Translations under genes and position numbers: made by a program
IMG/VR virus record: IMGVR_UViG_3300001765_000052
DNA from: a virus
DNA: 64,000 nucleotides
Reading direction: 5' to 3' (one strand)
The notes under the pieces: generated by a model
The model's input: the letters and a program-made list of their open reading frames with translations, nothing else
Told to the model about the DNA's origin: nothing
Database searches by the model: none
Shown: positions 1 to 64,000 of the stretch, piece after piece
How the letters are laid out: each line of letters begins with the position of its first letter
How positions within the stretch are numbered: the stretch's first letter is position 1

Positions 1-158
1 AGTAGTAACAAAATATACAATGCCAAAATTCCATTGCCACATTAAAGATAAAAAAGAGTCGCCTACAACGGCTTATGTTTGCCACAATGGAACTTATACG
101 AGTAGCCATTGGTTAACTTAATAAAGTTATGTTAAAATTAATCTAAAAGGAAATTAAA

Positions 159-965
159 ATGTTAAAAATATTTGGTTTACATGATACCGATGAATCCATT
201 AAATCTTTGCAAAGATTATTAAATGAAAAATATAATTTAGATTTAACTGTAGATGGTAACATAGGTAAAATTACCCAAGCTGCTATAGCCAAATACCAAG
301 AAGATAACGGATTAAACGAAATAGATGAACATGGTGTTTGTTATGGTGAAAAAACACAAGAATGTGCTGCACCATTTATTAAAAACAAATATTTAAATGA
401 ACAAGATTTTTCATATGCCGCTAATGTTTTAAAAGTAGAAGTTGCTGCAGTAAAGGCTTTTGCTAAAACTGAATCGAAAGAGTTTGGGTTTTTAAAAGAC
501 GGGTTCCCTATAATTTTATTTGAAAGACATAAATTTTATAAATATATGTCTCAAAAATTAAATAGTGCATCTTTAATAGAATGTTGTAATAAAAATCCAG
601 ATATTTGTAATAAAGAACCTGGTGGTTATATTGGTGGTAAAGGCGAAATATCTAAATATATGAGAGCTAGTGCTATTAATTCTACTGCTGCTATGGCTAG
701 CTGTAGCTGGGGTATGTTTCAAATTTTAGCTGCTAACTATAAAGAATGTGGTTATTCTAGTGTAGAAGAATTTGTAGATGCTATGATGAAGAGTGAAAAA
801 AATCATTTACATGCATTTATAGAATTTATTAAGTCTAATAATGTATTACACCAAGCTCTAATTGATAAGGAATGGAGTACTGTAGCTCGGCTTTATAATG
901 GACCTGCATATTTAAAAAATAAATATGATTCTAAAATGGAAATTGCTTATAAACAGTTTAGTTAA
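159..965 (+). CDS. Modular endolysin: N-terminal peptidoglycan-binding domain + DUF3380-type N-acetylmuramidase
   Basis: LQRLLN..VDGNIGKITQAAIAKYQ (PG_binding_1-like); AFAKTES, ILFERHKF, SCSWGMFQI, ARLYNGPAY motifs. Confidence 0.9.
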   Translation: MLKIFGLHDTDESIKSLQRLLNEKYNLDLTVDGNIGKITQAAIAKYQEDNGLNEIDEHGVCYGEKTQECAAPFIKNKYLNEQDFSYAANVLKVEVAAVKAFAKTESKEFGFLKDGFPIILFERHKFYKYMSQKLNSASLIECCNKNPDICNKEPGGYIGGKGEISKYMRASAINSTAAMASCSWGMFQILAANYKECGYSSVEEFVDAMMKSEKNHLHAFIEFIKSNNVLHQALIDKEWSTVARLYNGPAYLKNKYDSKMEIAYKQFS

Positions 966-970
966 TGTTT

Positions 971-1012
971 ACATAGCTATCATATTCGTGACATCACGAA
1001 TATGATAGCTAC
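971..1012. terminator. Inverted-repeat terminator after the endolysin
   Basis: TAGCTATCATATTCGTG/CACGAATATGATAGCTA. Confidence 0.75.
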
Positions 1013-1135
1013 ATATGCTGTAAACATTTGAATCCAGATTTTTTCAGTCACATATGACTATTTTGATCTTAGTATGGAGTGTCTACTTACGTTAAGGTCT
1101 ATATCCCCAAAGGACGAAGGTTTAAGGAATTTTTT

Positions 1136-1531
1136 ATGTCTTCAATTCTCTGCGCTTCTGGTTCTATCACCAATAACTTCAGCGAGTTGTTGGCCAACAA
1201 TGGCTCCCGCAAAGCGGTGAGGACGTTGTTAGAGATTTGCTGCATTCCCGTGAAGGAATGGATAACACGGTGTGAGCGTCTGGACGACAGTCCAGATGCT
1301 CTCTTCCAGATCAAAATGGAAGGGGAGGACTACCAGTTGATAGTTCCTATCTTTTCATTGGAGGGTGTGCAGGCTCGCCTCACCCGTGAAAACGAGCCTT
1401 GGGATGCGATGGCAGACGGTAGTGACGAGGTATTTGCCTTGGTCACTGACTTGATGCTGGTCTACAGAGGCGAAATGCCCTTGGATGACGTTAGGAAAAA
1501 GTACCCTCAGAAAGAGAAGGATCTTTACTAA
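1136..1531 (+). CDS. Hypothetical protein, GC-richer than the genome, in an early-promoter cassette
   Basis: Track ORF 1079..1531; AAGGA RBS before ATG 1136; promoter motif at about 1033; hairpin 1545..1573. Confidence 0.65.
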   Translation: MSSILCASGSITNNFSELLANNGSRKAVRTLLEICCIPVKEWITRCERLDDSPDALFQIKMEGEDYQLIVPIFSLEGVQARLTRENEPWDAMADGSDEVFALVTDLMLVYRGEMPLDDVRKKYPQKEKDLY

Positions 1532-1661
1532 CCGCTACCCAAACCATGCAGCCCTGCCAACACGGGCTGCATGTTCACTAAGATGTTGGAAAATAAACAT
1601 ATGTTTATTTTTTTTTTTATTTTTTTAATCATTGATATGGTTCAATATTAATGGAAATAAA

Positions 1662-1827
1662 AATGCTTACTAGAGATGAAATTAGAGAAATTTTAATTAC
1701 AAATGGGTTTAAAATATATGAAGGATTGGATGATTTAAAACCATATGTTTATACAGCAGCATATGCTTTAATAGAAGCATACATTAATAAAATATCTGCT
1801 ACTATTGCTACTGAATCTAAAAAATAA
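1662..1827 (+). CDS. Small hypothetical protein (MLTRDEIREILITNGFKI...)
   Basis: About 54-codon ORF with GGA RBS, below the track cut-off; start coordinate approximate. Confidence 0.5.
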
Positions 1828-1973
1828 ACATTGTAAAACAGCAACCTATAATTAAATAATTTACATCATAATACCTACTATCCATTTATTTTGGATAGTA
1901 GGTATTTATTTTGCATTACGGAATTTTTCAGTCGTATATAATAAATCTGGAATACAATTAATGAAAGATTAAA

Positions 1974-2987
1974 ATGATTAATGAAACAGACGAAATATTA
2001 GTACCTGAAGAGCACCCAATATATATCGGATATTATTATATACCGAATAACATGGATCTTGTAATATCTAGAGATGGTAAAGTTATAAATTTAAATACAG
2101 GTAATAAATTAAAAAATAATATAGGCTTTGACGGATACGTAAGAACATCTTATCAATCAATTGATAAAATAAAAAGTTATAAAATTCATAGACTTTTAGC
2201 AGAAACATTTATTGGTCGTCCGCATAGACATAAAGATAAATCATTTGATATATTAGAAACTAATCATATTGACGGTGATAAATCGAATTATACATTAACA
2301 AATTTAGAATGGGTTACTACATCTGAAAACCAAATACACGCAATAACTATAGGGTTAACAAATTATAGACGTGTTCTAGCTAGAAACATACAAACTGGTG
2401 TAATTAGTGAATATGGTTGTGTTAATTTTTGCGCTGAGGAATTTGATATAAATGCAGATGGTTTGAGGCGGCATTTAAAATCTTCACTTGCTGGAACCAT
2501 AACCAAAAAATGGAATGTATTTAAATATGACGATGGTCAATTATGGCCCGCGCTAAAAAATAAAAATTATCATGAAAACAATTGGGATGTAGATTATGGT
2601 GTGTGGTATGTAACTAATGTTAGTACAGGATTTACATTCATATTTCACACATTGAATGATGCAGCTAAAGAGCACGGATTTACTGTTTCCGCTGTAAGTT
2701 CTGCAAGACTTAAATATGGTGAAAGTGTACCATATAAAGGGTATTTATTTACATACGATCACCAACCAACAGCCCATATACTTAAACAATTACCTGCTAG
2801 AGCTAAAAATGCCAGAGCTAAAGGTGTTCCTCTAAAAGTAACAAACACGGTAACCGGGGAGATATTTAATTATCCAAGTACTTATAGTGCTTCTAGAGAA
2901 TTAAATATAACAACTGGTCGGATAGAATTTGCTTTTATTAATCGTGAAGGTATTGTCGATAATTATAAATTTGAAAAAATTATTTGA
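1974..2987 (+). CDS. Free-standing HNH homing endonuclease with C-terminal NUMOD1/IENR1-like repeats
   Basis: HRLLAETFI...NHIDGDKSNY...NLEWVTTSENQIHA; own promoter motif at about 1920. Confidence 0.9.
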   Translation: MINETDEILVPEEHPIYIGYYYIPNNMDLVISRDGKVINLNTGNKLKNNIGFDGYVRTSYQSIDKIKSYKIHRLLAETFIGRPHRHKDKSFDILETNHIDGDKSNYTLTNLEWVTTSENQIHAITIGLTNYRRVLARNIQTGVISEYGCVNFCAEEFDINADGLRRHLKSSLAGTITKKWNVFKYDDGQLWPALKNKNYHENNWDVDYGVWYVTNVSTGFTFIFHTLNDAAKEHGFTVSAVSSARLKYGESVPYKGYLFTYDHQPTAHILKQLPARAKNARAKGVPLKVTNTVTGEIFNYPSTYSASRELNITTGRIEFAFINREGIVDNYKFEKII

Positions 2988-2990
2988 TGT

Positions 2991-3030
2991 TAATAATAGA
3001 CAATTGGAATATTCCAATTGTCTATTATTA
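2991..3030. terminator. Bidirectional terminator between the HNH gene and the polymerase/ribozyme transcript
   Basis: Palindrome TAATAATAGACAATTGGAATATTCCAATTGTCTATTATTA. Confidence 0.8.
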
Positions 3031-3331
3031 ATTATTTTATTTTTAAGCTTCTACACATCTCTGTGTAGAACAGACCATATCTTCACCCTTCTATTGCTAG
3101 TTAGGGTGTCTCCCATTTCCCTACCACTTGGCAGGTACGAGCAGCTACGCTCTGGCCGTTGAGCCTTACCCATATCTTTCGACTTAGGGTCTTGGTTGCT
3201 GATTGACTCTACCTAATATTTTTCAAACATATCATAACCTGCTTTCGCGGATATTGTAGTATATTAGTTTAGCAAGTTATTCCAGCAATTAAAGAGATTA
3301 TCTTCTGTAATATTACTATTACAGGACGCTA
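3027..3331 (-). ncRNA. Group I (IA2-like) ribozyme core without its own splice sites, overlapping the DNA polymerase stop codon
   Basis: Minus strand: P2 CUGUAAUA-GUAA-UAUUACAG, P AAUUGCUGGAA (3290-3280), Q AAUCAGCA, R CUCAACGGCCA, S AAGAUAUGGUCU (P7 GGCCA/UGGUC), P7.1/P7.2, P8, P9 hairpin 3070-3049, then a terminator. Confidence 0.9.
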
Positions 3332-3536
3332 GTATTTGTTTTTTCAAATTCAGTTAAAAGCATATCGAGTGAGGGTAATTTAAATAGACTACAAGCGATC
3401 TCTACTGAATTAGTAAAACCACCTGATAAATTTATCCCACTCATTCTTCTAGCTCTATCTTCTATTGAATCTATCTGTATTAATTCTCTACTGGTAGTTT
3501 CTTTAGATATGTTAAAACAAATACCCCCGTTCGGGT
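3319..3536 (-). CDS. DNA polymerase subunit, exon 3 ((Y)PNGGICFNISKETTSREL...TNTSVL*)
   Basis: Open frame with no start codon; completes motif A after removal of 3537..3586. Confidence 0.85.
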
Positions 3537-3586
3537 CTTTCGTGTTAAAATAAATTAATTAATTTATTCAGCTATTTAGAAAGTTA
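3537..3586 (-). other. 50-nt mini-intron with group I-type termini (exon U | UAA...GAAAG) and no catalytic core
   Basis: Removal joins T|AC into a Tyr codon and restores DLDVSSSYPNG and the frame. Confidence 0.85.
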
Positions 3587-3702
3587 ACGAGCTACTTACG
3601 TCCAAGTCAGCTGTAAATGCTCTGATGTTTGTACTTAGATTTGGATTCTCTTCTACAATCTTTAAACCATTATCTGCCACCATGTGCGCAGGAAGCATCA
3701 CG
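3587..3702 (-). CDS. DNA polymerase subunit, exon 2 (VMLPAHMVADNG...TADLDVSSS)
   Basis: 116 nt; phase-compatible with both flanking exons. Confidence 0.85.
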
Positions 3703-5416
3703 CTTTGTTTCCGGATCAGTTCGTTATTCTGAACCCGTTGTCTACAAAAGTGACAACTGCTATATGTCTCCATATAGAAAAGACTATATCATTACCCTAT
3801 ATCTATCGTAGGGTAGTTACTATTTCCACTCACTTGAGTGTACTCCCTCTCGGGATAGTCGTTGAACCTTACCCATATCCTAACTGGACTTAGGGTCTTG
3901 GCTGCTGATTGACTCTACCTTACTATTTTCAAACTGTGGCTTTGATTTTCATCTAGCAGTAGTTAGTAAGTCTAGCGAGTGGTTCCAGCAATTAAATAAC
4001 TTGTCATTCGTTAATTACTTAACGAAGGGGCCATCTGTTCTAGTTGTTTAATTCATAAAAAGACAAATTTTTACCTTTAATTTTTCTAATTCCATGACAC
4101 GTCTTTTCAATCTGGGCTATTGAACTATTTAATTCTTTAGCTGCTATTTTAGACGATGCATAGAAAGCGATTTCATTTCCATTCTCATCTCTAGATATTA
4201 TTCCTCTACCACCGGTAGTCGGAAATTCTCTATAGATAAGAAGCTCTTTATCAGAAAACACAGGCCACTCTATATTAAGAGTTTTGTATTTGAAAATAAA
4301 ACCATGTAAAGGTCGAGAACGAACACCGTTTACGTGTTCTCGGATTGCTGTTATATGCACCCCAGTACCATCTGAAGCAGAATCTATTCCTGAGAAAATT
4401 ATTATTTCACCACTGAATATATCTTTAGCCATAACAGTGAAATAACCACCAGAGTTTTTTATTCTCTGATCGGTTATCGGCCAATCCTTTTCTACTTTCC
4501 GTTTAAATATCCAACCATCTTCATAAAAGTATCTACGTTGTTCGTTTAATCTATTAGAAATAACCTGTGGAGAAATATTAGTTTCTTTTGAGGCTTTTTC
4601 CAGTGACATGAATTCAAACGTAATTCCAGTTATTAAATTTTTAGCTGATACAGGAATTGTGCTATTAGGCATAAGTCCATAATCTAATGCATGTTGGTTA
4701 TTTTGGGAATATGTTACCCATTCTAAATTATCTAGATTGTCAAATCCGGGAATTCCATTTTTATGATTGATTACTAATTTAAATGGACTTTTCGGATAAT
4801 GTATAAAAGTCAAACCAAGTGCCCTATGCCGAGAAATGTTTTTTGACTTCTCGTTATCCGAATTAGCCCACGCTTTAGCGTATCCACCTTTAATATTTTT
4901 CTTTTCTTGGTATTTAGTAAAGCACCAAGATTGAAAACTATCGTTTCTTATACTGTACAATATTCCTTCTTTTGAAATAGCGTATCTAGTATAATAAGGA
5001 ACATAATAAAACCCAGGTTTGTTTTCTAATTCAATTGGGCCATTATTGAAACCATAATAAATATTGATAGTATTTGTGTTATTTGGATTCTCATCGATAT
5101 AACGTGCTTCGATTCTATTCCATAAACACGTTGGTAGATTAACTGAATATTTAACTATTGCTATTATTACTCCTAACTCGTAATATTTTGCACCGTCTAC
5201 CCATTCTATCCAAACTTTTTTACACCTATCTATTTTTATGACTTCAATTAGGTTTTCATTTGAATCAAAAATATCTCCAAATTTATTTAGGTAATATCTT
5301 CCGTTACTAAACGGCAAAACTTTCTTTTCTTCAAAATAAAACATACGAAACCTTAATTGTAGATTATCATACAATATATATTAAGGTCTCATAAAATATG
5401 TTAAGAACAATTTAAA
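3703..5416 (-). mobile_element. Group I intron (IA2-like, 1714 nt) with HNH gene in the P1 loop
   Basis: P AAUUGCUGGAA (3993-3983), Q AAUCAGCAG, R GUUCAACGACUA, S GAUAUAGUCU; 5' exon GGGU pairs IGS GCCC (4031-4028); ends CAAAG; splicing gives SGWV-VMLPAH. Confidence 0.92.
4040..5344 (-). CDS. Intron-encoded HNH homing endonuclease with NUMOD1/IENR1-like repeats
   Basis: SRHRALGLTFI..VINHKNGIPG..NLEWVTYSQNNQHA; ATG 5344 preceded by AAGG (track start 5374). Confidence 0.9.
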   Translation of the reverse strand: MFYFEEKKVLPFSNGRYYLNKFGDIFDSNENLIEVIKIDRCKKVWIEWVDGAKYYELGVIIAIVKYSVNLPTCLWNRIEARYIDENPNNTNTINIYYGFNNGPIELENKPGFYYVPYYTRYAISKEGILYSIRNDSFQSWCFTKYQEKKNIKGGYAKAWANSDNEKSKNISRHRALGLTFIHYPKSPFKLVINHKNGIPGFDNLDNLEWVTYSQNNQHALDYGLMPNSTIPVSAKNLITGITFEFMSLEKASKETNISPQVISNRLNEQRRYFYEDGWIFKRKVEKDWPITDQRIKNSGGYFTVMAKDIFSGEIIIFSGIDSASDGTGVHITAIREHVNGVRSRPLHGFIFKYKTLNIEWPVFSDKELLIYREFPTTGGRGIISRDENGNEIAFYASSKIAAKELNSSIAQIEKTCHGIRKIKGKNLSFYELNN

Positions 5417-6762
5417 ACCCACCCCGATAAACTTGTAGTTTCTGTATCTACATCTTCTTTCATTTCACCACTTGTAGACCCTATTACTTTACCATTCTTT
5501 AAACAAAAATGGTGAAGTGAATCGATTAAACGTTTAGGTTGACTATTGAAATTATTATAATCGCTACAACCTGAAAACATAGGCAAAGAAAGGGATAAAT
5601 CGTTTGTTTTTTCATCTAACATCTCCATTGATATACAGTCAAACATATTATAAACTATATATTCTAGTTTATAATTCTTTTGCATAACCTGGTGCCATTT
5701 TAAACCAGTATATTCATCAGCTTCCTTAAATCTTAATTTACCAATATCGAGTTCTTTACCAAGAATAGCATCCAATGAATAACTTTTTTCTTCAGGTGAA
5801 CCCGTTCTAATTTTCTTATATGCACACATGGCATCTATCCAATAAAAAGAAGATGGTGCAAATACACTGTGCCATCTATCACTGGGTTTATAAGAAATAA
5901 CCACACCAGATGCAGTAGTTTTTTTAGGTAAACCTTCTTTATATTTAAAGTATTTGTATTCTGGTGGTACACTGGGGTCACTCATTATTTCTGCTATATT
6001 GGCACCAGCTCTATCACATGCACTAACTATTTTACCCATATCGAAAGAAAGATTCCACACAGATAAAAAATCTGGCATCCATTCATGAGCTTTTGCTATA
6101 GATACTTTAACTACATCTATTTCGCTTGGGACTATAACAATCTGTGCCTTTATTTTTCTTTTCTCGAAAATTTCTGATAGGTATTTGGTACATAGCATTT
6201 TTACTTTTTGCTCTACATCAATAAACCCTTTTACAAATGATTCTTGTACTACAGTAATAAGTTTATCTTTGAATGACACTGTAGCCATTATGATTTGTTC
6301 AGTGCCATTGATAACATCTGTTTCAGTATCAAATACGGCATTGGTGCTAGGTGTAGTAACATCCCACTTATCTTTATATTTTTGTTTAATAATAGCGGTA
6401 GATGAAATATCTGTTCCATAAATAAATGGAGATTCTTGTAATTCCCTCATTCCTTTTTTAAACCATGGTTTACCTATAGATCTAGCAACGGAATTAACCA
6501 GATTTCTTTGAGTAGATTTAAATTGATCTAATTCATCTATACTAGCCCACTCCTTCTTGGAGGTATGGTTTTGTAAGCCTTTCTTTGTAATATAGTAGTC
6601 GCGCTGAAAATTTGAAATCTGCCTTAGGTTGGGTTTAGTGCTACCGTCCGGGTTATGGATGATTTCCTTGACTACATGTAGATCATTATATGGATCTGCA
6701 TTTGACTTAACGTAAGTTGCGAAGCGGCATTCTATGATGGGCTCTGGCGTTTTGGTTTCCAT
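5417..6762 (-). CDS. phiKZ-type split family-B DNA polymerase subunit (3'-5' exonuclease + motif A; gp82-like), exon 1; spliced product 559 aa
   Basis: ExoI VFDTETD, ExoII WNLSFDM, ExoIII YNMFD; exons 1346+116+218 = 1680 nt. Confidence 0.88.
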
Positions 6763-6830
6763 ACTGTTTTCCTTTTGTCTAATTTCTCACAAAGAATTAG
6801 GCTTATTTATATTTTTAAACTGGGTAAAAA

Positions 6831-8150
6831 ATGAGAGAAAAATTAATGCAATATGATATTGCAAACGAAACAATTGATTTCCAGGATGGTAAACTATTTA
6901 AGAATTTAACTGCACAGATAGAAGAAATTCGTTCAGTTAATACAGGTACAAATGTACCTATACTTTTTTCCGAACCATTTGAAAAACTTAGCAAACTTAT
7001 TCAAAGTGAAACTGGGTTAGATGTCAATTTTGAATCCGGCGACGGATTCGCAGTGCTGTTTCCTACAATGAGCAATAACCATACGCTGCTTGATAACTAT
7101 TATAAGGAGTTACTTGAACAATACAAAACATATAATGATAGTTTTGCAGATGTGCGTTTAGTGCTTAAAAATATGAATGCTAAAATAATAAATGGATCAG
7201 TGTCTCTAAATGATTCCATGGTTACTGGTGTATTTACTAAAATCCCAATAACAATGATAATGGTTAACACTATGTTTAATAAAAATTGCAACTACACTTC
7301 AGCCGAAGTAGCTGCTATAATGCTGCATGAAATTGGGCATATTTTTACAGGTATGGAATTTTTATCCAGAACTATTACAACTAACCAAGTTTTAGCTAGT
7401 ATGACAAGAGCGTTAGATAAAACTGTTCCAAGTAATGATCGAGATGTCATATTTGCAAAAGGGATCGAGTTACTAAAACTCGATGATGATCAAAGACAAG
7501 CTTTATTAAATAATAAAGATAAAAAAACATTAGCAATTATTGTGCTAGATGCAAATATTAAATTATCAGTTAGTGAATTAGGTAAAAGTATTTATGATGT
7601 TAACTCATGTGAACAGTTAGCGGATATGTTTGCTGCCAGGCACGGTGCAGGTAGGGAAATGGTTACTGCACTTGATAAATTATACACTGAGTTCGATAAT
7701 GATGGTAGTATATCTTACAATGGCTATGTTCTTCGGGCGTCTTTAATTGTAGGTTTATTTGGTTTACCAAATATAATTGTTTCACTTAGTCTAGTTGGTG
7801 CTGTATGGTTTATAGGTTTTTGTTTTATGACTTTACTTATGAATAAAGAATGCGATACTTACGATAGTCCAAAGGCAAGAGCTAATAGAATCAAGATGCA
7901 AAATATTGAGCTTTTAAAAGACAAAAAAATAAGCAAAGAAAGAAAGCAATCTGTAATAGAAACAAATATTATAATTGACAAGGTTATTGAAAATTATAGT
8001 GATAATCTAGGTTTCTATGAAACACTTGCTTATTATTTAAAACCTAGTTACAGAAATGCACATAAATATCAACTTCTCCAGCAAGACCTGGAAAAGCTTG
8101 CTGGAAATTCATTATTTGAAACATCAGCTAAACTATCTTTATTATCCTAA
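6831..8150 (+). CDS. Virion-associated zincin-like metallopeptidase with a hydrophobic segment
   Basis: AAIMLHEIGH (HExxH), EQLADMFAARHG; position in the phiKZ-like virion block. Confidence 0.7.
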   Translation: MREKLMQYDIANETIDFQDGKLFKNLTAQIEEIRSVNTGTNVPILFSEPFEKLSKLIQSETGLDVNFESGDGFAVLFPTMSNNHTLLDNYYKELLEQYKTYNDSFADVRLVLKNMNAKIINGSVSLNDSMVTGVFTKIPITMIMVNTMFNKNCNYTSAEVAAIMLHEIGHIFTGMEFLSRTITTNQVLASMTRALDKTVPSNDRDVIFAKGIELLKLDDDQRQALLNNKDKKTLAIIVLDANIKLSVSELGKSIYDVNSCEQLADMFAARHGAGREMVTALDKLYTEFDNDGSISYNGYVLRASLIVGLFGLPNIIVSLSLVGAVWFIGFCFMTLLMNKECDTYDSPKARANRIKMQNIELLKDKKISKERKQSVIETNIIIDKVIENYSDNLGFYETLAYYLKPSYRNAHKYQLLQQDLEKLAGNSLFETSAKLSLLS

Positions 8151-8249
8151 TTTAATTATATTCAATCCTATATTACTACAATGAAATAACTATATTGTTT
8201 ACTGCAACTGCAAAATCATCCACCATTTATTTTTTTAGGAATTTTAATT

Positions 8250-8714
8250 ATGATTAATACAGAATATATAAATTTACAATCTTTCCTCAGAGAAAAGATT
8301 AAAGATGTTAGCATCAATAAAAAAGCAACCAGTATTGCTTTAGGCATTGCTATTTCTAGAATGATGCCACTACCGACATCTAATGTAGTTTCTCCGGATA
8401 CACATTATTCTAATGCAGTTGTTTATACTGCTAATTTAATAGCATGTGAATTCAATGAAAATATTGTTATCGATATCGATTTAGTAGGTCAAACTGCTAG
8501 AAGTTATTGGATGATCAGATACACATATGCATATCCTGATATTGATGTACCTATGTTAGCTATTGGTGAATTTGGGTTCATATCTAAGATTAACAATGTG
8601 GGCAGATATATCAATGTAGATACTTATAAATTTTGCGACACTAATTCAGAACTAATGGTCGTTTTAGTTAACAGGCTCGTCCGGTTACTTAAAGATAAAA
8701 ATACTACAAACTAG
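8250..8714 (+). CDS. Putative virion protein
   Basis: RBS AGGA; located in the structural block. Confidence 0.55.
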   Translation: MINTEYINLQSFLREKIKDVSINKKATSIALGIAISRMMPLPTSNVVSPDTHYSNAVVYTANLIACEFNENIVIDIDLVGQTARSYWMIRYTYAYPDIDVPMLAIGEFGFISKINNVGRYINVDTYKFCDTNSELMVVLVNRLVRLLKDKNTTN

Positions 8715-8792
8715 AATTTTTCAGTCACATATCACTAATTTGAATAGGTTACAATAAATGTCTTTATTGGCTGTGTTCAACGGAGTATAAAA

Positions 8793-9029
8793 ATGATTGA
8801 GTTTGTAAATGATACACAGTCCTATTTATTTCAAAGTATGTGTGTATTACTAAAAGAGCCAAGTGAAATCCCGGGCTCTTTTTCTGTTAATAACTTCATC
8901 AAAAATGGTGAATTTGAGTATGCAAACCCGAGCGATGAGCTCATTTATATCCACCCACAGGGTGGGAAGAAAGACTGGGTTGAAAATCGCGGTATCAACC
9001 CGCCCGCCACAGTGTGGGAAGAAATGTAA
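8793..9029 (+). CDS. Small hypothetical protein in an early-promoter cassette
   Basis: Promoter motif 8712, RBS GGAG, hairpin 9030..9069. Confidence 0.6.
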   Translation: MIEFVNDTQSYLFQSMCVLLKEPSEIPGSFSVNNFIKNGEFEYANPSDELIYIHPQGGKKDWVENRGINPPATVWEEM

Positions 9030-9083
9030 CATATACAGGCTACAGTGCAATTGCACTGTAGCCTGTATGCTGTATTTTATTTT

Positions 9084-12035
9084 TTATTTATTTACAGAAT
9101 GGTTAATATAAACTATCGTTATATCTTCTTCTACTACCATTTTGTTATCAGGTAAAAGTGTTAATTTTTTCTTAATGCTACAACTATTTGATTTATCGAG
9201 AATAGTGAAAGCCTTTAAATCTTTATTACCACTAATACCGTTTAACTCTACGTTAATAACATCGGAGTCATATTCTGTCATTAATTTACTCTCAATTGCA
9301 GAAACAGAAATAACAATATTTTTTAGTGCTTCATCTAATATTCTAATAGTCGATTTGCTAAGAGAATCTAGAAGTGATTGATTATTATAAGTTAATGTAT
9401 TTACATGTAATTTAACTAACAATGATTGTCCTGCAGGTATTGTTGCTTCAATCCCATTAAGTGTTAATACACGTATATCACCCAATGTAACTTTCGGGAA
9501 AAAGTATATTTTTGTTTGATCTAATAGTGTAGAATTAAATTTGATTAAATCAACAGTGATCCAATTTAACAGTGAATCCGTAATTGATTTAATATAATCA
9601 GTTACAACCGGGTCATTTGAAAAATAGTAAGCGCCATCAATTGTTAAGATATCAATATCTCTAATTAATTCTCTTTTATAGTTTTGGACAGGTATGGGTA
9701 GACCATATGAATCTGTCATAATTTCACCAATATTGTATTTAAAGACAGGTACCAAATTTTGATCTAAAATTGGGTCTCCTTTTGAATGCAATAAAACAAA
9801 AACCGGTTTACCATTTGTATCTAAGAGTATTTTACCATCTGTATCCAATTTAAATATAGATCCAGTTATAGGATCTTTTTCATAGACATCATTTTCATAA
9901 ACAGCTGGTATATTTGCAGTGTACCTTTGATACGGTATTTCTTCAACAAAACTTCTAGATTGTACCCATAGGTTATCTAATGAAAAACCAAATCTAATTT
10001 TAATTTTTTCGTGTGTTATACCTTTAGCATTTAATGGTAATTGGAATACACCTAGTTCATCATCTATTTGACTCCTAACCCAACCAGATGGCATAGTTTC
10101 AGTTGTAATAAAATAAACATCCATTTCTTGTAGCAACTGACTTTTTATTTCTAATGAACTAGAAATATATTCAAATGATCCTACATTCAAATAACCATAT
10201 GCATCAATATTAAAATTTGAATTAATTTCAAATTTAAACATTCTTTCTTTCGTGTTATCATCTACCCCAATAAGTGTACCCAACATATATGATTTTTCAA
10301 AATAATTTTTATAATTAAAACCAATTTGAACCATTACTTGGTTATCAAGTAAATTTTTATAAGTAGCTGATGATTTTACACTAAATGTTAACGTAAAACC
10401 ACTTTCAGTTTTCCTTACTGAATAAGCAGATGACATTGATACTTGTAGACCAGTACTTACATTTTCTTCTACGAAACTTTTTGTTTCTATAACTGGAGAA
10501 TCTAAATAATAAGGTCTAACTTCAAAAGTTTCACCACTGTAATCTAATATATAGTGAAATGGTGAATAAAAATAACTACCATTTGTTATTTTTGCACATT
10601 TTTGGGAACGTGGTAATTCATTGATATAATTATATTCTATTTTTGAAATAGGTTTAATAACACCATTGACGTTAGAGTATACTACATCTGGGGTTAATGT
10701 AATACTATCTGTATTAGATATCACACCATAACAATTAATAACTTCAGATATTTTAAATAATACGCTTGACATACTAGCAGATGCGGCTGTAATAATTTTT
10801 GTATCTGCTGGTTTAGGTAGATTACGTGTAGCCAAATATATACGATTTGTTACTGTGTCAATATTCCTAACTACTTCGTATCCGTTATCTTCAAGTGTAG
10901 TTTTTAATTGTATGTTTGTTACGGGTAAACTATGAACACCAATTGCATTTTGAATAACTCTACTCCTGAGCTCTAAGAAACCTAATGCGGATCTTCCACC
11001 AAATACATGTGTTGTTGAATATACAGCAATTGTTTTAAAACTACGAATAGGTGTTGTATAAGTATTATCGTCTACTTTATTAATGTTAAACCAATTTGCG
11101 TTAAAACTATCTAGGTTATAGTTACCCAATAACATATCGAGATAACCTTTAGTTTGGTATATATCTATGCGAAGTTTACCTTTTATCATATTTGTATTTA
11201 TATATATTACAGGTATAGATACTTTAACCAATTTATCTAAAACGGTAATAACTGCTGTAGGTGTATATATATCGTAGACTTGTTGAGTGTGTGTAGTTTG
11301 AATTTCGTTATATACGCCCAAACTATCTTGAATGTAGCATCTTGCATAATAAAAATCATCTTCTATAGCAATATCTGTTTTAAAACCACTTGCTGATGTA
11401 ATTTGATTGTAACTAGTTATAATACTAAATTGACTAGCCTCTACATCAAACTTTATATATTTTAAATTACTAGAATCAGTAATTTCTTCCCATTGTACTA
11501 TATTTGTAGACAAAGTTTGCAATGGGGACACTTGTGATGTATCGTAGACAATCTGTAAACCACCATGATTTAATAACCGAATATCAATTGGATACTGTAA
11601 ACTAAATACTACATCTGCAATTGTAAAATATGTATTTCTCGGTATTGTTATTTTACGTATACCTGTAATTGGTTCTAATACTAACTTTGGTAACAATTCA
11701 TCTTTAAGTAATATAATTGTAAATATTGCAGAAGACGGTGAAGCAAATCGACCTATATAATCTTTATCGCTCATATGTAAATACAAGTCTTCATCTGTAA
11801 GTGATGCAGATGGATAAAGTCGCCTGGTACTAGCTTCATTTTGTTGCATAAATGCAGCTGTATTTGTAGCTGTATTTTCCAAGCAAAATATAAATGGATT
11901 TGTAGGGTCCACTATATTTACTTCATCATTTGATGCAATTCTTAAAGCCTCCAGTGCGACTCTTTGTATCATAACCGGGTTAAATTTATATTTTTCAATA
12001 TCACCAATAACACTAGATATAGTTATGTCAGCCAT
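9084..12035 (-). CDS. Large virion structural protein (phiKZ gp87-like, probable baseplate)
   Basis: 983 aa; DPTNPFIFCLE..RRLYP..DLYLHMSDKDY motif recalled from phiKZ-like phages; synteny. Confidence 0.7.
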   Translation of the reverse strand: MADITISSVIGDIEKYKFNPVMIQRVALEALRIASNDEVNIVDPTNPFIFCLENTATNTAAFMQQNEASTRRLYPSASLTDEDLYLHMSDKDYIGRFASPSSAIFTIILLKDELLPKLVLEPITGIRKITIPRNTYFTIADVVFSLQYPIDIRLLNHGGLQIVYDTSQVSPLQTLSTNIVQWEEITDSSNLKYIKFDVEASQFSIITSYNQITSASGFKTDIAIEDDFYYARCYIQDSLGVYNEIQTTHTQQVYDIYTPTAVITVLDKLVKVSIPVIYINTNMIKGKLRIDIYQTKGYLDMLLGNYNLDSFNANWFNINKVDDNTYTTPIRSFKTIAVYSTTHVFGGRSALGFLELRSRVIQNAIGVHSLPVTNIQLKTTLEDNGYEVVRNIDTVTNRIYLATRNLPKPADTKIITAASASMSSVLFKISEVINCYGVISNTDSITLTPDVVYSNVNGVIKPISKIEYNYINELPRSQKCAKITNGSYFYSPFHYILDYSGETFEVRPYYLDSPVIETKSFVEENVSTGLQVSMSSAYSVRKTESGFTLTFSVKSSATYKNLLDNQVMVQIGFNYKNYFEKSYMLGTLIGVDDNTKERMFKFEINSNFNIDAYGYLNVGSFEYISSSLEIKSQLLQEMDVYFITTETMPSGWVRSQIDDELGVFQLPLNAKGITHEKIKIRFGFSLDNLWVQSRSFVEEIPYQRYTANIPAVYENDVYEKDPITGSIFKLDTDGKILLDTNGKPVFVLLHSKGDPILDQNLVPVFKYNIGEIMTDSYGLPIPVQNYKRELIRDIDILTIDGAYYFSNDPVVTDYIKSITDSLLNWITVDLIKFNSTLLDQTKIYFFPKVTLGDIRVLTLNGIEATIPAGQSLLVKLHVNTLTYNNQSLLDSLSKSTIRILDEALKNIVISVSAIESKLMTEYDSDVINVELNGISGNKDLKAFTILDKSNSCSIKKKLTLLPDNKMVVEEDITIVYINHSVNK

Positions 12036-12052
12036 TTTTTAAACCTTTTATT

Positions 12053-13093
12053 TTATACTGTTAAATTAATTGAAGATGAATGTCGTTTATAATTATCTGT
12101 AACATTCTCGTAATCACTAGAAAACACGTACCATTCTAATTCATAACCTTTTGTATCTATTCGAGGGTAACCTTTAAAATTAAATAGATGTAAAAAGCTG
12201 GAATCTACTTTTATTAGATCCGATCTTTTACGCATGCTTGGGTTGAATATTTCAACAACCGTGTTGAATTCATGAATAATAATATCATCTTGGTAACACG
12301 CCCCAACACATTTAAAATTAATAGTAATATCTTTATTTGTTTGATTAACTGGTTCCTCACTCTCAAAATTAAATGCAGCCCCCATTGGTATAGAGTATGG
12401 ATAAGCTGCACCAGTACAACCAATTTTTTGCACATATTTTTTATTTGAATCTAGTACTAATCTGTATATCCTAGTTTGATAATCGATTTCATTTTTAATA
12501 ATAAAATCAGGATAAGGAACTAAAATACCTTGAAACACTAAAGATTGATATAAAGTCCATGTATGAAATAAAGAAGTAATTGGATCTGATACCATGTTCC
12601 TAAAGTTAGCCGTTATATCGTATGACGAGTAAATGTCAGCTGTACTGTCTACTTGAGTAAAAACTTCCTTATATGCACCCGGTTTACTTTGATATGTATC
12701 TATTGCTATATCTGGCCAACCACTGCAAGATAATAAGTGATTCGTTAGTAAAGGTATAAAAGCACACATCGGATCCACAAATGGGGATTTAACACTCGAT
12801 GTATCATTATTTAATCTTGGGTCTAGATAACATCGTATTATTCTTTGTATACTTTCGGCTTTTGTATTAAGTAATGGTATAAATTTTCTATGTGATCGAA
12901 TATTTCCAGAATTTAAATTTAACTGTGGTCTAGTAAAAAAAGTTAAACCATAATAATCTTTATTAATTGGTACTGGACCAGGTTGTTGTCTATGGTCTAT
13001 TCCATAAAAAACATTACCTATAGCACGATCAAGTGTGCCCAACTGTGTGGACTTAAATATATCGTCTAATGTAGTATTTATTAGTTTTGACAT
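12053..13093 (-). CDS. Virion structural protein (phiKZ gp88-like, tube/baseplate related)
   Basis: GLTFFTRPQLNL, NEIDYQTRIYRLVLD; synteny. Confidence 0.7.
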   Translation of the reverse strand: MSKLINTTLDDIFKSTQLGTLDRAIGNVFYGIDHRQQPGPVPINKDYYGLTFFTRPQLNLNSGNIRSHRKFIPLLNTKAESIQRIIRCYLDPRLNNDTSSVKSPFVDPMCAFIPLLTNHLLSCSGWPDIAIDTYQSKPGAYKEVFTQVDSTADIYSSYDITANFRNMVSDPITSLFHTWTLYQSLVFQGILVPYPDFIIKNEIDYQTRIYRLVLDSNKKYVQKIGCTGAAYPYSIPMGAAFNFESEEPVNQTNKDITINFKCVGACYQDDIIIHEFNTVVEIFNPSMRKRSDLIKVDSSFLHLFNFKGYPRIDTKGYELEWYVFSSDYENVTDNYKRHSSSINLTV

Positions 13094-13127
13094 TTTTTAA
13101 ACATTTTCTATTTTAAGGATAATTTAT

Positions 13128-14240
13128 ATGGACCCAATGACAGCTGCAACCGGTGCGATCACTATTGCAAACCAGATATATAAAAACAGAGATTCAATTT
13201 CTAGCGCCGCAAAAAGTGTTACAAAATCGTCACTTATTGACATCTCAAAAATGGCACGTGTTGAACCAATTTGTTTAGTAGATGCAGACGTAGTAAATTT
13301 AGAATATATAGTAGATATAATGCAATCATTGCAATCTATGTTTTCGGGTTATTATTTACAAGCAATTGCATTAACAGGTAACGTCGGAAACATAAATGTT
13401 TCAAAAATACTAGAGCCTCTCAATCCAAATCGAGGTAATATCTTTGATTTTGAATGTTTAAAACCTGATATTAGGTTATCACAAGAGTCTTATAGATACC
13501 GTCTTCCGACTAGAAAAAATATTTTAGCTATTACATTAGAATCAAATAATGTAGAAAACTCAACATCAACCGATGTAACAAAATCCATTTCAGAAATGAA
13601 TAATCTTAGTGTAGGTAAATTGTACGATGTTACACTTAGTGACGGACAAAAACAAAATGACATTAAAATTAAAGTAGCTATTCGTTTAATGGTTAATAGG
13701 ATATCAACTAATGTTATGGTTAATTTATTAACATTTAAAGACCAATTTGACATGGATATGAAGGAACGATATCATGCATGGCGTGCTGGTAGACTAGGTT
13801 TTATTAAAGATTTAATTCTTTGTAAGGATCTTATAGACAAACATCGTTCCACTTTAATAAAAGATAAATCTGGAATTTACGAGCAAATTATTAATCGAGA
13901 AAACAATAATTTCAGAGCTGGTTTATTTACTCAAAACCCTTCACTCGCAACTGCATCAAATCTGGTTGTCACTTCTAGTGATACTATCGCACTTATTGAA
14001 CAAAAGATTGGGGCTAAATTTTCTAATTATAAAACACGGCAACAAATATTCGATAATACTAATTTAATGATTATGGCTGTTGTTCATAAAGATTGGGAGA
14101 GGGTTATTTTTTATCACCGTGGTATTCATGAAAGTAGTGAAGTAAGCATTAAAGATATAAAAGTATCTAATAAAAACAATGGTCCAGATATCGGGGATAT
14201 TCTAAAAGCATATAGCGCTGGTGCAGGTCCAAGTCTTTGA
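13128..14240 (+). CDS. Virion head protein (phiKZ gp89-like)
   Basis: ARVEPICLVD, NLSVGKL, KERYHAWRAG; TLE/SQE protease-type sites. Confidence 0.7.
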   Translation: MDPMTAATGAITIANQIYKNRDSISSAAKSVTKSSLIDISKMARVEPICLVDADVVNLEYIVDIMQSLQSMFSGYYLQAIALTGNVGNINVSKILEPLNPNRGNIFDFECLKPDIRLSQESYRYRLPTRKNILAITLESNNVENSTSTDVTKSISEMNNLSVGKLYDVTLSDGQKQNDIKIKVAIRLMVNRISTNVMVNLLTFKDQFDMDMKERYHAWRAGRLGFIKDLILCKDLIDKHRSTLIKDKSGIYEQIINRENNNFRAGLFTQNPSLATASNLVVTSSDTIALIEQKIGAKFSNYKTRQQIFDNTNLMIMAVVHKDWERVIFYHRGIHESSEVSIKDIKVSNKNNGPDIGDILKAYSAGAGPSL

Positions 14241-14261
14241 GTTTAAAAATAAAGGTAAAAA

Positions 14262-15197
14262 ATGAAATTTCTAGATTATATTAAATCATTAATGTCAGTA
14301 TTCAGTAAAGACGATATTGTCAAAAGCTGTGAACTTACACAAAGTAGTTTATCTCAGCACACAATACCGGCATATGCTGCTGCAGTTGAACTGTGGAAAG
14401 GTAAAAAATTTAAATCATCTGAAATCAGAGATTATGTCGCTTATTACGAGAGATCAGTTGGTGTTAACCGAACTGAGAATATGGTCGGATCTATACACAA
14501 TGCTTTGGTAAACTCATTAAATATATTAAATGCACTAGCTGATGATAGTAAAGTCACATATTCAGAAAAAGAAGCTAATATTAGCATGACTTACCTGAAA
14601 GTGACAACACTTAGAATTATTGAAGCAGCTGAATATGCTAATACATATTCCAGATGTCTTTTAAACTATATTTATTATCTTGAAACTATTGAAGTTAATG
14701 GTGACAAAAAACCAGATGATATTACCCCTGAAGAAGAAGCTCAAGCATATTATTCAGGTCTATCTCCTGCTGAAATAAAATGGCTTAAAGATGGTTTAAT
14801 GGATTTTTGTCTATGTATAAAAGTCATGAGTATGGATGTGAGTGTTATACGTAAACACCTTGAAAATTTACCAAACGCAAATATTACTGAACTAACGGAA
14901 AAAACATTCTCGACTACGATTGGTACTGGCAAACTAGATCCGTTTGAACTAAGACATTTTAGTGCAAAAGTAAATCCATTTTATTTATACGGAATGTTTA
15001 AAGCTGAAAAACAAGCAAAAAAATATAAAGCGGCTAAAACACAAGTAGAACTAATTCAACTCAGAAAATATAATTTAGAAAAACAATACAATAAAGAACC
15101 TGATGCTAAATTGGAAAAAGAAATAGCTTATATGCAAAATCGTTTATCTGGTTTAATTTTTGAAGTTGAGGAAATGGAAAAAGAATATGTCAGATAA
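14262..15197 (+). CDS. Virion head protein (phiKZ gp90-like)
   Basis: Synteny; NPFYLYG and C-terminal coiled coil. Confidence 0.6.
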   Translation: MKFLDYIKSLMSVFSKDDIVKSCELTQSSLSQHTIPAYAAAVELWKGKKFKSSEIRDYVAYYERSVGVNRTENMVGSIHNALVNSLNILNALADDSKVTYSEKEANISMTYLKVTTLRIIEAAEYANTYSRCLLNYIYYLETIEVNGDKKPDDITPEEEAQAYYSGLSPAEIKWLKDGLMDFCLCIKVMSMDVSVIRKHLENLPNANITELTEKTFSTTIGTGKLDPFELRHFSAKVNPFYLYGMFKAEKQAKKYKAAKTQVELIQLRKYNLEKQYNKEPDAKLEKEIAYMQNRLSGLIFEVEEMEKEYVR

Positions 15198-15774
15198 TCA
15201 ATTGAAAATTTATCCAAGTGGGTTTTATGGTTCTAGCACAAACCCACAAACATTGCCATTGGATTTGATTAGTAAAGCTAAACAATTATTTAATAATGCA
15301 TTAATAACAAAAGTAAGTCCGTATACAGCAAGCTTAGATGTTATTGAATTATGGTCCACAGTTATTAATGATGAACCGGAATATAGTACATTTGAGTTCA
15401 AAGAAAATATTATTAAATGTGCATTATCTGTATTTGGTACAGAGAAATTAATTGATTGGATTGAAGCTCAACTTAATAGTCCTGAATATAGTGATAAACA
15501 TGCAAAATGGATTGATGAAACATTAAATTTTGTATTTAGTTCTAAGGTAAGAGATTTGAGCCACAATAATTGGATTACTTTATTAACAGCTGGAAATAAT
15601 ATTAGAATAAAATCTAATTATAGCGATACTGTAAAATATTATTTATTTAACAGAGGTATTCTAGAAAATAAATGTAATATGACCATTCGTAGTTTTATAC
15701 TATCTTGGGTAAGAAACACTGATGGAATAAATGATTTAATGGCATCTTTAAATGTACTATATGGTAAACGTTAA
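15187..15774 (+). CDS. Hypothetical structural-block protein
   Basis: Start MSDNQ overlapping the upstream stop (track start 15160). Confidence 0.6.
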   Translation: MSDNQLKIYPSGFYGSSTNPQTLPLDLISKAKQLFNNALITKVSPYTASLDVIELWSTVINDEPEYSTFEFKENIIKCALSVFGTEKLIDWIEAQLNSPEYSDKHAKWIDETLNFVFSSKVRDLSHNNWITLLTAGNNIRIKSNYSDTVKYYLFNRGILENKCNMTIRSFILSWVRNTDGINDLMASLNVLYGKR

Positions 15775-15790
15775 AGGAGATTAAATTAAT

Positions 15791-17311
15791 ATGAAACTTA
15801 AGCCTTTATTGTTAGACATTGAACAGAATGAAGCTAACAAAGAAATAAATGAAATAGAAAATACAGGCTCATTAATACAACCAATTGAAACAGATAGTGA
15901 TTACGGAGACCTTTTAGCGTCCGATGAAAAAGGTATTATTTTATCAGAACAAATAAATAATGAAATAGATGCTGATGTGGCACTGGAAACTATAAGTAAT
16001 TATTTAAAACAATCTTCCGTTAATAGTATATACGATAAACATACATTGAATATGACCAATGTTGCTATTGAGGCTATTTATAATAGAGTTAATATTAGAG
16101 CAGAAAACCTTACGTTTTCAATGGAAAATTATTCGAGTGATCCGAAAGAAACTATTCGTTTAGCATTGGAAGATATTAAAGAAAAAGCGGCTGCACTTTG
16201 GTTAGCAGTTAAAGAAAAAATTACATTGCTTGCTAAGTTCCTTGGTGAAAAGATGAATTATTTTAAACGTAATTTATCAAATATGAGAGCAAACGTAGTT
16301 AGATTAGAAAAAATTCTAGGTACAATTGATCGATCAGAACAGGCTAAATCAAAATACCTTAAACCTCAAAACTGGTTTATAGACTTGATGTATTCCGACA
16401 AAGGGATGCCAATTGGATTAACTGGTATCGGAAAAGCCATAGAAGACCTTATACACAGTCATCGTAAAATGGCTACAACCAGTGTAAACAAGTATACTAA
16501 GTGGCTTTTAGCTAATTATAAACAAGCGCAATCCGATAGTAAAGCTTTTGGTACATTAAAAATAAGCCCATCTGAATTTATACTACAGGGATCTTCTGAA
16601 TTTAATCGATCTATTGGGCTTAAGCGGCCACTTGGGGATAATGTATTTTACAGAGGGAAAGAGCTTCCAGGTAACAAAGCTTTTTATACCCAAGTGAGAC
16701 CTAAAGATAAAATAGGGATATCGTCTATTGGTACAATCGCGGATGTTGGATTTGGTATATACGATTATGACCCACAAAGTTATAGATTAAATAGGTTAAA
16801 TTTATATAATATATCCAAAATAAGTACAATAAGTTGGGTAGCTTCAATGGTGTTAACTTTTCCACTAATTGGTGTAACAGTAGGCGCAAGTGTAGCGTCT
16901 TTAGGTCCTGCTTTGTATGCAATTTATAAAAGTTCTGCTATTGCAGAAACCGGAAATAATGTTCGAATTGATAAGAGTATGGTTTTTGAAACACTTACTA
17001 TTGATCAAATTAAGAATGTGTTAAATGAAGTAAACAAAGGTATCAAAGAGTTACATAATTGGCACAATGATGTTTTTGAAAACAACTGGAAGAAACCTGA
17101 ACTTGATAGTATTATTAACAATATAACTGGGTTAGATAGAATTGAAGTTAATAACAATTCTAGTTTCCGGGCATTGAAAAGATATTGTATGGCACTATTA
17201 AATCTAATGAATTCAACTACTATCGGTGTTCATGCTTATGCATTTAAAACGTATGGTGCAATGATAAATTACGCAGATAAATCACTTAAACAGTATAAAC
17301 CTAAGGAATAA
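15791..17311 (+). CDS. Internal head (inner-body) protein paralogue, phiKZ gp93-97-like
   Basis: Acidic N-terminal propeptide with ALE/SME sites; ALEDIKEKAAALW. Confidence 0.7.
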   Translation: MKLKPLLLDIEQNEANKEINEIENTGSLIQPIETDSDYGDLLASDEKGIILSEQINNEIDADVALETISNYLKQSSVNSIYDKHTLNMTNVAIEAIYNRVNIRAENLTFSMENYSSDPKETIRLALEDIKEKAAALWLAVKEKITLLAKFLGEKMNYFKRNLSNMRANVVRLEKILGTIDRSEQAKSKYLKPQNWFIDLMYSDKGMPIGLTGIGKAIEDLIHSHRKMATTSVNKYTKWLLANYKQAQSDSKAFGTLKISPSEFILQGSSEFNRSIGLKRPLGDNVFYRGKELPGNKAFYTQVRPKDKIGISSIGTIADVGFGIYDYDPQSYRLNRLNLYNISKISTISWVASMVLTFPLIGVTVGASVASLGPALYAIYKSSAIAETGNNVRIDKSMVFETLTIDQIKNVLNEVNKGIKELHNWHNDVFENNWKKPELDSIINNITGLDRIEVNNNSSFRALKRYCMALLNLMNSTTIGVHAYAFKTYGAMINYADKSLKQYKPKE

Positions 17312-17315
17312 AAAT

Positions 17316-18836
17316 ATGAGTAGATTATATCTTTCGTTTGAAGATGATTCTAACGATGAAAATTATGAAACAGATGAAACTATTGAAAAAGAAACTGGTG
17401 AAACTGAAGACACTGAAATCAAAGAAGAACTGGTCATTGGTGAATTAAATGTCGACGATGTACACGAAGAAAAAATCGAAAAGTTAAACGAAGAAAATGA
17501 TATTAAAAGAGAAAGTGTAGATGATGCTCTAACTAGCACTACTGATTTAGCAGCTGTCGCAGAAGCATTATTTCTTGCTATAGAAAAAAATGGCCATGTT
17601 GATCACACTTCCGTATCCATTGCATCAATTATTCTAGAGTCACATAAAACTAGAATGGGTTTTAAAAAAAAGAAACCAATAATTACACTAGAGAATTTTA
17701 ATTTAAACAAAAATAATAATTCTAGAATAATTCTAGAAGATATTAAAGATGTGCTAAAGACAGTATGGGATGTTATTATTAGAGCCATTAAATCTTCTAT
17801 CGAATGGCTAAAAAGATTCTTTAGTCATTTGATTTATCAATTAGAAGATAAAACTGAAACCATTAAAAAGCTATCTACAAACATACTCAAACAAAGAAAC
17901 GATTATAAATCTAATGCTAAGAGTAGCAATGGAGTTAATAAGTCAGGCGATAAGCTATGGGAAAACAAGAAATACCATTTTGATAGAAGCAAATATTTAC
18001 TTTGTCCAATTATAGCTCGTATGTTTACGGTCGGCGATGACGTGATTAAGAGCGGTGAATTTGTAAGTGAATTCACGGAAATATCTTGGTTGGTTAATCC
18101 GAGTAAATCGAGCTATCAAAAAAGTTCAGAGATCTTTAACAACATGTTTGATAAAACATTTACTGGGACAGTTAAAGAAATTGTACAAAGTCAAATAGAT
18201 GGTACTGCGCTTAATAAAAAATTAAACTTTGATCCATATGACCTTATTTTAGATGAACATAATTTTATAGTAGAAACTTCTTTTTATGATAAACCAGTTA
18301 AAGCTGGAAATGTGTTCTATATAAGAAAACCATATCTAGGAAACTTTGTAATAGCTTATGAATTTAACAAGTGTTATCCAGCTGGGCAAGGACCAACTCT
18401 AAACAATGATCAGGTGTTAGAAAACATAAAGTCATGGGATATCCAAACATCAAGTGTAGCAGCAAAGAAATCAAATGATGGTTTTATCGAGTACCTTGAA
18501 GACGATATAATTGAAAATACAACTGATGTTGTATTATCGATTTTAGATGATCTTGGGAAATATCAGAAGTCACTAGATAAAATAGATACCTTTAAAAAAG
18601 ACATAACTGATATCGCTTCATTTGCGCGCTCCGCTCCTGAGAATAAAAATGGTTCACCGAATATGGTTACAACTAATTTAGTCATTGCTGCAATGACTAA
18701 TATTGTTGGATTAATGGATAAAAGCAGTGCTAAGTTTAACACTTATGCGATAGATCAATGTAATGCATGGTGCGAATTGTTAGAAGAAATATACAAAAAA
18801 GAAAAAGAAATCGCTGATGATAAACCAACAACTTAA
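17316..18836 (+). CDS. Internal head protein paralogue
   Basis: Acidic propeptide with xLE sites; LEDIKDVLKTVWDVII. Confidence 0.7.
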   Translation: MSRLYLSFEDDSNDENYETDETIEKETGETEDTEIKEELVIGELNVDDVHEEKIEKLNEENDIKRESVDDALTSTTDLAAVAEALFLAIEKNGHVDHTSVSIASIILESHKTRMGFKKKKPIITLENFNLNKNNNSRIILEDIKDVLKTVWDVIIRAIKSSIEWLKRFFSHLIYQLEDKTETIKKLSTNILKQRNDYKSNAKSSNGVNKSGDKLWENKKYHFDRSKYLLCPIIARMFTVGDDVIKSGEFVSEFTEISWLVNPSKSSYQKSSEIFNNMFDKTFTGTVKEIVQSQIDGTALNKKLNFDPYDLILDEHNFIVETSFYDKPVKAGNVFYIRKPYLGNFVIAYEFNKCYPAGQGPTLNNDQVLENIKSWDIQTSSVAAKKSNDGFIEYLEDDIIENTTDVVLSILDDLGKYQKSLDKIDTFKKDITDIASFARSAPENKNGSPNMVTTNLVIAAMTNIVGLMDKSSAKFNTYAIDQCNAWCELLEEIYKKEKEIADDKPTT

Positions 18837-18885
18837 AAATACAATACTTAATATTAAGTTATTATTGTAGGTAATCACCTCAATA

Positions 18886-18990
18886 ATATGCTAGATAAAG
18901 CATTTACGTAAATTTTCTTTATATTGTTTTGGAGTATTTAAAATGGCTAGAATTGCAATTATGGCATTAGAGGGTATAGAAGAAGAAGAA
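18886..18990 (+). repeat. Direct repeat copy 1 (5' leader + first codons), copy 2 at about 20258..20365
   Basis: TATGCTAGATAAAGCATTTACGTAAATTTT...ATATTGTTTTGGAGTA...ATGGCTAGAATTGCAATTATGGCATTAGA in both. Confidence 0.9.
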
Positions 18991-20172
18991 GTGGTCGAAG
19001 TGGAAGACACTTCTGTTGATACAACAGAAGTCGATGAAGTATCAACAGAGATTGAAGATAAATCGGAAACTATCGATGAAGCCACTGAAATAAGCGACAC
19101 CATGGGTGAAATGGCAGATGTTTTAGAAACACCAGCTGTCGGTACAGATGAACCAGCACCAGAAACATCTGGCACTGAAGAAGGCGCACCTCCGGACGTT
19201 GCTGTAGATGAAACACCAGTGGAAGCTAAAGAAGTGTCACCAGAAACCGCAGAAGTAGTTAAGATTGCTACCGAGCATTTTCTAAAGCGTCTAGGCTACA
19301 AAAAGCGTAGTATGACATATGCTTTAGAATCATACGGTACATCTAAGTCAGCTAACAAAGAAACCATTAAACAAATTCGCATTGCTCAAGAAGAGATTCA
19401 AAAACGTATCACTATTGCACAAGAAGGTATCTTAGATAGCATTAAGAATAAAATCGACATGATTTTAACAAATAATGATAAATTAGTTACCAGATTAAAT
19501 GCAGTTAGTTCAGCTTATGATTCTAATGGATTAGGTACGGAACCTATTAAGGCACCAGCGTTTGGTAAGTATCTAAACATTTCAAGTAAAGCAAGCGTCA
19601 CGGGTTCCGACGTTTTAAGTATTTACAAAAATGTCACAAAGAACGTTAACAATAAGGAACTTATTAATGCCTTAACTAGCGCGACAGCCGGAATGGAAAA
19701 TATTACAAAAGCAATTAAAGGATCAACTTTTATTGCATTAAAGGCTGATGTAGATAAGACTGTTGAAGCAGCGAGAGTTGTTACTGGTATAGCAAGCGAT
19801 ATGGAAGGAACATTTCATACTAAAAGTAAAGGCATTTACGATGGTGATTTTGAACCAATATCAAAAAGCGACAAACAGAAACTTTCTGCAACAATACTAA
19901 GTCTACTAGAAAGTAAAGAACTTAAAACTTCTGTTAAACTACTTAAAGATGCAATATCGAGCAACACGTGGACTACTTTTATACAAACTAAATTTACGCG
20001 TGTTATGAGCACTAGTACCGCAGATATTGATAGTTCTAAAAATGCTATTAATAGTATAAACAATCTGGCACGCGAAGTTTCAAATATTCTAAAAAATCAG
20101 CACGATGTTTGTCATGCTGGTATTGAATACATCAAAGCATCTACTAATAAAAAAGCACCAGTAGCTGCTTAA
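18943..20172 (+). CDS. Internal head protein paralogue
   Basis: MALE, ATE, ALE, AQE sites in an acidic propeptide. Confidence 0.7.
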   Translation: MARIAIMALEGIEEEEVVEVEDTSVDTTEVDEVSTEIEDKSETIDEATEISDTMGEMADVLETPAVGTDEPAPETSGTEEGAPPDVAVDETPVEAKEVSPETAEVVKIATEHFLKRLGYKKRSMTYALESYGTSKSANKETIKQIRIAQEEIQKRITIAQEGILDSIKNKIDMILTNNDKLVTRLNAVSSAYDSNGLGTEPIKAPAFGKYLNISSKASVTGSDVLSIYKNVTKNVNNKELINALTSATAGMENITKAIKGSTFIALKADVDKTVEAARVVTGIASDMEGTFHTKSKGIYDGDFEPISKSDKQKLSATILSLLESKELKTSVKLLKDAISSNTWTTFIQTKFTRVMSTSTADIDSSKNAINSINNLAREVSNILKNQHDVCHAGIEYIKASTNKKAPVAA

Positions 20173-20200
20173 TCTGAAATAGAAATAACTGCTGTAAATA

Positions 20201-20250
20201 TAATACTGCCTACGATAACAGCTTAACTGCTGTTATCGTAGGCAGTATTA
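20201..20250. terminator. Inverted repeat between head paralogues
   Basis: TAATACTGCCTACGATAACAGC/GCTGTTATCGTAGGCAGTATTA. Confidence 0.75.
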
Positions 20251-20317
20251 ATCTATTATATGCTAGATAAAGCATTTACGTAAATTTTTTATTTGATATT
20301 GTTTTGGAGTAATTATT

Positions 20318-21637
20318 ATGGCTAGAATTGCAATTATGGCATTAGAAGGTATGGAAGAAGAAGTAGAAAAAGACACGCGTGCACCAGAAGAAGCAGCGGT
20401 AGATACAATTGCTGATTCACCTGAGCAAGATGTCACAGAAATGACCGAAGAAGCTGATACCGCTACCGATATTGATGATGCAGTCGTTGAGTCAGAAGAA
20501 GTAAGTGATGCACTTACAGACATTGCTACCGAAATGAGAGCTAGTATGCTCGCTGGTGGAATGGATGAACATAGTGCAAAAGCTATTAGCTTAGCTGTTG
20601 AACATATGTGCAAACGCATTGGGTTTCCCACTCATCGCTGCGGTTTTGCACTAGAAGGTTTCAGCAAAAAAGAAACACGTGTACAAGCTACCAAAATTGC
20701 CATGGAATCAGCCATGGACAAGGTGAAAGCCATTGGTAAAACTATCATGGAAGCCATCAGAAAAGTTATCGAAGCAGTGCAAAAATTCTTCGCTAATTTA
20801 TTCAATGCTGCTAAGAAAAACAAGTCACGCGCAGAAACAATTATTGCTGCTGCTAATAAAGCCAAAAGTCTAGCGCCTAAGCAAATCAAAGGCAACAAGC
20901 TATTGGTTCGTGGTGGCAAATTCATTGCACCAGATAAGCTAGCATCCACATTACAAGAAAATCATAATCTTCTTAACAATGGTGTTTTACGCTCATTATC
21001 TGATGTTAATACATTTAAAAAAGTTATTAATTTAGCAGTTGATTCTCTGAAAAATGTTGATATTGAAAAAATCAATGATAACATTACTGAATACAATAAG
21101 ATAGTTGAATCGCAATTTGCCTGGGGTGACAGGAAAGAAGAAGATGGCGGTGTTGAATTTACAAGCAAAGCTGCATTCATAGGTGATAAAAATTATGTTG
21201 TTAAAGCTAGCGGCAAGTTCTTTAAACTTGATAAGTTTGGATTTGAAAATACAAAAGATTTCAAAGAAGTAGCTGATGCTGAAGTTACAAACTTAACTTC
21301 CGAACAAGCTATTGCTGTCTGTGAAAATATCATTGTAATAATGGATGATTTTCTTGAAAAAGAGAAAACAATCAAAGATCTTAAAGATGCTTCGTTTTCA
21401 TTTTTAAGCAGTTTAAAAACGGGTTACGACACCGATAAAACATTACATGATAAAGGTACTGGCGAGACAGATTCCGGTAATATTGCGACTACCTTAACTG
21501 CTGTTATCACCAGCGTGAATAGTGTAGTTCGTTTTACCAACATATCACTGACTAAAATTCGTAGTTATGAAATGTCGGTAGCCGGGGCAGCTCTTAGCTA
21601 TGCGGCAAGTTCTATCAGTGGTGGAAGTGATAAATAA
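20318..21637 (+). CDS. Internal head protein paralogue
   Basis: MALE, AVE, ALE, AME sites; N-terminus nearly identical to the upstream paralogue. Confidence 0.72.
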   Translation: MARIAIMALEGMEEEVEKDTRAPEEAAVDTIADSPEQDVTEMTEEADTATDIDDAVVESEEVSDALTDIATEMRASMLAGGMDEHSAKAISLAVEHMCKRIGFPTHRCGFALEGFSKKETRVQATKIAMESAMDKVKAIGKTIMEAIRKVIEAVQKFFANLFNAAKKNKSRAETIIAAANKAKSLAPKQIKGNKLLVRGGKFIAPDKLASTLQENHNLLNNGVLRSLSDVNTFKKVINLAVDSLKNVDIEKINDNITEYNKIVESQFAWGDRKEEDGGVEFTSKAAFIGDKNYVVKASGKFFKLDKFGFENTKDFKEVADAEVTNLTSEQAIAVCENIIVIMDDFLEKEKTIKDLKDASFSFLSSLKTGYDTDKTLHDKGTGETDSGNIATTLTAVITSVNSVVRFTNISLTKIRSYEMSVAGAALSYAASSISGGSDK

Positions 21638-21711
21638 CAAGCACTGCCAGCACCAGATAAAGCTCTTCCAGCACCAACAAAGTAATTAAGCTAGACGGGT
21701 AAATAACATAT

Positions 21712-21752
21712 TAGCTCCACCTATATTAGTGTGACTAATATAGGTGGAGCTA
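21712..21752. terminator. Inverted repeat after the head paralogue array
   Basis: TAGCTCCACCTATATTAGT/ACTAATATAGGTGGAGCTA. Confidence 0.75.
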
Positions 21753-21812
21753 TGTTTTATATGTGAATTAAAAAACAAAGCAAAACATTGTGTGAGCTAC
21801 AAAAGGATACAC

Positions 21813-23375
21813 ATGCCAAATATTATATTACCAATTGATGACTTGCAAGACAGTGTTAAGAGACCAGTGATATTTGATATCATAAGACAGGTTATGGATA
21901 TCACACAAATATCACATAAGACACAAATTATGTTTCTTGGTGATGAGGGTCGAGCTGCCCAGCAAAATAGTACTATTGATAAAAATAACTTTTTTGAGAA
22001 TAGATGGAACTATAATGAAAAGGTAACTATTGAAGTCGATGAAGATTATGATAGAAATCATCTTATCAATACATACATCAAGCAACCAGAAACAAATTAT
22101 ATTTTCAAAGACGAAGATATCCCTATCTATATCAAACCAGTTTACTCAATGAGCGAAGTAAAGATAACAGTTAAGTATCGTACTCGTGATAAAAATCAAG
22201 CTAACCGATGGCATAATGATATTCGCACTAACATTGCAAATATGCGAGATATTAATTTGCATGAAATCACTTATCATTATCACTTACAAGAACAGTTCAT
22301 TGTTATTTTAAAAGAACTTCATAGATTAAGAGAAAATGTAGCTGGTTATAATGAGAGTTGGGATGATTACTTTATTAATAGGTTAACTAGTAAAGCCAGT
22401 ATTATATCAAACATGTCTGGTCAACAAGTACTTTGGGCAATTGCAGAAAAACAAATTAGAGTACAAGGTTATTTTGACTTTGAAGGCGCACCTGAAAAAG
22501 GAGATAGAGATGGTGATCATGATAACTGGGGTACTAGTTTTGTGTATACATTTGGATATCAAAAACCAATTGAGTGTAATATGTACTACCCAATTGTTAT
22601 TCATAACCAACTCATCCCTGAAGATTACAGAATAAAAGATAAAGATTATACAATCGAAGATCAGTTAAGAACTTTTACAAAATCCGGTAGGGCATTTGCT
22701 GAATTTGAAAGTGATATGAAATCACTTTCAATTAAAGGTAATGACGGCGTAGCTATTCCATACTTTGATGAATTTATGCCATTCAGTATACTGCCATCTA
22801 CTATTCGAGTATTAACTGGACTTACTGTAATAAATGAAGAAGATAAATTAACTTTATTTGATCTAAAAGATTTAGGTAATATTAGTTTAGATCCGGTTAT
22901 ATTAGATTTTTTAATTAATTCGGAATACCCTTATATATGTAAATATTTTAAATCTATATTTTCATTAAGTTTATATAGAGGTGGATTTTTAACATCATCA
23001 GACAATTTAGAGATAGATCAAAATTTAATTGTTAAAAGTAAAATCGAATTATCCCTTAGAAAAACATACCATGTTAGACTAAGTTTAGTTACGGATTTAT
23101 CTTATTTACCATTAGATGCAATAGCACGTCTAAGAAAATACCCTGATGCGGCTAGAAAAATCATTAATGCTATTAATACAGCAGTTATTGACTTAGGCGG
23201 ACAAGAAGATATTAAAAAGAATACTTTGAGTGGATCAGATTTAGCAACCATCACTAAAATTATTGGAGCTAATGATGATAAAGAAAATCTTATTTATACA
23301 AATGATACTGCTGGTAGAGGAACTCGTATGAATTTTATGCAATATTTATTTGTCCAAGCATTTAGAAAGGATTAA
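21813..23375 (+). CDS. Virion structural protein (phiKZ gp98-like)
   Basis: RBS AAGGA before MPNIILP (track start 21744 lies in a hairpin); synteny. Confidence 0.65.
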   Translation: MPNIILPIDDLQDSVKRPVIFDIIRQVMDITQISHKTQIMFLGDEGRAAQQNSTIDKNNFFENRWNYNEKVTIEVDEDYDRNHLINTYIKQPETNYIFKDEDIPIYIKPVYSMSEVKITVKYRTRDKNQANRWHNDIRTNIANMRDINLHEITYHYHLQEQFIVILKELHRLRENVAGYNESWDDYFINRLTSKASIISNMSGQQVLWAIAEKQIRVQGYFDFEGAPEKGDRDGDHDNWGTSFVYTFGYQKPIECNMYYPIVIHNQLIPEDYRIKDKDYTIEDQLRTFTKSGRAFAEFESDMKSLSIKGNDGVAIPYFDEFMPFSILPSTIRVLTGLTVINEEDKLTLFDLKDLGNISLDPVILDFLINSEYPYICKYFKSIFSLSLYRGGFLTSSDNLEIDQNLIVKSKIELSLRKTYHVRLSLVTDLSYLPLDAIARLRKYPDAARKIINAINTAVIDLGGQEDIKKNTLSGSDLATITKIIGANDDKENLIYTNDTAGRGTRMNFMQYLFVQAFRKD

Positions 23376-23378
23376 TCT

Positions 23379-24767
23379 ATGGCACTCATTACTGGAGACC
23401 CGTTAAGAATAGATGGTATCGTTAAATCAAACCCATTAACACTACCATCCAGTGCTGTCAATACAGTTTTAGTTAATGATAGAAACTATAAATCTACTGT
23501 AGTTGATTTAAAATGGGAACCACGAGTTAACCTTTTAACTCACATTGAAGGTAGTTCTTGGGTAGTTGATTACTATAGTCAGATTATTACTACTGACTCT
23601 AATCTTTCTGGTCAACAATATACAAAAAACCCCGTTTACCAATCATACACTTTGATTAAAAATATGGAGATGAAAGTGTCGTCCCCACTTTCTACATCAC
23701 AAGATGCTGAATCAAAATCAATGTTGGTTACAGGTAGTTCACTTTTATATCCTTTCATTATCCCTAATGAAGGTGATATGTTTATAGCCGATATAGGTGA
23801 AGGTAAAATCGGTATATTCAGAATTACAGATTCTATTAAGAAAAGTATTTTTAAAGAATCTTGTTACGAAATAAGTTATGGTTTAAATAATGATGAAATT
23901 CTTACAGTAGAAGATCTATCACAAAAAACAGTCAAGACATACTACTTTCATAAAGACTTTTTAACATTTGGACAGAATCCACTTCTAATCAGTACTGATA
24001 ACGATGTGTTAATTAGTCTAGATAAAGCATATAGAAATCTTGCACACCAGTATTTTAGAAAATTCTTTAGTGATGAATTTAAAACTATTATGGTTCCGGC
24101 GCAACCATTCACAGTTTACGATCACTTTTTAGTAGATTATCTATTATCAGAATTTAATACTAGGGATTCTCAAGAAATAAGATATATTAGAAAACTAAAC
24201 TTAGATGATGATCTAACGATGAAATGTGATAGTTTTTGGAAAGCATTAAAATACAGAGATGTATCTTATATGAATACAATCTTTGCAAAGTCTGGTTTAG
24301 TTAACACTAGACAATTTACCAGTGATCCAGTTTTAGAAGGTATACGTTATACAGGTATTGATAAAGTTGTTTATCCATCTGACCCTACAGTCATTACGGA
24401 TTATTTCTTAATCAATAGGAGTAAACTACTAGACATAGAAACACTATCACCTAGTCCAATAGTACCTGGATCATCTAACGAAATGATCAGAGCTATTAAT
24501 CTTAGAGGTACTGTCAGTACTATTATTGAATCAGTATATCCTATTACAATAGATGACTTCTATGTATTTAGTAGAAATTTCTACGATAGAACAAATACGC
24601 AATCTGTATTAGAAAGTGTAGTTTGGGAATATTTAGAAAATAAACCTATCGATTATGCTCAACTTCTTGATACTACTAAAACTTATTTTAGATGGGGTAT
24701 ATTAGAACAATTTTATTATATACCAATTATAATGACTTTAATCAAATCAGCAATTAGAGGATTTTAA
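23379..24767 (+). CDS. Virion structural protein (phiKZ gp99-like, neck candidate)
   Basis: IEGSSWVVDYYSQ, PNEGDMFIADIGEG; synteny. Confidence 0.65.
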   Translation: MALITGDPLRIDGIVKSNPLTLPSSAVNTVLVNDRNYKSTVVDLKWEPRVNLLTHIEGSSWVVDYYSQIITTDSNLSGQQYTKNPVYQSYTLIKNMEMKVSSPLSTSQDAESKSMLVTGSSLLYPFIIPNEGDMFIADIGEGKIGIFRITDSIKKSIFKESCYEISYGLNNDEILTVEDLSQKTVKTYYFHKDFLTFGQNPLLISTDNDVLISLDKAYRNLAHQYFRKFFSDEFKTIMVPAQPFTVYDHFLVDYLLSEFNTRDSQEIRYIRKLNLDDDLTMKCDSFWKALKYRDVSYMNTIFAKSGLVNTRQFTSDPVLEGIRYTGIDKVVYPSDPTVITDYFLINRSKLLDIETLSPSPIVPGSSNEMIRAINLRGTVSTIIESVYPITIDDFYVFSRNFYDRTNTQSVLESVVWEYLENKPIDYAQLLDTTKTYFRWGILEQFYYIPIIMTLIKSAIRGF

Positions 24768-25358
24768 ATGGATGCTAAAGTACTGTCATCAAGTGATTTA
24801 GAAAAAACTGGATCTTTAATATGGGAGAGATTATTTCTAACATCAATGTGTTATAAAGATACTTTATCAGTAGAGCATATTAGGTTATTTGGTATGCCAA
24901 CAGTAGGTGATACTACAATTGATAATGATATTCATAACCAAGTAGTTGATAGATATCTCACCATTAATCAAATGGTCGATTATTTTAAAAAAGGTATTCA
25001 GGTATCAATTAAAATACACCCTGAAACAGAGGATATTTATAATATAATATCTGCATATCTTTTTGCTTGGAAACGCTATTTAGATAATGGAATAAATATA
25101 GGTGGTGCGCCTATAGAAGATTTGATAGCACTAGATCGTTTTGCAAGTTCAGTTTACGATCATGCGGTGGAACATATTACGGAAGATTACATTCAATCTA
25201 GTATGTTAAGGTATGTCAGCAATAATAAATTAAGTAGATCTACTTTTGAAAAGAAACAAGTTATACATGAAGGTACTGGTGAAGTTAAGCGCCGTGAAAG
25301 TTTAGCTGAATCATTTTCAAATAAAATATACTCAGCAAAAACAAGATTATGGAGATAA
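24768..25358 (+). CDS. Conserved phiKZ-like protein (gp100-like)
   Basis: APIEDLIALDRFA; synteny. Confidence 0.6.
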   Translation: MDAKVLSSSDLEKTGSLIWERLFLTSMCYKDTLSVEHIRLFGMPTVGDTTIDNDIHNQVVDRYLTINQMVDYFKKGIQVSIKIHPETEDIYNIISAYLFAWKRYLDNGINIGGAPIEDLIALDRFASSVYDHAVEHITEDYIQSSMLRYVSNNKLSRSTFEKKQVIHEGTGEVKRRESLAESFSNKIYSAKTRLWR

Positions 25359-25361
25359 AGT

Positions 25362-26723
25362 GTGGAAATAGAAAAAACACCCCTATGGAAAGATTCCAGA
25401 GATATTATTCTCAATGGAGATGATGAAGCTAAAGTCGGCTGGACTGCTATCATACATCTTAATAACGAGGAAAAAGAAATATATAAACCTATACAAGTTA
25501 AAGCTATTGATATCAGTAGAGACTATTGTTATGGCTATGCTGATGAAATAACTTGTACTCTAGAAATACCTTTGGGTAAATATGCTAGACGAATTTACCC
25601 AAATAGAAATCATTTAGAAATTACATTAACAAAGAAACCATTAATTGGTTATGGTAGAGATATAAATAAAGAAATACCAGAAAATACTGAAAAGTATACT
25701 GCTACTCTTATAGATGAGGGTAGATCAATTGTAGAAGGCCAAGGTACAGAAACAAATGATGAATATGCATTAGACTTAATGAGTATTCCACCTATTAAAT
25801 TTCAACTCTATACAAAAGCAGTAGAACAAATAAGAATGATAACTGTTGGTGGTATATTTAGACAAACAAAACTCGATGATGTTATTAAAGGTATTTTAAC
25901 AAAAGAAACACAAAAAATAAAAATAGATAAAAAACTAATGTTAAAGGGTGTAGATTTAATACCAATATCTAACAAAGAAAAAAAAGAACATGTTGTAATC
26001 ACTCATGGAATTAAACTTTATGATTTACCTAATTATATTCAAAATAAGTATGGTGTTTATAATTCTGGATTAGGTAGTTATATACAAAATAATTTTTGGT
26101 ATATTTTTACATTATACGATACAACTCAATTTGAAAAAAGAGAAAAGACATTAACTATGTTAATTCTCCCTATAACTAAATGTCCTGAAATAGAAAAATC
26201 ATATAAGAAAAAAGGTGATGCTTTAACTATCCTTATATCAAGTGACACTAGTTTTAAAGATGAAACAGATAAGAAATATCTTAACAATGGTAATGGTGTT
26301 AGATTAGGTGATTCGAGAAAATTTTTAAATAATTATAGCACAACAGAAGATAATAAAACAAAAGTAGTTAGAATAGAAAATAACAGTGAATTTATTACAG
26401 ATAAAAGAGATAATGAATTAAACATTGTTAATGTAACTGGTAATAGAATTACATCAAATCCTTTTGTAGTATATTCAGATATGTGTTGCAGAAAAGGTGG
26501 ATTATATCAATGCATATGGGAAAATTCAAACCCTAGTTTAATATTTCCAGGTATGCTAGTTAAAATTATATACTTTGATAAAACAGATATTGTAGAGATA
26601 TATGGAGTTATACTCGGTACTAAAAGTACTAGTCTTAGAATTGGTGAAATTAATTCAAAACGACATACTACAAATACAAATCTATATATCTTTGTTCAAA
26701 ATAAACCAAAGGAAGTAAAATGA
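25362..26723 (+). CDS. Virion structural protein (phiKZ gp101-like, hub candidate)
   Basis: YIQNKYGVYNSGLGSY, WENSNPSLIFPGM; synteny. Confidence 0.62.
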   Translation: MEIEKTPLWKDSRDIILNGDDEAKVGWTAIIHLNNEEKEIYKPIQVKAIDISRDYCYGYADEITCTLEIPLGKYARRIYPNRNHLEITLTKKPLIGYGRDINKEIPENTEKYTATLIDEGRSIVEGQGTETNDEYALDLMSIPPIKFQLYTKAVEQIRMITVGGIFRQTKLDDVIKGILTKETQKIKIDKKLMLKGVDLIPISNKEKKEHVVITHGIKLYDLPNYIQNKYGVYNSGLGSYIQNNFWYIFTLYDTTQFEKREKTLTMLILPITKCPEIEKSYKKKGDALTILISSDTSFKDETDKKYLNNGNGVRLGDSRKFLNNYSTTEDNKTKVVRIENNSEFITDKRDNELNIVNVTGNRITSNPFVVYSDMCCRKGGLYQCIWENSNPSLIFPGMLVKIIYFDKTDIVEIYGVILGTKSTSLRIGEINSKRHTTNTNLYIFVQNKPKEVK

Positions 26724-27415
26724 ATACAGGAATATTTATATCGTTAGAAGGCGTAGATGCAAGTGGTAAAAGTACAATGGTAGATCACATTGCACAAGAG
26801 TTCGAAAAAATGGGTAGAGTAGTAGTTAAAACTAGAGAACCAGGTGGTACTATTGTTTCTTCTAAATTAAGAGATATTTTAATTAATACTGAAAAAGAAA
26901 CAATAGATCCAGTCGCACAACTATTAATGTTTTTATCATCTAGGATACAAAATATACAAAATATAATTATACCTGCACTACTAGAAAATAAAATAGTAAT
27001 ATGCGATAGATTTATGGATTCAGCAGTATGCTACCAAGGCTGTTTAAAGGGTCTACAGTGGACTATCGAATCACTGTCTAGTATAGACTCACTAAGATAC
27101 TTAAAAGAGCGCCCAGACCACACTATTTTCTTTAATGTAGATCCAGATGTTTCTTTAAGTAGAGCTACCTCCAGAGGTGAACTCAACCAATTAGATAAAG
27201 AGTATTTGGATGAAAGAGAAAAAATAGTATATTATTTTAGAAAACATTTTGAATCAATAAAATTCATAGAAGATTCTTCTAAATATAGTATACACACTGT
27301 TAATTCAAATGTTAGTATAGATGAAGTTAAACAAGTGTTATCCACAATGATACAAGATAACAAATTAAATTGTAAAAAAAATTCTTTCTTTAAAAGAATA
27401 ACACATAGGTATTAA
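26720..27415 (+). CDS. tmk: Thymidylate kinase
   Basis: FISLEGVDASGKST, TREPGG, ICDRF..S..YQG. Confidence 0.93.
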   Translation: MNTGIFISLEGVDASGKSTMVDHIAQEFEKMGRVVVKTREPGGTIVSSKLRDILINTEKETIDPVAQLLMFLSSRIQNIQNIIIPALLENKIVICDRFMDSAVCYQGCLKGLQWTIESLSSIDSLRYLKERPDHTIFFNVDPDVSLSRATSRGELNQLDKEYLDEREKIVYYFRKHFESIKFIEDSSKYSIHTVNSNVSIDEVKQVLSTMIQDNKLNCKKNSFFKRITHRY

Positions 27416-27457
27416 TAAAATCCACTATTAGTTTTTAGCTAATAGTGGATTTTATAT

Positions 27458-28279
27458 TTAAACTATTTTTAAATGAGAATATTTATGTTTTGAAAAATAT
27501 TGACTATCTTTTAAATACAAATAGATATTCTTATCCATTATGAAATAATCTAATGGAATATATATACCAGATAAAAAGTAGCATATAGTTAATAATTTTT
27601 TTAAATTATTAATATCGCCATTAAGTGTTTTAAATAATTTTAAATTATTTTTTTCTATAAGTGACATCAAACGAATAATATTTGGACACTTATTAGCATT
27701 TCTAGATACATAAAAAAATCCTTGATCAATTACATCAATAATTTCTTTCATTTGAAGTATATCTGCACCTGTTGATTCTTGCAATAAGTTAACATCAATA
27801 TCATTTATGTCAGTTTTAATTAACCTCGTAATAGCGTAATATTGTAATATAATTGTTAATGTCGTTTTATCTAAATTGAATAACACTTGCGGTATACTAA
27901 AATTAAATAATACAGCACACGCAGTAATCAATCTCTTAATATTATCTTTGCTAGTGTCAGTTAAAGTTGTGTTAGTGTGTAATTCTTTACATATATTTAA
28001 TAAATACGTCGAATTCATATGGTATATTTGATGGAAATAATTTTTAATGAAATTATCAGACCAACCACAATTTTGATTTATAAAGTCATCTAAAATTTTT
28101 TTCTTTTCGTTATCATTTAATAAAATATCCCAATTAAAATGAATCCATCCATTTTTATTTGTAATTACTTCCAGTTGGTTAACGACTGGCTTTTGTCTAT
28201 TAAAAATTTTGTCTAACATAAAAAATAAAATAACTATTAATGCACAATAAAATAAAAAATCCATATCACTTTGGTCCAT
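27458..28279 (-). CDS. Hypothetical membrane-anchored protein
   Basis: 273-aa ORF, N-terminal hydrophobic helix. Confidence 0.6.
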   Translation of the reverse strand: MDQSDMDFLFYCALIVILFFMLDKIFNRQKPVVNQLEVITNKNGWIHFNWDILLNDNEKKKILDDFINQNCGWSDNFIKNYFHQIYHMNSTYLLNICKELHTNTTLTDTSKDNIKRLITACAVLFNFSIPQVLFNLDKTTLTIILQYYAITRLIKTDINDIDVNLLQESTGADILQMKEIIDVIDQGFFYVSRNANKCPNIIRLMSLIEKNNLKLFKTLNGDINNLKKLLTICYFLSGIYIPLDYFIMDKNIYLYLKDSQYFSKHKYSHLKIV

Positions 28280-28777
28280 AAAACACCTACATTATAATTT
28301 GACACATAGAAATAGTTGATTATTTTTATTTTACTATAAATAAAAAAAGATATAGTTAAACAATATAATGAGTAAGTAAACCCAAATAATATATTAATTA
28401 ATATATTATTTATCGTCTCGTCCGCGCTACGCACGAACATCGTGCTTGGTATTTATAGTTTTATATTATTATAATTTTTTAATATATATTTAATAAATTA
28501 TATATTAAAATACATTAAAAGTTATTTTATGCCCTTTTTTGGACTTGACGTCCAAGGGCATAAAAGTCTTTAATTATTCCGAAAATGATACGGCTCGTTT
28601 GTACGACAGTACAAACTTCGCACGTAGTAGGTAAAAGGTTAAAATATAAATACCAATAGATTTAATTCGCTACGCTCTTAAATAGATATACAAACCCCCC
28701 TCCCTAACGGTTCCCCCCTCTAGGAACTATAACATACATTATGCTTATCATTTTTTACACAAACACTACAATAATAT

Positions 28778-28810
28778 TCTAGATTTTTTCAATCTTATAT
28801 TATTTTAATG
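28778..28810 (+). promoter_or_regulatory. Phage early-type promoter TCYAGAWTTTTTCARTY..ATATWAC; other copies near 1033, 1920, 8712, 35812, 36324, 40027, 40490, 45158, 47469, 51407, 55020, 60316, 63979
   Basis: Recurring intergenic motif upstream of + strand genes; core resembles the TATATTAC early promoter of phiKZ. Confidence 0.8.
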
Positions 28811-28856
28811 TGTTAGTGTCTTAACCAATGCAGTTATGCTGTAAGGAGAATTTATT

Positions 28857-29273
28857 ATGAACTGGTTTACAAAGTCTTATGTCGCTGCTACAAGTGATTT
28901 AAAGAAAACTGACCTAGTGGCTAATTGGGGTGGATGTGAACATGTAGAAGCTGACACAAAGTCATTGCACATTGTATCATACGAAAATGACCCTTGGGGT
29001 AGAGAAGGATATTGTCTCTGTAAGGAATGCTGGGACAAGTGCCAAGAGGAAGAAGAAGATAAAGAAGTGTTTTGCAATGATTGCAAGACAAAAGTAAAAA
29101 AGAAAGATTCTATTACTTGGACCTGGTATGATTTTTATGCTCCATCTGGAGACACACCACTTGTTATATGCAAAGCGTGTGCTACAAAAGAAACACATAA
29201 ACGTAGAACCCAAAAAGATGAAGCCGACAGAAAAGCTGAGTTTGGTGACCATGATAACGATTATTGCGATTAA
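28857..29273 (+). CDS. Cys-rich (CxxC) hypothetical protein, cassette gene
   Basis: Three CxxC motifs; AAGGAG RBS. Confidence 0.7.
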   Translation: MNWFTKSYVAATSDLKKTDLVANWGGCEHVEADTKSLHIVSYENDPWGREGYCLCKECWDKCQEEEEDKEVFCNDCKTKVKKKDSITWTWYDFYAPSGDTPLVICKACATKETHKRRTQKDEADRKAEFGDHDNDYCD

Positions 29274-29282
29274 CTAATGTAT

Positions 29283-29317
29283 AAAAATAAACCATTGTGG
29301 GCTCTTATTTTTTTTTT
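29283..29317 (+). terminator. Repeated cassette 3' element AAATAAACCATTGTGGGCTCTTATTTTTTT; copies 36284, 40443, variant 36743
   Basis: Near-identical sequence right after the stop codons of unrelated genes, followed by a T-tract. Confidence 0.75.
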
Positions 29318-29364
29318 GTTTAAAAACAAATATAATCACATATTACAAATATGAAAGGATTTAA

Positions 29365-29670
29365 ATGATTAATAAACCAGTAGTATTAAATTATAAAACC
29401 ATGCCATCAAATGTTGAAGGTGTAAACATAATGAGACCTAGTCCATTTGGAAATCCATTTAAAATTCCACAAGATGGAACAAGGAATGAAGTGTGTGATA
29501 AATTTGAAGCATATGTAAATTCTAATTCTGTTTTAATCCAAAAAATTAAAACAGAATTAAAAGGAAAAAACCTGGTGTGTTGTTGTAAAAAACCAAATAA
29601 AGAAGTTCGGTGTCACGGCGATACTCTTTTAAGAATCGCAAATGAAATTAATGAAAGCGATTATTTATGA
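29365..29670 (+). CDS. DUF4326-family protein
   Basis: RPSPFGNPF, ELKGKNLVCCC, CHGDTL. Confidence 0.85.
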   Translation: MINKPVVLNYKTMPSNVEGVNIMRPSPFGNPFKIPQDGTRNEVCDKFEAYVNSNSVLIQKIKTELKGKNLVCCCKKPNKEVRCHGDTLLRIANEINESDYL

Positions 29671-29975
29671 ATAAACCAGAACAAAGAATTGTTTGCGCAG
29701 CTTGTAGAAATAAAGATAATCATGTTATTATTGGAATCAGACATTTTGATACAATAATGCATACTACAATTGATGATAGATTAAACTTTTATCCAAATGA
29801 ACATTGGGCTAATTGTGAACAAGGTTTTTTAGATCAATACGGTGAATTTTTTGATAGAAAGACTAGCTGGTTAATTGCTTGCTCTGCTAATCAAATAATT
29901 CGTTTAGTAGGAAATCAAACTAAAGAAGATTTAAATAAATCGGGTGTTGAACTTTATTCTGAAAATTTATATTAA
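29667..29975 (+). CDS. Conserved phage hypothetical protein
   Basis: RIVCAA..GIRH..EQGFLDQYGEF..LYSENLY. Confidence 0.7.
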   Translation: MNKPEQRIVCAACRNKDNHVIIGIRHFDTIMHTTIDDRLNFYPNEHWANCEQGFLDQYGEFFDRKTSWLIACSANQIIRLVGNQTKEDLNKSGVELYSENLY

Positions 29976-29979
29976 AATT

Positions 29980-30154
29980 ATGTATTTTTATAAATCATTA
30001 AAAGTTATATTTTCTATAATTTTAACTATAGTTTGGTTAATTGGTATAACTATATCAAAAGGTGTAGTATCAACTTATTTTTTCAATTATATTTCCACCG
30101 TATGCTTGGTATTTAGTTGTAGAGAAAATTACTAAAATGTATGGGTTTATTTGA
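29980..30154 (+). pseudogene. Small membrane protein gene with one extra base in a T-run
   Basis: MYFYK...KGVVSTYF continues in a shifted frame as SIIFPPYAWYLVVEKITKMYGFI*; 175 nt = 3n+1. Confidence 0.55.
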
Positions 30155-30184
30155 CATTAATATTTTTTAAAAAGGAAATTAAAA

Positions 30185-31552
30185 ATGAGTAACATTCAAG
30201 TAGGGATTACAGATCATTTAGATCCAGAAGTAGAAGCTATGGTAATGGCAATGTATAGTCGTAGCTATGCACCAATTGAAGGGCGTATTCCTTCTAGTGA
30301 AGAATCTATTGAAGAACATAAAAAGAAACTAGGTAAATTTTATATTGGATACAATCACAAAAGTGTGGGTCAACTTGGAGATACAACAATTTGGATAGAA
30401 GGTGTCTCTATGCTTGCAGCTAAAGCTATTGAAAATCATCCTCTATATAACGGGCAAGAAAGTTCAACAAGATATATTGACTTCTCCAGTCAACCAATGT
30501 TTTCACCTAATGAAGATATCGTGTATTGGCAAGAGAAATTTAGAGCTTTCTATATCAAAGCAGTTCCGTTAGTAATTGAAAAACTTAAATTAGAGTTTCC
30601 TCTAATAGAAAATGTTAAATATGTAGGTGATCCATTAACTAATAAAGACAGTGCTGTTTGGGAAAATACGATTAAAGCAAGAGCTTTTGATATTTGTCGA
30701 GGAATCTTACCTGCAGGCTGCACTACTAATGTAGCATTCAAAGGTACATTTGACACTATCAACGACCATTTTGGTGAGATGCTGTATCACCCATGCCAAG
30801 AGATGAGAGATATTGCAGAAACAGTTCTTACTAAATTGAAAGAAAAATATCCATATGCTGCTATGGATATTGATAAACTAGAAGAAAGGCACACATATGT
30901 GAATAATATATTTTTCTATCAGTGTTTTGATGTATATGGGGAAAGCACTAGTGTAAAAGTTGTTACTGATCCAGAAAGTGCTAGTTTTAATGATTTAGAA
31001 TTTTTTCATAAAAGAGATAAATTTTCTAAACTCAGTAGATTTATTTCTAATTTCTTTAGAATAAGGTTAATAGGTTTACTTGATTTTGGATCTTATAGGG
31101 ATATTCATAGGCATCGTAATGGTTATATTGGAATGGAAGCTTTGTCTATCGATAAAGGATTCCATGAATTTTATTTGAATAACCTTACACCTGAATTGAC
31201 TGATGAATTAACAGATATTTTAAGTGAATATGAAGATTGGTATGAGAATATAGTTGACCTAGACACAATAAATGGTTTAACATCTAATGAGCTTTATGAT
31301 TTACAATATTGTACACCTATGGGCTATAGAGTAGCAATTGATTACAATTGCGACATCAATCAGGCTCTTTATTTAATGGAACTTCGTTCCGGTAAAACAG
31401 TACATCAAACACTTAGAGAACTTATTCAATCTTGGGTAATACAATTAAAAGAAATTTATCCAACTTTAGATATCCATGCAGATATGGATAAAGATAATTT
31501 TACTCTTAAAAGAGGAAATCAGACATTTGATAATCTAATGTATCAAAATTAA
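30185..31552 (+). CDS. thyX: Flavin-dependent thymidylate synthase-like protein, two-domain Thy1 type
   Basis: YNHKSV, QESSTRY, RGILP, YRDIHRHR, ELRS. Confidence 0.8.
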   Translation: MSNIQVGITDHLDPEVEAMVMAMYSRSYAPIEGRIPSSEESIEEHKKKLGKFYIGYNHKSVGQLGDTTIWIEGVSMLAAKAIENHPLYNGQESSTRYIDFSSQPMFSPNEDIVYWQEKFRAFYIKAVPLVIEKLKLEFPLIENVKYVGDPLTNKDSAVWENTIKARAFDICRGILPAGCTTNVAFKGTFDTINDHFGEMLYHPCQEMRDIAETVLTKLKEKYPYAAMDIDKLEERHTYVNNIFFYQCFDVYGESTSVKVVTDPESASFNDLEFFHKRDKFSKLSRFISNFFRIRLIGLLDFGSYRDIHRHRNGYIGMEALSIDKGFHEFYLNNLTPELTDELTDILSEYEDWYENIVDLDTINGLTSNELYDLQYCTPMGYRVAIDYNCDINQALYLMELRSGKTVHQTLRELIQSWVIQLKEIYPTLDIHADMDKDNFTLKRGNQTFDNLMYQN

Positions 31553-31810
31553 ATGAAAAAAAGTATTTATTATCAAGGACCTAAAAAATTAAATACGTCA
31601 ACTACTCCAGTTATTTCTGTTATAAAAGTTATATTGCCGCTTCTTTCAACTAATTTAATTACTCGTAATGAGGATATATTAGATTTTAATAATCTTGTTA
31701 ATAAAAGTTATATTTCTATTCAGAAACCACAATATAACTTAAACAAAGACCGTTTATCTATATTAGGTAGAAGTACATATGGGCCTCAAAAGTTACATAG
31801 GAAAAAATAG
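31553..31810 (+). CDS. Hypothetical protein
   Basis: Tightly packed ORF. Confidence 0.45.
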   Translation: MKKSIYYQGPKKLNTSTTPVISVIKVILPLLSTNLITRNEDILDFNNLVNKSYISIQKPQYNLNKDRLSILGRSTYGPQKLHRKK

Positions 31811-32124
31811 TGTTAATTATTTCTAAGAAAACAAAAGCAATTTCAGATAAACAGTATGCTAATCAAATTGAATATTGGTTAAATTTAAAAAATAAATTTT
31901 TAGATAAAACCCAATCAACTTTTCTAAAAGAAGTTAATAAAGTAATTGGTGAGTATACTTATGTAAACATTGAATTAGAAAAATCTAATTTTTGCGTGTA
32001 TTATACGGTAATTGAATTTCAAAGAAATAAAATTGATATATTATTTAGAAATACATCTCGAATCACTATTTCTAAACCAATTGAAATGTGTACTAATTTA
32101 ATCCAGATCACCTTTGAGGTTTAA
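31810..32124 (+). CDS. Hypothetical protein
   Basis: Tightly packed ORF. Confidence 0.45.
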   Translation: MLIISKKTKAISDKQYANQIEYWLNLKNKFLDKTQSTFLKEVNKVIGEYTYVNIELEKSNFCVYYTVIEFQRNKIDILFRNTSRITISKPIEMCTNLIQITFEV

Positions 32125-32126
32125 AA

Positions 32127-32579
32127 ATGAATATAGTTATTGGAAATATTCTAAAAGAAACTAGAGGAATATTAGTGCACAGTTGTAATGCTCAAGGTGT
32201 AATGGGCGCAGGATTAGCATATCAAATTAAGAAAAAATATCCAGCTGTATTTAATGATTATCTGAAATTAATTGGAACGACATATCCCGATAACTTATTG
32301 GGTTCATCTGTAGTAACTAGTGTTTCGGATGAATTACATATTGTTAGTGGTATAGGTCAAATGTATTATGGAAAAGATCCTTTTACACGATATACAAGTT
32401 ATCCAGCAATCAGACAAATCTTTGAAAGAGTAAATGGATTAGCTTTCAGATTAAAATTACCAGTAATTTTTCCAGAAATTGGTTGCGGATTAGGAAATGG
32501 TAATTGGGGTGTAATTGCTGAGATAATTGAATATACTTTAGATACCAGTATAGAACGAACTCTATTTAAACTGAAATAA
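32127..32579 (+). CDS. Macro-domain (ADP-ribose processing) protein
   Basis: HSCNAQGVMGAGLA, PEIGCGLGNGNW. Confidence 0.88.
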   Translation: MNIVIGNILKETRGILVHSCNAQGVMGAGLAYQIKKKYPAVFNDYLKLIGTTYPDNLLGSSVVTSVSDELHIVSGIGQMYYGKDPFTRYTSYPAIRQIFERVNGLAFRLKLPVIFPEIGCGLGNGNWGVIAEIIEYTLDTSIERTLFKLK

Positions 32580-32658
32580 TATAAGATGCCAGTAAGATAC
32601 ATACACAAATTGTATGTATCTTACTGGCATTATTTTATTTAAATTAAAGGAGTTTGTA

Positions 32659-32730
32659 ATGGAATCTAAAAAAGTAAACACAGCATCAACAATATTGACA
32701 CAACTCTTAACAGGGAAAGAAAAGATTTAA
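32659..32730 (+). pseudogene. Orphaned 5' fragment of the downstream holin-like gene
   Basis: RBS AAGGAG; MESKKVNTASTILTQLLTGKE aligns to MESNQKNKLVDILRQLGTGKD. Confidence 0.75.
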
Positions 32731-33389
32731 ATATGCTTCCAAGTTACACCGTGTATTATTTTGAATATAGCACCATTGCTGACATTATGCTTATCTGCTA
32801 AATTTTGCATAGATGTGACTTTTGGTATATATTCTATTCGTATATTTTTAACTTTTTCTTCATTTAATATAACGCCAATTGCGTTTTCGCCGTGGCGATG
32901 ACGTTTTTTATTAACTACATCTAAAGAATTATCTTTGTATGTACCCTGTTTTAAATGATCAGGATTAATACATTTTCTATTATCACATTCATGTAAAATT
33001 ATATTACCATCAATAATTTCACCTTTATTTGCAATATAAGATAATCTATGCGCTTTGGTTACTTTACCGTCCACGTTTAATACGCCATATCCTGTTTTTG
33101 CGACAGCGCCTGTCCATTCAACACAACCATTGTCTTTTTTAATAGAATATTTATCTAACCTTGATTCGATTGACCTGGTAACAGATGCTTTGTCTTTATA
33201 ATAGCAATCTAATGAACAATATTTTTGAGATGTGTTACCAGAAACTCTATTAAAAATTTTACCGCATCCTGCACACGTGGTTTTTAACATTTCTTCATTG
33301 TGTATTCTTCTGCATTCATATGAGCAATGTTGAATGTCTTTATGATGTGTTTTAAAAATAATGCCACATTGATTACATTTTATTTCCAT
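32727..33389 (-). CDS. HNH homing endonuclease with N-terminal Zn-finger (CxxC/YCS) repeats
   Basis: CVEWTG..GYG..AHRLSY..LHECDNRKCINPDHL..GT..DN. Confidence 0.92.
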   Translation of the reverse strand: MEIKCNQCGIIFKTHHKDIQHCSYECRRIHNEEMLKTTCAGCGKIFNRVSGNTSQKYCSLDCYYKDKASVTRSIESRLDKYSIKKDNGCVEWTGAVAKTGYGVLNVDGKVTKAHRLSYIANKGEIIDGNIILHECDNRKCINPDHLKQGTYKDNSLDVVNKKRHRHGENAIGVILNEEKVKNIRIEYIPKVTSMQNLADKHNVSNGAIFKIIHGVTWKHI

Positions 33390-33429
33390 GTTTTCACCTA
33401 TTTAATAATTTAACTGAGGACCTCATATT

Positions 33430-33705
33430 ATGGAATCTAATCAAAAAAATAAATTAGTTGATATTCTTAGACAGCTCGGGACTGGAAAAGACAACCAAAC
33501 GCACGATATTGTTCGTTGGTTAGCCGCAATTACATTTTTAGTATCCATTGGTTTAACTATTTATATTGTTATTGTAAAAGATAAACCATTTGATATTCAA
33601 GAGTTTGGAATTGCTATATCAACATTGTTTGCATCTATTGGTGCAGCATTACGATTAAAAGAAACTACTGAGCCACCTGCATCGGAAGATAAACCAAAGG
33701 AATAA
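33430..33705 (+). CDS. Small 2-TM membrane protein (holin-like)
   Basis: Two hydrophobic helices, charged C-terminus. Confidence 0.6.
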   Translation: MESNQKNKLVDILRQLGTGKDNQTHDIVRWLAAITFLVSIGLTIYIVIVKDKPFDIQEFGIAISTLFASIGAALRLKETTEPPASEDKPKE

Positions 33706-33707
33706 AA

Positions 33708-35738
33708 ATGTTTTCGTATTTAAAAAGGTTAGCTGGTAATGTAACGGTTCGAGAAAATAATGGTATTATAACAGTAGAAGGTGTAGATGCAGATGTTATT
33801 CAAAAAGATATTAAGACCATATGGGAAACAAATAAAATTAATGTTAATATGTTTTTGCATATCGGAGGCAGTAGTTTTTCTTTTTTATCTTTTTATGCTA
33901 CCGATATACTCTATACATTAAATAAATTAACAGATAGCCAACATTCTGTTAAAATAAGTATTCGTACTTTAACTAAGATAAAAGATAGGCTATTGGAACA
34001 TACGTGGTTATCTAAAACACAATTAGATGCTCCTAGTATTTTAGATAGGTCGAAACTCAAAGATTTTATTTTTCAACCATTAGATTTTCAAGCTGAATTT
34101 TTTAATGTATACGAACAAAATATTTTTAAATATAGTTTAAAAGGATTTATGTTAGCAGCTAGTGCTGGAAGTGGCAAAACATATACGAGTTTAGCATTAA
34201 CACATATGTTGGGTTTAGATAACATAATTATTGTTTGCCCTAAAGCTGCATTAATAAAAGTGTGGGAAGAAAGCATTAAATCATTATTTATTAATAAGCA
34301 AACATATTGGATATCCAATTCAGATACACCACCAACTGGTAAAGAAAGATTTATTGTTTGTCATTATGAAGCACTCTCTAAAGTGTTAGAATATTCAAAT
34401 GCAATAAAGGATAATAAAGTTGCAGTTATTTTAGATGAAAGCCATAACCTCAATGAGATGAACTCCTTACGGTCGGGGAATTTTATTGAACTTTGTAACA
34501 AAGTAAAATCAGAGCATGTTATTTGGTTGTCAGGTACTCCTTTTAAAGCGACTGCATTGGAAGTAATACCTTTATTGCGTGCAATAGACCCTCTTTATAA
34601 TAATGGCGTTGAAGAAAGCTTTAGAAAGATTTATGGTAAATCAGCAACTAGAGCTGTTGAGATTTTAAATAATCGGTTAGGTTTAGTTACTTTTAAAGTA
34701 GAGAAAAAAGAATTAAAATTACTGCCACCAATATTTTCAGAAATTAAAGTAAAAATACCTAATTGTTCTAAATACACTTTAACTGAAATTAAAATAGTAA
34801 TGAAAAAATTCATATTGGATAGATATGAATATTACGAAAGTAGAAAAAAATTAGATGAAAAGATTTTCTATGGTTGTTTAGATTATTATAGAAATACACT
34901 TAGGAATAAAAATGATATTGCACTGTATAATTTTTATAGAGAAAGTTTAGTATCTGTTATAAAATCAGGTGGTGATTTTTCTGCAAAAGAAGATATTATG
35001 TTTTGTAATAGATTTGAAGCAACTAAAATACTTCCAATATTACCGCCAGATAAAAAAGCTGGATTTAGAGATACTAAATCTATTATTAAATACATCAAAC
35101 TAAAAATACAAGGTGAAGCATTAGGTAGAGTATTTGGTGCTATGCGTGTACAATGCCATGTTGATATGGTTGATAAAATAGATTTTAAAGCTATATGCGA
35201 AAGTACATTAAAGAAAACAGTTGTATTTACTAGTTTTGTTCAAGTTGTTGAAAAAGCTCAAAAATACACAACGGAAATTGGTTTAAATCCATTAGTAATA
35301 TATGGTAAAACAAATGTAAATTTAGCATCTATAGTTACTTCATTTGAAAAAGATGATAATTTAAATCCATTGATTGCTACTTTTAAATCTTTATCCACAG
35401 CTGTTCCTTTAATTATGGCAGATACAGTTTTATTATTAGATTCACCTTATCGTGATTATATAGTACAGCAATCTATATCACGGGTACATAGATTAGGCTC
35501 TACAACACAAGTTTATGTATATACATGTTCTTTAGATACCGGTGAAGAGATGAATATTTCAACTAGAAGTTTTGAGATTTTATCACAATGTCAAAACTTT
35601 GTAGAAAAATTAACTGGTGTTACTTCACCATTTATTTTAACAGATAATCCTGAAGAGTTAGAATTTAGTTTGGAAGGTCTAGATATTGAAATAATTGAAT
35701 CTGTTTCTAATTTTAAACCTAATTTTATTAATTGGTAA
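33708..35738 (+). CDS. SNF2/SF2 helicase
   Basis: ASAGSGKT, ILDESH, SGTP, QSISRVHRLG. Confidence 0.88.
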   Translation: MFSYLKRLAGNVTVRENNGIITVEGVDADVIQKDIKTIWETNKINVNMFLHIGGSSFSFLSFYATDILYTLNKLTDSQHSVKISIRTLTKIKDRLLEHTWLSKTQLDAPSILDRSKLKDFIFQPLDFQAEFFNVYEQNIFKYSLKGFMLAASAGSGKTYTSLALTHMLGLDNIIIVCPKAALIKVWEESIKSLFINKQTYWISNSDTPPTGKERFIVCHYEALSKVLEYSNAIKDNKVAVILDESHNLNEMNSLRSGNFIELCNKVKSEHVIWLSGTPFKATALEVIPLLRAIDPLYNNGVEESFRKIYGKSATRAVEILNNRLGLVTFKVEKKELKLLPPIFSEIKVKIPNCSKYTLTEIKIVMKKFILDRYEYYESRKKLDEKIFYGCLDYYRNTLRNKNDIALYNFYRESLVSVIKSGGDFSAKEDIMFCNRFEATKILPILPPDKKAGFRDTKSIIKYIKLKIQGEALGRVFGAMRVQCHVDMVDKIDFKAICESTLKKTVVFTSFVQVVEKAQKYTTEIGLNPLVIYGKTNVNLASIVTSFEKDDNLNPLIATFKSLSTAVPLIMADTVLLLDSPYRDYIVQQSISRVHRLGSTTQVYVYTCSLDTGEEMNISTRSFEILSQCQNFVEKLTGVTSPFILTDNPEELEFSLEGLDIEIIESVSNFKPNFINW

Positions 35739-35890
35739 GAAAAATTTAAATATTTAATTATAAACTCCACTACTAAACCTTAATTGGAATAGTAGTGGAG
35801 TTTATGATTATTCTAGATTTTTTCAATTGTATATTACTTTTATGAGATATTGTTTATTCAATGTAGTTATACTACGAAGGGATTTAATTT

Positions 35891-36271
35891 ATGAAAATGG
35901 TTATTGTGCGAGGTTTACCTGGTAGCGGTAAATCAACTATTGCAAAGCAATTAATTGGTAATGAAGTACATATCAAACATTTTGAAGCTGATATGTACTT
36001 CATGTCAAATGGTGCATATATATTCGATCATACAAGATTAAAAGAAGTGCACCAACAATGTCAAGCAGATGTGAAGTCTGCACTTCTTATCGGTTATGAT
36101 GTTGTAGTTTCTAACACCTTCGTTAAGAAATGGGAAATAGAACCTTATCTTTTAATTGCAAAAGATATTGGTTGTGATGTTGAGGTAATTGTAGCAACTG
36201 GTGAATATAGTAATGTTCACGGTGTCCCAAAAGAGGTCATTGAAAGAATGAAATCAAATTGGGAGAGTTAA
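35891..36271 (+). CDS. P-loop kinase (AAA_33-like), cassette gene
   Basis: RGLPGSGKST, EADMYF, VSNTF, HGVP. Confidence 0.85.
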   Translation: MKMVIVRGLPGSGKSTIAKQLIGNEVHIKHFEADMYFMSNGAYIFDHTRLKEVHQQCQADVKSALLIGYDVVVSNTFVKKWEIEPYLLIAKDIGCDVEVIVATGEYSNVHGVPKEVIERMKSNWES

Positions 36272-36403
36272 TATAATTTCAATAAATAAACCATTGTGGG
36301 CTCTTATTTTTTTTTTCTCTTAATCTAGATTTTTTCAATTATATATAACTAAACTGATATAATGTCTTATCAACAATGCGGCATAGCTGCGAAAGGGTTT
36401 TAG

Positions 36404-36739
36404 ATGGAAACTGTGGATTGGGGATACTTAGCTGAACAGATAGAAATTATTAAAACTTTAAGTATTGTTGGAGGGCCATATGGAGGTATGGATAAAGAAA
36501 AACGTCTTAGAAGTGATTGGAAATTTTTATTTGAAATACTTTTGAAAAATAAAATGATTGCATTATCCAAATCTTCAAAATTCAAACCAAAAATGGACCA
36601 ACGTCTGCCTTATTATCCTTTTACTGAAATTTGTGACATAGGTCCAATAGAAGATTATGAAATTACAATTGGAGGAACAGTATATTTGAAAAAATTTCAA
36701 AATATGAAATTTCCAATAGAGAAAACTATTTGGGAATAA
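36404..36739 (+). CDS. Hypothetical protein, cassette gene
   Basis: Flanked by the conserved promoter/leader and 3' element. Confidence 0.7.
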   Translation: METVDWGYLAEQIEIIKTLSIVGGPYGGMDKEKRLRSDWKFLFEILLKNKMIALSKSSKFKPKMDQRLPYYPFTEICDIGPIEDYEITIGGTVYLKKFQNMKFPIEKTIWE

Positions 36740-36845
36740 AATAAAAAAAATAACCCGGTGGCGGGCTCTATTTTTTTTTGTTAAAAATAATCAATTTCAC
36801 TAATTATTTGTAAGACCAACTTCTTTAACCAAAAGGTGATTAATA

Positions 36846-39308
36846 ATGAATCCACAATCAATTACAACAGATGTACTTTTAGAAAAATATGCTAAAGGAA
36901 ATGAAACCACAGAAAAAGATATTTTTTTGCGAGTAGCAAAAGGTGTTGCTTCTGTTGAAAAAGAAGAAGTAAGAAGCTATTGGGAAAATGCATTTCTCAT
37001 TAATATGCAAAATGGTGCTATTGGTGCTGGTAGAATCATGTCAGCAGCGGGAACTAATATTGAAGCTACACTTATTAATTGCTTTGTGCAAAATGTAGGC
37101 GATAGTATTCAAGGCGTTGATACTGATGGTAACCCAGGAATTTATGAAGCCCTCCGTGAAGCAGCTGAAACATTAAAACGCGGCGGTGGAGTAGGATATG
37201 ATTTTTCTAAGATCCGTCCAAAGAATGCAAAAGTAGGTAAAGTAGGTGCTATGGCCAGTGGACCATGCAGCTATATGGATATTTTTGATACTAGTTGTAA
37301 AACAATTGAATCGGCTGGTCAACGCAGAGGTGCGCAGATGGGCGTATTGCGTATTGATCATCCAGATGTATTAGAATTTATTAAAGCCAAAAGAACCAAA
37401 GGTCGTTGGAATAATTTTAATGTATCTTTGTTTATTACAGATTCATTTATGAATCTAAAAAATAACAATAAAGAAATTGAATTAGTGCACAAAGCTGAAC
37501 CGTCAAATAAGTTGAAAAAAGAAGGTGCTTATTTACGAGGTGATGGTTTATGGGTATATTCAAAAGTATCTTCAACAGAACTTTGGGATACTATCATGCA
37601 ATCTAATTATGATTATGCCGAGCCTGGAGTGTTGTTTGGCGATACTGCAAACAATGACAATAATTTACGCTATTGTGAAACATTTGAAGCATGTAACCCA
37701 TGTGCCGAGCAGTTCCTACCATCCAATGGATGTTGCGATTTAGGTCCAATTATTCTGCCTAAATTTGTAAAAGACCCATTTAAACTCAATGCTACTTTTG
37801 ATACAGTAGCATTGAGTAAAACGGTAGCTATTCAAGTAAGATTTTTAGATAATGTTTTAGATGCGACACTTTGGCCATTAGAAGCGCAAAGAAAAGAATC
37901 TGAAAATAAACGTAGAATTGGTATTGGATTTACTGGATTAGCTAACACATTAGCTATGTTAAACCTTAAATACAATAGTCCAGAAGGATTAAAGAAAGCA
38001 GCAGAAATTGCTGAATTAATGAGGGATATTGCATATAAAACATCTATTGATTTAGCTAAAGAAAGAGGTGCATTTCCACTTTTGAATGTAGCTGAATATT
38101 TAAAAGAAGGTACATTTGCATCCAGACTACCCGAAACATTAAAGAGTCTAATTAAAGAATTTGGTATTCGTAATTCTCATCTGTTAAGTATTGCACCAGT
38201 AGGAACAGTTTCATTAGCTTTTGCAGATAATGCTAGCAATGGAATTGAACCACCATATAGTTTAGCTTACACTCGTAAAAAACGCATGGCTGATGGTACC
38301 ACACAAGAGTATTTAGTAGTAGATCATTCTATTCGTGTTTATCTTGATACATTAGATTCATCATACTCTAATAGTATTCTAGAAGCCATTGTTAATTATA
38401 AAGATTCTTTTACATTTTTAAATAATGAAATTAAATTAAAATCCATTCTTCCGCCATCAATAGTGACTGCATTAGAACTAACACCATTTGAACATTTAGC
38501 AATGTTGGAAGTAGTGCAACCATTTATTGATAGTAGTATATCAAAAACCATTAATTGTCCCGAAGACATTAAATATGAAGAATTTAAATTTATTTATGAT
38601 AAAGCACATATTTCTAAATTAAAAGGTGTAGCTACATATAGACCTAATAATATTTTAGGGTCAGTATTAAGTATAGATAAACCTAAAGAAACTATTATTC
38701 AAACTAACAATATAAATGAAATCGATCCTAATAATGTTTTAATTGCTAAAAGACCTACTGGTAAATTACAATCAGTTACAGATAAGATTCAGTATTATGG
38801 AGATAACGGAGATTACACATTTTACGTTACTGTATCATTTATGAAAATTGATGGTATTAAAAATGGTACTAAAGTTATTATAGATAGACCTATTGAAATT
38901 TTCATTACAGTTTCTCCTGAGAGTGTTCCAGCTGAATGGGTGACAGTATATTCCAGAACTATGTCTTTGATTGCCAGAACAAGTTATAGTTTGTTTACAA
39001 AAGCATTACAAGACAATAGATCTATTTCTACCGGTAAACATCAAATAAGATATGATTGGTATACCAAGGAAGATGGAACAAAAGTGCCTCGTCATCATAA
39101 CTCAGATGTAGCTGTTATTTCTTATGCTATTCAACAAATTTTAGCAGGAAAAGATGATAGTGTTATTGAAACAGTGATGCCTGAAGTTAATGTTAAACGT
39201 AAAAGTTTAGCTGGTAAAGAGTGCCCCGAATGTGGCGCTCGTGCCCTCATGAAAGTAGACAATTGCGAAAGATGTGATGCATGTAACTATATTGGAAGTT
39301 GCGGTTAA
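36846..39308 (+). CDS. nrdJ: Class II (B12-dependent) ribonucleotide reductase with C-terminal TSCPD-like/Zn-ribbon region
   Basis: TLINCFV, RRGAQMG, NPCAEQ, CDLG, IAPVGT, SKTIN; C-terminal CPECG..CxxC..SCG; no beta subunit nearby. Confidence 0.9.
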   Translation: MNPQSITTDVLLEKYAKGNETTEKDIFLRVAKGVASVEKEEVRSYWENAFLINMQNGAIGAGRIMSAAGTNIEATLINCFVQNVGDSIQGVDTDGNPGIYEALREAAETLKRGGGVGYDFSKIRPKNAKVGKVGAMASGPCSYMDIFDTSCKTIESAGQRRGAQMGVLRIDHPDVLEFIKAKRTKGRWNNFNVSLFITDSFMNLKNNNKEIELVHKAEPSNKLKKEGAYLRGDGLWVYSKVSSTELWDTIMQSNYDYAEPGVLFGDTANNDNNLRYCETFEACNPCAEQFLPSNGCCDLGPIILPKFVKDPFKLNATFDTVALSKTVAIQVRFLDNVLDATLWPLEAQRKESENKRRIGIGFTGLANTLAMLNLKYNSPEGLKKAAEIAELMRDIAYKTSIDLAKERGAFPLLNVAEYLKEGTFASRLPETLKSLIKEFGIRNSHLLSIAPVGTVSLAFADNASNGIEPPYSLAYTRKKRMADGTTQEYLVVDHSIRVYLDTLDSSYSNSILEAIVNYKDSFTFLNNEIKLKSILPPSIVTALELTPFEHLAMLEVVQPFIDSSISKTINCPEDIKYEEFKFIYDKAHISKLKGVATYRPNNILGSVLSIDKPKETIIQTNNINEIDPNNVLIAKRPTGKLQSVTDKIQYYGDNGDYTFYVTVSFMKIDGIKNGTKVIIDRPIEIFITVSPESVPAEWVTVYSRTMSLIARTSYSLFTKALQDNRSISTGKHQIRYDWYTKEDGTKVPRHHNSDVAVISYAIQQILAGKDDSVIETVMPEVNVKRKSLAGKECPECGARALMKVDNCERCDACNYIGSCG

Positions 39309-39375
39309 AACATATATAATCTAGTTAAGTTTTTAAACTTAACTAGATTATTAAATTTATTTTTGAAAGTTTATC

Positions 39376-40026
39376 ATGAAATCATTAGTTTTATACTCTA
39401 CCATTGCAGGTGGTTTTTACACGCATACTGAAAATCTAGAAAAAGCTATTGGCATAGCTAGATCAAACGTAGGTGACGATGTATGGAAAAAAGGCTTTTC
39501 TGGAAAAGATTCATCTGGTGCTACTGCTGCAGCTATTACTGAATTGAATGTTGCAGGTATTGAACCTGTCAAAGTAGAAGGTGAGTTGAAGAATGTAAGC
39601 TTTGTGGAAAACAAAGATGGTGCAGGAAATGTTTATCCTAAACTAAGAGTGGATATTGCAAATGGTGATAATGTAATGTTATTATCATTAGATCTAAAGA
39701 GCGATGTTGCACAACGGTTAATTGCTAAGTTAGATAATTGCCAGCCAGGTGACCATGTAAAGGTAGCTGCATGGGCTAGTCCTGTAGACAGAGGTGAGCG
39801 CACTTTCATTAACCATGCTGTCAGTGTCAAGGGCGGACAAGGTGAAGAAGTCAAAGTTAATCCTGAATTCTCTAGCAACATAAAGAACCAAACTGAAGCT
39901 TTAGAGAATACTCTAAAGTCAGCTGGCATTAATGATGTAAAAGTTATTTCGGCAGCTAAAACAAATAAACGAATTGAAGCACATAAAGAAAAGTTGCTTG
40001 ACATACAAAATAGATTTAAAACTTAA
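39376..40026 (+). CDS. Hypothetical protein
   Basis: 216-aa ORF with typical codon pattern. Confidence 0.7.
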   Translation: MKSLVLYSTIAGGFYTHTENLEKAIGIARSNVGDDVWKKGFSGKDSSGATAAAITELNVAGIEPVKVEGELKNVSFVENKDGAGNVYPKLRVDIANGDNVMLLSLDLKSDVAQRLIAKLDNCQPGDHVKVAAWASPVDRGERTFINHAVSVKGGQGEEVKVNPEFSSNIKNQTEALENTLKSAGINDVKVISAAKTNKRIEAHKEKLLDIQNRFKT

Positions 40027-40104
40027 TCCAGATTTTTTCAATCTTATATTACATTAATGAGATAGTGTCTTAGTTAATGCTACATAGTAGCGAAAGGATT
40101 TATT

Positions 40105-40428
40105 ATGAGTGAGTTTTTTCAATGTAAAAGTGAAAAAGATTGTTATGTAGGGTTAACTAAAAACGCCACAGATGTTGTTCAAAGTTTACTTTTAATAAAA
40201 GGTAAAATAGGTGAGCGCGTGTGGAAACACCTCGATGATGAGTTTCATGAAAAAATCACAGCATCCGTTTATATAAACGGAGGAAGTCACATATTTAGTC
40301 ACCTTACATTAAAGAATAATGAAGGTGAGCATGATTGTTTTGGCTGGACATATAAAGAATATGTCGAAGGTGGTTTTGATTGGATTTCTGGAGAACAGTG
40401 TTGGTTTGGAAAAACCAACATAATGTAA
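40105..40428 (+). CDS. Hypothetical protein, cassette gene
   Basis: Flanked by the conserved promoter/leader and 3' element. Confidence 0.7.
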   Translation: MSEFFQCKSEKDCYVGLTKNATDVVQSLLLIKGKIGERVWKHLDDEFHEKITASVYINGGSHIFSHLTLKNNEGEHDCFGWTYKEYVEGGFDWISGEQCWFGKTNIM

Positions 40429-40532
40429 ATTCTGTTTTAATTAAAAATAAACCATTGTGGGCTCTTATTTTTTTGTTTCAAAATAAATTTAGCCATATAT
40501 TACTAATATGTAATAACTTAAAGGAAACTAAA

Positions 40533-40796
40533 ATGCCAGACTTTAAATTACCATTTATTTATGCAACTGTAACAAATAATACAAATCCAAATGATCTAGT
40601 GGTTTCCGAATGGACGGTTATTATTAGCGAACCGGGAATCTTCGGTATCGATCCAGCTACTTTTATTCTTACTGAACCAATTACTCGTTTAGTATGTCCG
40701 ACGAGCACACAAGAAGAAGAAGTGTTAAACCAGAAAATATTTCCTACATATCAAGATGCTTGGAATTATGTTCAGGATTGGTGGGTTGTTCAATGA
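40533..40796 (+). CDS. Hypothetical protein
   Basis: AAGGA RBS before MPDFK; TATATTAC upstream (track start 40380 crosses a terminator). Confidence 0.6.
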   Translation: MPDFKLPFIYATVTNNTNPNDLVVSEWTVIISEPGIFGIDPATFILTEPITRLVCPTSTQEEEVLNQKIFPTYQDAWNYVQDWWVVQ

Positions 40797-40898
40797 TATA
40801 AACTAATTAAAAAATAAATAAATAAATATTTTTAATGGTATGTAAATTAAATAATTTACATATTTAAATCAAATCCTTAAAAAGAAAGAGGTAATGTT

Positions 40899-41444
40899 TT
40901 GCAATATATCAAATTAATATTTTTATATTTATGTTTATTTACAACTAATGTTTTTTCAGATACGTTAGATAGATTTATAGCATCGTTAGATGAGCAAGCT
41001 ACTTCTGCTGAGTGGGTAGTAAAAAATGCACAAACAAAATTAACTCAGCAACAAGCGCAATCCATAGTGTCACACACTTACGCGCACTCGTTATCAAACG
41101 ATATCAATCCGAAACTATTACTGGCTCTAATAAAAACAGAAAGTGGTTTCATCAAAAATGCAAAATCCAATCATAAAGCAATTGGCTTAACGCAGATAAT
41201 TCAAAAATGGCATAAAAAGAAATTAAAAAATAGAAGTCCATTAAATCCTGTGGTAGCTATCGAAGTTGGAACACTTATATTAAAAGAATGTTTCGTTTCA
41301 AACAAAAATAATGAAGTAAAAGCTTTATCTTGTTACAACGGATCTAAAAATAAAATTTATTTTAATAAAGTAAAGAAACAGGAGCATATACTCTCTACTT
41401 ATATTAAAAATCAAACAATATTAACATTAGCACAAAACAATTAA
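40899..41444 (+). CDS. Lytic transglycosylase (SLT family) with signal peptide
   Basis: ALIKTESGF, AIGLTQI, ALSCYNG. Confidence 0.88.
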   Translation: MQYIKLIFLYLCLFTTNVFSDTLDRFIASLDEQATSAEWVVKNAQTKLTQQQAQSIVSHTYAHSLSNDINPKLLLALIKTESGFIKNAKSNHKAIGLTQIIQKWHKKKLKNRSPLNPVVAIEVGTLILKECFVSNKNNEVKALSCYNGSKNKIYFNKVKKQEHILSTYIKNQTILTLAQNN

Positions 41445-41600
41445 ACATTACTGTTTTTAAACATATGCAATCATTAATACAATTATTTAACACCATAGGA
41501 ATGAATCCAATTTTGATTTACAGTATATGTTTCTTGAACATAAAGAAAATTATAGATCTTTTATAGAAAAATTACAATTATTAAATTAAATATAAACAAA

Positions 41601-41987
41601 ATGTTTACATGGCAAAGACGTGGTGGCTACGAAGTGTCAACTAAAGGTGATAAACGATTCAGTGCATTTAATGCAATATTATCAGATGGGTTGAGTATTG
41701 AGATTACATATCAAACAAAAATAAAAGGCTACGATACTTGGCGCGAAGGAAAAGGTAAAGTGCCAATAAATCAAAATGTAGATCTTTGGAAAGAGTATCT
41801 TAACTTATGGAGAATTTGGGCAAATAATAATTTACCTTTGATGCGGGAATTATACTTTCTAGCAAAAAATAAAAATTATATTTTATCTGATTGTTTCGCA
41901 AACACACCTATAAATCAAGCGCATGCATTAGCAGAAATTTTAAACGAGTTAATTGAAGGAAGTAAACATGAACACAGAAATAGTTGA
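41601..41987 (+). CDS. Conserved phage hypothetical protein
   Basis: YEVSTKGDKRFSAFNA, NQAHALAEILN. Confidence 0.7.
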   Translation: MFTWQRRGGYEVSTKGDKRFSAFNAILSDGLSIEITYQTKIKGYDTWREGKGKVPINQNVDLWKEYLNLWRIWANNNLPLMRELYFLAKNKNYILSDCFANTPINQAHALAEILNELIEGSKHEHRNS

Positions 41988-42396
41988 AGGCGAATATCTT
42001 GGAAGCATTACTTTTCTCAACATGACCGGGGATATTAGTCTAGCTTTCGGTGAATCTAATAGAGAAGCAATGTTAAAACTTATTCGTAAGAAAATGAAAG
42101 AAGGGTATACATTTTTTACAGTGAAAACATATCCATTTAAAAAATTAACCCGAAAAGTAAAAGTAACATCTAAGAATATTGACAATATCAATGAAATTAT
42201 TATAACTGATGAACAGTTTAATAAAATGGTATCAGATATGGATGATAAGGATATTGCAACAGTTGTTATTGATAATAAAGTAAATCTGGTTAAGAGACAA
42301 GGTAAATCAGAATTTACTACACTTAAACGAGCTAATGATGCTGAAGATGTTATTGATAAAAACTCAATAGCTATTAGACCTATTTACGGTGGATAA
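41968..42396 (+). CDS. Hypothetical protein
   Basis: AAGGA RBS before MNTEIV. Confidence 0.65.
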   Translation: MNTEIVEGEYLGSITFLNMTGDISLAFGESNREAMLKLIRKKMKEGYTFFTVKTYPFKKLTRKVKVTSKNIDNINEIIITDEQFNKMVSDMDDKDIATVVIDNKVNLVKRQGKSEFTTLKRANDAEDVIDKNSIAIRPIYGG

Positions 42397-42413
42397 AATT
42401 TAAGAGGCGTGTA

Positions 42414-43112
42414 ATGCCTATTTTAATTACAAGACCAACACAAACAAATGGTGCTTATTATAGTGGCCCTAATACAAGTACAATTATTACATCTACAATA
42501 ACACCATTTTATTTTCATGCACCTAATACTTATAACAATTCTACAACACTCGCTACAACAAGTACAAATTTAATTTATTATCCTGGAACTAGTAGCACTT
42601 TTATACACTCTGGATTTCAAAATCATAATCTATATTACCCGAGTACCGTTGAATTTTATCCAAAGAAAAAACTTATTCCGATAAGAGATGCAAAAAGTTC
42701 TATAAAAAGAGCTTTAAAATTATTGGATAATTTTAATATGCAGGATGATATCAAAATTTTCTTGAGTGGTAAAGATATAGAGATAAGTCATCCCGATTCA
42801 ATCTATAAATTTGTGTTATCAATGAAGCCAGGTACACTAATTAGTAATACAGAAAAAAGTGGCTATACTACACCTTATAATTTATCCCTGTATACTAAAA
42901 CAAACATTTATATTTCTAATCTATGTGTCTATCTAAAGGATACTCCGATATTAGATACAGTTTTAGCTATGGCAATGTTTATTAAATCTGGTGATGAAGA
43001 ATTGCTATTAACTAAAGCAAATTTTTATAAGTTAACAAAAGATATTATGCTACTAGAAGATTTATCTAATAGAGCACCTTATCTAAAAAATAAATTCCAT
43101 CTTAATAAATAA
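42414..43112 (+). CDS. Hypothetical protein with T/S/Y-rich N-terminus
   Basis: GAGG RBS; 232 aa. Confidence 0.65.
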   Translation: MPILITRPTQTNGAYYSGPNTSTIITSTITPFYFHAPNTYNNSTTLATTSTNLIYYPGTSSTFIHSGFQNHNLYYPSTVEFYPKKKLIPIRDAKSSIKRALKLLDNFNMQDDIKIFLSGKDIEISHPDSIYKFVLSMKPGTLISNTEKSGYTTPYNLSLYTKTNIYISNLCVYLKDTPILDTVLAMAMFIKSGDEELLLTKANFYKLTKDIMLLEDLSNRAPYLKNKFHLNK

Positions 43113-43120
43113 GAAAATAA

Positions 43121-43519
43121 ATGAATATTGTTAATTTTCAAAACGAAATTTCATTAGAAATTAATGAAATTATATCAACCTGGTTAGAAAATAATACCCT
43201 ATATACCGAAAGACTGAATTTATACAATTACCCACGATGGGCAATAATTAGACTTTGTAATAATTATGAAACAAACAATACATTAATAAAATATATTAGA
43301 AGTATTAATAATTGTTGTACTGATAAAAACTCTGTCGTAAATTCATTAACTAAAATTTATTTATTATTAATGTTAAAGTATGCAGATATTGATATAAAGA
43401 TATCTGTACCATTTAGAAAAAATGTTTATAAAGCGAGATTAAACAATTTTTTAAATAAATTACATTCTAGTATTAAAGACGTTACACATTTAATAAAGAC
43501 AAGTGAAAATGCATACTAA
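43121..43519 (+). CDS. Hypothetical protein
   Basis: Packed ORF. Confidence 0.5.
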   Translation: MNIVNFQNEISLEINEIISTWLENNTLYTERLNLYNYPRWAIIRLCNNYETNNTLIKYIRSINNCCTDKNSVVNSLTKIYLLLMLKYADIDIKISVPFRKNVYKARLNNFLNKLHSSIKDVTHLIKTSENAY

Positions 43520-43919
43520 ATCAGATATGTTAGTAATTAAAGTTTTAAATGAAACTGTAAAAAAACAAATTATATTAGCTAAATCATCCTGTATATTAGC
43601 TAATAAAACATTAATATCTAAAACAAAATTAGATAAAATTGTAGCACCTGAATTAAAATTAACATTTGATGTAGAAAAAAATAATTTAGTTAAAAATTTA
43701 GAAAAACTAAATGAATCTATAATTTCAGCATCAGCTCAATCTATCCAGCATTTTGCAAAAGCAAAAGAATATTCACTTTTATTTGATAAAGAAAATGAAA
43801 AAAATAAAATGCAAGAATTATTAAGTAAAATTATTAGAGAAACTAAGTTGACTGCAGTAAGTCAACAAATAGCAACAGATGCTTTTAACATATATCTAAA
43901 ATTAATTATTTCCTTATGA
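43503..43919 (+). CDS. Hypothetical protein
   Basis: Packed ORF. Confidence 0.5.
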   Translation: MKMHTKSDMLVIKVLNETVKKQIILAKSSCILANKTLISKTKLDKIVAPELKLTFDVEKNNLVKNLEKLNESIISASAQSIQHFAKAKEYSLLFDKENEKNKMQELLSKIIRETKLTAVSQQIATDAFNIYLKLIISL

Positions 43920-44233
43920 TCAATGACTTGCAAAAATATTCACTTAAAGCAATTATTTTCGATAAAAAAAATAATGTTTTAAGTATTGGATATAATTCAT
44001 ATGTCAAAACTCATCCGTATATGGCAGCACTCTCTGCCAGTTTTAATGAGCCATATAAAATTTACTTGCATGCTGAAGTAGCTGCTATTCTCAAATGTCG
44101 AGATTTAACAAAAGCTCATCGAATACTCGTTACTAGAGTAGGTAAATCAGGTAATATTTTATTAGCTAAACCATGTAAAATTTGTCAATCGGCAATTGAA
44201 GCTGCCGGTATTAAAATTGTAGAACATTCATAG
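43916..44233 (+). CDS. Zn-dependent cytidine/dCMP deaminase-like protein
   Basis: SIGYN, LHAE, KPCKIC. Confidence 0.85.
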   Translation: MINDLQKYSLKAIIFDKKNNVLSIGYNSYVKTHPYMAALSASFNEPYKIYLHAEVAAILKCRDLTKAHRILVTRVGKSGNILLAKPCKICQSAIEAAGIKIVEHS

Positions 44234-44242
44234 GAGTTTAAT

Positions 44243-44464
44243 ATGTCAATTGAAAATAACGTAGTCGATATTAAAAGTATTCGTGCTAAAGCAGAAAAAG
44301 CCATTTTATTTAAAAACTCAAAAGGTCTTTTTTTAAGGATAATTTTTTGTGAAGAAGATCAGTTTTTCTGTGAAGACGAGAATACTTCTATAACTTATGC
44401 AGTAGAATATTCTAGTGTAGATACTAAAAAAGAAGCTTTTTACGAATTAACGTTAATTGAATAA
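44243..44464 (+). CDS. Hypothetical protein
   Basis: AGGAG RBS. Confidence 0.6.
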   Translation: MSIENNVVDIKSIRAKAEKAILFKNSKGLFLRIIFCEEDQFFCEDENTSITYAVEYSSVDTKKEAFYELTLIE

Positions 44465-44475
44465 AGGAGTAAATA

Positions 44476-44775
44476 ATGGAACGGCCTCTTTCAGCAGGTG
44501 ATGTTTGTATTATTATAAATGGATTATCTCGTACAAAAAGCCCAAATATAGGTAAAATAGTCACAATCGATAAACGAGTGTTTGGTGCACATGGAATGGA
44601 CCACTCTCAATATGGTCCAGTATACAAATGTATCGGTCAAGAACTTTGGCAGCTTGGCGATAATGGTGAATTCTTTTCTGTTACATCAGCAGATATTCCA
44701 GGTATCTGGTTAAAAAGAATTGACCCACCAAAACTTAATAAAGCTATAGAAAAAGTAATGGAAACAGAGAAGTAA
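44476..44775 (+). CDS. Hypothetical protein
   Basis: AAGGAG RBS. Confidence 0.65.
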   Translation: MERPLSAGDVCIIINGLSRTKSPNIGKIVTIDKRVFGAHGMDHSQYGPVYKCIGQELWQLGDNGEFFSVTSADIPGIWLKRIDPPKLNKAIEKVMETEK

Positions 44776-44806
44776 GTGTGTAGCGTGTTAACTAAAAGGA
44801 GTTAAG

Positions 44807-45127
44807 ATGTCATCAGATGACGGTATTTATATATTATCTACAGTATGCGACAGAAAAAATATAGAAGGTAATTGGTCAACAATTAAATGCGAACCTTATA
44901 AAGTATATAGAGTAGCATATGCGCAAGCAATAGATAATTTTTACTGGTATAAAGAACACGAAATATATAACTTAGGTTCATATATGCAATTAATTTGGGG
45001 TAAATCTAAAGTACATACAGATATAAAAGATGCATACTTAGAAGCAACAGATATAGTTAAGAAAAACCCGTACTTAGAGTATGGTATTAATAATATTGAA
45101 ACAGATATGCATTTTTACGGAGACTGA
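44807..45127 (+). CDS. Conserved phage hypothetical protein
   Basis: AAGGAG RBS; MSSDDGIYIL..YRVA..LEYGI. Confidence 0.65.
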   Translation: MSSDDGIYILSTVCDRKNIEGNWSTIKCEPYKVYRVAYAQAIDNFYWYKEHEIYNLGSYMQLIWGKSKVHTDIKDAYLEATDIVKKNPYLEYGINNIETDMHFYGD

Positions 45128-45203
45128 TAAATATTTTTATAATAATCTAGATTTAAATCTAGATTATTATAGTGACATATTACTAACTTGGAGTTTAAAC
45201 AAA

Positions 45204-45560
45204 ATGAACCGGTCGACACTAAGTAGCTTCGTCATAGACAAAAAGTATTATGCACATGTATTTGATAATGATAATGATTCAACATACATTATTAATAGTG
45301 AGGAGGTTATTCTCTATGAAGTAGATTACGAAGGATCTGTATTAGAATATACAAATAATATTCCTAATAAATGCATAGGTAATTTTAAATTTAATCCATA
45401 TCCTAATTGGGTATTTGTGGCTAACAAAAAAGATACAAATCAAATACATTTTAATAGTACAGATATAGACTTGATTCAGTTAGAGTTTTTATTCTTTAAA
45501 AACTATATTACATCTTTAATACAAGGAAACGAAAATGAAACTTTATACAATTCTCGCTAG
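45204..45560 (+). CDS. Hypothetical protein
   Basis: GGAG RBS and promoter motif before MNRST (track start 45081). Confidence 0.55.
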   Translation: MNRSTLSSFVIDKKYYAHVFDNDNDSTYIINSEEVILYEVDYEGSVLEYTNNIPNKCIGNFKFNPYPNWVFVANKKDTNQIHFNSTDIDLIQLEFLFFKNYITSLIQGNENETLYNSR

Positions 45561-46680
45561 TGCATTTTTAAGTGTTAGCGCTTATGCAACACCAATGCAA
45601 ATACCAACGCATACATCTTATCTAAATCCAGTATTTCAAACACCAGATAATATTGATAGCTATTGGAATCTTGATACACATCTTACATGGTTACGTGAAC
45701 CAACAGATGGTTGGGGCTACTATGCAATGTCGCACTTTCGATTTAACGGTGGTGGTTCGGGATACATGGGACTAATGAAAGCATATGATGGAAAAACAGC
45801 TATTTTTTCAATGTGGGATGCATCGAGTACATCTAAAACTTCTCCAGCACACAAAAATTGTAAACGCTTCGGAACAGAAGGTACCGGCACACAGTGTTTT
45901 GTTAAAGGATTTAATTGGAAAGCAGGCATAGAATACAAGATGCGTTTAGAAAGGACACATGACAATCAATGGTCAGCGTTTGTTGTTGATGTGCTTACCG
46001 AAGAGGAAACATTGATTGGTTCTATCAATGTAGATAATGTACCTGGAAAAATCGGGTTTGGTGGTATAAGTCCAACTGGTAATCTTATCACTAATGAATA
46101 TTTCATGAGCGTACCTAATCCAACATGTGAAAATGCACCATATTTTGGAGTAGAATGGAAAGGTCCATATATTAATGATGTAACGGTTAAACCTAAATCA
46201 TGGAGGAGTTCCAGAACAAATATTGGAACTAGTTGTCCTAATTTAAAATTGTATGCCGTAAAACCATATGTTAATAGAATGGAATCTGGATCTGGTGTCG
46301 TACCAACACCGGAACAAGAGGTGCCTAGTGTATTCGAGCCTGTACAATTACCATACGATCTAACCTATTACGAGCAACTCGATTGTATATTTGATTGGTT
46401 AGAAGTTCGTTTAGGTAGTGAACTGAATAACCAACATTTATATAAAACAGTATCAGAATACGGTCAAGCTAATGAATATGGTCCGTATGATCCAAAAGGA
46501 TCATATTATCGAGACTACGGTTATGTGTACGACGATGGAGCTGGTGCAGCAATAGCTATTAGTAACTATTTCTATCAGTTTTATTTAATGAAGGCCGGTG
46601 TTACTGATAGAATTTTAGGTTCATTTAATATCATGAAAATGAAAACAAAGTGTGAAGCTGGCTCACCAACAGCACATTAA
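45535..46680 (+). CDS. Secreted protein, DUF3472-like beta-sandwich
   Basis: Signal peptide; GYMGL, AIFSMWD, FGTEGTG, WKAG. Confidence 0.65.
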   Translation: MKLYTILASAFLSVSAYATPMQIPTHTSYLNPVFQTPDNIDSYWNLDTHLTWLREPTDGWGYYAMSHFRFNGGGSGYMGLMKAYDGKTAIFSMWDASSTSKTSPAHKNCKRFGTEGTGTQCFVKGFNWKAGIEYKMRLERTHDNQWSAFVVDVLTEEETLIGSINVDNVPGKIGFGGISPTGNLITNEYFMSVPNPTCENAPYFGVEWKGPYINDVTVKPKSWRSSRTNIGTSCPNLKLYAVKPYVNRMESGSGVVPTPEQEVPSVFEPVQLPYDLTYYEQLDCIFDWLEVRLGSELNNQHLYKTVSEYGQANEYGPYDPKGSYYRDYGYVYDDGAGAAIAISNYFYQFYLMKAGVTDRILGSFNIMKMKTKCEAGSPTAH

Positions 46681-46721
46681 AAGTATTTATTAATTGCAAT
46701 ATTTAATAAAAGGAAATTGAA

Positions 46722-46922
46722 ATGGATACAATGACAGTAGAGCAAAAGGTAGTGAAACAAATACAGGATAAATATGATAGAGATTATAAAGTAATTGAAG
46801 AGAAAGCTTCTGAAATAATTACACAAAGAAATAACGATAAATTATCATTAGGATTAAAAAACCAACTTAATGATTTAAATAAATTCGGTTTTTCTTTAAA
46901 TTTAAATACACTTTTAAAATAA
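46722..46922 (+). CDS. Hypothetical protein
   Basis: AAGGA RBS. Confidence 0.5.
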   Translation: MDTMTVEQKVVKQIQDKYDRDYKVIEEKASEIITQRNNDKLSLGLKNQLNDLNKFGFSLNLNTLLK

Positions 46923-46952
46923 ATTTAATCAAAAAATATTATTCACTTAAAT

Positions 46953-47343
46953 ATGTTTTACAACAACCGATAAAGGCATTATCGGTACTACCAGTAAAGA
47001 CACGATCGGTGGTACAGCTGCCGATAATTTCATTTACAGTAAAAGAGGTGCTGATCTTATTACTGGTTTTGCTGGTAATGATACGTTTGTGTTCTCAAAA
47101 ACATTAGCGTCTCAATATCTGAATGACGTAGCTCAAATCACTGATTTCAAAGATGGCTTTGACATGATTGGGTTGCAAGGGTTGACATACAGTGAGCTTT
47201 GCATTGAACAAGGCACTGGATCACGCGAAGCTAATACTATCATATCACTGGTTACCGGTGATGCATTAGTTGTTTTGGTTGGTGTTAATTCATATATGAT
47301 TACATCTAGTGACTTCACTAGTGTAATATATATCACGGTATAA
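46953..47343 (+). pseudogene. RTX/haemolysin-type Ca-binding repeat protein with a frameshift just after the ATG
   Basis: Frame from 46960 reads IIGTTSKDTIGGTAADNFIYSKRGADLITGFAGNDTFVF..ITDFKDGFDMIGL; ATG 46953 is one base out of frame. Confidence 0.6.
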
Positions 47344-47594
47344 TAAATAGGAGCCCTAGGGCTCCTATTTATCTTACTTCAGTTAGAAATCTATTTTTTA
47401 TACTAAAAATAAGTTATTAAAAAAAGATTAGAACACTCAATTAATTGAGTGGAAATAGATAAGTGAATTCCAGATTAATAAAACCACATATTACTAAATT
47501 GTACTTAAACACGATTACTTGGAATACAGTATTTCTATTATTGAAACTCATTTAAGTTTCTTTAACAGTTAACTAAAATCAAAGAGGTAAGAAA

Positions 47595-47837
47595 ATGGCT
47601 ACTTTAATAATCCCTGATGTGAACGATCGTACTGTTAATTCACCTGCTATTCTTGTAAATAGTAAAACTATTCTGAATATTTATAATTATAATAAAAATC
47701 TAAAATTACCTAAAATAAATCAGGATATTTTAGATTGGTTTAAAGAAGTTAGTAAAACATACATGTGGGATGAAGTTATTCAATATGGACATGATGTTTT
47801 ATTAGTCGCTAAAATTGTCATGGTTCAGAATAATTAA
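47595..47837 (+). CDS. Hypothetical protein
   Basis: GAGG RBS. Confidence 0.6.
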   Translation: MATLIIPDVNDRTVNSPAILVNSKTILNIYNYNKNLKLPKINQDILDWFKEVSKTYMWDEVIQYGHDVLLVAKIVMVQNN

Positions 47838-47868
47838 AGCATATATTATTTTAATGAGAGTAGTTTGT

Positions 47869-47945
47869 CCACTAGTGGCCAAGTCGGGTTTAAGGCAACG
47901 ACCTCATAAGTCGTCGATTCATTGGTTCAAATCCAATCTAGTGGA
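47869..47945 (+). tRNA. tRNA with CAU anticodon (probably Ile2, otherwise elongator Met); CCA not encoded
   Basis: CCACTAG/CTAGTGG acceptor, GCC/GGC D-stem, ACGAC-CTCATAA-GTCGT, ATTGG-TTCAAAT-CCAAT. Confidence 0.9.
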
Positions 47946-47968
47946 CAAACTACTCTCGTTTACATAAA

Positions 47969-48190
47969 ATGAAATTTAAAATGGATAATGCAAATACAAA
48001 TCAAACTAAACTTGAAATAGATTTAGAAGCTGTTAAAAATGCATTAAGCGATTTTGTTCAAGGTTATCCGGAATTAGATCGGTTAATTAAAGAATCTGAT
48101 TCGTTTGAATTAAAATGCAATAAAGGTACATTAAATCTTACTGTTGTAAATACTGGTTTGGTTACTACGTATTCTAAACATTTAAGATGA
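47969..48190 (+). CDS. Hypothetical protein
   Basis: Overlaps the start of the TilS-like gene. Confidence 0.55.
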   Translation: MKFKMDNANTNQTKLEIDLEAVKNALSDFVQGYPELDRLIKESDSFELKCNKGTLNLTVVNTGLVTTYSKHLR

Positions 48191-48798
48191 AAATCTATTT
48201 TCTTAAATCAGCACCAAAAGAATGTTATCTTGCTTTTTCTGGTGGAGTAGATTCAGTGGTATTATTGGATCTATTAATTAGTAAAAAGGTAGATGTAACA
48301 TTAGTTTGGGTGGATCATAACACGTCATGGTGCAAACAAGAATTTGAGTTTGCGAGAGAAACAGCCAAAAAATATAAACTTGAATTAGTTTGTTATAAAA
48401 TTAATCTATTTGACAAATCTACTTCACTAGAATGCTTTTGGTCTAGAGAAAGAAACAGAATATTTCAATCTTTAGATAAAAAAGTATTAGTTGGACACAC
48501 GTTGGATGATGCAATGGAATGGTATGTAATGTCAGCATTCCAAGGAACTGTAAAGTTATTAGATTATCAAAATCAGAATGTTCTTAGGCCATTATTAACA
48601 ACATCCAAAGAAAAGATTTTACAGTATGCAAATAGAAATGATTTGGTGTATCTAATAGATCCTTCAAATTACGATTCTGAATTTAATCTAAGGAATAAAG
48701 TTAGATTAAATTTAATACCGGAAGTGTTAAATTGTTTTCCTGGGTTACGCACAACAGTAGCAAAACTGATTCGTAGAAAAGAGTTTAAAAATGCTTAA
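48187..48798 (+). CDS. tilS: tRNA(Ile)-lysidine synthetase-like protein, catalytic PP-loop domain only
   Basis: AFSGGVDS, VDH, GHTLDD..E, RPLL, DPSN, RNKVR. Confidence 0.85.
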   Translation: MKIYFLKSAPKECYLAFSGGVDSVVLLDLLISKKVDVTLVWVDHNTSWCKQEFEFARETAKKYKLELVCYKINLFDKSTSLECFWSRERNRIFQSLDKKVLVGHTLDDAMEWYVMSAFQGTVKLLDYQNQNVLRPLLTTSKEKILQYANRNDLVYLIDPSNYDSEFNLRNKVRLNLIPEVLNCFPGLRTTVAKLIRRKEFKNA

Positions 48799-49003
48799 CA
48801 TAATTATTGAGGGTCCAGATAAAGCTGGTAAAGGACATTTGATTGCACTCATTAGCCGTAAACTAAAGCAATCAGGATTGAATGTAACTATTCAATCTGA
48901 AACAACACACAATGCACCAAAGATTGCAAAGACTGACGATGAATTAGTTGACAGGTTAAAAGATGTCGAGATCTTTATAAAAGAAATGCAAACATTTTCT
49001 TAG
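48791..49003 (+). CDS. Small P-loop-containing protein
   Basis: IIIEGPDKAGKG. Confidence 0.55.
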   Translation: MLNIIIEGPDKAGKGHLIALISRKLKQSGLNVTIQSETTHNAPKIAKTDDELVDRLKDVEIFIKEMQTFS

Positions 49004-49047
49004 AGTGACAAAGTTAATTAGGAAAAAAGAATTTAAGTAAAGTTTTA

Positions 49048-49135
49048 CCGCCTTGTCCCAATACCAGCCTTCTAAGCTGGCGTCGTTAAACAATTGGATG
49101 GATGACAAGAGGCTCGTTTCCTCCAGGGCGGTCCA
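49048..49135 (+). tRNA. Non-canonical tRNA-like RNA, UCU anticodon, 8/4 fold, no D-arm, long variable arm
   Basis: CCGCCTTG/CAGGGCGG + T-CCA; CCAGC-CTTCTAA-GCTGG; GTCGT/ATGAC; GAGG-CTCGTTT-CCTC. Confidence 0.75.
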
Positions 49136-49152
49136 TACATTTTGTACATTAA

Positions 49153-49484
49153 AAGTTTGCCGGCATTTTAGCATATTAGTGTTTGTAGTTCATATGTGTA
49201 TCTAATCACGAACGAAAAGCACCAGGCCCTAAGCCTGCATTAAAAAGATTCTGAACTGACAGAATTAACCAATTAGGTATCAGTAAACCAAATTTAAGAT
49301 CAAGATGTGTACGGTGTCTTGTGTGTACTAACGTATTGTAGTTCTAATGTGTGTATAATCACGAACGAAAATACGGGGTGACGATACTGGGTTGTATTGA
49401 AGTCCCCTCCTTTCGAGGGCTTGCGTCGGACAGGCTTAACAAATTATACATCCGACAAATCCTAAATTATGGATTCGGCAACTT
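49153..49484 (+). ncRNA. Structured ncRNA candidate containing two copies of a double-pseudoknot motif
   Basis: Closing stem AAGTTTGCCG/CGGCAACTT; duplicated modules with compensatory changes. Confidence 0.75.
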
Positions 49485-49546
49485 CGTTAAATGTTTGGTG
49501 TCAACTAAACATAATTTTGTGTTAATATTCTTGTCAAGGAATTAAA

Positions 49547-49897
49547 ATGACTGTTACTATTTTAAATAGTTTAGATAAGCGTAAACGGTTACGTATTCGT
49601 AATACATTGACTGGCTTAGAGCTTCTACCAAATGTCAAAATAATTGATGAAGATGAATGTAATTTCATCCGAATTAAGCATAGACAGGAATATATTCCTG
49701 ATTTTGAATTAGTGTGGTGTGATAACAAAAAACATTATAGAGTTTATATACTTATAGCAAGTACTAAACACATTAAAGAAAATAATGGTTATTGTATTTT
49801 CACCATACCCAATCAGTTAGCAGCAATGGGTTTTGGAACTATGTATGGTTTTATTTATAAATATCGTGCTAATAATAAAATACCATTATTAGCATAA
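49547..49897 (+). CDS. Hypothetical protein
   Basis: AAGGA RBS. Confidence 0.65.
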   Translation: MTVTILNSLDKRKRLRIRNTLTGLELLPNVKIIDEDECNFIRIKHRQEYIPDFELVWCDNKKHYRVYILIASTKHIKENNGYCIFTIPNQLAAMGFGTMYGFIYKYRANNKIPLLA

Positions 49898-49912
49898 CGA
49901 TTTTAAAAAATT

Positions 49913-50119
49913 ATGAATGATGCAATAATATTAGATAAACCTACTAACTCACCTATGAAATTTATAGGTGGAAGAAAATTCATACTTTCAATAATAGTAG
50001 TTATTTTAACTTCATTTCTTTGTTGGTTTAATAAAATAGACCAAGGTGTTTATTCTGTAGTTATTGTAGCTGTTATTGGGGCGTATATAACTGGTAATGT
50101 AATTCAGAAAAATAAATGA
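49913..50119 (+). CDS. Small 2-TM protein (holin-like)
   Basis: GRKFIL..two TM helices..YITGNV. Confidence 0.6.
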   Translation: MNDAIILDKPTNSPMKFIGGRKFILSIIVVILTSFLCWFNKIDQGVYSVVIVAVIGAYITGNVIQKNK

Positions 50120-50124
50120 GTTTA

Positions 50125-62040: not shown

Positions 62041-62703
62041 TTACCAAGATAAAAATGCAGGTTTTAGTTCTGGTTCTTTTAACATTCTCCAAAATTTATC
62101 ACCTGTTCGTTTACCTGTTATTATTTCAGTTCTTTTAAAACCACATTTTTCAAACGTAGCCAGGCTAGCCGCATTATGTGGCTCAATAAAAGCTAAACCA
62201 TATTCCTTATCAGAAAAGAATTCACTAACTGCTTTACTAGCTAAACCTTTTTTTCTATATTGCGGTAATATATAAATAGCCCCAGTTCTCCAATACATTC
62301 TTTTTTTGTATTCAGTTTGTCTAGGTGTATAGAATCCAGCTATTACTTTACCATAGTAAATAGGTACTCTGGTCTTATTTTTATCAACTTCAATAATGTC
62401 ATTTAAAAATGGATCGTTATCGGCTTGTTGTAATATTTCTAATGGAATAGTTTCTTTATAATTCTCTAAAGAAGTATTTATTTCTCCAGATATAAATAAC
62501 TCTTTACTTATTCGTAAATAAGGTAATTTTTTTACATTTAAACTTACTGCTTTTTTTAATCGATGAAACCCATCGACAACTAGTTCTTTACTATAAAATT
62601 TTGTTACTAATAGGGGCGCAGTTAAATCAACATTATTAGTTCTAATTTTATCTTCTGCACTATTATCGTTATCATATTCCAATACCCATTTTATTAAATC
62701 CAC
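62041..62703 (-). CDS. ParB-like + GNAT acetyltransferase protein; frame stays open upstream to about 62823
   Basis: VVDGFHRL; IYILPQYRKKGLA, N.ASL.TFEKCGF. Confidence 0.75.
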   Translation of the reverse strand: MDLIKWVLEYDNDNSAEDKIRTNNVDLTAPLLVTKFYSKELVVDGFHRLKKAVSLNVKKLPYLRISKELFISGEINTSLENYKETIPLEILQQADNDPFLNDIIEVDKNKTRVPIYYGKVIAGFYTPRQTEYKKRMYWRTGAIYILPQYRKKGLASKAVSEFFSDKEYGLAFIEPHNAASLATFEKCGFKRTEIITGKRTGDKFWRMLKEPELKPAFLSW

Positions 62704-62785
62704 ATCGATTTCTAATATAGGTTGATTATGTGTTTGTTTCCAAAAATAATTTAAATCGTAAATTTTACCTTTACTTTTAAAAGTG

Positions 62786-63199
62786 CTATTTTCTTCTTGA
62801 TATACTAAGTTTAGCCAGTAAATCTAATATAGCTTCTTTTTGAGAATCTATTAAAATGAAATGTTCTTTAGGTGGTTGTGAAGGTGTATTTTTATCAACC
62901 TCCCATACTTCTTTACACCATTTCAAATCCACCGGATCTATAACACCATCAGGTACACCAAACTTTAAAAAAACTTTTTGTTTATCTTTAGGCATGTACT
63001 GATACCTACTGCAACCACGAGAATGTGCAATATATAGATCAGCATCGAGTTTAGGTAATGTTTTATCATCACCATTATCAAACTCTACTTTATCGACACC
63101 GTTTTCTTTTAAAAACAATTCAATGTCTTTGTAATACTTCCTAGCTATATCATTATTAATATAACTAGGGTTACCTTTGATGATAATTGCTTTTACCAT
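62786..63199 (-). CDS. Hypothetical protein (alpha/beta-hydrolase-like IAHSRG)
   Basis: AIIIKGNP, YIAHSRG. Confidence 0.6.
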   Translation of the reverse strand: MVKAIIIKGNPSYINNDIARKYYKDIELFLKENGVDKVEFDNGDDKTLPKLDADLYIAHSRGCSRYQYMPKDKQKVFLKFGVPDGVIDPVDLKWCKEVWEVDKNTPSQPPKEHFILIDSQKEAILDLLAKLSISRRK

Positions 63200-63942
63200 T
63201 TTAAGTACTCCGGTGCTAATGTTGCATAAGAGAGTAAAGCAGCCGATTGATTCTTAGCTTCAGTGTATTCCCCAGTATTGCATTTTCTAATAATGAAATC
63301 AGATTCATTATCAACACTTCTTGTATCATGTGATTTAAATATTATATCAGCTTTATAGTAACCTGCTGGTAATACATTATTTTTACTAAATCTTAATCCA
63401 TTAGTACATGTGTGAGATATATAAGCACTAATTGTTTTAATAGGTTCTATGCTACTTCTATTTTGAGTTAATATAGAACTAATAAATATTTTTCCTACTT
63501 CAATAGGTTTTACTTGTAAACTTTGTTTATTATAACTGACCAACCAATGTTCTAACGTTCTAGAAGAATCGTAAACTAGTTTATCGGTTGGCTTAATGCA
63601 ATGTGTATACGGCATTTCACTAATAATGTATCCACCTTTAAATTGATCCTTACCTTTAGTTTTCATGTACACTGAGGACAATACATCGGAATCTACTCTG
63701 GCATATCCAATTATGCAACCAACTAAATCGGGTGCCACGGTAATTCTAGCAGTAGTATCATTTTCACTAGGTGCTGCTGATGTAGGCATTCTAGGAATAA
63801 ATGTTTTAGGTACATTTTTATCAATATGCAACATAACACCGCCTTCTTTAAAGCTTAGTATAGTTGAATTTTTTTGTACGATTGGTGATTGCATTAACAA
63901 CCAATCACTGATATCTTTTCTATCTGCTTCTAAATTATCCAT
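63193..63942 (-). CDS. Conserved jumbo-phage hypothetical protein, putative virion protein
   Basis: FIPRMP..ENDTTARITVAP..GC..GY, LVYD..EHWLV; AAGGA RBS. Confidence 0.6.
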   Translation of the reverse strand: MDNLEADRKDISDWLLMQSPIVQKNSTILSFKEGGVMLHIDKNVPKTFIPRMPTSAAPSENDTTARITVAPDLVGCIIGYARVDSDVLSSVYMKTKGKDQFKGGYIISEMPYTHCIKPTDKLVYDSSRTLEHWLVSYNKQSLQVKPIEVGKIFISSILTQNRSSIEPIKTISAYISHTCTNGLRFSKNNVLPAGYYKADIIFKSHDTRSVDNESDFIIRKCNTGEYTEAKNQSAALLSYATLAPEYLKW

Positions 63943-64000
63943 TAAATTTCCTTTTGTTTTTAGTCATAAGATTTGTATTCTAGAATTTTTCAGTTATATA

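What the first reader, a model, noticed from the sequence alone, without database searches (positions are those of the whole stretch)
3027..3702. 'Inside-out' group I intron: 50-nt core-less mini-intron in polymerase motif A with the ribozyme relocated to the 3' end of the same gene
Seen in the sequence (minus strand): exon 2 ends GAC GTA AGT AGC TCG T, followed by 50 nt (UAACUUUC...UUAACACGAAAG, 3586-3537) and then AC CCG AAC GGG. Removing the 50 nt restores the frame and family-B motif A (DLDVSSSYPNG), and the junctions follow group I rules (exon ends in U, intron ends in G). The insert is far too short for a catalytic core. A complete core (P2-P9, intact P7 GGCCA/UGGUC) starts in the last codons of exon 3, about 200 nt downstream, interrupts no gene and runs into a terminator. 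Two pairings link it to the mini-intron. (a) UAGCG (3331-3327) sits in the same register before P2 as the GCCC guide of intron 1, and pairs CGU|UA across the mini-intron 5' splice site with the canonical U.G wobble. The guide changes with the target (GCC:GGU in intron 1, GCG:CGU here). (b) The tail after P9 (UUAAAAAUAAAAUAAUUAAU, 3046-3027) pairs 18 bp, with one mismatch and one bulge, to the mini-intron segment 3563-3545 just upstream of the terminal G. Inference: the ribozyme folds back, or acts in trans, to excise the mini-intron and stays in the mRNA, which would make an essential gene dependent on it. From memory, core-less mini-introns have been reported in other jumbo phages (needs a literature check). 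I do not know a description of this dedicated downstream core with docking arms. Caveat: pairing (b) is AU-only and P1 is short.
Basis: partly seen in the sequence, partly recalled or inferred. Interest (0 to 1): 0.97.

Follow-up and report, generated by a model that had tools for sequence, protein, structure and literature searches.

The report
Permuted group I intron, detached ribozyme
A giant phage's essential DNA polymerase gene is broken by a 50-base insert with no catalytic part, and comparison with related phages indicates that a self-splicing-type ribozyme parked behind the gene's stop codon reaches back to cut it out, a natural version of ribozymes that so far had only been engineered.

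Summary
On the minus strand, a phiKZ-type family-B DNA polymerase gene is cut in motif A by a 50-nt insert (3586-3537). Removing it exactly rebuilds the invariant Tyr codon (T|AC) and the frame. A complete group I core (Rfam 73 bits) starts in the gene's last codons and ends before a hairpin.

Six metagenomic relatives share the layout, with inserts of 5, 49, 51, 51, 51 and 52 nt. All begin after U, end in G and restore S-Y-P-N/S-G. About 25 relatives with intact motif A have no downstream core.

The guide beside P2 pairs with the 5' splice site about 257 nt upstream. The first intron base covaries with its partner (U:A, C:G, A:U; G:C in conventional introns at this site). The bases just after P9 pair with the mini-intron through different sequences in different lineages. 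This helix matches P9.1 opened at its loop, and the mini-intron hairpin matches P9.2.

I read it as a permuted group I intron whose ribozyme stays in the 3' UTR, like engineered spliceozymes. Splicing is untested because no RNA data exist. This scan noted core-less mini-introns in other phages. I found no publication.

The parts
5417..6762 (-). Polymerase exon 1 (exonuclease domain), ends ...TGG GT
   Evidence: ORF. tblastn finds phiKZ-like phage DNA polymerases. The junction W-V|V-MLPAH fits the homologues' GWIVMLP.
3703..5416 (-). Intron 1: a conventional group I intron with an HNH endonuclease ORF (5374-4040) in L1, core at 4082-3760, last base G at 3703
   Evidence: Rfam 89.1 bits. Pfam HNH_3 and I-HmuI NUMOD-like. 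A relative in run X3 lacks it (joint 3599/5426).
3587..3702 (-). Exon 2, ends AGC TCG T (first base of the Tyr codon)
3537..3586 (-). 50-nt core-less mini-intron. UA (3586-3585) extends P1. Closing stem CUUUC 3583-3579 pairs with GAAAG 3541-3537. Linker with AGCU at 3573-3570 (P9.1 3' strand). Hairpin 3569-3548 (P9.2 equivalent). Terminal G at 3537.
   Evidence: The same fold is predicted in six relatives. The hairpin covaries. The closing stem covaries (CUUUA/UAAAG in L019, GUUUAUG/CAUAAAC in L074).
3319..3536 (-). Exon 3 (AC CCG AAC GGG ... stop TAA 3321-3319). Its last codons overlap the guide and P2.
   Evidence: Aligns with YPNGE..FNISKETT..GINLSGG of RP12 and FLC9.
3327..3331 (-). Internal guide UAGCG. 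Pairs with CGU|UA across the 5' splice site 257 nt upstream, with a U.G wobble at U3587:G3329.
   Evidence: P1 table with covariation across 9 loci.
3051..3357 (-). Group I catalytic core (P2-P9), in the 3' UTR
   Evidence: Rfam 73.2 bits, E 1e-16, full model. 31 of 50 predicted pairs show compensatory changes among 9 related cores.
3045..3050 (-). AAGCUU directly after P9: the 5' strand of the split P9.1 helix
   Evidence: In RNAduplex, the tail's first bases pair with mini-intron nt about 9-18 in all six loci that have a ~50-nt insert. Conventional relatives have a P9.1 hairpin at this place.
2989..3032 (.). Perfect hairpin between the convergent polymerase and HNH genes; probable transcript end
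   Evidence: A strong hairpin follows the tail in all relatives.
1974..2987 (+). Free-standing HNH homing-endonuclease gene, convergent, just behind the core. Present or absent among relatives.
   Evidence: Pfam HNH_3 and NUMOD1. The same gene is in L016. It is absent in L017, L019 and the X3 relative. L022 and L073 carry an I-TevI-like gene there instead.

Best explanation
This is a permuted (discontinuous) group I intron. The RNA parts that normally form one intron are laid out in the order: 5' splice site, start of L1, P9.1 3' strand, P9.2 hairpin, terminal G, exon 3, guide (IGS), P2-P9 core, P9.1 5' strand, terminator hairpin.

Proposed mechanism (inferred): on the primary transcript the core folds in the 3' UTR. 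Its guide UAGCG pairs with CGU|UA at the splice site 257 nt upstream, forming P1. The bases just after P9 pair with the mini-intron, re-forming P9.1. A closing stem (CUUUC/GAAAG) stacks next to P1 and brings the terminal G to the active site in place of the missing P10. An external guanosine then attacks after U3587. The freed exon 2 attacks after G3537. A 50-nt intron is released, and the product is exon 1-2-3 mRNA that still carries the ribozyme as its 3' UTR.

Shown: the anatomy, its conservation, the co-occurrence of insert and core, the covariation, and the homology to conventional introns at the same codon. Inferred: catalysis and the order of events. I put removal at the RNA level at about 0.93, and removal by this particular core at about 0.8.
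For: 1. Exact removal restores the frame and the invariant Tyr in 7 of 7 loci. Insert lengths are 5, 49, 50, 51, 51, 51 and 52 nt, covering all three residues mod 3. Every insert begins after U and ends in G.
2. All 7 loci have a group I core directly after exon 3. About 25 relatives with intact motif A have none.
3. P1: CGU:GCG is invariant, and the first intron base covaries with its guide partner. It is U:A in the window family and L074, C:G in L022 and A:U in L073. In conventional introns at the same site it is G:C (L021, L099, L075) and A:U (L098).
4. Split P9.1: AAGCUU with AAGCU (window family, 4-9 bp), AAAUCUU with AAGAUUU (L022), CUGUUUUUC with GAAAACAG (L074). It is always the tail's first bases pairing with mini-intron nt about 9-18.
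5. Conventional site-3 introns have a P9.1 hairpin right after P9, then a P9.2 hairpin with loop UAACGA. The mini-intron hairpin carries loop UAACG in L017, L022 and L074.
6. The closing stem and the hairpin covary.
7. The cores are under structural selection: 31 of 50 pairs show compensatory changes.
8. The 5-nt version (L073) has a textbook continuous guide GGAU-GCGA that pairs with UCGU (P1) and AUCC (P10), with AAAUG bulged out.
9. In the relatives the polymerase gene has no other intron, so this core is the only ribozyme at hand.
10. Engineered group I ribozymes do exactly this in E. coli, using P1 at their 5' end and a P9.x duplex at their 3' end (PMC4094466).
Against: There is no RNA evidence of any kind, because these are uncultured metagenomic phages. 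In the window itself P1 is only 5 bp and the split P9.1 helix only 4 bp (14% of shuffles do as well). P10 is absent in all ~50-nt versions. The number of independent lineages is small (about 4), so the covariation statistics are modest. On a tree of the cores the permuted forms are not one clade, which requires either repeated origin or core exchange. The guide and P2 overlap the last codons, so translation would compete with folding.
Confidence: 0.8

Rival explanations
1. The insert is removed from the RNA, but not by the downstream core. Removal could be by a protein endonuclease plus ligase that recognises the closing stem, or by another ribozyme acting in trans. The 3' UTR core would then be an unrelated element or a decaying intron.
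For: The mini-intron folds into a compact stem-hairpin on its own. P1 and P9.1 are short in the window.
Against: Core and insert co-occur strictly, 7 of 7 against 0 of about 25. The guide covaries with the distant splice site. The tail covaries with the mini-intron. The core is structurally conserved. The 5-nt insert of L073 has no stem for a protein to recognise.
Confidence: 0.08
2. Translational bypassing, as in T4 gene 60. Ribosomes hop over a 50-nt coding gap and no RNA processing occurs.
For: The window's gap is 50 nt, the same length as the gene 60 gap (own knowledge). It carries stop codons and a hairpin.
Against: The Tyr codon exists only after RNA joining (T + AC/AT). A hop would give Ser-Asp-Pro, yet Tyr is kept in 128 of 128 homologues. 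There are no matched take-off and landing codons. A stop does not follow the putative take-off codon in L017, L019 or L074. Gap lengths range from 5 to 52 nt.
Confidence: 0.02
3. The core is an ordinary cis-splicing intron near the 3' end of the gene that joins exon 3 to a short further exon. The 50-nt insert is a separate problem.
For: In intron 1 the 3' splice site lies 57 nt beyond P9, so a distal 3' splice site would not be unusual. L019 and L016 carry a copy of the exon-3 end behind the core.
Against: No upstream sequence near the core pairs with the guide (the Rfam P1 is full of mismatches). The homologues' conserved region ends where exon 3 ends. The tails differ completely among relatives and run into a hairpin. 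The guide matches the motif-A site instead.
Confidence: 0.05
4. The polymerase gene is a pseudogene or the insert is an assembly artefact. The insert is debris of a deleted intron and is not removed.
For: These are metagenomic assemblies, and the insert breaks the gene.
Against: The same layout occurs in independent assemblies from JGI, ENA, NCBI and Logan, and several are found on 3-7 contigs. Exon 3 stays open and conserved in every case. Covariation shows selection on the RNA. It is the phage's only copy of an essential gene in each locus examined.
Confidence: 0.03

Closest known systems
Conventional group I introns at the same codon of the same gene in related phages (loci L021, L099, L098, L075), and phage group I introns in general (T4 td/nrdB, SPO1 and LUZ24 DNA polymerase introns)
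   Same: Same insertion point (Tyr codon split T|AY). Same GCG guide pairing with CGU and a U.G wobble. Homologous core (alignment A3). Terminal G. P9.1 and P9.2 after P9. Homing-endonuclease gene attached.
   Different: In those introns the core lies between the splice sites and is excised. Here the 3' splice site and all of exon 3 lie upstream of the guide, only 5-52 nt are excised, and the core stays on the mRNA.
Engineered spliceozymes (Amini, Olson, Muller 2014, PMC4094466; PMC4509937) and trans excision-splicing ribozymes (Bell, Testa; PMC2532722)
   Same: A group I ribozyme removes an internal segment that has no catalytic core. The ribozyme's 5' end forms P1 with the 5' splice site. 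Its 3' end forms a P9.x duplex with the intron's 3' part (spliceozyme), or P1 plus P10 flank a short bulged segment (TES; compare L073, 5 nt).
   Different: Those are man-made, act in trans, and derive from the Tetrahymena or Pneumocystis introns. Here the arrangement is natural and tethered in cis behind the last exon, with an extra closing stem instead of P10.
Naturally fragmented, trans-spliced group I introns of organelles (placozoan and Isoetes cox1, Gigaspora; recalled from my own knowledge, not checked here)
   Same: The intron is broken in peripheral loops and reassembles by base pairing.
   Different: There the two halves, each with its exon, lie on separate transcripts and the core is still removed. 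Here there is one transcript, the exons are in the correct order, there are two breaks (L1 and L9.1), and the core is retained.
Core-less mini-introns that appear to borrow a neighbouring intron's ribozyme, noted by this scan in phage capsid and portal genes (AI notes e1-3409714, e1-3409131, e1-3686441 and others)
   Same: An insert of 29-77 nt with group I splice-site rules and no core, placed upstream of a complete core.
   Different: In those notes the helper is itself an intron that interrupts the gene. Here the core interrupts nothing and seems to exist only for the mini-intron. Here there are also conventional homologues at the same site that show how the parts correspond.
T4 gene 60 translational bypass
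   Same: A 50-nt stop-containing gap in an essential phage replication gene.
   Different: There are no matched codons. The Tyr codon must be assembled at the RNA level. Gap length is variable. A ribozyme is linked to the gap.

Membership tests
Group I intron (Rfam RF00028) | Conserved catalytic core fold (P3-P9) recognised by the covariance model | tested here: met
   3357-3051, 73.2 bits against a gathering score of 50, E 1e-16, full model. The relatives score 49.8-92 bits. 31 of 50 pairs show compensatory changes.
Group I intron (Rfam RF00028) | The 5' splice site follows a U that forms a U.G wobble with the internal guide (P1) | tested here: met
   CGU|UA pairs with UAGCG, including U3587.G3329. 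The +1 position covaries in 9 loci.
Group I intron (Rfam RF00028) | The excised segment ends in G (omega G) | tested here: met
   7 of 7 permuted loci, and the conventional L021 and L099.
Group I intron (Rfam RF00028) | The catalytic core lies between the two splice sites and is excised with the intron | tested here: not met
   The core starts 205 nt downstream of the 3' splice site, after exon 3.
Group I intron (Rfam RF00028) | P10 pairing of the 3' exon with the guide | tested here: not met
   There are no P10 pairs from the first base of the 3' exon in the window or in the other ~50-nt versions. It is present (4 bp) in L073 and in the conventional L021.
Group I intron (Rfam RF00028) | Guanosine-dependent self-splicing | not testable with these tools
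   No RNA run holds the locus. This needs in vitro transcription.
Trans-spliced (fragmented) group I introns | Exons and intron halves on separate transcripts | tested here: not met
   All parts lie on one strand within 660 nt, with no promoter-like site between them.
Gene-60-type translational bypass | Matched take-off and landing codons, with a stop directly after take-off | tested here: not met
   No matched codons flank the gap. The stop position varies. Tyr cannot be decoded without joining.
Chimallivirus-type family-B DNA polymerase (PHROG 3011) | Full-length match to the family profile, including motif A DxDxSxSYP | tested here: met
   The uninterrupted homologue P0008 matches phrog_3011 at E 5e-198 over positions 12-567 of 576. 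The spliced window product has 559 aa and no stops.

The most novel reading that the evidence does not exclude
Phage group I ribozymes can exist as stand-alone, guide-programmed splicing enzymes rather than as introns. Under this reading the core behind the polymerase gene is a natural 'spliceozyme'. It could act in trans, including on co-infecting relatives or on other mini-introns. It has been recruited or exchanged more than once: cores of two different lineages serve the same site. It reduces the visible 'intron' to as little as 5 nt, which annotation would take for a frameshift error.
Probability: 0.3. Interest if true: 0.95.

Novelty: new variant of a known kind. Interest (0 to 1): 0.88.

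Why it matters
If splicing is confirmed, this would be, as far as I could find, the first natural group I ribozyme shown to remove a segment that it is not part of.

- It gives a natural precedent for engineered trans-excision ribozymes and spliceozymes. It also offers compact scaffolds with a known guide, a docking helix and a closing stem.
- It shows a concrete, stepwise route from a self-splicing intron to a separate catalyst plus a minimal substrate intron. That is the kind of transition proposed for the origin of the spliceosome from group II introns.
- It makes an essential replication gene depend on an RNA in its own 3' UTR. This bears on intron persistence, on homing by the adjacent free-standing endonucleases, and on gene expression in nucleus-forming phages, where transcription and translation are separated.
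- There is a practical consequence. Inserts of 5-52 nt like these are read by gene callers as frameshifts, pseudogenes or split genes. In the databases the polymerase is recorded as truncated proteins of about 490 aa.

Tried and rejected
- RNA evidence: no RNA holder was listed for the locus. Only DNA contigs could be laid.
- A search with the exon-3 peptide found only the window's own ORF.
- Further scans added no new permuted case. These were IMG/VR and JGI metagenomes, which returned only duplicates (L024 = L016, L025 = L017, L030 = L022).
- Cultured phages: of 290 records with this gene, I saw only part of the list. The one clear interruption that I inspected is Goslar. It has a conventional HNH-bearing intron one codon block upstream (FVAD|LDISSSYPNG), and Rfam's gathering threshold misses it. 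I therefore found no cultured host for an experiment, but I did not exclude one.
- P0152 gave no DNA. L026 ends at a contig edge.
- Gene-60-type bypass and frameshifting: rejected.
- P10 in the window: absent.
- A local P1 hairpin for the core near 3332-3360: none found. The Rfam P1 alignment there is mostly mismatches.
- Literature: searches for mini-intron, permuted, trans-splicing, spliceozyme, trans excision-splicing and jumbo-phage introns found no natural description. The library lacks most subscription journals.

Full report
**What is there**

The window comes from an uncultured phiKZ-like (chimallivirus-type) jumbo phage found in microbial-mat metagenomes. No whole genome is held for it. 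On the minus strand lies the phage's family-B DNA polymerase gene (PHROG 3011).

- Exon 1 runs 6762-5417.
- Intron 1 runs 5416-3703. It is a conventional group I intron with an HNH endonuclease ORF in its P1 loop (Rfam 89 bits; Pfam).
- Exon 2 (3702-3587) ends AGC TCG T.
- The next 50 nt (3586-3537) hold stop codons and no ribozyme core.
- Exon 3 (3536-3319) starts AC CCG AAC GGG.

Joining the three exons gives one open frame of 559 codons that reads ...DLDVSSSYPNGGICFNISKE.... Uninterrupted homologues read DLDVSASYPNG (RP12 and FLC9). All 128 database homologues that read through the motif have Tyr at the split codon.

A second full-length group I core (Rfam 73 bits, E 1e-16) covers 3357-3051. 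The stop codon (3321-3319) lies inside its P2. A perfect hairpin (2990-3031) and a convergent HNH gene (1974-2987) follow. The homologues' conserved region ends where exon 3 ends, so the core interrupts nothing.

**Relatives**

Protein searches show three interruption hot spots in this gene: after GW, after HVGD, and after DLDVSxS. I fetched the contigs of the proteins that break at the third site.

Six loci repeat the window's layout:

| Locus | Insert length (nt) |
|---|---|
| L016 | 51 |
| L017 | 51 |
| L019 | 49 |
| L022 | 51 |
| L074 | 52 |
| L073 | 5 (AAAUG) |

Every insert starts after TCGT and ends in G. Its exact removal restores S-Y-P-N/S-G and an open frame of 553-570 codons. The lengths cover all three residues mod 3. 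The three inserts that are multiples of three carry in-frame stops. Frameshifting therefore cannot explain them. A ribosome hop cannot create the Tyr codon, which exists only as T + AC/AT after joining.

In each of the seven loci a group I core begins at the end of exon 3. L074 scores 49.8 bits, E 1.6e-11. In the relatives the gene has no other intron. About 25 loci with intact motif A, scanned with flanks, have no core behind the gene. A contig of a roughly 85%-identical phage in another sample (run X3) also has the insert and the core, but lacks intron 1 and the HNH gene.

**Does the core touch the insert?**

1. *P1.* The guide directly 5' of P2 pairs with the 5' splice site 217-268 nt upstream. 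CGU:GCG, with the U.G wobble, is constant. The first intron base covaries with its partner: U:A in the window family and L074 (UUU:AAA there), C:G in L022, and A:U in L073.
2. *Conventional homologues.* Conventional introns sit at exactly this codon position in other relatives (L021, L099, L098, L075). They use the same GCG guide, with G:C or A:U at that position. The downstream core's guide is therefore the guide for this site.
3. *A docking helix.* The first bases after P9 pair with mini-intron nt about 9-18 in all six ~50-nt versions, always in the same place but with different sequences. The pairs are AAGCUU(UUU) with (AAAA)AGCU in the window family (4 bp in the window, 7-9 bp in L016, L017 and L019), AAAUCUU with AAGAUUU in L022, and CUGUUUUUC with GAAAACAG in L074.
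4. *Correspondence of parts.* In the conventional introns, P9 is followed at once by a P9.1 hairpin (CGGGUGU/ACACCGG), and then by a P9.2 hairpin with loop UAACGA. The mini-intron hairpin has loop UAACG in L017, L022 and L074. The docking helix is therefore P9.1 opened at its loop, the mini-intron hairpin is P9.2, and the other break is in L1.
5. *A closing stem.* The ~50-nt versions lack P10. Instead they have a closing stem that joins the two ends of the mini-intron and covaries: CUUUC/GAAAG, CUUUA/UAAAG and GUUUAUG/CAUAAAC. The hairpin also covaries.
6. *The 5-nt version.* L073 has none of this. It has a continuous guide GGAU-GCGA that pairs with UCGU (P1) and AUCC (P10), with AAAUG bulged out.
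7. *Selection on the cores.* The cores are under selection for structure: 31 of 50 predicted pairs show compensatory changes.

**Mechanism**

The parts of one group I intron are present but permuted. The 3' splice site and the last exon lie upstream of the guide and core. I infer ordinary two-step group I chemistry. P1 and the re-formed P9.1 assemble the active fold. The closing stem (or P10 in L073) presents the terminal G. The mini-intron is released, and the ribozyme remains as the 3' UTR of the mature mRNA.

Because the guide and P2 overlap the last codons, folding must precede translation. That fits phages which transcribe inside a nucleus-like shell (PMC12908238), but this link is speculation.

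Engineered ribozymes show the chemistry is feasible. Trans excision-splicing ribozymes use P1, P9.0 and P10. Spliceozymes use P1 at the ribozyme's 5' end and a P9.2 duplex at its 3' end, and they remove 100-nt introns in E. coli (PMC4094466; PMC2532722).

Pairing (a) is supported. Pairing (b) exists in the window (17 nt, 94% complementary). However, it uses the segment that forms the covarying hairpin, it is matched by 2.6% of shuffled tails, and it is not found in relatives. The idea of a tail docking arm is right, but the register is not. The window's own conserved helix is weak (4 bp). Variants in runs X2 and X3 lack U3574, which would extend it to 5 bp.

**Origin (inferred)**

In L019 a perfect 14-nt copy of the exon-3 end (TGCTGGATTCATTT) flanks the core block on both sides. 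In L016 a 12-nt copy does the same (0 of 500 and 2 of 500 shuffles). This fits the following sequence of events: the 3' splice-site segment plus exon 3 were duplicated ahead of the core, and the distal copy then decayed. Every intermediate would remain functional.

On a tree of the cores, the window family groups with the conventional introns of the GW site, while L074 groups with conventional introns of the motif-A site. The permuted form therefore either arose more than once or exchanged cores. The tree rests on about 300 nt and is weak.

**Novelty**

I found no description of a natural arrangement of this kind in the searchable literature. This scan has AI notes of core-less mini-introns that seem to borrow a neighbouring intron's ribozyme in phage capsid and portal genes. 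The same stretch was also flagged from an overlapping window.

What is new here is a dedicated core that is not an intron of anything, the precise correspondence of its parts to conventional introns at the same site, and a 5-nt extreme. I class it as a new variant of a known kind.

The main gap is that splicing has not been observed. No RNA run holds the locus, and I found no cultured phage with the layout. Goslar's interruption is a conventional intron.

Noticed in passing
L073:4487-4491 (with guide at 4700-4708): A 5-nt 'intron' (AAAUG) in motif A of the polymerase of another phage, with a downstream core whose guide GGAUGCGA pairs continuously with both exon ends. It is seen on 6 contigs. 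Gene callers would take it for a frameshift error.
   Followed up: partly
L019:6698-6711 and 7024-7037; L016:2876-2887 and 3187-3198: Perfect direct repeats of the exon-3 3' end (14 nt and 12 nt) flank the detached core block. This is a likely footprint of the DNA rearrangement that produced the permuted order. It is not significant in the window or in the other loci.
   Followed up: partly
window 3703-5416 (-): Intron 1 carries its 444-aa HNH endonuclease ORF in the P1 loop, so its 5' splice site and guide are 1.38 kb apart. Its 3' splice site lies 57 nt beyond the Rfam match. It is absent in relatives L016, L017, L019 and the X3 contig.
   Followed up: partly
homologous proteins P0005-P0203: The polymerase gene has three recurrent interruption sites among several hundred metagenomic relatives: after GW, after HVGD (before LDV), and after DLDVSxS. 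As a result, the databases hold it as truncated products of about 450, 485 and 490-505 aa.
   Followed up: partly
window 3570-3592 joined to 3331 in a contig of run X1: A 764-nt contig of a relative seems to join the start of the mini-intron directly to the guide. That would be a conventional P1 hairpin (CGU|UA, loop, UAGCG). Only 23 nt lie on one side and the sequence could not be fetched.
   Followed up: no
window 3542-3547 (UUAACA); loops of L017, L022, L074 mini-intron hairpins and L099 P9.2: UUAAC(A) between the hairpin and the closing stem, and the hairpin loop UAACG, are conserved across otherwise diverged versions. They may be tertiary contacts.
   Followed up: no
window 3319-3331; L016, L017, L019, L022, L074 equivalents: The stop codon falls at different places inside the guide/P2 region in different relatives: UAG of the guide, P2 stem, or P2 loop. 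The C-terminal residues are therefore dictated by the RNA, and translation must unfold the ribozyme's 5' part.
   Followed up: partly
window 1974-2987 (+); L022:6067-6714; L073:5090-5737: Free-standing homing-endonuclease genes of two different families sit convergently right behind the detached core: HNH in the window and L016, I-TevI-like in L022 and L073. They are missing in other relatives.
   Followed up: partly
L100 (Escherichia phage Goslar, NC_048170.1 81189-82950): Goslar's polymerase has a conventional HNH-bearing group I intron at FVAD|LDISSSYPNG. The second exon is not annotated, and Rfam's gathering threshold does not report the core.
   Followed up: partly
window 47869-47945 (+): A tRNA gene (Rfam 58.6 bits). 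The anticodon loop reads CUCAUAA, so it is probably a CAU anticodon (Met or Ile2).
   Followed up: no

What the first reader, a model, noticed from the sequence alone, without database searches (positions are those of the whole stretch)
49048..49135. D-armless 8/4 tRNA-like RNA with UCU anticodon
It has an 8-bp acceptor stem, 4-bp T-stem with atypical loop CUCGUUU, encoded CCA, a normal anticodon arm (UCU, reads AGA) and a long variable arm. Only 8 nt (UCCCAAUA) replace the D-arm, and CCAAU there is complementary to AUUGG in the variable loop, giving a possible compensating pseudoknot. The 8/4 geometry with long V-arm recalls allo-tRNAs, which can have an identity different from their anticodon. 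It could supply the AGA codon common in this genome, mis-decode it, or act as a decoy for anticodon nucleases (inference).
Basis: partly seen in the sequence, partly recalled or inferred. Interest (0 to 1): 0.7.

Follow-up and report, generated by a model that had tools for sequence, protein, structure and literature searches.

The report
Rewired, pseudoknotted phage arginine tRNA
This 88-base gene of an uncultured giant phage is very probably a working arginine tRNA for the codon AGA whose core is wired differently from the textbook cloverleaf. It belongs to a widespread phage family that gene finders miss and that I found in no paper.

Summary

The element is not a decayed orphan. It belongs to a conserved family of phage RNAs.
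- About 13 distinct relatives share its exact layout: an 8-bp acceptor stem, a 4-bp T stem, no D hairpin, a 5-bp helix closed around the anticodon arm, and a second 3-5-bp helix knotted with it.
- Both knot helices and the eighth acceptor pair keep pairing through compensatory changes.
- A simpler 7/5 version lies in 203 GenBank phage records, including Felix O1, and is mostly unannotated.

Family copies sit inside tRNA arrays, usually where no ordinary tRNA-Arg(UCU) exists. The same core also carries CCU, ACG and GCG, which are all arginine anticodons. The bacterial ArgRS identity elements are all present: a G-G-A motif (candidate A20), C35, U36 and an allowed discriminator. AGA makes up 56% of this phage's arginine codons.

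Best reading: a functional non-cloverleaf tRNA-Arg(UCU). Kinship with allo-tRNAs, mis-decoding and a decoy role are not supported.

One caveat: this copy's T-loop, CUCGUUU, is unique in the family.

Earlier reports of this scan described the same class on other DNA. Seven literature searches found no description.

The parts
49048..49055 (+). Acceptor stem, 5' strand (8 nt, CCGCCUUG)
   Evidence: Pairs with 49124-49131. All 8 pairs show changes on both sides across relatives, including the eighth pair.
49056..49057 (+). Two-base connector (UC)
   Evidence: It is 2 nt in 11 of the 12 type 2 rows of the model alignment and 3 nt in L265. The strict parse gives UC, CC, UU or UA.
49058..49062 (+). 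Helix A, 5' strand (CCAAU): D-stem equivalent that runs straight into the anticodon arm
   Evidence: Pairs with 49093-49097. It is paired in 7 of 7 sequences, with 4 of 5 pairs compensatory. RNAalifold predicts it unaided.
49063..49063 (+). Invariant unpaired A between helix A and the anticodon stem (position-26-like)
   Evidence: Invariant column A16 in alignments A4 and A5.
49064..49080 (+). Anticodon arm: CCAGC, loop CUUCUAA, GCUGG. The anticodon UCU is at 49071-49073.
   Evidence: The 17-mer occurs in 74 viral contig stretches. Most of those contigs hold a tRNA-Arg with a full-length 5' side (D arm); 62 of 93 distinct CUUCUAA tRNAs parsed across all loci do. The loop is invariant in the family.
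49082..49085 (+). Stem B, 5' strand (GUCG)
   Evidence: Pairs with 49103-49106. By fixed anchors, the three core pairs hold in 10 of 12 relatives with GC/AU, UA/AU/GC/CG and CG/UA/GC exchanges. See also columns 35-37 with 59-61.
49086..49092 (+). Loop UUAAACA between stem B 5' strand and helix A 3' strand (conserved UAA core)
   Evidence: T40, A41 and A42 are invariant in A5. The motif is shared with the 7/5 type. The GUUAA search required this motif; the search did not.
49093..49097 (+). Helix A, 3' strand (AUUGG)
   Evidence: See helix A, 5' strand.
49100..49102 (+). G-G-A motif, the candidate equivalent of G18, G19 and the ArgRS determinant A20
   Evidence: Invariant in all type 2 relatives, and present as GGA in most type 1 copies. 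The role of A20 is from PMC9976931. The equivalence is inferred.
49103..49106 (+). Stem B, 3' strand (UGAC). It forms the pseudoknot with helix A.
49109..49123 (+). T arm: 4-bp stem GAGG/CCUC with the atypical loop CUCGUUU
   Evidence: The stem covaries (AU/GC, GC/UA). All 11 other type 2 relatives have a loop of the form UUC-R-A-W-K. C at position 54 and U at position 58 are unique to this copy and to the related phage L258.
49124..49131 (+). Acceptor stem, 3' strand (CAGGGCGG)
49132..49135 (+). Discriminator U and encoded CCA
   Evidence: CCA is encoded in 9 of 12 type 2 relatives. The discriminator is U, A or G.
47869..47946 (+). Context: tRNA with CAU anticodon, the only tRNA that the finders call in the window
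   Evidence: ARAGORN and Rfam RF00005, 58.6 bits.
48187..48798 (+). Context: 203-aa TilS-like PP-loop protein, ending 250 nt upstream of the element
   Evidence: Pfam PF01171, E = 2.4e-25. Some relatives are named tRNA(Ile)-lysidine synthase by their sources.

Best explanation
The element is a gene for a functional arginine tRNA that reads AGA, and probably AGG by wobble. It has a non-cloverleaf core.

Shown by sequence and covariation:
- An 8-bp acceptor stem plus a 4-bp T stem gives the usual 12-bp acceptor branch.
- The anticodon arm is that of ordinary phage tRNA-Arg(UCU).
- There is no D hairpin. Five bases just 5' of the anticodon arm pair with five bases 3' of it (helix A).
- The bases right after the anticodon stem pair with the bases right after a G-G-A motif (stem B). 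Helix A and stem B together form a pseudoknot.

Inferred:
- Helix A stacks on the anticodon stem where the D stem normally sits. That stack is 5 pairs, one unpaired A, then 5 pairs, so the distance from anticodon to elbow is kept.
- The G-G-A plays G18, G19 and A20. The two G touch U55 and C56 of the T loop, and the A is read by ArgRS.
- Every outer surface is preserved and only the inner wiring differs. Those surfaces are the ones used by RNase P, ArgRS, EF-Tu and the ribosome: the 12-bp branch, CCA, the elbow and the anticodon loop.

The phage would use this tRNA to supply AGA, its main arginine codon. This would sit alongside the neighbouring tRNA(CAU) and TilS-like gene, which would serve AUA.
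For: Family and structure:
- A MAFFT alignment of 7 distinct relatives gives 95% paired cells and 19 of 27 pairs with double changes. None of 500 shuffles reaches this, and slid registers collapse.
- RNAalifold finds helix A unaided.
- Stem B holds when positions are fixed by anchors rather than chosen for pairing.
- A covariance model separates type 2 (72-101 bits), type 1 (36-50 bits) and ordinary tRNAs (28 bits or less).

tRNA context:
- Copies lie in tRNA arrays on the same strand, 4-16 nt from their neighbours: L256, L268, L244 and Acinetobacter phage ME3.
- In Felixounavirus REP8 the 7/5 type sits inside an array of 23 ARAGORN-called tRNAs, 24 matches to the Rfam tRNA model. That array has no ordinary arginine tRNA.
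- A 292-kb phage has a cloverleaf Arg(ACG) but no cloverleaf Arg(UCU).
- The closest relatives of this phage by TilS (L076, L078, L080) carry an ordinary tRNA-Arg(UCU) near TilS, where this window has the rewired one.

Arginine identity:
- The same core carries UCU, CCU, ACG and GCG anticodons, all arginine.
- G-G-A, C35 and U36 are invariant. The discriminators seen (U, A, G) are all allowed for bacterial ArgRS (PMC9976931).

Demand: AGA is 56% of arginine codons, 19.2 per 1000.

Maintenance: the element has 54.5% G+C in a 30% genome, and all 26 stem pairs are intact.
Against: - No expression, processing or charging data exist for any member.
- This copy's T loop, CUCGUUU, has C at position 54 and U at position 58. 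All 11 other type 2 relatives keep U and A there. That pair normally closes the T loop, so this copy may work less well or be newly disabled.
- The only close relative, L258, is identical over the element. Its flanks are equally conserved, with 1 difference in 262 nt, so it gives no test.
- The three-dimensional arrangement is inferred, not modelled.
- One contig, L272, has both an ordinary tRNA-Arg(UCU) and a 7/5 rewired one. The rewired form is therefore not always a plain replacement.
- Only 64 kb of a genome of at least 143 kb was available (one search gives the contig length), so an ordinary tRNA-Arg(UCU) elsewhere cannot be ruled out.
Confidence: 0.75

Rival explanations
1. It is a working tRNA-Arg whose rewired core exists to escape something aimed at ordinary tRNA. 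That could be a host tRNA-cleaving defence or toxin, or host modification or decay. Alternatively it is a pure decoy that soaks up such an enzyme. On the first version this adds to the main reading rather than replacing it.
For: - The class is almost confined to phages. The type 1 pattern hit 6 places in 185,579 species genomes, and at least two of them are short MAG contigs packed with tRNA genes.
- One contig carries an ordinary and a rewired tRNA-Arg(UCU) side by side, which a plain supply role does not explain.
- tRNA-cutting defences do hit tRNA-Arg among others (retron Eco2, PMC12916289).
Against: - No defence or counter-defence gene is linked to the element in the window.
- The anticodon loop, the usual target of anticodon nucleases, is unchanged from ordinary tRNA-Arg(UCU).
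- A pure decoy would not need a conserved 12-bp branch, CCA, G-G-A and arginine-only anticodons.
Confidence: 0.12
2. This copy is a recently disabled member of the rewired family. The family is functional, but here the two T-loop changes (C54, U58) have broken the elbow and the gene is on its way to decay.
For: The T loop CUCGUUU is unique among the 12 type 2 sequences compared. Rfam's tRNA model gives 31 bits to a 7/5 member and nothing here.
Against: - All 26 stem pairs are intact, including compensatory differences from relatives.
- G+C is 54.5% against 30% around it.
- U55, C56 and G57 of the loop and the G-G-A partner are kept.
- No other arginine tRNA was found in the 64-kb window, although AGA is the main arginine codon.
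- A second, distinct phage (L258) keeps the identical sequence.
Confidence: 0.1
3. It is an allo-tRNA-like adaptor whose amino-acid identity differs from its anticodon, for example serine at AGA. Or it is a tRNA-shaped RNA with a job outside translation, such as a regulator, a primer or a processing signal.
For: The 8/4 branch is shared with allo-tRNAs, some of which occur in phages (PMC5389517). The element lies next to other uncatalogued structured RNAs at 49171-49516 (earlier notes).
Against: - There is no D arm and no free long variable arm. The discriminator is not fixed as G.
- Four anticodons on this core are all arginine.
- The anticodon loop is invariant and the copies sit in tRNA arrays.
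Confidence: 0.03

Closest known systems
Ordinary bacterial and phage tRNA-Arg(UCU), class I cloverleaf, Rfam RF00005. Examples here: L076:3221-3297, L078:8982-9058, L080:7998-8075.
   Same: - Identical anticodon arm sequence.
- A 12-bp acceptor branch, a discriminator followed by CCA, and a G-G-A motif.
- The same place in tRNA clusters and next to TilS.
- The same expected job, reading AGA.
   Different: - No D hairpin.
- The D-stem equivalent is closed around the anticodon arm.
- The D-loop-like G-G-A lies 3' of the anticodon arm.
- An extra helix makes a pseudoknot.
- 8/4 instead of 7/5.
- Not found by ARAGORN or by the Rfam model.
The 7/5 'type 1' rewired tRNA-Arg of Felixounavirus (Felix O1, REP8), rV5-like and Klebsiella phages. 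It is uncatalogued, and labelled 'tRNA-OTHER' in some GenBank records.
   Same: The same rewiring, with a covarying helix across the anticodon arm, then UAA-type loops and G-G-A 3' of it. It also sits in tRNA arrays.
   Different: Type 1 has a 7-bp acceptor stem, U8 and a 5-bp T stem. Its helix A is 3-4 bp and its D-loop-like segment is longer (UAAYUGGAGUAU). It has no covarying stem B. The window's copy is the 8/4 pseudoknotted type.
(8/4) allo-tRNAs and (8/4) tRNA-Ser and tRNA-His of bacteria and phages (Mukai et al., PMC5389517)
   Same: A 12-bp acceptor branch split 8/4, and occurrence in phage tRNA clusters.
   Different: The paper's introduction counts the D arm and the V arm as parts of the anticodon branch, and the text never mentions a pseudoknot or UCU. 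From memory, allo-tRNAs have a free long variable arm and are serine-type, with anticodons that may not match. Here there is no D arm, the variable region is knotted, and all anticodons are arginine.
Metazoan mitochondrial D-armless tRNA-Ser(AGN/AGY) (reviewed in PMC4394434; recalled from memory)
   Same: A short replacement loop stands where the D arm should be, and the tRNA reads AGN codons. From memory, published models extend the anticodon helix with bases from both sides.
   Different: The mitochondrial forms have lost the G18-G19 and T-loop contacts and have no second helix or pseudoknot. They are organellar and carry serine. Here G-G-A and U55-C56 are kept and the setting is a phage of bacteria.
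Permuted tRNA genes of Cyanidioschyzon merolae (PMC3728597)
   Same: The order of tRNA segments in the gene differs from the textbook order.
   Different: There the whole gene is a rotation, with the 3' half before the 5' half. From memory, processing then restores an ordinary cloverleaf. Here the two ends are normal. Only the inner D and anticodon segments are swapped, so the mature RNA itself must be non-cloverleaf.

Membership tests
Canonical tRNA (Rfam RF00005 / ARAGORN cloverleaf) | Reaches the family's gathering score, or is called by a tRNA finder | tested here: not met
   No RF00005 match at E <= 10. ARAGORN finds only the tRNA(CAU) at 47869-47946.
Canonical tRNA (Rfam RF00005 / ARAGORN cloverleaf) | D hairpin between the acceptor and anticodon stems | tested here: not met
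   Only 8 nt lie between the two stems. Five of them pair with bases 3' of the anticodon arm.
Canonical tRNA (Rfam RF00005 / ARAGORN cloverleaf) | 5-bp anticodon stem and 7-nt loop with U33 and a purine at 37 | tested here: met
   CCAGC, CUUCUAA, GCUGG. The arm is identical to that of ordinary tRNA-Arg(UCU).
Canonical tRNA (Rfam RF00005 / ARAGORN cloverleaf) | 12-bp acceptor/T branch, discriminator and CCA | tested here: met
   8 + 4 bp, then U, then CCA.
Canonical tRNA (Rfam RF00005 / ARAGORN cloverleaf) | T loop U54-U55-C56-R57-A58 | tested here: not met
   The loop is CUCGUUU. Positions 55-57 fit, but 54 is C and 58 is U.
Rewired phage tRNA-Arg, 8/4 pseudoknotted type (uncatalogued; defined here by model R2 and alignment A5) | Scores with the family model far above ordinary tRNAs | tested here: met
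   101.5 bits, against 28 bits or less for ordinary tRNAs. The window sequence is part of the seed, so its own score is partly circular. Six relatives outside the seed (L268, L256, L191, L265, L021 and the 5'-truncated L257) score 72-99 bits.
Rewired phage tRNA-Arg, 8/4 pseudoknotted type (uncatalogued; defined here by model R2 and alignment A5) | Helix A (5 bp) closed around the anticodon arm, followed by an invariant A | tested here: met
   CCAAU with AUUGG. Paired in 7 of 7 sequences, with 4 of 5 pairs compensatory.
Rewired phage tRNA-Arg, 8/4 pseudoknotted type (uncatalogued; defined here by model R2 and alignment A5) | Stem B between the bases after the anticodon stem and the bases after G-G-A | tested here: met
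   GUCG with UGAC. The core pairs covary in 10 of 12 relatives by fixed anchors.
Rewired phage tRNA-Arg, 8/4 pseudoknotted type (uncatalogued; defined here by model R2 and alignment A5) | G-G-A 1-3 nt after helix A, and an arginine anticodon | tested here: met
   AU-GGA at 49098-49102 and anticodon UCU.
Rewired phage tRNA-Arg, 8/4 pseudoknotted type (uncatalogued; defined here by model R2 and alignment A5) | Charged with arginine and used at AGA codons | not testable with these tools
   This needs charging and translation assays. The only support is indirect: identity elements, arginine-only anticodons and array context.
(8/4) allo-tRNA (PMC5389517) | 12-bp branch split 8/4 or 9/3 | tested here: met
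   The eighth acceptor pair covaries.
(8/4) allo-tRNA (PMC5389517) | D arm present and a free long variable arm | tested here: not met
   There is no D hairpin. The apparent variable hairpin is stem B of a pseudoknot, and its loop holds the helix A 3' strand.
(8/4) allo-tRNA (PMC5389517) | Serine-type identity, independent of the anticodon | tested here: inconclusive
   Charging was not tested. The discriminator is U here and varies in relatives, and all anticodons on this core are arginine. Both argue against serine identity.
Mitochondrial D-armless tRNA-Ser(AGN) | D-replacement loop with loss of the D-loop/T-loop contacts; organellar | tested here: not met
   G-G-A and U55-C56 are kept. The setting is a phiKZ-like phage contig.

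The most novel reading that the evidence does not exclude
The rewired core is a natural 'orthogonal chassis' and not a neutral oddity. Phages would have re-threaded the inside of their arginine tRNAs so that ArgRS, EF-Tu and the ribosome still accept them. Host enzymes that read the ordinary D-arm core would not: tRNA-directed defence nucleases, toxins, or modification and decay enzymes. That would make this a new class of counter-defence, and a ready-made alternative tRNA scaffold.
Probability: 0.15. Interest if true: 0.92.

Novelty: new variant of a known kind. Interest (0 to 1): 0.8.

Why it matters
The cloverleaf with a D hairpin is treated as universal for tRNAs outside organelles. This finding points to a family of phage arginine tRNAs that reach the same outer shape by a different chain path, in this subtype with a pseudoknot. 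The family is supported by covariation and reaches classic laboratory phages such as Felix O1.

If they are charged and used, four things follow.
- The tRNA fold tolerates a change of topology in nature.
- tRNA finders and phage annotations systematically miss one of the commonest phage tRNAs, and phage codon-supply analyses undercount arginine tRNAs.
- ArgRS recognition of A20 can be studied in a new structural frame.
- Genetic-code engineering gains a new natural scaffold.

Cultured hosts and phages are available (Salmonella/E. coli with Felix O1, Acinetobacter with ME3), so all of this is directly testable.

Tried and rejected
Steps that led nowhere:
- DNA similarity of 48900-49300 to GenBank phages gave no match.
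- No whole genome is held for this window.
- The TilS-like protein alone found no related viral loci. An alignment of its relatives did.
- Fold energy alone is not significant (z = -1.15).
- The sigma-70 promoter and terminator scan is at chance level. It is also not suited to phiKZ-like phages.
- L258 looked like an independent test of the odd T loop, because it is a distinct phage with 67-95% identical blocks. The 262 nt around the element differ at only one base, so it says nothing.

Readings considered and rejected:
- My first impression was that AAUUGGAU in the window is the displaced D loop. This was wrong. In the family, AUUGG is the helix A 3' strand, and the conserved G-G-A lies 2 nt further on.
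- A whole-gene circular permutation is rejected. The two ends are normal and the segment order is not a rotation.
- A chimera of two tandem tRNAs is rejected. There is one anticodon arm and a perfect acceptor stem, and the layout is conserved in many unrelated phages.
- A protein-coding reading of the small overlapping frames (49053-49205 on +, 48956-49174 on -) was not pursued. The compensatory changes are those of an RNA.

Unresolved: a possible UAU copy at L047:6283-6364 could not be parsed cleanly, because its acceptor strand overlaps the anticodon stem. I make no claim about it.

Full report
**What is there**

The window is about 30% G+C. It looks like part of a phiKZ-like giant phage.
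- It has a phiKZ internal-head-protein domain, a class II ribonucleotide reductase and an NAD ligase.
- It has two group I introns.
- No DNA match exists in GenBank phages, and no whole genome is held.

There is an 8-bp acceptor stem, then 8 nt where the D arm should be. Next comes a standard anticodon arm with loop CUUCUAA. A 28-nt region follows it. Last come a 4-bp T stem with loop CUCGUUU, discriminator U and CCA.

The same fold is the minimum-energy structure, but its energy is unremarkable (z = -1.15). ARAGORN and Rfam do not see it. The element has 54.5% G+C against 30% around it.

**It is a member of a family**

The anticodon arm is letter for letter that of many ordinary phage tRNA-Arg(UCU) genes. 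A single-sequence covariance model found a second RNA without a D hairpin in an unrelated phage contig (L085).

Three pattern scans followed, one requiring the GUUAA motif and one anchored on the helix A and anticodon-arm segment in two collections. They brought in dozens of copies. These fall into two types.

*Type 1 (7/5, ordinary T loop)*
- It has a 3-4-bp helix formed by bases just before the anticodon arm and bases after it.
- Examples of the exchanges are CGUC/GACG, CAGC/GCUG, CAUC/GAUG, CUUA/UAAG and CACA/UGUG.
- The segment UAAYUGGAGUAU follows.

*Type 2 (8/4, the window's kind)*
- Its helix A is 5 bp.
- It has a second helix, stem B. Stem B joins the bases right after the anticodon stem to the bases right after an invariant G-G-A.
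- Stem B's 5' strand lies inside helix A and its 3' strand lies outside, so the two helices form a pseudoknot.

**Covariation**

On a MAFFT alignment of seven distinct type 2 sequences, not fitted to any structure, the results are as follows.
- 95% of cells pair, against 72% in shuffles.
- 19 of 27 pairs change on both sides, and none of 500 shuffles reaches this.
- Sliding the partners by 1-3 columns drops pairing to 30-46%.
- Helix A is paired in all seven sequences, with four of five pairs compensatory. The window has CCAAU/AUUGG, L169 has CUUGC/GCAAG, and L029 has CCGAC/GUCGG.
- The eighth acceptor pair is GC, AU or UA here, and CG in L165. That settles 8/4 against 7/5 with a mismatch.

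RNAalifold on the same alignment predicts helix A unaided.

Stem B was checked with positions fixed by anchors, counting from the end of the anticodon stem and from the start of the T stem. No register could therefore be chosen to suit. Its three core pairs hold in 10 of 12 relatives, with GC/AU, UA/AU/GC/CG and CG/UA/GC exchanges.

A model built from the seven sequences scores type 2 at 72-101 bits, type 1 at 36-50 bits and ordinary tRNAs at 28 bits or less. The window holds one copy only.

**Why a working arginine tRNA is the best reading**

1. *Context.* Type 2 copies lie in tRNA arrays, on the same strand, at tRNA-like spacing.
   - One is 4 nt after a tRNA-Ile(UAU) (L256).
   - One is 12 nt from a tRNA(CAU) (L268).
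   - One sits inside a nine-tRNA array (L244).
   - One is 16 nt before a tRNA(CAU) in Acinetobacter phage ME3.
   - Type 1 is in 203 GenBank phage records, including Felix O1. It is mostly unannotated or labelled 'tRNA-OTHER'.
   - In REP8 it sits in an array of 23 ARAGORN-called tRNAs (24 matches to the Rfam tRNA model). That array has no ordinary arginine tRNA.
   - A 292-kb phage with about 30 tRNAs has a cloverleaf Arg(ACG) but no cloverleaf Arg(UCU).
   - The nearest relatives of this phage by TilS carry an ordinary tRNA-Arg(UCU) near TilS, where the window has the rewired one.
2. *Identity.* The same core also carries CCU, ACG and GCG anticodons, all arginine.
   - The bacterial ArgRS determinants are A20, C35, U/G36 and A/G/U73 (PMC9976931).
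   - C35 and U36 are present. G-G-A offers an A right after two G, as in G18-G19-A20. The discriminators seen are allowed ones.
3. *Demand.* AGA is 56% of arginine codons in 35 long reading frames (19.2 per 1000). ATA is 37% of isoleucine codons, which fits the neighbouring tRNA(CAU) and TilS-like gene.
4. *Distribution.* The type 1 pattern occurs only six times in one genome each of 185,579 species. At least two of these hits lie on short MAG contigs full of tRNA genes. The class is therefore essentially phage-borne.

**How it probably works (inferred)**

Helix A continues directly into the anticodon stem through one unpaired A. That gives a stack of 5 + 1 + 5 layers, the length of the normal D-stem and anticodon-stem stack.
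- Its 5' strand takes the place of positions 22-25.
- Its 3' strand takes the place of positions 10-13 and is followed, as in a normal D loop, by G-G-A.
- In effect the D and anticodon segments are swapped in order, and the chain leaves for the T stem after the D-loop part.
- Stem B ties the variable-region equivalent to the segment after G-G-A.

The surfaces used by RNase P, EF-Tu, ArgRS and the ribosome are kept. I could not model this in three dimensions.

**Caveats**
- There are no expression or charging data for any member.
- This copy's T loop has C54 and U58, where all 11 other type 2 relatives keep U and A.
- The only close relative, L258, is a distinct phage. It is equally conserved in the flanks, so it is uninformative.
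- One contig, L272, has an ordinary and a rewired tRNA-Arg(UCU) together. That leaves room for an added role such as escape from tRNA-directed host enzymes. Nothing in the window bears on that.

**Comparison with what is known**

The allo-tRNA paper shares the 8/4 split, but its text never mentions a pseudoknot or UCU. The D arm, free long variable arm and serine identity of allo-tRNAs are from memory.

Mitochondrial D-armless tRNA-Ser(AGN) lacks the G-G and T-loop contacts, by recollection. Permuted red-alga tRNA genes are rotations of the whole gene, which from memory are processed back to a cloverleaf.

Seven full-text searches found no description of this layout. Rfam 15 has no family for it.

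Earlier reports of this scan describe the same class on at least eight other genomes. I reached the same reading, before reading them. Their agreement is not independent evidence.

**Verdict**

The element is a new structural variant of a known kind of molecule.

Noticed in passing
L047:12999-13080, L247:2689-2766, L203:3326-3405: The same rewired core (7/5 type) carries other arginine anticodons: CCU, ACG and GCG. So the layout is tied to arginine tRNAs in general, not only to UCU.
   Followed up: partly
GenBank phages, e.g. OQ174507.1 5918-5999 (L248:2996-3077) and AF320576.1 25956-26018: The 7/5 rewired tRNA-Arg(UCU) is present in 203 GenBank phage records. These include Felix O1 and other Felixounavirus, rV5-like phages, and Klebsiella, Salmonella, Serratia and Erwinia phages. 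It is nearly always unannotated, overlaid by a hypothetical protein, or called 'tRNA-OTHER Nd_NNN'.
   Followed up: partly
L272:2444-2522 and L272:2679-2753: A 5.7-kb contig, binned to a Parachlamydia MAG but packed with tRNA genes, holds a rewired and an ordinary tRNA-Arg(UCU) 160 nt apart on the same strand. The rewired form is therefore not always a replacement.
   Followed up: no
window 47869-47946 and 48187-48798: A tRNA with CAU anticodon lies 240 nt upstream of a 203-aa TilS-like PP-loop protein. ATA is 37% of isoleucine codons. This looks like an AUA-decoding module beside the AGA tRNA. About 70 phage-type relatives of this short TilS exist in metagenomes.
   Followed up: partly
window 48791-49003: A 70-aa reading frame just upstream of the element matches only the first 39 residues (P-loop part) of thymidylate kinase (phrog_761, E = 6e-5). 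It may be a truncated remnant or a mini-protein.
   Followed up: no
window 49161 onward compared with L258:509-767: The related phage L258 is almost identical up to 26 nt past the element and then diverges sharply. About 260 nt in L258 stand where the window begins its two copies of an uncatalogued knotted RNA module (49171-49516; earlier notes). The tRNA gene's 3' end may mark a recombination boundary.
   Followed up: no
L254:6849-6922 (Acinetobacter phage ME3, KU935715): ARAGORN calls a tRNA with CUA anticodon (an amber suppressor type, labelled 'Pyl') in phage ME3. ME3 also carries the 8/4 rewired tRNA-Arg.
   Followed up: no
window 3051-3357 and 3760-4082 (- strand), 4040-5374 (-): Two group I introns lie 400 nt apart on the minus strand (Rfam, 73 and 89 bits), next to a frame with HNH and I-HmuI-like endonuclease domains.
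   Followed up: no
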